Positions 1-64,000 of a stretch of 64,000 nt of DNA are shown here, piece by piece. Numbering within the stretch: position 1 is the stretch's first letter; each line of letters begins with the position of its first letter. The notes beneath the pieces were generated by a model that saw nothing but the letters and a program-made list of their open reading frames with translations, did not search any database and was not told the origin of the DNA. The stretch is from contig OZ024753.1 in NCBI GenBank assembly GCA_964016885.1, positions 11,842,001 to 11,906,000 of the forward strand, read 5' to 3'. This stretch comes from Eledone cirrhosa. Taxonomy: Eukaryota. A program made the translations under genes and the position numbers.

Positions 1-1
1 A

Positions 2-64
2 GTATCTTGGTCAGCCTATGAAATGTTTCAGCCGAGCCTCGTACATCTAATGACGCTTCTTCAG
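2..64 (+). CDS. possible 3' part of a host coding exon
   Basis: Frame 2 is open (VSWSAYEMFQPSLVHLMTLLQ) and ends at CAG|GTAACT, a donor-like site, followed by AT-rich sequence. No homology recognised. Confidence 0.2.
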
Positions 65-904
65 GTAACTGTATATTATATGCAATAATGAATTCTTTCT
101 GCACATGTTTTCAACTGCCCCCCGTGGCCCAAAAAGATATAAAATCAAAAATGAAAAATTATAAATTATTATTTTGTATATAACCACTGCATTGTTCAGA
201 ATGTGAATGAAACCAAAATAGTATTAATTTATTTTCTTTGGACCAAAGCAACAAATATATTTGAATAACTCGAACTTGTTTAATCTTGGTGAATTGAAAT
301 TTATATCCTGTTGAAATAATACTTTATAATAGTTATAAAATAAAGTCTGTTTGAATTGTTTATGAATCAATTAAAACAATTATCAAATTTGAAGAAATTG
401 AAATGGAGATAGCAAGGTGGTATTATTTTCTATAATTTTGCACATTTATTACGTTTTTAATGATATTTCACAAGGCAGAATACAAAGTAATTGGAATCTT
501 TGGAAAGAAACAAAAACAAAGAAATTCCGAGCAAAGTAAGAAAACAACAAAAACATGTTTTACGATCTTCATAGCAACTGGCTAGTTCTAGAATTAATCT
601 TTAAAGACAGACGAAAAGAAATTCTAATGAAATATCCCTTGTCATATAAAAAAAAAAATCGTTGGCATTTGTCTGTAAACAAAATCCGAAACAAATACGA
701 ACAAAAAACGTATTGTATCTTTATTCACAGATGGTTATATAATGATTTACAAATTAACAAAACAACAACACTGTTGTTTTCAATGTGAGCGATGATTTTG
801 TAAAAACGGCATAAGACTTGGACAAAAGATCTTGCAGTATCTAGTTAAAGTCTGAGTTCTATGTTCAAAGCTATTAGTAAATTTTATCTGATATAAATCA
901 GTCA

Positions 905-1520
905 TGAGAGGCTGTGAATTAGTAGAGGCACTAGAACGTCGGATAGAATGCTGAGCGGTATTTGTCTCGGCTCTCTGAGTTCTAAGTCTGTCGAGATCAA
1001 CTATGTTTTCATCCATGCGAGGTCGATAATATAAAATATCAGTCCAGTTCTGGGGTCGATTCTTTCTCCATATTTCTTTCTCATTTCCATTCTCTCCCTC
1101 TCTGTCTCTCTTTCCCTCTCTCTCTCTATCTCTCACTCACTGTCTCCTTCAGTATAGATATATGGAGGTCAACTTTCCCGTTCATCCATTCGAGGTCGAT
1201 ATAAAATGTACCAGTCAAGTACTGAGGTCGATTCTTCCTCCATATTTCTTTCTCATTTCCATTCTCTCCCTCTCTATCCCTCTCTCTCTCTCTATCTCTC
1301 ACTCACCGTCTCCTTCAGTATAAATATGGAGGTCAATATAAAATGTACCAGTCAAGTACTGGGTCGATTCTTCCTCCATATTTCTTTCTCATCTCCATTC
1401 TTTCCCTCTCTCTCTCGCTCTCACTCACTGTCTCCTTCAGTATAAATATGGAGGTCAACTTTCCCGTTCATTCATTCGAGGTCGATATAAAATGTACCAG
1501 TCAAGTACTGGAGTCGATGA
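905..1520 (+). mobile_element. tRNA-derived SINE with tandem partial duplications and CT-rich spacers
   Basis: Degenerate head, then central motif gaggtcaactttcc..catccattcgaggtcgatataaaatgtaccagtcaagtactg repeated near 1165, 1330 and 1450. Confidence 0.7.
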
Positions 1521-1944
1521 TTCTTCTATAACTCTTTCTCAGTTACATTCTCTCCCTCTCTATCTTCCCTTGAAAGAAGGTTTTTGTACTCAGACCTAGA
1601 GAGGCGATGGGTTTCGTCAGGTTTAAAACATTCCCTAGAAATGTATGTCAACACACGGCCAACCACTTCCTCAGGTGTTACGGCACCAGACAGGCATACA
1701 ATCGAGACATGAATGTTAAGAAATACCAACTAATCTGTGTATATACTCGACAGTTCTTTTTTATTCATTGCGTCAAATACTTAAAGTTTGATTATATGTA
1801 CATGGTTATTATAGAGTGTGTATGTTGTTTGTATTGAGTGAAATGCACTTAATACTGTCCATAAATATTAGAAAGTGTTAAGATACTGTAGGACATATAG
1901 ACATATCGCTGATAGTATATATAGAGACATGAAATTAGCACTAT

Positions 1945-1978
<34 letters not shown>

Positions 1979-2017
1979 ATTATATATATAATATATATAT
2001 ATATTATATATATATAT

Positions 2018-2059
<42 letters not shown>

Positions 2060-2140
2060 ATATATATATATATATAATCATTATCGAGCCCTCTTAGGAT
2101 TTTACTCTTCACATTTATTATTACAATAAATATATATATA

Positions 2141-2205
2141 TATTTTATCTGATGAAAGCGCACCATAATTTGCTTTGGTGTCCTTGAAATATGTATAATG
2201 AAATA
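2141..2205 (+). ncRNA. minimal type I hammerhead ribozyme (family A)
   Basis: tattttat-CTGATGA-aag..cacca/tggtg..ctt-GAAA-tatgta-TA-atgaaata; 8-bp stem I with one GU pair. Confidence 0.75.
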
Positions 2206-2340
2206 AATATTGTTTTATAAATATAGTTTCCATTTATTAATATATTGTATTTTTACTCCAAACATTTGTTGAGTGCTTTATATCAGTTATAATAATATTT
2301 GCTTGTTGTATCCCAACAAATTAAATATAACTACATTATA
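2141..2340 (+). mobile_element. solo pseudo-LTR-like element (family A) between (TA)n tracts
   Basis: Sequence downstream of the ribozyme matches the reverse complement of 19970-20175 and 4840-4940. Confidence 0.65.
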
Positions 2341-2936
2341 TATATATATATAGAGAGAGAGAGGAAGTTATAGTTCACTTGAAGCATTGTGTAATGAGGT
2401 ATAAACGTTTGTATTTGTAAAGCCAAAACAATGCAGGTATAGACATAGAATAAAAATGCAAATGCAAAAGATAGTTGACAATTAGTCTTTTCCTTAAATT
2501 TATTTAAATGTCCTTAATTTTCGAGATAATATCTCTTCTTCGGAGAGAAGTAAAGTGGTTAAACCAGTGTTCTAAATAGCTTGCCAAGTAATGCTGACAG
2601 GAAATGGTATAGAGTATCTGTTCTATCTCTAATGTCAAAGAGTTAAGGTTAGGTGGATAAAGAGTAGTCTCCCTTTAAAAGGGATTTTGTACAATTATGT
2701 TTTAGTGTGTGGGAGAATAAGTGAAGGTGTAAGTATGTGTGTGTGTGTTTGAGTGTGAGAAGATATGTCTATACGTAAATGTGGGGGATAGATTCTCTCT
2801 CGTGTTACAACTGGTCTTTGTGTGTGTATGTGTGAGAGAATAAGTGGAGGTGTAAGCGTGTGCGAGTGCGTGTGTGTGCGTGTGTGGGTGAGCGTGTGTG
2901 TGAGAGGGGGGTGTAAATATGGGGCTAGAAGCTCTA

Positions 2937-4135
2937 TCACGTTATAAATTGGGTGTTGAGTTCTAGTCTATTATTGATTGGTGGTTGTGTTTTGTCTATA
3001 ATTAGTGCTTCCTTAATTCTAAGATCGCCGAGGTATCTTTCCTTAGTTTCTATCCTAAATGTTATGGTTTTGTCGGTGTTTTTGCATTTCACTAGGTTTT
3101 TCTTAAATGATGAAGCGTTAGTATTGAGGTCTTCTTTTATTCTTATGTGAAGTGGTCTGGTGGTGCTACCTACGTAGAAGTTGCTGCATTTGTCGCACTC
3201 TAGTCTGTATACGACGTAAGCCTGGTGGCATAGGTCTGTGTCGTTGATAGGGCAGTTGGCTAGCCTGCAGCGGTTGTCATGTCTGGTGGAGTGTCTTTTG
3301 GTTAGCTGTCCGCGTAGAGAAGGTCCTAAGTGAGCTAGTTGGATATCTAGTCCCTCTCGTCTGATGGCTCTGCGGATGGCTGTTGTTTCGTCACTGAAGT
3401 GTGGGATCTTCAGGAAGCAAGTGTTAGTGCCTCGGGTGTGGTGTCCTCTGTTCTTTCTGGCACGGTTTGTGGTGGATGTCGGGTATGCGTTCAGTTTGAG
3501 TACTTCCAGGAAATGTGTGTCTCGGTCTCTAGCGTCGGTGCATTTGTTCTGGATACGTGTTAGTTCGTTCCTTATGTATCCGAACTTAGCGCCGGCTGAG
3601 AGGGCCGATCTGAAATGTACGAACAGGTCCCTGATGGCAGCTTTTTTATAGAAGCAGGTGTGGATATTGCCTTCATCTATTACCCTAAGTTGGAAGTCCA
3701 GTAGGGATAGGGATCTGCGGTCATTGGGGTGTTCCATGCTGAACTTTATACTGGCGTACATGCTGGAGAATGTTGTGTATATTTTATCCGCCTCCTCACA
3801 GGATGATGTAAGGATGAGTATGTCATCTACATATCGGGTGAAGAAGGTACGAGAATGGCAGGTGTTGAGGGCTCGGCATTCTAGCTGGTTCATATAGGTG
3901 ATGGCCAGCAGGCCCAATCCCATGGGTAATCCTGTTGTCTGTATGTATGTGTGGTGGTGGAAGGTGAAGTACGTGTTGTCCACCGTAAAGGACAAAAGCT
4001 GGTGTATGTCCCTCGGATGTACAGTGGATGTCCTCTGCGACCACGCAGTCCCTTAATAAATCGACAGCTGGATGAGCGGGGACTAGTGTAGAGACAACGT
4101 CGAGGCTAAAGGCGTATCTATTTAATTTAAGTTGT
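2937..4135 (-). pseudogene. Penelope-like retroelement, RT plus C-terminal GIY-YIG endonuclease, 5'-truncated
   Basis: ORF 2937-3995 has QTTGLPMG, FTRYVDD, SLSLLDF, YKK, a Cys linker CRLANC..C and YVVYRLECDKCSNFYVGSTTRPLHIRIKE..KEALII..PPINNR. An upstream frameshifted AFSLDVVS motif lies near 4095-4120. Confidence 0.92.
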
Positions 4136-4189
4136 TCTGGCTGGAGAGAGAGAGCGAGAAAAAGTGTGTGCGTGGGTCATCGGTAACTA

Positions 4190-4510
4190 CTGAGTCGCAG
4201 GTTTTATATCGGAGTTATCCCAGTTTCCTAAGTTGCCTTCTCCTAGAAGAATGTCCTGACAAAGGCTATGGCGCTTTCACTCCCAGTGTTTAACCGCGCG
4301 GTGCATGTGTATATACATATTTACACACTTTCGGATGGCCGTTGACCCTTATTTCTTCTGCCCTTTGTCAGGTTTTGCTTTTTGTCATGCAGGTGTCTAA
4401 AATCACCCTGCTCACAAAGTAAAGTTGGTGGGTTGCCGGTTTAGTCGCCGACGACCCGACATGTTGTACTAGGTTTCATGTTACCAGTAGCACTCAAGAA
4501 TGACCCGACA
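4190..4510 (-). mobile_element. non-autonomous repeat resembling an RTE LINE 5' UTR
   Basis: Homologous to 14490-14776 and 29960-30130; minus strand carries ggcgactaaaccggcaacccacc and ctaggagaagg. RTE assignment is from recalled motif similarity. Confidence 0.55.
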
Positions 4511-4634
4511 TTATATATTTATATATATATATATATATATATATACTGAAGTAAATGTTAAGTGGAAATATCGAAGAATTAGAGCATTTGGTCCATAAGA
4601 CGAGTTTAGTATAAATAATTACAACAGTGACAAA

Positions 4635-4682
4635 CAGGGACTTAAGTTTCGTTGAGTTCTGGGCCTCAATTCATTCAGCTTG
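4635..4682 (-). ncRNA. hammerhead ribozyme variant (family B, CUGAAUGA core)
   Basis: caag-CTGAATGA-a-ttgag/ctcaa-c-GAAA-cttaag-TC-cctg. Confidence 0.6.
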
Positions 4683-4734
4683 TCATGAGAACAGCAGAAA
4701 AGACCTTGGTTCTTTGTTTTTATTTTTCTCATGA

Positions 4735-4783
4735 AAGGCTGAATGAATTGGGGCCCAGAAACCCAACGAAACTTGAGTACCTG
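4735..4783 (+). ncRNA. hammerhead ribozyme variant (family B, CUGAAUGA core)
   Basis: agg-CTGAATGA-a-ttggg/cccaa-c-GAAA-cttgag-TA-cct. Confidence 0.62.
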
Positions 4784-4801
4784 TTTATGTCACTGCTGTA
4801 A

Positions 4802-4834
<33 letters not shown>

Positions 4835-4874
4835 CCATGATATGAATAAATGGAAACTATATTTATAAAACCAT

Positions 4875-4939
4875 ATTTATATTATATTTATTTCAAGGGC
4901 CACCAAAGCAACTTTGGTGTGCTTTCATCAGATAAAATA
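4875..4939 (-). ncRNA. minimal hammerhead ribozyme (family A)
   Basis: tattttat-CTGATGA-aag..caccaaag/ctttggtg..ctt-GAAA-taaata-TA-atataaat. Confidence 0.7.
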
Positions 4940-5055
4940 CAAAGATTGTTTTATAAATAAAGACGTACCCATGAAAATCGAACCTTATCAGCCCCGATAA
5001 GGTTCGATTTTCATGGGTATCTCTTTATTTATAAAAGCCCACCAAGGTTGCCCTT

Positions 5056-5089
<34 letters not shown>

Positions 5090-5090
5090 G

Positions 5091-5140
<50 letters not shown>

Positions 5141-5312
5141 GACTTTTTTGTTGGTTGATAAAAGTGGTAGTTCTAATAGTATTAACATCAGTATCCAGAT
5201 GACATCTCACAGATCCGAAAAATATTAATCATTAATAAATATACAACATATTACAAAAACAAAGCAAAAAATAAAGCAAAAAGCCGTATAATCGTTCACG
5301 GAATTTTTCATT

Positions 5313-6545
5313 ATGGATTGGCAGTATCGGTAGAGGGTCGGACGCCATGCTTTGCAGCACAGTTACGTCCCTTTGCGGACTGAGTTCAAATCTCGCCGAG
5401 GTTAACTTTGCCTTTCATCCTTCAGGGGTCGATAAAATAAAGTACCAGTAATGAACTGGGATAATTGCTGGCCTGGTGCCAAAAGTAGAAACAATTATTG
5501 CCATTCTGACTTCAAATCCCGCCGAGGTTAACTTTGCCTTTCATCCTTACGGGGTCGATAAAATAAAGTACCAGTAATGTACTGGGATAATTGCTGGCCT
5601 TGTGCCAAAAGTAGAAACAATTATTATTATCATAAGTAAAACTATAGGTAGGTAATGTGTCTATGATTCTCTTCTCTTGTTATCGTGTTCAATCAAAGTG
5701 ACAACCCAAATACAAGCGACTGGAAACTTTGAAAATGAAATATGTCAGATTTGATTTTTCCTGCTACCGATACCTTAACGACAAAATTCACCTGTGTACA
5801 TGTATTTTTTGTTTACATTTTATTTTCATTGATTTTATTTTCATTGATTTTGTTGACATTTCTTTTTTTTTTGCGGGGTGGGGAGAGAACGGGCTATATT
5901 TGGAAATGTTTACGTATCTTTCGAATTCCCGGTCCATCTTTCCATTATTATTTTATGGATTGGCAGTATCGGTAGAGGGTCGGACGCTATGCTTTGACGC
6001 ACAGAGTTACGGTCCTTGTCATTCTGAGTTCGAATCCCGCCGAGGTTAACTTTGCCTTTCATCCTTACGGGGTCGATAAAATAAAGTACCAGTAATGTAC
6101 TGGTGTTATTGCTGGCCTTGTGCCAAACAGTAGAAACATTTTATTATTTGCAGTGGATTGACAGTATCGGTAAAGGGTCGGACGCCATGCTTTGCAGCAA
6201 AGAGTTACGGTCCTTTATGGTCCGAGTTCAAATCCCGCCGAGGTTAACTTTGCTTTTCATCCTTACGGGTGGGGTGGGGGGGGGGGTCGATAAAATAAAG
6301 TATCGGTAACACACTGAGTTAATTGCAGGCCTTGTACCAAAAGTAAAAACAATTATTTTATTATTTGCAACATAGAGTTACGGCCCTTTATGATCCGAGT
6401 TCAAATCCTGCCGATGTTAGCTTTGCCTTTCATCCTTACGGGGTAGATAAAAGAAAGTATCAGTCACGCACTGGGGTCGATTTAATCGACTTTCCCCCTC
6501 CCCCAAAATTGCTGGCCTTGTGCCTATATAAGAAACCATTATTTT
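5313..6545 (+). mobile_element. cluster of about five head-to-tail tRNA-derived SINE copies
   Basis: Repeated tggattggcagtatcggtagagggtcggacgccatgc..gagttcaaatcccgccgaggttaactttgcctttcatccttacggggtcgataaaataaagtaccagt..ggccttgtgcc..gtagaaac at ~5313, 5510, 5955, 6155 and 6370; A and B box-like motifs present. Confidence 0.85.
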
Positions 6546-6576
6546 ATTTTCATAACATCATTTTTATTTTCTAAAT

Positions 6577-6860
6577 AAGTCATGGGCAACCTGCGGTTCG
6601 CGTATCTTTCTGAATTGCTCACCTAAGTGAAATCTTTCCGATTTTTTTTTACCCCTAATTTTCAGTTGTAATTTATCTGTCTATCATTTTTACGATCGAG
6701 GAAAACAACTTGTACGAATTCTGAAGATACAAATCAAAACAACCCGAGTTGCCGCTCTTCGTTTTAATCTCGGCACAAACGTAAATTAGCGCCTGCGGCC
6801 CGCCTGATGAAGAGCCATATCTCACGCGGCCCGCTTCTCGAAAAAGTTTGCCCATGCCTG
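6577..6860. mobile_element. hAT-type MITE (family 1)
   Basis: Ends aagtcatgggcaa / ttgcccatgcctg, subterminal gcggcccgc motifs, perfect 8-bp TSD ttctaaat (6569-6576 and 6861-6868). Confidence 0.88.
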
Positions 6861-7222
6861 TTCTAAATCATCGGCTACTTGTTCTGAGTCTCGCTCATTC
6901 ACTTCTATTCCTTTTGTATTTTCATCCATCTATACATCTTCACTTTCACCCTGTTATGATCATTTTTGTCATGTCGAACGTCTATTGAATTTCATACTTT
7001 ATTTCTTCCACATTGTATTATTAAATAAAACGAATTTTTTTATTCAATCTTATACAGAAATGTCTTACTCCATGACATTAGACTTTGATTAAAATTTGTA
7101 AGTAAATAACTTTAATTATTTTCGTTGGTGTATTTTTCGAAACCGGGGAGCTTTGTGGGAAAGCATTTCAATCATTTTTATCTTGTAATTTTCTTTTCAG
7201 ACGTACAACGTTATCTTGATGA

Positions 7223-7335
7223 AGGCACGTGGCTGAGTGGGTAGAGAATAGGATTCGCAATCTGAGGTTGTGATTTCTATGCCCAGACCGGGCGATGCGT
7301 TATGTCCTTCAGCAAGACACTATTTCACGTTGCTC
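7223..7335 (+). mobile_element. tRNA-derived CORE-like SINE fragment
   Basis: ggcacgtggctgagtgggtagag head followed by tgtccttcagcaagacactatttcac. Confidence 0.6.
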
Positions 7336-7734
7336 CTTCTGCCTCGATGTGCGACCGACATATAGTACTAGCAAATGGAAAGACCAATGGAAACATTTTT
7401 TCCGATTCGACAGGCTCCACCCCACTTGTTAAGCGAATGATGTCTGGGACCTTGGTGATCGGCTGTCGAATGTTACCTTAAAATATCATATGAACATTTT
7501 CACTGCAATTTGTATTCGCAGCCATACCTTCTGTATACAGTGGGGGCATGCTCCTATTACACCATAGTGTAACTTTCAGTTTTTATAATCTTTTATCAGT
7601 TAGCCAGGCAGAAATATATATAAACAATTGTTAAATTAATAAGAAAGTAATTACATAAGTAATTACTGTGGAACAATGTTTTATTGAATATGGCGTGTAT
7701 CATTATTTCGAATTCTATCTATCTAGGGCGGGTA

Positions 7735-8140
7735 AAATTCCCGAGATCCATGAACGAGTTCTCTCCAGCGGTCTCTGACCCTCATTATCGCTGCCATGTC
7801 CTGCGTCTCCGAGAGACCTGTGTTTCCTTAGGGCATCAACATATGTCAACTCCGGTCTCCCTCTACTAGTGTGTCCGTGTAGGGGCTCCCACAGGAGCAT
7901 TGAGTGCATTGTCAACTCTGAATGTCGGTGAACATGTCCAGCTAACCCCATTCCCTTCGGTGTTATTTTGAGTTGACCATTGGGAGGCTCCAGTACAGCT
8001 CTGAGTTCTTCATCCTCAGTGTATACTGTTCAGAGTCATCATCAGCATTCTCATGTAGCACCCATCCACCATCTGTGTGAGTTTCTTGGTCAGTATCCAG
8101 GTACCAGACCTGTACAGTAGCACAGACACCACTGTAGTAA
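7735..8140 (-). pseudogene. RTE-clade LINE 3' fragment
   Basis: SVLLY..TWILTKK..DGCYMRML, then GLAGHVHRH..LLWEPLHGHTSRGRPELTYVDAL, the typical RTE C-terminus. Confidence 0.8.
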
Positions 8141-8429
8141 AGAATTCTGCTAGGAAATAATTTCTTCCACTTTTATTGCTGAAAACCTTAGAAAATAGTT
8201 GAGCTTCGCAACTGATATCTACTCCTTCTCTGAAGCCAATATTTGTAAACCAAATACTTTAATATGTTCTATTTATTTAATAAACGATAACAGAAAAGTT
8301 GTTATGTGTTTGGTTGTATTCATTTCTGTTGGGGGAATAAAGCATTACTTCTTTGATGTTAAACTCCGCTAGTTGCAGACTGCGCATCAGCATGAGATAT
8401 TTTTCTCCACAAAGTTCGATCAACAACAG

Positions 8430-8930
8430 CAGAGTTTAAAGAGAAATATCAAGTCCAGTCTATAGGTTGACATTGTCAAGCCATCATTTTGGCTGCCGGC
8501 CTCTACTTCTCTTACCAGCCAACCTTCCTTCCAGGAATATATAACTGTTTCTACTTTTGGCACAAGGCCAGCAACATTACTGGTACTTTATTTTATCGAC
8601 CCCGTAAGGATGAAAAGCAAAATACCTTTCGATTACCAGCAGCAGAGTTTAAAGAGCAAAGTCCAAGTCCAGTCCATAAGTTGACATTGTCAAGCCATCA
8701 TTTTGGCTACCCGCCTCTGCTTCTCCTACCAGCAAACCTTCCTTCCAGGCATAACCTACTCACACCATGAGCTGATCTTTTTATATGGCCATATAGTTTG
8801 AGTACTCTTGACTTGACAATTGATGTAATTGGTCTAAGTCTGGTAATGTTGAGCGGCCCACTGATACAGATACGGTTGCCGAGTCGCTTGTCAGTCATAA
8901 GTCCCATGAAGTGGTTCTGGAATGTAGAGA
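8430..8930 (-). pseudogene. second RTE-like LINE 3' fragment with partial duplication and a SINE piece
   Basis: LKLYGHIKRS..LCLEGRFAGRRSRG in ORF 8707-8907; 8430-8535 duplicates 8640-8750. Confidence 0.65.
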
Positions 8931-8971
8931 GCTTAGGTTACGTGAGTCTATTAGTGGTGGTATGACTATAG

Positions 8972-9165
8972 CAGACATGTCAAACTGAGGGTCCCCCGGG
9001 GGCCACATGAGTCAGTTACGAGTTGTCTGAGTGTCACATATGACAACTAATTGCACACATTACAACTAATTTTTTTTTTTTAAATTTTATATTACGAAGA
9101 TAAAACATGCTCGCGCTGTAAAAACCTTTGTGCGGGCCGCAGTTGTGCTTGTAAAGGGCGGCGGG
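8972..9165. mobile_element. hAT-type MITE (family 2), right end lost in GA repeat
   Basis: Starts cagacatgtcaaac and is colinear with 56200-56412. Confidence 0.7.
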
Positions 9166-10130
9166 GAGGGGAGATAGAGGGTGGATAGAAGGGAGAGGAG
9201 AGGGAGGGGAGAGGGAGGGGAGAGGGAGGGGAGAGGGAGGGGAGAGAGAGAGAGGGAGGGGGAGAGAGAGAGAGGGGGGAGAGAGAGAGGGGGGAGAGAG
9301 AGAGAGAGAGGGGGAGAGAGAGAGAGGGGGGGGGGAGAGAGAGAGAGGGGATAGAGGAGAGAGAGAAGAGAGAGGGGATAGAGAGGGGAGATAGAGAGGG
9401 GGAGAGAGAGAGAGGGGAGAGAGAGAGAGGGGGAGAGAGAGAGAGAGGGGAGAGAGGATAGAGAGAGAGAGAGGATAGAGAGAAGATAGAGAGAAGATAG
9501 AGAGAGGATAGAGAGAGAGGATAGAGAGAGAGGATAGAGAGAGAGGATAGAGAGAGAGGATAGAGAGAGAGGATAGAGAGAGAGGATAGAGAGAGAGAGG
9601 AGAGAGAGAGGGGAGAGAGAGAGAGAGGAGAGAGGAGAGAGAGAGATGAGAGAGAGAGGAGAGAGGAGAGAGAGAGGAGAGAGGAGAGAGAGAGGAGAGA
9701 GGAGAGAGGAGAGAGAGGAGAGATAGAGAGGAGAGAGAGGAGAGATAGAGAGGAGAGAGAGAGAGGAGAGAGGAGAGAGAGGGGAGAGAGAGAGGGGTGA
9801 GAGAGAGGGGTGAGATAGAGGGGAGAGAGAGGGGAGAGAGAGGGGAGAGAGAGGGGAGAGAGAGGGGAGAGAGATAGAGAGGGGGAGGGAGAGAGAGGGA
9901 GGGAAGGGAGAGAGAGGGGATAGAGAGGGGCATGAGAGGGGAGAGAGATAAAGAGATAGAGAGAGAAAGAAAGGGAGAGAAAGAAAGGGAGAGAAAGAGA
10001 GGGAGAGAAAGATAGGGAGAGAAAGATAGGGAGAGAGGGAGAGGGAGAGAAAGAGAGGGAGCGAAAGAGAGGGAGAGAAAGAGAAAGAGAGGGAGAGAAA
10101 GAGAGGGAGAGAAAGAGAAAAGGATAGAGA
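9166..10130. repeat. purine-rich (GA)n / GGAGA compound microsatellite
   Basis: Direct reading. Confidence 0.95.
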
Positions 10131-10503
10131 GTAAGCTGTGTATTTATATATATATATATATGTGTGTGTGTATATATATATGTGTGTGTCTGTGTGTGTG
10201 TCTGTGTGAACAGTGTATATATATCACAGACACCAACACATATACACACACATATATACACACACACACATGTATACAAACAGATTTATATATACATACA
10301 TACACACGTATGTATATATATATATATATATACAAACATTTATATATACACACACACACGTATATATATGGGCCTTCCAGTTTCATTTCACATTATATAC
10401 ATGTCTGTGTATATTTTAATCATTTAAAAATCTTTAAGTGAACATGATTAAAAAAAACATATTTTGAAGTGAACGCGACCCAACGTATGACGGCTGGCCT
10501 GGT
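10130..10503 (+). mobile_element. non-autonomous Helitron-like element (family H2), decayed 3' end
   Basis: Homologous to 14030-14110 and 14890-15029; ends cgcgacccaacgtatgacg..ctggt. Confidence 0.55.
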
Positions 10504-10514
10504 TTTAAATAAAA

Positions 10515-10600
10515 GTGTCTTGCACAGAGACACAACGCGCCGCCGCCGTGAATCGAAACCACGACCTTACGATAGTAAGCAGAACATCCTAACCACAAAT
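10515..10600 (-). mobile_element. CORE-like SINE head fragment
   Basis: Reverse complement reads gtggttaggatg..ggtcgtggtttcgattc..gttgtgtctctgtgcaagacactt. Confidence 0.55.
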
Positions 10601-11223
10601 ACCAAAAGCACATGTGTCTACATATACGTATAACTATAAAAAGACACAGAGAAACGTTCGAACATACAAATACTTTAAGATCTGTCTACTATTCTCATGA
10701 CGCACCCACACATCTATACTGATAGAGGCTCACCAAACTAGGAATATCGTATATGAGTCATCAACAACTTCGCATTTCCTTTCTCAGCACGCCATTAGAT
10801 TTTTCCTGTACAAGACATGTCCAATATTTTCGTTTAGTGGAACTAATAAATGACATGTATTCCATGGCCGCTTGCATGTCTGTCAGTTTTCTACATTTTG
10901 ATCCCTATTTAAGATCTTATGCTCATCAATATAACTTTACAGAGAGTTCTATATCGAGGCTGACTTCATACCGCAGCTATGTCAATCACAGTTCTTGTCA
11001 AAGAGAACTTGTCCAGGAGAACACATTATTCTTTTCGTTGATGTTCGTTGTTCTACATTTCTTTATTAGCGATTGAATTTGATTTATATTGATCAGATTT
11101 ATGTTGCATTATGTCAAATATCTAAAGTCGTTAGAGCATAAGAGAAAATCTCATGAGGTTATTTGTTTCAGTTCAATACACAATACGTTCAAATCCCACC
11201 ATTGAATACTTGTCCTCTCGTTG

Positions 11224-11790
11224 TTTCAGATTTGATAAAATAACTAAAATATGAGCATCTGCCCAGACGTTTAGTGGTATATGTTTATATAACAGGGTTT
11301 CTGATTTGATAAAATAACAAAATATGAGCATCTGCCCAGACGTTTAGTGGTATATGTTTATATAACAGAGTTTCAGATTTGATAAAATAACTAAAATATG
11401 AGCATCTGCCCAGACGTTTAGTGGTATATGTTTATATAACAGGGTTTCTGATTTGATAAAATAACTAAAATATGAGCATCTGCCCAGACGTTTAGTGGTA
11501 TATGTTTATATAACAGAGTTTCAGATTTGATAAAATAACTAAAATATGAGCATCTGCCCAGACGTTTAGTGGTATATGTTTATATAACAGAGTTTCAGAT
11601 TTGATAAAATAACTAAAATATGAGCATCTGCCCAGACGTTTAGTGGTATATGTTTATATAACAGGGTTTCAGATTTGATAAAATAACTAAAATATGAGCA
11701 TCTGCCGAGACGTTATGTTATCAAATCAGAAACTCTGTTATATAAACATATACCACTAAACGTCTCGGCAGATACTCATATTTTAGTTTA
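11224..11790. repeat. 74-bp minisatellite, about 6.7 direct copies plus one inverted copy
   Basis: Unit tttcagatttgataaaataactaaaatatgagcatctgcccagacgtttagtggtatatgtttatataacaggg; inverted unit at ~11717-11790. Confidence 0.92.
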
Positions 11791-11817
11791 GTGGTTTTAG
11801 TGGTATATGTTTATATA

Positions 11818-12530
11818 ACTACGAGCAGTGGTACCCGGCGTGCGTTGCACGCGATAAGGTATTTTGGAACGCTGGGCCGCCAACAGACCTAAACGTGGAA
11901 AATCTGCACGCGTGGACAATATGTAAAGAAAATAAACCGAATACTCTGATGGCTGGATAATCGTTAAGATTTTCCTCGAAGCAGGAAAAATGCAGGTTTT
12001 CACCTAGGGGATCAAGAAAATGAATTTTTTTATGTGCACAATATGCCTTGAAATTTCGGGAAAATCGGCTAGATTTAACGCCTCAAAAAAGCCTAAGAAG
12101 CTGAACAAATGAAGTTTTTCACCTAATGCAGGCCCGAGGCCATAAAAAAGTTGGATTTTCTTTGCTTACGGTATGAAGAGAGACTGACCAATACATAGTT
12201 ACAATTTCAAGGAAATTGGTCTGACGTAACGCCTCAAAAAACACCTAAAAATCTTTTAAAACGTAGTTTTTCACCTAATGCGGGCCCTAGGAGATAAAAA
12301 AAAATTTAATTTTTTTAATGTGCATAACACTCCCTAACTAAAACATAATACACATGTAAAGTTTGAAAAAAATCGGTTGGGTACTTCGAGATTTAGGGAT
12401 TCAAACTCAGACATCTTCAGGGAAGTGACGTAATGCAGACAGTCAGACATACAGACAGATATTATAAGGGCGCGACGTTATACGTATGTATCTATCTAAA
12501 AAGAGAAATACTAAGAAGTATAGAGAGAGA
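11818..12530 (-). mobile_element. non-autonomous Helitron-like element (family H1)
   Basis: Minus-strand start tctatac..tataatatctgtctgtatgtctg; 3' GC hairpin followed by a CTAG end disrupted by a 3-nt insertion. Confidence 0.65.
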
Positions 12531-13335
12531 TCGATAAATCGCCTAATGCGGTCCCTATGGCATTGAAAACTTGAATTTTTTTTTGCTCAGAACAGTCCCT
12601 GAAACATAAGTATGACATGTGTAAAGTTTGAAAACAGTCGGTTTGCTGCTTCTCTACAATACTAAGCGGTAAAATAGTAAGTTTTGTTCTCGTAAAGGCA
12701 CGTAAGTAAACAAACTGAAGGTATTACAGCGATGTTTTTCTTTACCGGCTTTAATTTTTAGTGTTGTGTGAAATATATAACCTGCAAACCTGATTTTTGA
12801 ATCGTAGCAGGGTCGACTTTATCTCACTGGTTCCACTAAAAGTTGGATTTTCTTTGCTCATGGTATGAAAAAGAGACTGACTAATACATAGTTACCGGCT
12901 TTAGTATAAGCTTAGTATTGCCACAACCACGGCTGGCAAAGAAGTAAGGGTCTGGTGGTACGTAAGTAATCAACACTGTGGCTTAAAACATGAGGAATAA
13001 GAAGTGTGTACTTACCAACTGTTTGGGGGTTGAGTGAGGAGGTTTGTCTTCAGCAAATGGCCGAATAACCGGAAATGGCAGACAGCCAGACATACAGACA
13101 TATTATAAAGGCGCGTTCTGGACGCATATGGAATTGTGGGAAGTGACGTAATGCAGACAGCCAGCCATACAGACATATATTATAAGGGCGCGACGTTATA
13201 TGTATGTATCTATCTAAAAAGAGAAAGACTAAGAATTATAGAGAGAGATCGCTAAATCACCTAATGCGGTCCCTAAGGCATGGAAAATTTGAAATTGTTT
13301 TTGCTCAGAACACTCCCTGAAACATAAGCATTATA
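12531..13335 (-). mobile_element. rearranged H1 Helitron fragments including a second 5' end
   Basis: 13138-13330 duplicates 12420-12612; 12835-12895 duplicates 12147-12200. Confidence 0.6.
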
Positions 13336-13339
13336 TTTA

Positions 13340-13835
13340 GCGATCTCGAGGATGTCCGTGTGTATGTGAGTTTCAATCCCTAAAACTCGAGAAGTACCCA
13401 ACCGATATTTTTCAAACTTTACATGTGTATTACTTATGTTTCAGGGAGTGTTATGCACATAAAAAAATTCAACTTTTTTTTATCTACTGGGGCTGGCATT
13501 AGGTGAAAAACTGCGTTTTTAAAGATTTTTAAGGGTTTTTTGAGTCGTTACGTCAGACCGATTTCCTTGAAATGGTAACTATGTATTAGTCAGTCTCTTC
13601 TTCATACCGTAAGCAAAGAAAATCCAATTTTTTTATAGCATAAGGCCGGCATTAGGTGAAAACCTGCATTTTTCCTGCTTCATCGAGGAAAATCTTAAAG
13701 ATTATCCAGCCATCAGAGTATTCGGTTTATTTTCTTTACATATTGTCCAGGCATGCAGTTTTCCACGATTAGGTCTGTTGACGGCCCGCCTTCCAAAATA
13801 CCTTATCCCGTACAACGCCGAGTACCACTGCTAGT
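13340..13835 (+). mobile_element. non-autonomous Helitron-like element (family H1), 3' part
   Basis: Inverted homologue of 11818-12410; ends cccgtacaacgccgagtaccactg-CTAGT. Confidence 0.7.
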
Positions 13836-13925
13836 AGATTATATAACTGATCAAATAAGGAATTTTCCGGGTACCTTCATAAACAGAAAGATAGAGAAGA
13901 GATAGTGGTTGTGAGAGAGTAGATC

Positions 13926-14013
<88 letters not shown>

Positions 14014-14105
14014 GAGAAAGATAGCGATGGTTGTGCTGTGCATATATATGTGCGTGCGTATATATATGTGTATGTGTCTATGACCAGTGTATATAGATCA
14101 GACAC

Positions 14106-14158
<53 letters not shown>

Positions 14159-14167
14159 TACATATAT

Positions 14168-14458
14168 GGTGGCTGCCAACTCGTTTTAGAGTACGGCCAC
14201 TACTTTATATCCATGTAGGAGAACCCCTACCGATGCGCTGAACGAGTGTGACTTTTTAGTCCAGCCAGCGACTTGAAAACTCTGGTACAAACACGACACT
14301 TGTGACAATTATTGACCCATAGTGCTGGGCCCATGCTACCATGTGACGACAAGTGCAGAGAGATCTCCAGATATAAAGCAATGCCTGTGCCGTGAAGCTT
14401 TTATAGTGAGCAAAGGCACGGCACAAAGCCAGTCCCACTCTCTTAACCAAGATGATAT
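14168..14458. repeat. unclassified ~290-bp dispersed repeat inserted at (TA)n
   Basis: Reverse-complement copy at 41703-41992 with the same ends. Confidence 0.85.
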
Positions 14459-14489
14459 TTACCAAAACGAAAAACAAGTCAACATCATT

Positions 14490-14776
14490 GGATACCATCA
14501 GAGTTGCAGGTGTTATATCAGAGTTTTCCTTCTCCTAGAATTCTGCCTTGACAAAGGCTAAGGGGTCATCTCTCCCGGTGATTTTGGATGGCCATTGACT
14601 CTTAAGAGCCTCTTTGCCCTTTGACAGGTTTTGTTTTTTGTCTTGCAGGATGTCCAAAGTCACCCTCCTCACCAAGAAACCTTGGTGGGGTTGCCAGTTT
14701 AGTCGCCAACGACCCGACCATGAGACAGGTTGTACTGGGATACATGTTACCAGTAGCACCAACTGGTGACCCGACA
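14490..14776 (-). mobile_element. RTE 5'-UTR-like non-autonomous repeat
   Basis: ctaggagaaggaaaactctga motif; homologous to 4190-4510. Confidence 0.55.
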
Positions 14777-14824
14777 TATACATACATACATACACACATA
14801 TGCATACATATGTATACGCACATA

Positions 14825-14867
<43 letters not shown>

Positions 14868-15744
14868 CATACACACACATACGTATGTATATGGGTCTTC
14901 CAGTTTCATTTCACATTATATATGCATGTCTGTGTATATTTTAATTATTTAAAAATTATTTTTAATTGAACATGATTAAAAAAATATATTTTGAAGTGAA
15001 CGTAACCCAACGGGTCACGGGTGGTCTAGTTTGTTTATATAACTAAGTTTCTGATTTGATAAAATAACTACTTGTACATGGTAGAGAATTAGAAAAACTA
15101 TCTGAGCATCTGACGAGAGTTCTAGTGGTATATATTTATATAACTGAGTTTCTGATTCCTAGGGTGGTATACTTAATTCGAAATGGTTTTGAGAATCGCA
15201 TTCTGGTTCTCTGGTGCATCTAGCGGATTTCTATATGTTGCAAATATTCTGTTTATGGCTTCTGTTTAACGATAACTGCCCCGTTCCCCTCTTCCAGTCA
15301 AGGGTCATAAATGTTGCCTTTATCTCTCCAGCGAAATGAGAAAAATTAATTATTTTATATTATGATGGGCTGAACGTAAAGAGTGATAAAGTGGCTTGCT
15401 TAGTTATTAATAACACTTTACAGAAGAAGAAATGTAGCCACTCATGAATATTTAAATTTTAATCAAAGGTAAGCCGAATATACGCACATAGTGTATTGCC
15501 GTATCTTGACTTATCTACAAATAACGTTAAAATGGAGAGACGTATCTAATTATGTGAAATTAAGCAGGCTAGCTGTACAATGATATCCAATGAATGCTTC
15601 GTTAGATAGCTGTTGCACTGTCTCCTAGAAAGAAAACATCTCAGAAGATTCCACCCTTTATTACTCGGTATTCTCCAGATTGGAATCAACAATCTAAAAC
15701 TTATGAAAGAATCAACCGAAATGCAACCTCGATGATTTACATAA

Positions 15745-16320
15745 CTGTTTTTACTTTAGGCACAAGGCCAGCAATTTGGAGGGGAGGGTAAAGTCGATTA
15801 AATCAACCCTAGTACATGACTGGTACTTTATTTATTTAATCCGTAAGGATGAAAGTAAAAATAACCTCCGCGGGATGTTTTACATAATTGTTTCTAATTT
15901 TGGCACAAGGTCAGAAATTATCCCAGTGCATTACTGGTACTTTATTTTATCGACCCCCGTAAGGATGAATGGCAAAGTTAACCTCGGCGGGATTTGAACT
16001 CAGACCGTAAAGGGCCGCAACTATGCTGCAAAGCAGGGCGTCCGACCCTCTACCGATACGGCCAAACCATGTTTTACATAATGTAGTATAAAACTGGTAG
16101 TAGTACATATATTCAAGTGGCGCAGTCTTCATATTTATGGCTAGATAACAGTAGAGGGCCGGACGCCATGCTTTGACGCATGGAGTTACGGTCCTTGCCA
16201 TTCTGAGTTCAAATCCGGCCGAGGTTAACTTTGCCTTTCATCCTTACGGGGTCGATAAAATAAAGTACCAGTAATGCACTGGGTAATTGCTGGCCTTGTG
16301 CCAATAGTAGAAACAATTAT
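15745..16320. mobile_element. SINE cluster: minus copies 15745-16065, plus copy 16150-16320
   Basis: Same family as 5313-6545. Confidence 0.8.
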
Positions 16321-16705
16321 TTAGAAGAAAACCCAAGGAAGTAAGTGTTTACGTGGTATCTGTACCTAATAGAAATAGATAAAATGTTTCAATACACCAC
16401 CACATTTTTCACTCTTAAATAACTGAAGGGCATATTGCATCATTTTGTTCCGGATATACAAATAGCAACAGAATTGTAAAACCCTTACGGTATTTTATCA
16501 TCGATCTGCTTTATCCTGAAATGTTTAAGCTCCACTACACCAACGACAATATCAGTAAGTATCAGTAAAGTATTTGATTAAATCTCAAATATTGAAAAAA
16601 TATTTATTGTTGCACAATTAAAGTTCATAAAAGTAAAAATATAAAATTTATTTTTCAAGTCTTCAATAATGATACAACTTTCATTACACCCCCTTTGCTC
16701 TATAT

Positions 16706-16998
16706 CAGTCATGGGCAACATGCGGCCCGCGAAGCTTTCTGAATGGCTCGCCTATGTCACCTAAGTGAAATCTTTCTGATTTTTTTTACCCTAACTTTTC
16801 AGTCGTAATTTATCTTTCTATCATTTTTACGATCGAGGAAAACAACGTGTACGAATTCTGAAGAAACAAATCAAAACAGCCTGAGTTACCATCCTTTGTT
16901 TTTAATGTGGGGACGAATGTAAATTAGCGCTTGCGACCTGCCTGATGATGAGCCATATCTCATGCGGCCCGATTCTCGAAAAAGTTTTCCCATGTCTG
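16706..16998. mobile_element. hAT-type MITE (family 1)
   Basis: Colinear with 6577-6860; ends cagtcatggg / cccatgtctg; decayed TSD ctctatat / ccctaaat. Confidence 0.85.
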
Positions 16999-17229
16999 CC
17001 CTAAATCATAAAGTCGACAATAATTAAAGAAGGTTACATGATTATAGTGTTTGCTGTTATTAGCATGGACCGGACACAAAGGTTAGGTCTAAACAGTCTT
17101 ACGATACACTACGGCTCTTCTAAACAACATTATTGTCTAACACATTCATCCAACAGTCCCACGGTATATACAACATCTTCACGTCATTTATTCTTTGTAT
17201 TTCCCTGACCCTAGATTTCCCAATAATAA

Positions 17230-17410
17230 TGGTTTCTTACATAGGCACAAGGCCAGCAACATTTTTTGGGGAGGTGAAAGTCGATCAAATTGACCCCAGT
17301 GCATGACTGCTACTTTATTTTATCGAACCCGTAAGGTTGAAAGGAGGGATTTGAAATCAAATCATAAAGGGCCGTAAATATGCTGCAAAGCATGGCGTCT
17401 GACTCTCTAC
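17230..17410 (-). mobile_element. tRNA-derived SINE
   Basis: Same family as 5313-6545, reverse orientation. Confidence 0.75.
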
Positions 17411-17944
17411 AAATTTCTCAATAATAATACATTCTAGAATACATGGCATGTATTATCCTAAGCGAGTCACAGGGACACCGTATAGGGTGTCTCTAACGCA
17501 TTTTAAAACCCTACAGAGTCCATCTCTCCAGGTCTCAAAACAGTTGATTTCCTCCAGAGGAGGAAAAAGATTATATAAGATTATATATCATTACAATTCA
17601 TTTTTATTTATCAACTGGAAATTAATTTGGGTTGATAAAAACATAATTAGAAAACTAATATGGAAACACTAATCAACGGCGTACCCAACATTATATGAAC
17701 CAAACAGAAGCAGTGGCACACCAAGTTAGTTAATTGAATGAGTTTACTGATTTAGAAACCTAATTGACTACTATCAGTGGTGCCGCAGTAGTTTTCATCC
17801 CAGTCACCAAGCTGTTTCCCATCATAAAAGTTTGCACCTTCATACTTTCTGAAAGAGTTTGCGCATAATTTCACTTTTATGCCTTCAGCTTCTTCAAATT
17901 GGAACAATTTTGCAAACTTTCATCAACAAAGAATGAGATATAGA

Positions 17945-18108
17945 AGAATAATCGACCCCATTAGTAGACTGGTACTTTTTCTATCGCCCTCGAATGGATC
18001 AAAGGCAAAGTTGACCTTGGCGGGATTTGAACTCAGAGAGCAGAGAGCCGAAACGAATATCGCAAGGTACAGCATCTGACGTTCTAATGTCTGTCAATTC
18101 GCCGCCTA
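17945..18108 (-). mobile_element. tRNA-derived SINE
   Basis: ggcaaagttgaccttggcgggatttgaactcagag..caattcgccgcc; related to 905-1065. Confidence 0.75.
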
Positions 18109-18859
18109 AACTTTCAAGAATATCACCACTTTAAAACTGCCGTTTTACGTAAGTTCCACGTTTTCATTCAGACTTCGGTGTCCAGATATAAAAACTGAAT
18201 AGCAACGGTATTAAAATCACCGATCTGAGAATTCAAGATTATGTGATTATCAAGAACACGAGTGCTTCTCCTGAATAATCCATACAGACCGCTATCCAGA
18301 CAGTCTATCTGAAACATTATAGTTAAGATTAGTCAAAAAGTATGTCGAGCTTCTACTTACTAGATGTAAACATCTTAACTCATATTCGTAAAAGCTATGG
18401 ATAATTGCAAATACATTGATGCATCTATTTCCCACTACGATATCAATTTAAGCATTAACATTACTAGCTAATGGTGGAATAAAATAAATAGTGTGTGTCC
18501 CCTTATAAAGATGTTACATACGAGATAACAATTCGTATTTGAAAGCGGAAGAAAAAAAGCCATCACGATGAAAATAGAAGCAGAGTAGTTTCAGTATCAC
18601 CGGCATATTTCTTTAGACATTCAATGAACATTACGGACGATATAGAATTTATGCGTTGTAAAGAAATATAGTTGGTAGCCCGCTGACTCTAATGTTCAAA
18701 CTTTCAGAATGAGTTGCACTGAATAAAAAATTGGTATATAACAATTCTCAAAAGAGCTGCTGGATATGTTATCTCAATACCAATTTTATGGTCTTCAGGA
18801 GTCTGTAATGCTATTGAAAATAATCTGTATATTTGCTTTTTTTTTGTTTTTATTCCTGG

Positions 18860-18883
18860 TATATGTGTGTGTATATATATGTA

Positions 18884-18916
<33 letters not shown>

Positions 18917-19145
18917 TTATTTTTATATATATATATAAATATATATATATTTATTTTTATATATATATATATATATATTTATTTTTATATATATATATAT
19001 ATTTATTTTTATATATAAATAAATATATATATATTTATTTTTATATATATATATATATATATTTATTTTTATATATATATATATATTTATTTTTATATAT
19101 AAATAAATATATATATAATTATTTTTATAAATATATATATATATA

Positions 19146-19215
<70 letters not shown>

Positions 19216-19295
19216 TATATATTTATTTATAAATATATATATTTATTTATAAATATATATATTTATTTATATATATATATTTATTTATATATATA

Positions 19296-19326
<31 letters not shown>

Positions 19327-19447
19327 TTATTCATATATATATATATATTTATTCATATATATATATATTTATTTATATATATATATATTTATTTATATAT
19401 ATATATTTATTCATATATATATATATATTTATTCATATATATATATT

Positions 19448-19534
<87 letters not shown>

Positions 19535-19965
19535 ATATTTATATATATTTATATATATATATATATTTATATATATATTTATATATATATTTATATATAT
19601 ATATATATAAATATATATATTTATATATATATATATATAAATATATATATTTATATAAATATATATATTTATATATATATATATATATATAAATATGTAT
19701 ATATATATATAAATATATATATTTATATATAAATATATATATTTATCTATAAATATATATATTTATATATAAATATATTATATATATATTTATAAATATA
19801 TATATTTATATATATAAATATATATATTTATTTATAAATATATATATATTTATTTATAAATATATATATATTTATTTATAAATATATATATATTTATTTA
19901 TAAATATATATATATTTATTAATAAATATATATATTTATTTATAAATATATATATTTATTTATAC
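18860..19965. repeat. (TA)n / TTTA compound microsatellite
   Basis: Direct reading. Confidence 0.95.
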
Positions 19966-20108
19966 ATGTAAAGTTATATTTAAAATTGTTGGGTTACAAC
20001 TAGTAAATATTTATAACTGATATAAAAGCACTCGACAAATACTTGGAGTATATTTACAATATTAAATAATATTAAATAAATGGAAAACTATATTTATAAA
20101 ACCATATC

Positions 20109-20174
20109 TATTTCATTATATATATTTCGGGGATATCATATTAACAATATGCTATGCCTTCATCAGACAAAATA
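20109..20174 (-). ncRNA. minimal hammerhead ribozyme (family A)
   Basis: Mirror copy of 22680-22745. Confidence 0.72.
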
Positions 20175-20546
20175 CAATATAAACAGTTTTATAGATAAAT
20201 ATATTCGACATACCGTAATAAACATCAACTTCATTTGAAGAGGTTCACTCTAGCAGTGAAAATACAGAGAGAAAGAAAGAGAGAGAGAAAAGAGGGAAAT
20301 AAGAAAGAAAGAAAGACGAAACGAAGAAAAGGAAGAAAAAGAAGAAAAAAAAGAAAAAGAAGAAATGCATGGGACAAAATAGAGAGATGGAAAAATAGAT
20401 AAAGCGAAGAGCTTCATGTAAAGAGACCGAAAGAGATATATATATATATATAGAGAGAGGAAATAGAGATAGATACATATATAAATATAGATATAGAAAA
20501 ATTAGGTAGTGGGAGGTCATTTTGAGTAAGTGTATCAATGATGCAT

Positions 20547-20581
<35 letters not shown>

Positions 20582-22281
20582 GCTCAAGTATTAATGTAAG
20601 GGAGATATAGAGAGATATAGAGAGATATAGAGAGAGAAAAATTTAAAAATAGCCAGACATATTCGAGGCGTAGAAAACCCTATGTTTTAATGTATTAGTA
20701 TTTATAAAACTTACACTATATTGTAAATATCAGTATTCCTGAATGAAACAAGTATTCACAATGCGTGAAAATTCATTATCTTATGTTTAGTTTTTTAAAA
20801 AATTCATATGTCTATGTGAATCCAACTGATTCACTCCGCAAATTCAAAGTTACCGGAAAACATTCTCAATGTGGTATAAACATTTGAGCGTATTATTATT
20901 CTTGCGATTACTCTACAAGATTATCTATCAAGCAGAAATAGAGAGCAGATTTCAATATACTAATCGAAAATATATATTATATTATAAGCAGAGATAACAA
21001 TAATAATGATAATAAGTAAAAATATATAAAAATATAAAAATATAGAATAGAAAACTAAAAAAGAATATTACGAAAGAATATTACATAATAAAAATATTGC
21101 ATATTAAAAATAAAAATACTATGTTTTAAAATTATTACGTATTAAAACTTTACATATAAAAATATTAAAAATAAAAATAAAATAAAATAAAAAATAAAAA
21201 ATAAAAATATAAAAATATTATAGAATACTACAATACTAAAAGAATAAAAATAAAAATAAAAATAAAAATAAAAATAAAAATAAAAATAAAAATAAAAAAA
21301 ATAAAAATAAAAATAAAAATAAAAAATAAACCACAAAGAACAACCCTTCAAGGTTAATTGACAATATATTGCCAAGTTCACTACAAGACAAAGCCAAAAA
21401 TTATCTATCAAATCACATCTAGCAAGGAATATCGCAAAAAAAATTGATTTGATAGATAATGATTTGATAGATAATTTTTGGCTTTGTCTTGTAGTGAACT
21501 TGGCAATATATTGTCAATTAACCTTGAAGGGTTGTTCTTTGTGGTTTATTTTTTATTTTTATTTTTTTTATTTTTATTTTTATTTTTATTTTTATTTTTA
21601 TTTTTATTTTTATTTTTATTCTTTTAGTATTGTAGTATTCTATAATATTTTTATATTTTTATTTTTTATTTTTTATTTTATTTTATTTTTATTTTTAATA
21701 TTTTTATATGTAAAGTTTTAATACGTAATAATTTTAAAACATAGTATTTTTATTTTTAATATGCAATATTTTTATTATGTAATATTCTTTCGTAATATTC
21801 TTTTTTAGTTTTCTATTCTATATTTTTATATTTTTATATATTTTTACTTATTATCATTATTATTGTTATCTCTGCTTATAATATAATATATATTTTCGAT
21901 TAGTATATTGAAATCTGCTCTCTATTTCTGCTTGATAGATAATCTTGTAGAGTAATCGCAAGAATAATAATACGCTCAAATGTTTATACCACATTGAGAA
22001 TGTTTTCCGGTAACTTTGAATTTGCGGAGTGAATCAGTTGGATTCACATAGACATATGAATTTTTTAAAAAACTAAACATAAGATAATGAATTTTCACGC
22101 ATTGTGAATACTTGTTTCATTCAGGAATACTGATATTTACAATATAGTGTAAGTTTTATAAATACTAATACATTAAAACATAGGGTTTTCTACGCCTCGA
22201 ATATGTCTGGCTATTTTTAAATTTTTCTCTCTCTATATCTCTCTATATCTCTCTATATCTCCCTTACATTAATACTTGAGC

Positions 22282-22316
<35 letters not shown>

Positions 22317-22679
22317 ATGCATCATTGATACACTTACTCAAAATGACCTCCCACTACCTAATTTTTCTATATCTATATTTATATATGTATCTATCTCTAT
22401 TTCCTCTCTCTATATATATATATATATCTCTTTCGGTCTCTTTACATGAAGCTCTTCGCTTTATCTATTTTTCCATCTCTCTATTTTGTCCCATGCATTT
22501 CTTCTTTTTCTTCTTTTTCTTCCTTTTCTTCGTTTCGTCTTTCTTTCTTTCTTATTTCCCTCTTTTCTCTCTCTCTTTCTTTCTCTCTGTATTTTCACTG
22601 CTAGAGTGAACCTCTTCAAATGAAGTTGATGTTTATTACGGTATGTCGAATATATTTATCTATAAAACTGTTTATATTG

Positions 22680-22745
22680 TATTTTGTCTGATGAAGGCAT
22701 AGCATATTGTTAATATGATATCCCCGAAATATATATAATGAAATA
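22680..22745 (+). ncRNA. minimal hammerhead ribozyme (family A)
   Basis: tattttgt-CTGATGA-agg.ata.catatt/aatatg.tat.ccc-GAAA-tatata-TA-atgaaata. Confidence 0.72.
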
Positions 22746-22990
22746 GATATGGTTTTATAAATATAGTTTTCCATTTATTTAATATTGTATATTTATTTAT
22801 AAATATATATATTTATTTATATATATATATATTTATTTATAGATTTTGAGTTTATGTTGGTTGTATACCAACACCTCAGTATGCAGGCTGGAGCACTCGA
22901 CGAAGTGCGCAGGTTGGTTAGGTTACTCCTGATTAGTGTAAAATAAAGTTAAATAAAAGTCAAATGATTACAATTTAGCTTCGTTTATTA

Positions 22991-23044
22991 CTGCTATATA
23001 TATTTCAGTGACAGCCATCTTTGGCTGTGACTTCTTCAGGCATT
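22991..23044 (-). ncRNA. hammerhead ribozyme in the 3' pseudo-LTR (family C)
   Basis: tgc-CTGAAGA-agt.acagcca-aaga-tggctgt.act-GAAA-tatata-TA-gca; stem II has 10 pairs and one C-C mismatch. Confidence 0.8.
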
Positions 23045-24206
23045 TTGAATTAGTATGGTATAGACAAGTACATATGTTGTTGAGGTGTATAATATTGTCA
23101 ATACTCTGATATGCCCAGCTCCTTGTTGGGTTGTTATTTCACTGAGGAACTGGAGTCATATGAATTCAAACAAACGAATTTCAGTGTCAAAGGTCCTCTT
23201 CTCCTCTCATTGGTCAGTTATTAGAACATTCCTCATTCTAAGTGTTGTTATTGTTGGAGTTAGCTTAAAAAATTGATAAAATGGTAGAAGGGACAAGGTG
23301 TTAAAGGAACAACATAACAAAAAAAGTGTCAAACTTCCCATTGGTCAGTTCTGAGATCATTCCTCAGTCACAAGTCTATAGAATTCTTTCTGGAGTGAAG
23401 CTCCCTGTAGTGTTTTTGCTTGCTATTGTTCAGTACATTTGACCTCTACCATTATTTTGGTAGTGTTGTTGGTGTTGTGGTCAGCTTATATCTTGCTGCT
23501 GCTAACAATTTAGAAGTATCCAGTGTGTGTTTTTTCTTCATCCCTCCTGCCACCATCATAGTGGTGGTGGTGGTGGGGTTCTTCCATGTATATGAAGAAA
23601 TATAAGGCAATAAATGAAGAAAACAGAAAATAAATAAATAATATAATAAAATAATTAATATAATTTGTATAATTTGAAAATAAATAAATAAAGAATAAAG
23701 AATAAAGAATAAATGAAAAAGTAATGGAGAAGTGAGAAATAATGTAGGATAAAGTGTGTGTGTGTGTGTGTGTGTGTGCTATAACCAATCTCAAGGTCAG
23801 AATATGTTGGATAGATTGGTATGAGACAAGGTGTTAAGATGAGATAATCAAACTATATGTGTTTGTGTTATAATCAATCTCAACTTAAAAATAAATATAA
23901 GGTGATACAGTGAAGAGGGCAGAAAACAAATAACAAATTAATAAAGAGAAATCAAGATTTAAAATTGGAACTTGAAAATCAGAAATCTAGTAAATTAAAA
24001 AGTGTTTGTGTTATATAGATGTTGGCCAAATTATAATGGCTGTGTCCGATTCTATCATGGTGTCTGCTCAGCCTGGGTTGTTCCCTATGGCTTGAGGGGA
24101 GTTCACAACCTAGGGTGTTGTTACTGCCCATATAGCTTGAGGGAGGTGTTTTCATGTTCTGTAGAAGTCCCTATAGCTTGAGGGGAGTTCACATCTTCTT
24201 GTGTTG

Positions 24207-43970: not shown

Positions 43971-45817
43971 GTGTTTTAATTATCACAAAATACTAAATAA
44001 ATAAGTGTATAATATCTTGAGGGAGATATCCGAATTAATATTTCAAGAATTTTGTTATCAAAATCAACGATTGCCTAACCTGACGTAATTAACTAGTATT
44101 ACTAAGCTACATACAGAACAGATGTTCACAGTGTTCAAATATTAAAATCAGTTCGAAAAAGGCAGAATATATTCATATATAGATTGATTATTCTGAAACA
44201 GGGAATAAATATTGCCGATGGGAAACATCATAACTACAAAGAAACATGACCGAATTTAAATAAATACGAAAAGAAATTTGTCAAATACAACCTACAGACT
44301 TTAGCTTGGACAGTTAATACATTTCACACTGGTTCTTTCTCATGAAGATAAGAATTGCGAAAACTAAATACCACAAGGCATCTTGTTATATGTTCGGCTG
44401 TTGAAGTCACACTATGACCCTACGTTGATTTGTAATATTGTCAAAGTCGATTTTGCTTGCAGACAATAATGTGAAACCAAGTGCCTATGTCAAAAATCAA
44501 TATTTTCTCCATAACTTTGAGCGATTTCAGAATATTAGAAAACGCTAGTAAAAATTGCTTTACAGCTTTTGTAGAATGCTTTTAAAAAATGTAGCTGAGT
44601 GGTAATAATCCCACTTCGCCATTCAGGAGTTTCTGAGTTCTATTCTATTGTGACATTTCTTCTTACCATTCGCGTCGTGTGGGTCGGAGCCGTCTTCTTG
44701 AAATTACGTAAGTCGAAACCGTGTGTTTGTTTTACTTTATTCGAAAAGACAGTCATTTCTCCATATCATATCAAATTGATTCAACCTAAAGAATGATTTA
44801 AGGTAGCACGTGGTTGTGTAATACTCAGTCTTTTATAGATTAAATTAACGTGAACTCTCGAGTCCCAAATACTAAAGGTTGGACATTTGTATAAATTCTT
44901 ATAAGTGGGGCGCCTGTGGAATCGTATAGTGTATGTTCGTAAATATGGGATTTCTTTTAATGTTCTTTATTTGTCATATATGTTTTTTTTTATGTAAAAT
45001 AATATAAGATTCCTCAGCTGCTGTATCAATATAAATCACTTACAATGTAATTTCGCCAGAGATTGATTACCAAAATTTAATAAGCGGGAGGGTTGAGATA
45101 AAAGCGGGGGAGAGGATCTGAGAAAATAAGTGGGGAGGAGGGAGGAGCGATTATTGAAGACCTCAGAGTAGGTAGTTCACCTGATCGAAGAGTTAGATTC
45201 TACATATTGATTCCAGAATAGGGGTCATCGAAAGGAAACCTGGAATGGAAATCGTAATGCTACCACATGGGTAAAATATATACGAGACTGAATGTGTGCC
45301 GTGTGGAAAAGAAAAACAAATTAAGAAACGTCTAGATTATCTCATTACCAAGATAGAAAACGATAACCTTAAATAAATGGAAGAGCGGTGGATTGGCAGT
45401 ATCGGTAGAGAGTCGGACACCATGTTTGGTAGTACCAGTAATGTACTGCGGTATTTGCTGGCCTTGTGTCAAAAGTATAAACAATTAAATAAATGGAAGA
45501 AAATGAAAAGAATAAAATTGACTCTGTCTTGTCAGATATTGAAGATGATCGATGGTATTGGACAACGGGTAATGAAATGTTGATGAAAGGAGGGTGAACA
45601 AAGATGACTGACAGTGGAATATATTTTGATGAAGTGCTAAAAAAATGAGTAAGATCTAGAAAGACGTGTCTGGGTCACCGTGTAGGGGAAGAAACGTTTA
45701 AGGAACATCAATATGAAATTCCATCTTGTCAAATGGCTTAGTTTTAAAAGGAGGAGGCCATGAGACGAGGAAAGGTTCACATGATTTTTCAATCAGGTAA
45801 ATACCAGCTATATAGAT

Positions 45818-46289
45818 ATCTCTCTCTCTTAATCGGTTTCTCTCTCACTTTCACTCTCTCACTCTCCATCGCTCTCTCTCCATCGCTCTCTCTCACTCTC
45901 CATCTCTCTCTCTCACTCTCCATCACTCTCTCTCTCTCACTCTCCATCACTCTCTCTCTCACTCTCCATCACTCTCTCTCTCACTCTCCATCACTCTCTC
46001 TCTCACTCTCCATCACTCTCTCACTCTCCATCACTCTCTCACTCTCCATCACTCTCTCACTCTCCATCACTCTCTCACTCTCCATCACTCTCCGTCACTC
46101 TCTCACTCTCCGTCACTCTCTCACTCATCGTCACTCTCTCACTCATCGTCACTCTCTCACTCATCGTCACTCTCTCACTCATCGTCACTCTCTCACTCAT
46201 CGTCACTCTCTCTCACTCTCCATCACTCTAACTCTCCCACTCTCCGTCACTCTCTCTCACTCTCCGTCACTCTCTCTCTCTCACTCTCC

Positions 46290-46320
<31 letters not shown>

Positions 46321-48273
46321 ACTCTCCGTCGCTCTCTCTCTCTCTCTCTCTCTCTCCCCGTCGCTCTCTCTCTCTCTCTCTCACTCTCCGTCGCTCTCCC
46401 TCACTCTCCGCCGCTCTCTCTCACTCTCCGCCGCTCTCTCTCTCACTCTCCGTTGCTCTCTCACTCTCCGTCGCTCACTCTCCGTCGCTCTCTCTCCGTC
46501 GCTCTCTTTCCGTCGCTCTCTTTCCGTCGCTCTCTCTCCGTCGCTCTCTCTCCGTCGCTCTTTCTCCGTCGCTCTCTCTCCGTCGCTCTCTCTCCGTGGC
46601 TCTTTCCGTCGCTCTCTTTCCGTCGCTCTCTTTCCGTCGCTCTCTTTCCGTCGCTCTCTTTCCGTCGCTCTCTCTCCGTCGCTCTCTCTCCGTCGCTCTC
46701 TCTCCGTCGCTCTCTCTCCACCACTCTCTCTCCACCACTCTCTCTCCACCACTCTCTCTCCACCACTCTCTCTCCACCACTCTCTCTCCACCACTCTCTC
46801 TCCACCACTCTCTCTCCACCACTCTCTCTCCACCACTCTCTCTCCACCACTCTCTCTCCACCACTCTCTCTCTCTCGCTCTCCACCACTCCCTCTCTCGC
46901 TCTCCACTACTCTCCGCCGCTCTCTCTCTCTCTCTCCGTCGCTCTCTCTCTCTCTCTCCGTCGCTCTCTCTCTCTCTCTCCGTCGCTCTCTCACTCCGTC
47001 GCTCTCTCACGCTCCATCACCCTCTCCCTCACTCTCTCACGCTCCATCACCCTCTCCCTCACTCTCTCACGCTCCATCACCCTCTCCCTCACTCTCCCTC
47101 ACTCTCTCTCTCACTCTCTCTCTCACTCTCTCCCTCACTCTCTCTCACTCTCCACCCTCCCTCTTGCTCTCCATCACTCTCCCTATCGCTCTCATACTTT
47201 CTCACCTCTCATTATAGCTCTCTCTCATTATAGCTCTCTCTCATTATAGCTCTCTCTCATTATAGCTCTCTCTCTCGCTCTCCAGGTCTCTCTCACTCTC
47301 CATGTCTTTCTCTCTCTCACTCTCTGTCTTTCTCTCTCTCACTCTCTGTCTTTCTCTCTCTCACTCTCTGTCTTTCTCTCTCTCACTCTCCATGTCTTTC
47401 TCTCTGTCTCTCACTGTATCTCTCTCTCACTCTCCATATTTTTCTCTCCCTCTCTCTCTCTCTCCATGTCTCTCTCCCACTCTCCATGTCTCCCTCCGCC
47501 TCTCTCTCTCCCCCTCTCCACGTCTCTCTCCCCCCTCTCAACGTCCCTCTCCCCCCTCACCACGTCTCTCTCCCCCTCACCACGTCTTTCTCCACGTCTT
47601 TCTCCACGTCTTTCTCCACGTCTTTCTCCACGTCTTTCTCCACGTCTTTCTCCACGTCTTTCTCCACGTCTTTCTCCACGTCTTTCTCCACGTCTTTCTC
47701 CACGTCTTTCTCCACGTCTTTCTCCACGTCTTTCTCCGCCTTTCTCCACGTCTTTCTCCACGCTTTTCTCCACGTCTTTCTCCACGTCTTTCCCCACGTC
47801 TCTCTCCCCCTCTCCTTCCACGGCTCTCTCCCCCTCTCCACGTCCCTCTCTCCCTCTCTCCACGTCTCTCTCTCCCTCCCCACGTCTCTCTCTCCCCACT
47901 CCACGTCTCTCTCCCCCCACTCCACGTCTCTCTCCCCCCACTCCACGTCTCTCTCCCCCCTCTCCACGTCTCTCTCCCCCCTCTCCACGACTCTCTCCCC
48001 CTCTCCTCGTCTCTCTCCCCCTCTCCTCGTCTCTCTCCCCCTCTCCTCGTCTCTCTCCCCCTCTCCTCGTCTCTCTCCGCGTCTCTGTCCCCCTCTCTGC
48101 GTCTCTCTCCCCCTCTCCGCGTCTCTTCCCCCTCTCCGCGTCTCTCTCCCCCTCTCCGCGTCTCTCTCCCCCTCTCCGCGTCTCTCTCCCCCTCTCCGCG
48201 TCTCTCTCCCCCTCTCCTCGTCTATCTCCCTTTCTCTCTCTCTCCACGTCTCTCTCTCTCTCTCTCTCACCAC

Positions 48274-48322
<49 letters not shown>

Positions 48323-48660
48323 ATTCTCTTTGAAATTTTCGCATACCGTCTTTAGAAAATATAAGGGAGATATTAAATGCTCGCCACCGTCTTTTGTTTG
48401 GTATGTGGTGTGGCTGGTAGGTGGTGTGGCTGGTGTGTGGTGTAGTTGGTGTGTGGTGTGGTTGGTGTGTGGTGTGGTTGGTTGGTGGTATGTGTGTGTG
48501 TGGTCTGTGTGGTGTGTGTGGTGTGGTTGGTTGGTGGTATGTGTGTGGTTGGTGGTATGTGTGTGTGTGTGTGTGTGGTCTGGTTAGTGTGTGGTCTGTG
48601 TGGTGTGGCTGGTGTGTGGTGGTAGGTGGTGTGGTTGGTATGTGGTGTGGCTGGTAGGTG
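45818..48660. repeat. pyrimidine-rich compound minisatellite followed by a GT-rich tract
   Basis: Units ccatcactct, ccgtcgctct, ccaccactct and 12-bp tccacgtctttc; gtgtgg tract at 48400-48660. Confidence 0.95.
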
Positions 48661-49586
48661 TTTTTATGTAACTTGGGTGCGTGTGTTGGGTTTTCCTTTG
48701 ATTTTTACATCGTATGTGTCCTATTCTGTCTTCAGTTGATAGGTTGAGGTGAATCAATTAATAATAGCATGACCAACACGGTCACATGACACGCACATAC
48801 ACACACATGAACCCCCACATACACACATACGCACAAACGAGAACACGCACGCGCACGCACGCACACACACACACGTGCACGCACACACCCACGCACACAG
48901 GCACACATGCACGCACACGCACATAGACGCAAACACATGCACACAGAGGGAATTGTACAACGGAAAGACGAGATTGGGTAAACAAAATAAGACTAGAAAA
49001 AAAGGCGCAAAGCAAGAGAAATAGTCATTAAAGAGGTCTCTAATAACTAATAAAGTAGAATTGAAAAGGAAATAGAGCGTGAGGTTTTTACTGGTAATAT
49101 TGGCAAACGGAACATCCCCAGATATAACTGATTCAACACATGATTTCACATAAGGAATCTTGCAAAACAAATACATAAACTTGTCACACAGGAATAAACA
49201 TTTTTATTTTGAAACCTCGTTCCTTCTGCATATTCTTCTTCTACTTTTTCCTTTTTCCTTTTCTTCTTCATCATGAAGAAACCGTCAGACATATTTATGT
49301 GTGTGTGTATATATATACATACACACACACACGCATATATATACATATACATATATACATACACGCATATAAAGAAAAAAAAGATGAAATCGGAAATGCA
49401 ACTGGAGTCTTATTTTTTTTAAAATATATTTATTTGGTTCCTTTATCGGTTTCGCAGTTCTGCTTTTCAAAATATATTTTAAAAAAATAAGACTCCAGTT
49501 GCATTTTCGATTTCATCTTTTTTTCTTTATACTTTCACTCGTGTAGGACGCCTCGGTTATTTTTCATCTTGTAAAAAAAACCTCAC

Positions 49587-49628
<42 letters not shown>

Positions 49629-50067
49629 GAAAATATAGAAATTATTGTGAGCAAGAAGCCAACAGTATTTCATAATATATAAGTGACTATAACGTCAAAA
49701 TGGAAAATAATTAACGTAAGATATGTGAAAATAATTCAAACTCAATTAAAAAAAAAAAAATCAAGACAGAGATTTTATCCACAGATTTTGTGAAATCCAG
49801 GGAAAAACCAATCGAGTCTTAACTCAGAATCAAATAAAGCTTAAATACTCATCCTTCAATTTGGCAAAACTACAAATGCTCTATATAGTCTACAAATGCT
49901 CTCTCTCTATATATATATTTCGTTTCTGAATTTGTTTAGCAAGATTCTTTATCTGAAAACGTGTGTTGAAACCGATATTGTTATACTTTAGGAGGGTCAT
50001 GTTGCCAATAAGAAACACACACACACCAATTGCTTTCACTCCAATTTATTATAAATTAAATTTATAA

Positions 50068-50072
50068 AAGTA

Positions 50073-50114
<42 letters not shown>

Positions 50115-50468
50115 TAAGTATAACTATATATATATATATATAATTATAAGTATAACTATATATATATATAATTATAAGTATAACTATATATATAATTATA
50201 AGTATAACTATATATATATATAATTATAAGTATAACTATATATATATATATATATATATAATTATAAGTATAACTATATAATTATAAGTATAACTATATA
50301 TATATATATATAATTATAAGTATAACTATATATATATATAATTATAAGTATAACTATATATATATATATATATATAAGTATAACTATATATATATATATA
50401 TATATAAGTATAACTATATATATAATTATAAGTATAACTATATATATATATATAACTATAAGTATAAC

Positions 50469-50500
<32 letters not shown>

Positions 50501-50545
50501 TAGTTATACTCTATATATATATAGTTATACTTTAGTTATACTTAT
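50068..50545. repeat. minisatellite attataagtataac(ta)n with inverted terminal units
   Basis: Direct reading. Confidence 0.85.
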
Positions 50546-50570
50546 CGTTTAGCCTTCTATCATTTTCAAC

Positions 50571-50618
<48 letters not shown>

Positions 50619-50623
50619 TGTAT

Positions 50624-52345
50624 AACGTTGAAAATGATAGAAGGCTAAACAATGCAAAATGGATGTAAGGGGATATAACGAAAAGTAAAATTTACTTGGT
50701 AATCTTTGTCTTGTATTTGTTTTTGTTGTTCTTTTATCTGTCCCACATTTCTGGACCTAAAAGTCCTTTCGTGAGCGTTTAAGGAACTTTCAGTAGATAA
50801 CATTCCAATTTCCTCTCTTTGGCATTAAATCTCTTTGGCATTAAATTTTGATTTAAATTTTTTCTAATTCGTTTCAAGCGTTTTTTGATGATTACTTCGC
50901 TTTCCACGTGAATGACGTCAATTGTCAATGTAGTATTTTGCGAAATCAATTTTCTTTTTTATGTGCGAAGTTTAGTTTGTGTGCCTGTGGGTGAGTCTTT
51001 TAATGTCAAGTACTGTGTGCTGAGTTCTAATCTATCATTTAATTGCGGGTTGAGTCTACGTATGAGCAAGGCTTCCTTCGGGTTGAGTCTACGTATGAGC
51101 AAGGCTTCCTTAATTCTTAAGTTTCCCACATTTCTATCACTGGCTTTAATGGTAACAGTAATATGTTGGTTGATGTTTCTACATTTGTCAATGTGTTTTT
51201 TGAATGAAGATGCGTGTGTGTTGAGGTGTTCTTTAATGCGAGTGTGGAGTGCTGGAGTCGTGATACTAACGTAGAATTCCTTACAATCTTTGCAATCCGG
51301 TTTGCCACATGGGTCGGCTGGCACGTACATCATGTATCGCGGATAGGGCCGTTAGTAAGCGAGCATTGATTGTAGTTGTATCTGCATTGCTTTTTAGACA
51401 GCTATTCACGCAGTGAAGGGCTGGAGTGTGTTAGTTGTATGTCCAGTCCTTTCTTTGTGGATAGCTCTGCGGATAGCTGTGGGTATGATCTCGCTGAAAT
51501 GTGGTTATTTCATGAAGCAGGTGTTATTATTAGGGTGTTAGAGGAGGTCTTATGCCTGCGGCGCCTTCGATTCTTAAGTAGATTCACTGTGGATGTCAGG
51601 TATACGTTCGTTTTCAATACATCTATGAAGTGCAGTGTGGGTGATCTGGTCCCCTGTCTTGCATACGCGTAAGTTCATTTCTAATGTACCCGGTTTTATC
51701 ACCAAGGGGAAGGGCTGATCTATAATGCGCAAACAGGTCTATGCTGGCAGCTTTGCTATAGAAGTTGATGTAAATAGTACATTCTTCTGTTACTCTAAGC
51801 TGGCAGTCCAGCAGAGACAGGGAACCTTTTAAATCGGGATGTTCTGTGGTAAATCGTATGTTGTTATCTGGTTGAAAATGCCGTAGATATTAATTCGAAC
51901 TCATCACGGGATGATGTGAGGCTGAGTATATCATCTATGTCTAGGGCGAAGAAAAGACAGGAACGGCAGGTGTTAAGCGCTCGACGTTCCAGTTGGTTCA
52001 TATAGGTGATGGCTATAAGGCCTGAAAGATTGGACCCCACGGGTAGGCCTGTTGTTTGTTTGTATGTGTCCTGGTAGAAAGTGAAATATGTATTTTCTAC
52101 GATGACGGATAGAAGCTGATGTAAGTCTTTTGGAGTAAGGTGGAAGCAATATATGTTGTACGAAATGATGCAGGCAGTCACTAGGCAGTCACTAGGTTGA
52201 GCGATGGGTGACTTTTAGGTCCCGAATTATTGAACAGATAAAAGAACAACAAAAAGATTACCAGGTAACTTACTTTTCGTTACCTCATCTTACACTCCAT
52301 TTTGCATTGTTTAGCCTTCTTTCTCTTTCAACATTATATATTATA
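50624..52345 (-). mobile_element. degenerate PLE related to the 2937-4135 element, with an inverted 5' pseudo-LTR
   Basis: ENTYFTFYQDTYKQTTGLPVGS..DIDDIL (51864-52181); CKDCKEFYV..LHTRIKEHLN..KEALLI (50959-51333); 52208-52340(+) is a diverged inverse of 50625-50768. Confidence 0.85.
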
Positions 52346-52374
52346 TACAATGCTTCAAGAAAAACTAAATTTTA

Positions 52375-52449
52375 TTATATATATATATGTGTGTGTATGA
52401 ATGTATATGTGTGTGTGTATATTTATATGTATAAATGTATGTGTGTATA

Positions 52450-52484
<35 letters not shown>

Positions 52485-55400
52485 ATATATATGTGTGTGT
52501 GTATATATGTATGTCTGTGTATATGTTTGTATATATACATGTACATGTGCGTGTGTATATATATATGTGTATATGTGTGTATATATATGTGTATATATAT
52601 ATGTGTATATGTGTGTGTATATATATGTTTATATGTGTGTGTATATATACATGTACATGTGTGTGTGTATATATATATATATATGTATGTGTATGTATGT
52701 GTATGTATGTGTATATATATGTATATATATATATGTGTATATATATGTATATATATGTGTATATATATGTATATATATGTGTATATATATGTATATATAT
52801 GTGTATATATATGTGTATATATGTGTATATATATGTGTATATATATGTATATATATGTGTATATATATGTGTATATATGTGTATATATATGTGTATATGT
52901 ATATATATGTGTATATATATGTATATATATGTATATATATGTATGTGTATATATATGTATATGTATGTGTATATATATGTGTATATATATGTATATATAT
53001 ATGTGTATATATATGTGTATATATATGTATATATATATGTGTATATATATGTGTATATATATGTATATATATATGTGTATATATATGTGTATATATATGT
53101 GTATATATATGTGTATATATATGTGTATATATATGTGTATATATATGTGTATATATATGTGTATATATATGTGTATATATATGTGTATATATATGTGTAT
53201 ATATATGTGTATATATATGTGTATTTATAAATGTATATATATGTGTATATATATATGTGTATATATATATGTGTATATATGTGTATATGTATATATATAT
53301 ATGTGTATATGTATATATATATATGTGTATATGTATATATATATATGTGTATATGTATATATATATATATGTGTATATGTATATATATATATATGTGTAT
53401 ATGTATATATATATATATGTGTATATGTATATATATATATATGTGTATATGTATATATATATATATGTGTATATGTATATATATATATGTGTATATGTAT
53501 ATATATATATGTGTATATGTATATATATATATGTGTATATGTATATATATATATGTGTATATGTATATATATATATGTGTATATGTATATATATATATGT
53601 GTATATGTATATATATATATGTGTATATGTATATATATATATGTGTATATGTATATATATATATGTGTATATGTATATATATATATGTGTATATGTATAT
53701 ATATATGTGTATATGTATATATATATATGTGTATATGTATATATATATGTGTATATGTATATATATATATGTGTATATGTATATATATATATGTGTATAT
53801 GTATATATATATATGTGTATATGTATATATATATATGTGTATATGTATATATATATATGTGTATATGTATATATATATATGTGTATATGTATATATATAT
53901 ATGTGTATATGTATATATATATATGTGTATATGTATATATATATATGTGTATATGTATATATATATATGTGTATATGTATATGTGTATATATATATGTAT
54001 ATATATATATGTGTATATATATATGTGTATATATATATGTGTATATATATATGTGTATATATATATGTGTGTATATATATGTGTGTATATATATGTGTGT
54101 ATATATATGTGTGTATATATATATGTGTATATATATATGTGTATATATATATGTGTATATATATGTGTATATATATATGTGTATATGTATGTGTATATAT
54201 GTGTATATATATGTGTATGTGTATATGTATATATATGTGTATATGTATATATATGTGTATATATATGTGTATATATATGTGTATATATATGTGTATATGT
54301 ATGTATATATATGTGTATATGTATGTATATATATGTGTATATGTATATGTATATGTATATATATGTGTATATGTATATATATGTGTATGTGTATATGTAT
54401 ATATATGTGTATGTATATATGTATATATGTGTAGATGTATATGTGTATATGTGTATATATATATATATGTGTATATGTATATATATATATATATATGTGT
54501 ATATGTATATATATATATGTGTATATATATATATGTGTGTATATATATATATATATGTGTGTATATATATATATGTGTGTATATATATATATATATGTGT
54601 ATATGTATATATATATGTGTATATGTGTATATGTATATATATATGTGTGTATATATATGTGTATATGTATATATATATATGTGTATATATATGTGTATAT
54701 GTATATATATATGTGTGTATATATATATATATGTGTATATGTGTATATGTATATATATATGTGTATATATATATATATATGTGTATATATATATATATGT
54801 GTATATGTATGTATATATATGTGTATATGTATGTATATATATGTGTATATGTATGTATATGTATGTATATATATGTGTATATGTATGTATATATATGTGT
54901 ATATGTATGTATATATATGTGTATATGTATGTATATATATGTGTATATGTGTATATGTATGTATATATGTGTATATGTATGTATATATGTGTATATGTAT
55001 GTATATGTGTATATGTATGTATATGTGTATATGTATGTATATATATGTGTATATGTATGTATATATGTGTATATGTATGTATATATATGTGTATATGTAT
55101 GTATATATATGTGTATATGTATATATATATGTGTATATGTATATATATATGTGTATATGTATATATATATGTGTATATGTATATATATATGTGTATATGT
55201 ATATATATATGTGTATATGTATATATGTGTATATGTATGTATATATGTGTATATGTATATATATATATGTGTATATATGTATGTGTATATATATATGTAT
55301 GTGTATATGTATATATGTATATATATATATGTGTATATGTATATATGTATATATATATATGTGTATATGTATATATGTATATATATATATGTGTATATGT

Positions 55401-55600
55401 ATATATGTATATATATATGTGTATATGTATATATGTATATATATATATGTGTATATGTATATATATATATGTGTATATGTATATATGTATATATATATAT
55501 GGATATATATGTATATATGTATATATATATATGGATATGTATGTATATATATGGATATATATGTATATATGTATGTATATATATATGTGTATATATGTAA
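52375..55600. repeat. (TA)n / TGTA compound microsatellite
   Basis: Direct reading. Confidence 0.95.
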
Positions 55601-56199
55601 CTGACTGAGAGAACAATAATCGTATGTTTATTAAAACTATTTACGGTTTATATATTTCATATTGATAGAATCTAAAAAAAAAAAAGAAACTTAAAGAGAA
55701 GGAATAATTTATTGTATTTGTTTGCCAAATTTTGCCTCCAGTACTGAATGCTCTACGTTTTTATTCATATTCTGTAATAATTTCAGACACACACATTTGC
55801 AAACTTAATCAAACTAACGTACAATTCAGTCTTCACATATCTTCACAAACAAACGTACAAGCATATACGCACACTCATATACTTAGAAATAAACGCCCCC
55901 TCTCGCGTACGCGGCAACACACCTTTTCACATAGAGACTCGCCTTCTCATAAACTTAGGCTTTACCATGTATTGCGTACATATACAACCATACAAGCCCA
56001 ATCACGAACACAGCCGTAGTTGCACGTTCGTGCAACGGCGGTTTTGCGGACTACATTGGTAATGGAAAAATGAAAGATATTGTCGGGCATTTTGTGTGTT
56101 AGGGTAGTCTCTATGTAATTGGGATTCTTGTCTTTTCCTCTAAAGTTCTAATGAGTGTGCACGGAAGACAAAACAACTCATGTTATATATACAATAAAG

Positions 56200-56412
56200 C
56201 AGGCATATCAAACCGAGCCCCCCCCCCCCCCCCGAACCACATGGGTCACATTTATGTTGTCTGAGGGCCACGCACAAGTAATTGCGCACATTACGACTAA
56301 TTATTTACATTTTATATTACGAAGATAAACCATGCTCGCGCTGTAAAAACATTTGTGCAGGCCGCAGATTTGTTTGTAATGCGGCTTGCGGGCTGCCTGT
56401 TTGCAATGCCTG
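56200..56412. mobile_element. hAT-type MITE (family 2)
   Basis: Ends caggcatatcaaac / gtttgcaatgcctg; 8-bp TSD caataaag / caatagag. Confidence 0.85.
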
Positions 56413-56674
56413 CAATAGAGGGCATATTCCAGAAGCCGGGAATCAGGAATTTATCGCTAATAATTGGAGTTCATCCATTCTGCCATCTAACGACACGGAA
56501 TAAATCAATGTTTATGTATGTATCTATGTATTGACCCGTAACTCCTGAGCGATTCGTATGGGCGTCATAATGAAATATAGCGTTTTTAGGTCATATTAAT
56601 ACCTCCTTGAGGACATCTGCTCTCCTGGGAAGGACAGTGAGTGAGAGTATAGAATTGAAAAAGATATAGTGGAA

Positions 56675-56835
56675 GGATCGATCCCAGTCCTAGACTGATA
56701 CTTTTTTTATCGACCTTAGATGGATGAAAATCAAAGTTTACCTCAGTAGGATTTGAACTCAGAGAGCAGAGAGTTTGAATGACTGTTGCAAAGCATTCTA
56801 TCCAACGTTCTAACGAGTCTACCAATTCACCGCAC
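56675..56835 (-). mobile_element. tRNA-derived SINE
   Basis: Related to 17945-18108. Confidence 0.7.
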
Positions 56836-57082
56836 AATATCAATTTCTACCAATGGTCCAATTATTGCACTCAATCTATGGTACAATTTATAATGAAATT
56901 AGAGGCACAATGATCAGGGTATCTGGAATTAGCCAGATCAGTGAACCCAAGCATCTAATACTGCATACAGGAATCGCAAACACAAGGTTTTAAAAACCTT
57001 TGCTAGGTACAAACCACTACCTCCCTACTAACTGACGCTGCACACCAGCTCCGAACACGGAATACCAGAATTTCCACTGCCA

Positions 57083-57335
57083 TCACCTCCATCTCTCTCT
57101 ATTATGAGCAAATGGGGTCCAACGTGCTGGCCGCCCCATGGCCCCGGTGGACAGAATGGATAAGGCGTTCCCACGGAGGATGGTCAGGGTGATGAGTTGG
57201 AAGAGCCATTCCATCTCGCGAAGTTCATACCTCCGCCTAACCCGCTCACCGCCTATGGTGGTAAGTAGGGAAGTGACCCTAGGGTCAAGGAAACCAGAAG
57301 TCTCCACTGCTAGTGGCACGACCGCAAACCTGTGG
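57083..57335 (-). pseudogene. C-terminal restriction-like endonuclease fragment of a CRE-like non-LTR retrotransposon
   Basis: FAVVPLAVETSG..TSLLTTIG..REMEWLFQLITLTILRGNALSIL matches the recalled F.P...ET.G / QR.S....RGNA pattern. Confidence 0.7.
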
Positions 57336-57409
57336 GAGAGCGACCGAGGTTGAATCTAAAATGTGAGAACTTACCAAAAACACCGCCAGAGCAATGTTAA
57401 ATATAATAG

Positions 57410-57590
57410 TTGTTTCGACATTTGGCACAAGGCCAGCAATTATCCTAGTGCCTTACTGCTACTTTAATTTACCTACCAAATAAGGATGACAGGCAATGTT
57501 AAGCTCCGCTGGAATTGAAATGAGAACATAAAGGGGAGTAACTCTATTCTACAAAACATGGCACCCGACTCTCTATGGATCCGGTCAGCC
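57410..57590 (-). mobile_element. decayed SINE
   Basis: tttggcacaaggccagcaat..taaggatgacaggcaatgttaa. Confidence 0.65.
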
Positions 57591-57949
57591 CAAATGTAAT
57601 AGTAAAATAGAGAGTACATTCCATCATCAGAATAATTGTAAGATAAATTCATTTAACGACATGGGGAAATCAACAGGAAAACACACCTAATTTATAACAT
57701 TTAATATATTACACTTCTGCCTACAATGAAATCTTGGTGTTGTAAAGAATCACAATAGTTAACTTCATAGATGTAATATTGCGTAAGAAAGTATTTGTAG
57801 AAAAATCGCTTCCTAACAATTGATTGTAGTACAAGAGAATTTACAAATCTGATAATGAGTGGTTTCTGTCGAATAGGAATTTGTCTGCGAGTATGTTCAT
57901 AGGGATATATATATATAGGCTCCTACATTTATATACAGATAAACACATA

Positions 57950-58191
57950 CATATATGTATATATATGTATATATATATATAGTATATTACATATATATAT
58001 ATACATATTGTATATTATATATATATATATATATATATTGTATATTATATATATATATATTGTATATTATATTATATATATATATATTGTATATTATATA
58101 TATATTGTATATTACATATATATATATATATATATTGTATATTACATATATATATATACATATTGTATATTACATATATATATACATATTG

Positions 58192-58228
<37 letters not shown>

Positions 58229-59712
58229 ATATTATATATATATATATTGTATATTATATATATATATATTGTATATTATATATAAATATTGTATATTATA
58301 TATAAATATTGTATATTATATTATATATATATATATTGTATATTATATATATATATATATATATATTTTATATTATATATATATATTGTATATTATATAT
58401 AAATATTGTATATTATATATATATATTGTATATTATATATAAATATTGTATATTATATATATATATTGTATATTATATATATATATTGTATATTATATAT
58501 ATATATTGTATATTATATTATATATATATATATTGTATATTATATATATATATTGTATATTATATATATATATTGTATATTATATATATATATTGTATAT
58601 TATATTATATATATATATATTGTATATTATATATATATATATATATATTGTATATTATATATATATATTGTATATTATATATATATATTGTATATTATAT
58701 ATATATATTGTATATTATATATATATATTGTATATTATATATATATATTGTATATTATATATATATATTGTATATTATATATATATATTGTATATTACAT
58801 ATATATATTGTATATTACATATATATATATATTGTATATTACATATATCTATATATATACAATATATATATATATATTTTATATTATATATATGATATAC
58901 AATATATATATATATATATATTGTATATTATATATGATATACAATATATATATATATATATATATATTGTATATTATATATGATATACAATGTATATATA
59001 TATATATATATATTGTATATTATATATATATTGTATATTATATATATATTGTATATTATATATATATATTGTATATTATATATATATGTATATTGTATAT
59101 TATATATATATATTGTATATTATATATATATATATATGGTATATTATATTATATATATTTTATATTATATATATATGTATATTGTATATTATATATATAT
59201 ATTGTATATTATATATATATATTGTATATTATATATATTATATTATATATGGTATATTATATTATATATATATATATTGTATATTATATATATATATTGT
59301 ATATTATATATATATATATATATATGGTATATTATATTATATATGGTATATTATATTATATATATATATATTGTATATTATATATATATATTGTATATTA
59401 TATATATATATTGTATATTATATATATATATTGTATATTATATATATATATATTGTATATTATATATATTTTGTATATTATATATATATTGTATATTGTA
59501 TATTATATATATATTGTATATTGTATATTATATATATTGTATATTGTATATTATATATATTGTATATTGTATATTATATATATATTGTATATTGTATATT
59601 ATATATATATTGTATATTGTATATTATATATATATTGTATATTATATATATATATATAATATACAATATATATATATATAATATACAATATATATATATA
59701 TAATATATTTAA
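57950..59712. repeat. TATTG / (TA)n minisatellite
   Basis: Direct reading. Confidence 0.95.
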
Positions 59713-59969
59713 TACGGGGTCGATAAAATAATGTGCCAGTAATATATTACTGGCACATTATTTTATCGACCCCGTAAGGATGAAAGGCAAAGTTAACCTC
59801 GGCGGGATTTGAACTCAGAATGGCAAGGGCCGTAACTCCATGCGTCAAGGCATGGCGTCCGACGCCTGTACCGATACTGCCAATCCACATAATGCAATTA
59901 CCCAGTGCATAAAGTACCAGTAATGCACTGGGTAATTGCCGGCCTTGTGCCTAAAGTAGAAACAATTAT
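59713..59969 (-). mobile_element. SINE (59745-59890) with fold-back pieces on both sides
   Basis: Same family as 5313-6545; palindrome at 59713-59776 and inverted tail pieces at 59893-59969. Confidence 0.85.
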
Positions 59970-59981
59970 ATATATATTATA

Positions 59982-60032
<51 letters not shown>

Positions 60033-60512
60033 TACATCTTTATATATTGTATATTATATATGAACATACATACATATCGCACGAGAGAGAGAGGGAGAGA
60101 GAAAGAGGGAGAGCAGATAGTGAAAGAGAACGACAAAGATGGATAACATGAAAGTTATTCGAGTGATCACGTGATCAGTTTATTTGGGATTCAATAAAAT
60201 TTTTATATAAAGTAGTAAAAACAGTTTTTAAAAAAAAACATACGAATTATAAAAAAAAACGAAAATATTAACATAAGCTCTCTCTCTCTCTCTCTCTCTC
60301 ATTTTGTTTCGCCTAAAGCGATATGTATATATATATATATATATCTATGTATGAGTGTATGTATATAATAGTGTGCATTTATATATGTAATATATATGGT
60401 TTCGTACGTGTATATATCTATATATGTAAGAACGTGTGTATGTATATAGTTATGTATGTATGCATGTATGTACGTACTTATGTGTATATGTGTATAAGCG
60501 TGCAATTATGTG

Positions 60513-60551
<39 letters not shown>

Positions 60552-61096
60552 TTGTTTACATGTGTATATATATATATATATATATGTATGAAAGTTTGTA
60601 TGTATATAGTTATGTCTGCATGTATGTACGTAAGTATGTATGCATGTATGTACATATTTATAACTGCGTGTATGTGTATAATTGATGCGTGCATGTATAT
60701 ATATATATATATGGTTGTGCAAGTGTATATGTATGAACGTCTGTATGTATATAGTTATGTATATATACATATGAACGTAAGTATGCATTCATGTATGTAT
60801 GTACGTAAGTATCTATGCATGTATGTAGGTGTGTATATTTGTATGTGTGTATATTTGTATGCATATATGTATGTGTGTATGGATGGATGTGTCTATGTAT
60901 CTATATATGGATGTATGAACGTGTGTGTATATATATATGTGTATTTTAAAGATGAAATGTAAATATCTAAAGATTTTTCCTTCCTTCTGCAATCTCATTT
61001 AATTTTCAACATGAATGACTTTGAAAACCTACACAAAGGAGTAGATATTTATGTTTGTATACGTTACATCTATATTAATATGTACATATAAATACG

Positions 61097-61874
61097 TATA
61101 CATACATACATACATACATACATACATACATACATACATACATACAGACACACAATACAGACACACAATACAGACACACAATACAGACACACAATACAGA
61201 CACACAATACAGACACACAATACAGACACACAATACAGACACACAATACAGACACACAATACAGACACACAATACAGACACACAATACAGACACACAATA
61301 CAGACACACAATACAGACACACAATACAGACACACAATACAGACACACAATACAGACACACAATACAGACACACAATACAGACACACAATACAGACACAC
61401 AATACAGACACACAATACAGACACACAATACAGACACACAATACAGACACACAATACAGACACACAATACAGACACACAATACAGACACACAATACAGAC
61501 ACACAATACAGACACACAATACAGACACACAATACAGACACACAATACAGACACACAATACAGACACATATATATACATACACATATATATACATACACA
61601 TATATATACATACACATATATATACATACACATATATATACATACACATATATATACATACACATATATATACATACACATATATATACATACACATATA
61701 TATACATACACATATATATACATACACATATATATACATACACATATATATACATACACATATATATACATACACATATATATACATACATACATATATA
61801 TAAATACATTTAGTCTTCAAATTTATTATTATTACTATATATATATATATAGCTACATCTATGACAGTATTTGC

Positions 61875-61908
<34 letters not shown>

Positions 61909-61972
61909 CTACATCTATGACAGTGTTTGCATGTATATATATATATATAGCTACATCTATGACTGTATTTTC

Positions 61973-62006
<34 letters not shown>

Positions 62007-62155
62007 CTACATCTATGTCTGTATTTGCATGTATATATATATATATAGCTACATCTATGTCTGTATTTGCATGTATATATATATATAGCTACATCTATGA
62101 CTGCATTTGCATGTGTATATATATATATATATATAGCTACATCTATGTCTGTATT

Positions 62156-62190
<35 letters not shown>

Positions 62191-62207
62191 CTACATCTGT
62201 CTGTATT

Positions 62208-62250
<43 letters not shown>

Positions 62251-62285
62251 CTACATCTATGACTGTATTTGCATGTATATATATA
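61097..62285. repeat. tandem arrays: (TACA)n, 13-bp acagacacacaat, 16-bp acacatatatatacat, and tagctacatctatgactgtatttgcatg(ta)n
   Basis: Direct reading. Confidence 0.95.
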
Positions 62286-62368
62286 TATATTATATATTTA
62301 TATGTACAAAGTTTGAGAAAAAATGCTTATTCTTCCTACGAAATTGCATACATATGCTACATAAATAT

Positions 62369-62408
<40 letters not shown>

Positions 62409-62660
62409 CTTGTTTTAATCTGTCAGTAAATCTTTGAATGCTTGCATACGAACAAATATACATGCAACTCGATATACACTTATATTTTCCATCATTATTT
62501 ATGCCTATTGGTGAGTTTATTTATGCAATACGCTAATACAAGTATGCCATAGTTTATACACACTCATGAATATATATATGCATATATATATATATAATTA
62601 TATATAAATATATATCTTTATAAATATATATGTATATGTATTTATAATTCTATATGCATT

Positions 62661-62692
<32 letters not shown>

Positions 62693-62790
62693 TGTATGTA
62701 TGTATGTATACGTATGTATGTATATATATATGTATGTATGTATGTATATAAATTACAAAAGTATCAAAGTTATGTTCGAATCTTTTAATC

Positions 62791-62834
62791 GCTGACAATG
62801 TTTCTTCCAAACTTTAGTTTGGAGTCATCGGAGC
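62791..62834 (-). ncRNA. hammerhead-like motif with CCGAUGA core (family D)
   Basis: gct-CCGATGA-c-tccaaac-taaa-gtttgga-a-GAAA-cattg-TC-agc; stems I and II pair perfectly. Confidence 0.62.
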
Positions 62835-63806
62835 ATTATCAATGTTTGTACATATAATTAACCTCCTATTCAACTGAAGAATCATAGATACATATATATA
62901 TTGATGTTGTGAACAACAGTTTAGTATATATAGGGTGTAATGGATGCGACTTATATTATATAAGAATTGTACAATCATTCAAATTAAAATTAGAGTTAAA
63001 TTTAAAAGCACAGTGGAATACATGCGACAGGTAATACAAAGAATAGTCTAATAATTAGATAGGCATTGAGAAAGAAGTATTCAAGCGTGTAGAGATTGTA
63101 CATGCGTTAGTCATATATATGGGAAGGAAACAAGCAAATGTATTAGGCATATACGAGTACTGTATGGCAAGGTATTACATAAAATACAAGCACTTTAAGC
63201 GAATATGTTAGTGTATTATGGAGGATGGAAATCGATATTTTCTGTATAGTTCAAATTTCTATGTGTGTAGAGTATGAAAGTTACTGATTTCACATCCATT
63301 TCATATGTTAAGTTATATTTTAGTTAATGTTTGTATTGAATGTTTTTAGTTAGTTAGAGTAATGGATTGTAAGTTGGTCTTATTGTATTCATATTCATGG
63401 ATTAGAGTTGTTCTACAGCAATGTATGTATGTATGTATGTATGTATGTATGTATATATATATATATGTATATGTTGCGACTATCGCCACTTTGCCCAGGG
63501 AGAAAAACTAATTGGAGTTACTTCCCGTTGAATTCTATAAGATTCCTTGAACTTCCTGTCTAGGTATTATAAAGGAGGGAGAAAAGAGACATGTTAGATT
63601 ATTTGGCGAATGGCAGTTCTCGGACAGTTCACATACGAGCGAGTTTGTTAACCTTATTATATTTGTATTAATTAGTGGTTGGCCTGCAGTGGTGTTTACC
63701 AAAGTAAATAGCCCTGCGACCAATTCATAAAAAGTGGTAACACCGACGTGATATAATAATTCATTAAATATATATATATATGTATGTATAAGTATATATA
63801 TATGTA

Positions 63807-63848
<42 letters not shown>

Positions 63849-64000
63849 AATATATATGTATGTATATGTGTATGTATATATATATGTATGTATGTATATA
63901 TATATGTATGTATGTATATATATATGTATGTATGTGTATATATATATATATGTAAATATATATGTATGTATATGTGTATGTATATATATGTGTATGTATA

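Follow-up and report, generated by a model that had tools for sequence, protein, structure and literature searches.

Minimal hammerhead ribozymes of Penelope-like elements (PLEs) have been described with the core consensus CUGANGAH and a G10.1–C11.1 pair, and have been reported in pairs on opposite strands (Cervera and de la Pena, 2014, PMC4209133). For insertions of EN+ PLEs, the form described is a truncated copy in inverted orientation that is tailed at one end (Arkhipova et al., 2013, PMC3846280; Craig et al., 2021, bioRxiv 10.1101/2021.04.23.441226). For the Poseidon PLE of Anolis (PAc), the element protein was reported to cut and extend both strands, with reverse transcription starting at two internal sites of the RNA, and to insert in vitro without a need for ribozyme cleavage (Frangieh et al., 2024, PMC11167929). 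Among published hammerhead core variants, the A6a insertion is represented in Perreault et al. (2011, PMC3088659) by one marine-metagenome example, which was assayed and reported as active, although slow or low in activity.

The locus analysed here lies in a 64,000-nt stretch of Eledone cirrhosa DNA (the window) and shares many traits with these systems. Like the minimal hammerheads described in PMC4209133, its motifs are of type I, with a long stem II, a short stem I and a palindromic helix III suited to dimers; they belong behind an RT-EN ORF, occur in mostly truncated copies with pairs on opposite strands, and have the identical 8-nt junction length before 10.1. They differ from those hammerheads in the extra base at 6a, found in most subfamilies here, and in the A–C at 10.1–11.1 of the younger ones; Fig. 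S3 of that paper, with 56 representative rows, shows no core with two bases between CUGA and GA, a form that the descriptor used there excludes. The original prediction had suggested an uncharacterised hammerhead variant and a comparison with published core-insertion variants. That comparison yielded a match, as CUGAAUGA is the published A6a insertion, and the suggestion of novelty falls: the core letters are the same as in Perreault et al. (UGAAUG is legible, reversed, in the text of their Fig. S6). The A6a of that paper is, however, a single microbial-metagenome case in another scaffold, whereas here the core is found in hundreds of copies of an animal retroelement, with an inferred return to the canonical form.

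In its form the insert matches the head-to-head inverted 5'-truncated copies with a one-end tail described for EN+ PLEs (PMC3846280; Craig et al., 2021), but the two tails differ by ~65 nt, compared with 30–40 (PMC3846280; bioRxiv 10.1101/2021.04.23.441226), the window insert has no ORF, and any target duplication is unreadable in the TA tract. PAc offers a parallel in its two reverse transcription starts downstream of the hammerhead, extension of both strands and AT-rich target; it belongs to a different clade, has a canonical core and a hammerhead that is described as cutting with protein help, whereas cutting is only predicted here (PMC11167929). Animal non-LTR retrozymes likewise carry a type I hammerhead and are PLE-related (bioRxiv 10.64898/2026.07.22.740005; PMC7229834), but no head-to-tail tandem array of monomers is present at the locus, and coding sequence belonging to the family lies upstream. 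Insert architecture, ribozyme type and core variant have thus all been published before. Our literature search found no report of A6a in a PLE and no animal retroelement lineage in which A6a passes through subfamilies and is then followed, at constant length, by the canonical core, although Lunse et al. (2017) or the bioRxiv supplements may contain the core, and nothing on a CUGAAUGA PLE family in the literature on octopus hammerhead ribozymes.

Taken as a whole, the locus is best explained, with a probability of about 75%, as two 5'-truncated PLE 3' ends joined head to head in a (TA)n tract, each with a CUGAAUGA hammerhead motif that is predicted to be a weak, dimer-only cutter. The family provides a dated natural series in which copy numbers record transposition success: cleavage across this series would tell whether activity tracks amplification or is irrelevant to it. 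It is also an abundant form of PLE hammerhead that is missed by CUGANGA descriptors and by Rfam.

The insert and its two hammerhead motifs

An imperfect inverted repeat between (TA)n tracts, as originally described, is present at ~4611–4809, but the insertion itself reaches further, to ~4546, where the minus-arm tail is longer by 65 nt of family sequence; the whole insert is ~265 bp long (Table 1). The arms differ from each other by 7 substitutions and 2 indels across ~85 nt, in agreement with the earlier statement that this is not a read fold-back.

Table 1. Features of the insert and its flanks (window positions)
Feature	Position	Strand	Basis
(TA)n target tract, left flank	4512–4545		sequence
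Minus-arm long-tail extension, ~65 nt	4546–4610	-	family comparison
Minus-arm stem I 3' strand and short-tail segment	4611–4638	-	
Minus-arm type I minimal hammerhead motif	4639–4691	-	
Head-to-head junction of the 5'-truncated arms, ~19 nt without clear family match	4692–4710		
pLTR stub of the plus arm and its type I minimal hammerhead motif	4711–4779	+	
Plus-arm stem I 3' strand and short tail, TAATTATTTAT end at the (TA)n tract	4780–4809	+	
(TA)n target tract, right flank	4810–4834		

Both arms are hammerhead-like, as had been proposed, and the core, GAAA, stems and triplet could be located on each strand in the order stem I, CTGAATGA, A, a 5-bp stem II, C, GAAA, CTT(G/A)AG, T(A/C), stem I. 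In the plus arm, the core CUGAAUGA occupies 4739–4746 and GAAA 4768–4771; stem II is UUGGG/CCCAA, stem III is CUUGAG, and the triplet GTA (GUA) ends at 4779, after which the cut is predicted. The minus arm has its core CUGAAUGA at 4678–4671 and GAAA at 4650–4647, with stem II UUGAG/CUCAA, a palindromic CUUAAG and the triplet GTC (GUC) ending at 4639, the predicted cut being after that position. The stem II sequences are those given in the original prediction. Compared with the commonest letters of the family, the minus-arm motif has 5 substitutions and 1 deletion, one of these changes in stem I, and the plus-arm motif 2 substitutions and 1 insertion, again with one in stem I, so that stem I contains one mismatch in each arm.

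The GAAA box and an NUH triplet are present in both arms in type I order (GAAA-C-loop-G-UA/UC). The core, by contrast with the CUGANGA of PLE minimal type I hammerheads, reads CUGAAUGA in both, that is CUGA-AU-GA, with one extra base after A6 and with G8–A9 and GAAA intact, as in A6a. In this register the unpaired base between A9 and 10.1 is missing and the total junction length equals that of the PLE consensus; relative to CUGANGAH there is thus no net insertion, the spare base being placed before G8 and not after A9. The pair closing stem II, 10.1–11.1, is an A–C mismatch in both arms instead of G–C, a feature absent from the earlier description. An Rfam scan of the window gave no match at the gathering threshold, and single arms, when folded, showed no preference for the hammerhead structure (z 0.2 to 1.4 and -0.3). 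We also considered the ATG within CUGAAUGA as an ORF start and rejected it, as the frame closes after 4–10 codons (by reading); an ORF start in locus L118 follows a different leader.

The difference between the two stems II had been interpreted as a compensatory A–U to G–C change, an interpretation that the genome does not bear out. TTGAG..CTCAA occurs only once in the 3.0-Gb genome, at the minus arm. Of 217 copies listed, the first 100 were tallied by hand: stem II is altered in 37, and these changes break a pair in 31 cases and produce G–U in six, with none compensatory. On this comparison, the minus-arm double change is two transitions in a decaying copy, a private mutation and not covariation. 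The GUC and GUA triplets are both there as described, but GUC is equally private to the minus arm, GTA being found in 113 of 116 parsed copies.

Just past the short-tail end there is a hairpin, ACTCGTCC-nnn-GGACTGAGT (window 4590–4608, minus strand; also in loci L093 and L097), which is kept between the PLE family and a sister family with 46% EN identity, although its copy in the minus-arm tail is degraded. This hairpin is a candidate protein-binding or RT-start signal.

The family and its inverted pairs

A search of the genome with the plus arm gave at least 57 matches (40 of 1,274 candidates were scored), and two disjoint patterns gave 188 and 197 matches (at least 385, a count that includes a few segmental duplicates and comes from searches favouring copies with intact flanks), compared with none for the reversed controls; the motif is therefore not a chance match. 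Longer copies of the family contain broken coding sequence for RT followed by GIY-YIG, which ends ~300 bases upstream of the motif and is absent from the window stub. A Cys linker, C-x-C-x5-C-x5-C, precedes the GIY-YIG motif, and YVG is also in frame (locus L008). In the ESM Atlas, the EN frame of the family and the ORF of the sister family fall with RT/GIY-YIG clusters (0.95–0.98); a Pfam search of these two sequences and a PDB search of the sister ORF gave no match. Neither 6 candidate regions nor 20 extended loci contained a full-length copy flanked on both sides by direct pLTRs. Family tails end in TA repeats, and the window insert has (TA)n on both flanks. On these family comparisons, we identify the window pair as a stub of a PLE. 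The Cys linker and TA targeting suggest the Neptune type; (TA)n targeting has been linked to the Neptune Cys linker, although such a linker is described from Nematis as well (bioRxiv 2021.04.23.441226).

The window itself contains, on the minus strand at 2937–4052, a 371-aa frame in which an RT domain (Pfam RVT_1, E 5e-7) precedes a Cys linker and a GIY-YIG-like motif. A link between this frame and the insert was rejected, as that DNA is common to no other family locus; it belongs to another PLE, outside the CUGAAUGA family. The sister PLE family (loci L092–L097 and L111, G000) is abundant and younger, with open frames of up to 619 aa; it has the canonical CUGAAGA core, a palindromic CAAUUG stem III and a very short stem II with U–U at its base.

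Examination of 141 loci revealed 41 distinct inverted pairs, 40 of them head to head, and in 36 of these 40, the window pair included, one tail is long and the other short. Neighbouring copies on the same strand are segmental duplicates or separate insertions. Rare letters are common to both arms in many pairs and not in others, so that the arms may stem from one template molecule or from two, and in some pairs (L014, L018, L024 and L109) the cores of the two arms are discordant. The pair in the window is an ordinary PLE insertion product, of the usual inverted kind, and not two independently maintained ribozymes. Probably, as in the Anolis PLE, the element enzyme cleaved the TA tract on both strands and the RNA was copied twice, from two internal starts downstream of an uncut ribozyme; joining of the two short cDNAs at their truncated ends would then have left a head-to-head pair of stubs.

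Core variants across subfamilies

Among the older copies, which have the stem III CTTAAG (first 100 of 188 listed), 68 carry CTGAATGAG and 7 carry CTGAATGAA by hand tally; the U is kept in 97 of the 100 and the canonical register is seen in a single one. The U is present in all 9 copies that have the oldest loop. The younger CTTGAG copies (first 100 of 197 listed) comprise 44 in the canonical register (CTGAAGAA-), 41 with TG, 7 with CG and 8 others, and an independent pattern divided 96 younger copies similarly, into 45, 39, 5 and 7. Their canonical form is CUGAAGA-AA (~45%), and an exact CUGANGA core is present in 37 of the 96 (the CUGAAGAAA subfamily). The extra nucleotide is thus shared by both arms through descent, as claimed, and is a heritable trait: in the older subfamilies CUGAAUGA is nearly fixed, while loop II and the UTR diverged. 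The stronger claim, that the insertion is fixed in the family, fails with the canonical register of 45/96 and 44/100 younger copies, a result that goes part of the way towards the refutation set out in the original prediction.

Position 7 varies between U and C, with C in 5 of 96 and 7 of 100 copies, which fits a free N7. At 10.1–11.1, G–C is the commonest combination in the four older groups and A–C in the younger ones. The subfamilies succeed one another from CUGAAUGAG through CUGAAUGAA to CUGAAGAAA at a constant junction length, and natural variants available in one scaffold are CUGAAUGAG, CUGAAUGAA, CUGAACGAA, CUGAAGGAA and CUGAAGAAA. The CTGAAGAAG core is a singleton, found in one old-type arm, and an amplified canonical ancestor (CTGAAGAAG with CTTAAG) was rejected on account of this single copy. 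In a scan of metagenomes, the combination of the old core and CTTAAG gave 0 matches. No RNA run was among the sequencing runs listed for the family, which counts as evidence in neither direction.

The order of the subfamilies was examined in trees built from sequence upstream of the ribozyme, with the ribozyme left out. In these trees CTGAAGAAA is nested among CTGAATGAA copies and CTGAATGAG copies are basal. In a midpoint-rooted tree of 26 copies, the CTGAAGAAA clade has a support of 0.997 and includes a single CTGAATGAA and a single CTGAAGGAA copy as well. An EN-only tree of 31 family copies and 9 outgroup rows has bootstrap values of 85–93 at the enclosing nodes and 65 for the canonical clade; its outgroup root is unstable (bootstrap 48/94), yet CTGAATGA comes out as ancestral under either placement. 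The oldest loop type has terminal branches of ~0.12, the youngest of 0.04–0.08. The canonical-core branch is likely the youngest and, from these trees, derived from CUGAAUGA copies.

We compared 7 old with 9 young long copies, 2 of the old ones having been found with a pattern in which some of the compared letters were fixed. Differences occur at 60 of 187 clear columns in the upstream UTR and at 4 of 8 in loop II, compared with 2 of 42 in the motif outside loop II (Fisher p = 5e-4, calculated for 3/42). Per-copy mismatch rates by region were set aside because the search patterns fixed those letters. The stem III variants ACUUAAGU, ACUUGAGU and ACUCGAGU are predicted to form an 8-bp self-duplex (-5.8 to -10.7 kcal/mol), as is stem III of the sister family, and none of the three folds as a monomer. 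In these models, the palindromic stem III fits the dimer mode proposed for PLE hammerheads.

Activity, alternatives and neighbouring elements

The CUGAAUGA motif is quite probably a weak dimeric cutter. In active source copies, two motifs would pair by way of their self-complementary stems III and cut slowly after GUA, perhaps with the help of the element protein; the extra base that PLE hammerheads usually have after A9 would here be at 6a, and in the youngest branch G8–A9 would have slid back into the standard register. The window copy itself probably folds into a long hairpin and is dead: the predicted free energy of the whole-insert hairpin is -114/-112 kcal/mol, versus -4.0/-2.4 for stems I and II. 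Its two motifs are on opposite strands, so that they cannot pair as a dimer within one RNA, and no activity is predicted for the pair, since each arm is antisense to its partner.

An artefact, whether of assembly or of read fold-back, is hardly credible as the origin of the palindrome, and so is a chance origin of the motif: the palindrome is surrounded by low-complexity DNA and Rfam gives no score for the motif, but the arms are unlike at 9 places and in tail length, and at least 385 family matches stand against no control matches. It is scarcely more plausible that the pair is a functional two-ribozyme unit, one per strand, maintained by selection at the locus. Such a unit might be read from the minus-arm A–U pair at a place where the family has G–C and from the NUH triplets of both arms; this reading is largely refuted by the stem II double change that is unique in the genome, the absence of compensatory changes among the 37 found elsewhere, the stem I mismatch in both arms, the -114 kcal/mol hairpin into which the arms pair, and the 40 further such pairs among the loci examined.

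The more serious question concerns catalysis in the family, as the same PLE stub could carry a CUGAAUGA that is catalytically dead (G8U and A9G in the standard register), its fold kept for RNA dimerisation, protein binding or promoter function and its return to CUGAAGA due to drift. We consider this rather unlikely, even though mutants of the Anolis PLE ribozyme were reported to insert unimpaired in vitro and no reads to end at its cut site (PMC11167929), inserted copies retain sequence past the cut site, A10.1–C11.1 subfamilies amplified well, and the A6a of Perreault et al. is low in activity (PMC3088659). The success of the A–C subfamilies indeed argues, from copy numbers, that catalysis may have mattered little for amplification. 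Against a dead core, GAAA, the UA triplet, C3/U4/G5/A6 and the GA before stem II are constant over ~30% UTR divergence while N7 varies between U and C; the A6a core is among the active variants listed in PMC3088659; and the derived branch arrived at exactly the canonical core via two substitutions. Compared with the weak dimeric cutter that we prefer, a stronger version can be put forward only tentatively, and we regard it as somewhat doubtful: that the PLE lineage mostly ran on an active dimeric hammerhead with a spare nucleotide in the U-turn and then acquired the canonical core through two substitutions at constant length, selected for faster cleavage. If so, the PLE protein–RNA complex would require the junction length and not the CUGANGA string, and a class of PLE ribozymes would be missed by standard searches.

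Several other elements occur in and around the same DNA. A second, unrelated hammerhead-like family with a canonical CTGATGA core and GAAA-TATG-TA is found at window positions 2149–2196 (plus strand) and 4931–4885 (minus strand); its copy at 4931 is part of a fold-back (4860–5066) that adjoins the insert in the same TA-rich island, and its CTGATGA..GAAA-TATG-TA motif is also seen in loci L092 and L102. Further hammerhead-like families, with canonical or U3–A8 cores, are present in loci L099, L102, L103, L106 and L108, within a few kb of CUGAAUGA-family copies and often in inverted pairs. A near-perfect palindrome of 2.3 kb (window ~20266–22588) has CTGAATGA on both arms, at 20739 and 22124, with no evident hammerhead register at either site. 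Two related motifs, CTGATGA..GAGCC..GGCCC..CGAAA ending in GTTTGCCCATGCCTG (6804–6870 and 16942–17010), resemble the ends of a small DNA transposon rather than ribozymes. The stretch 5311–6450 holds several copies of a SINE-like repeat, perhaps similar to cephalopod SINEs, and one tandem 126-bp duplication.
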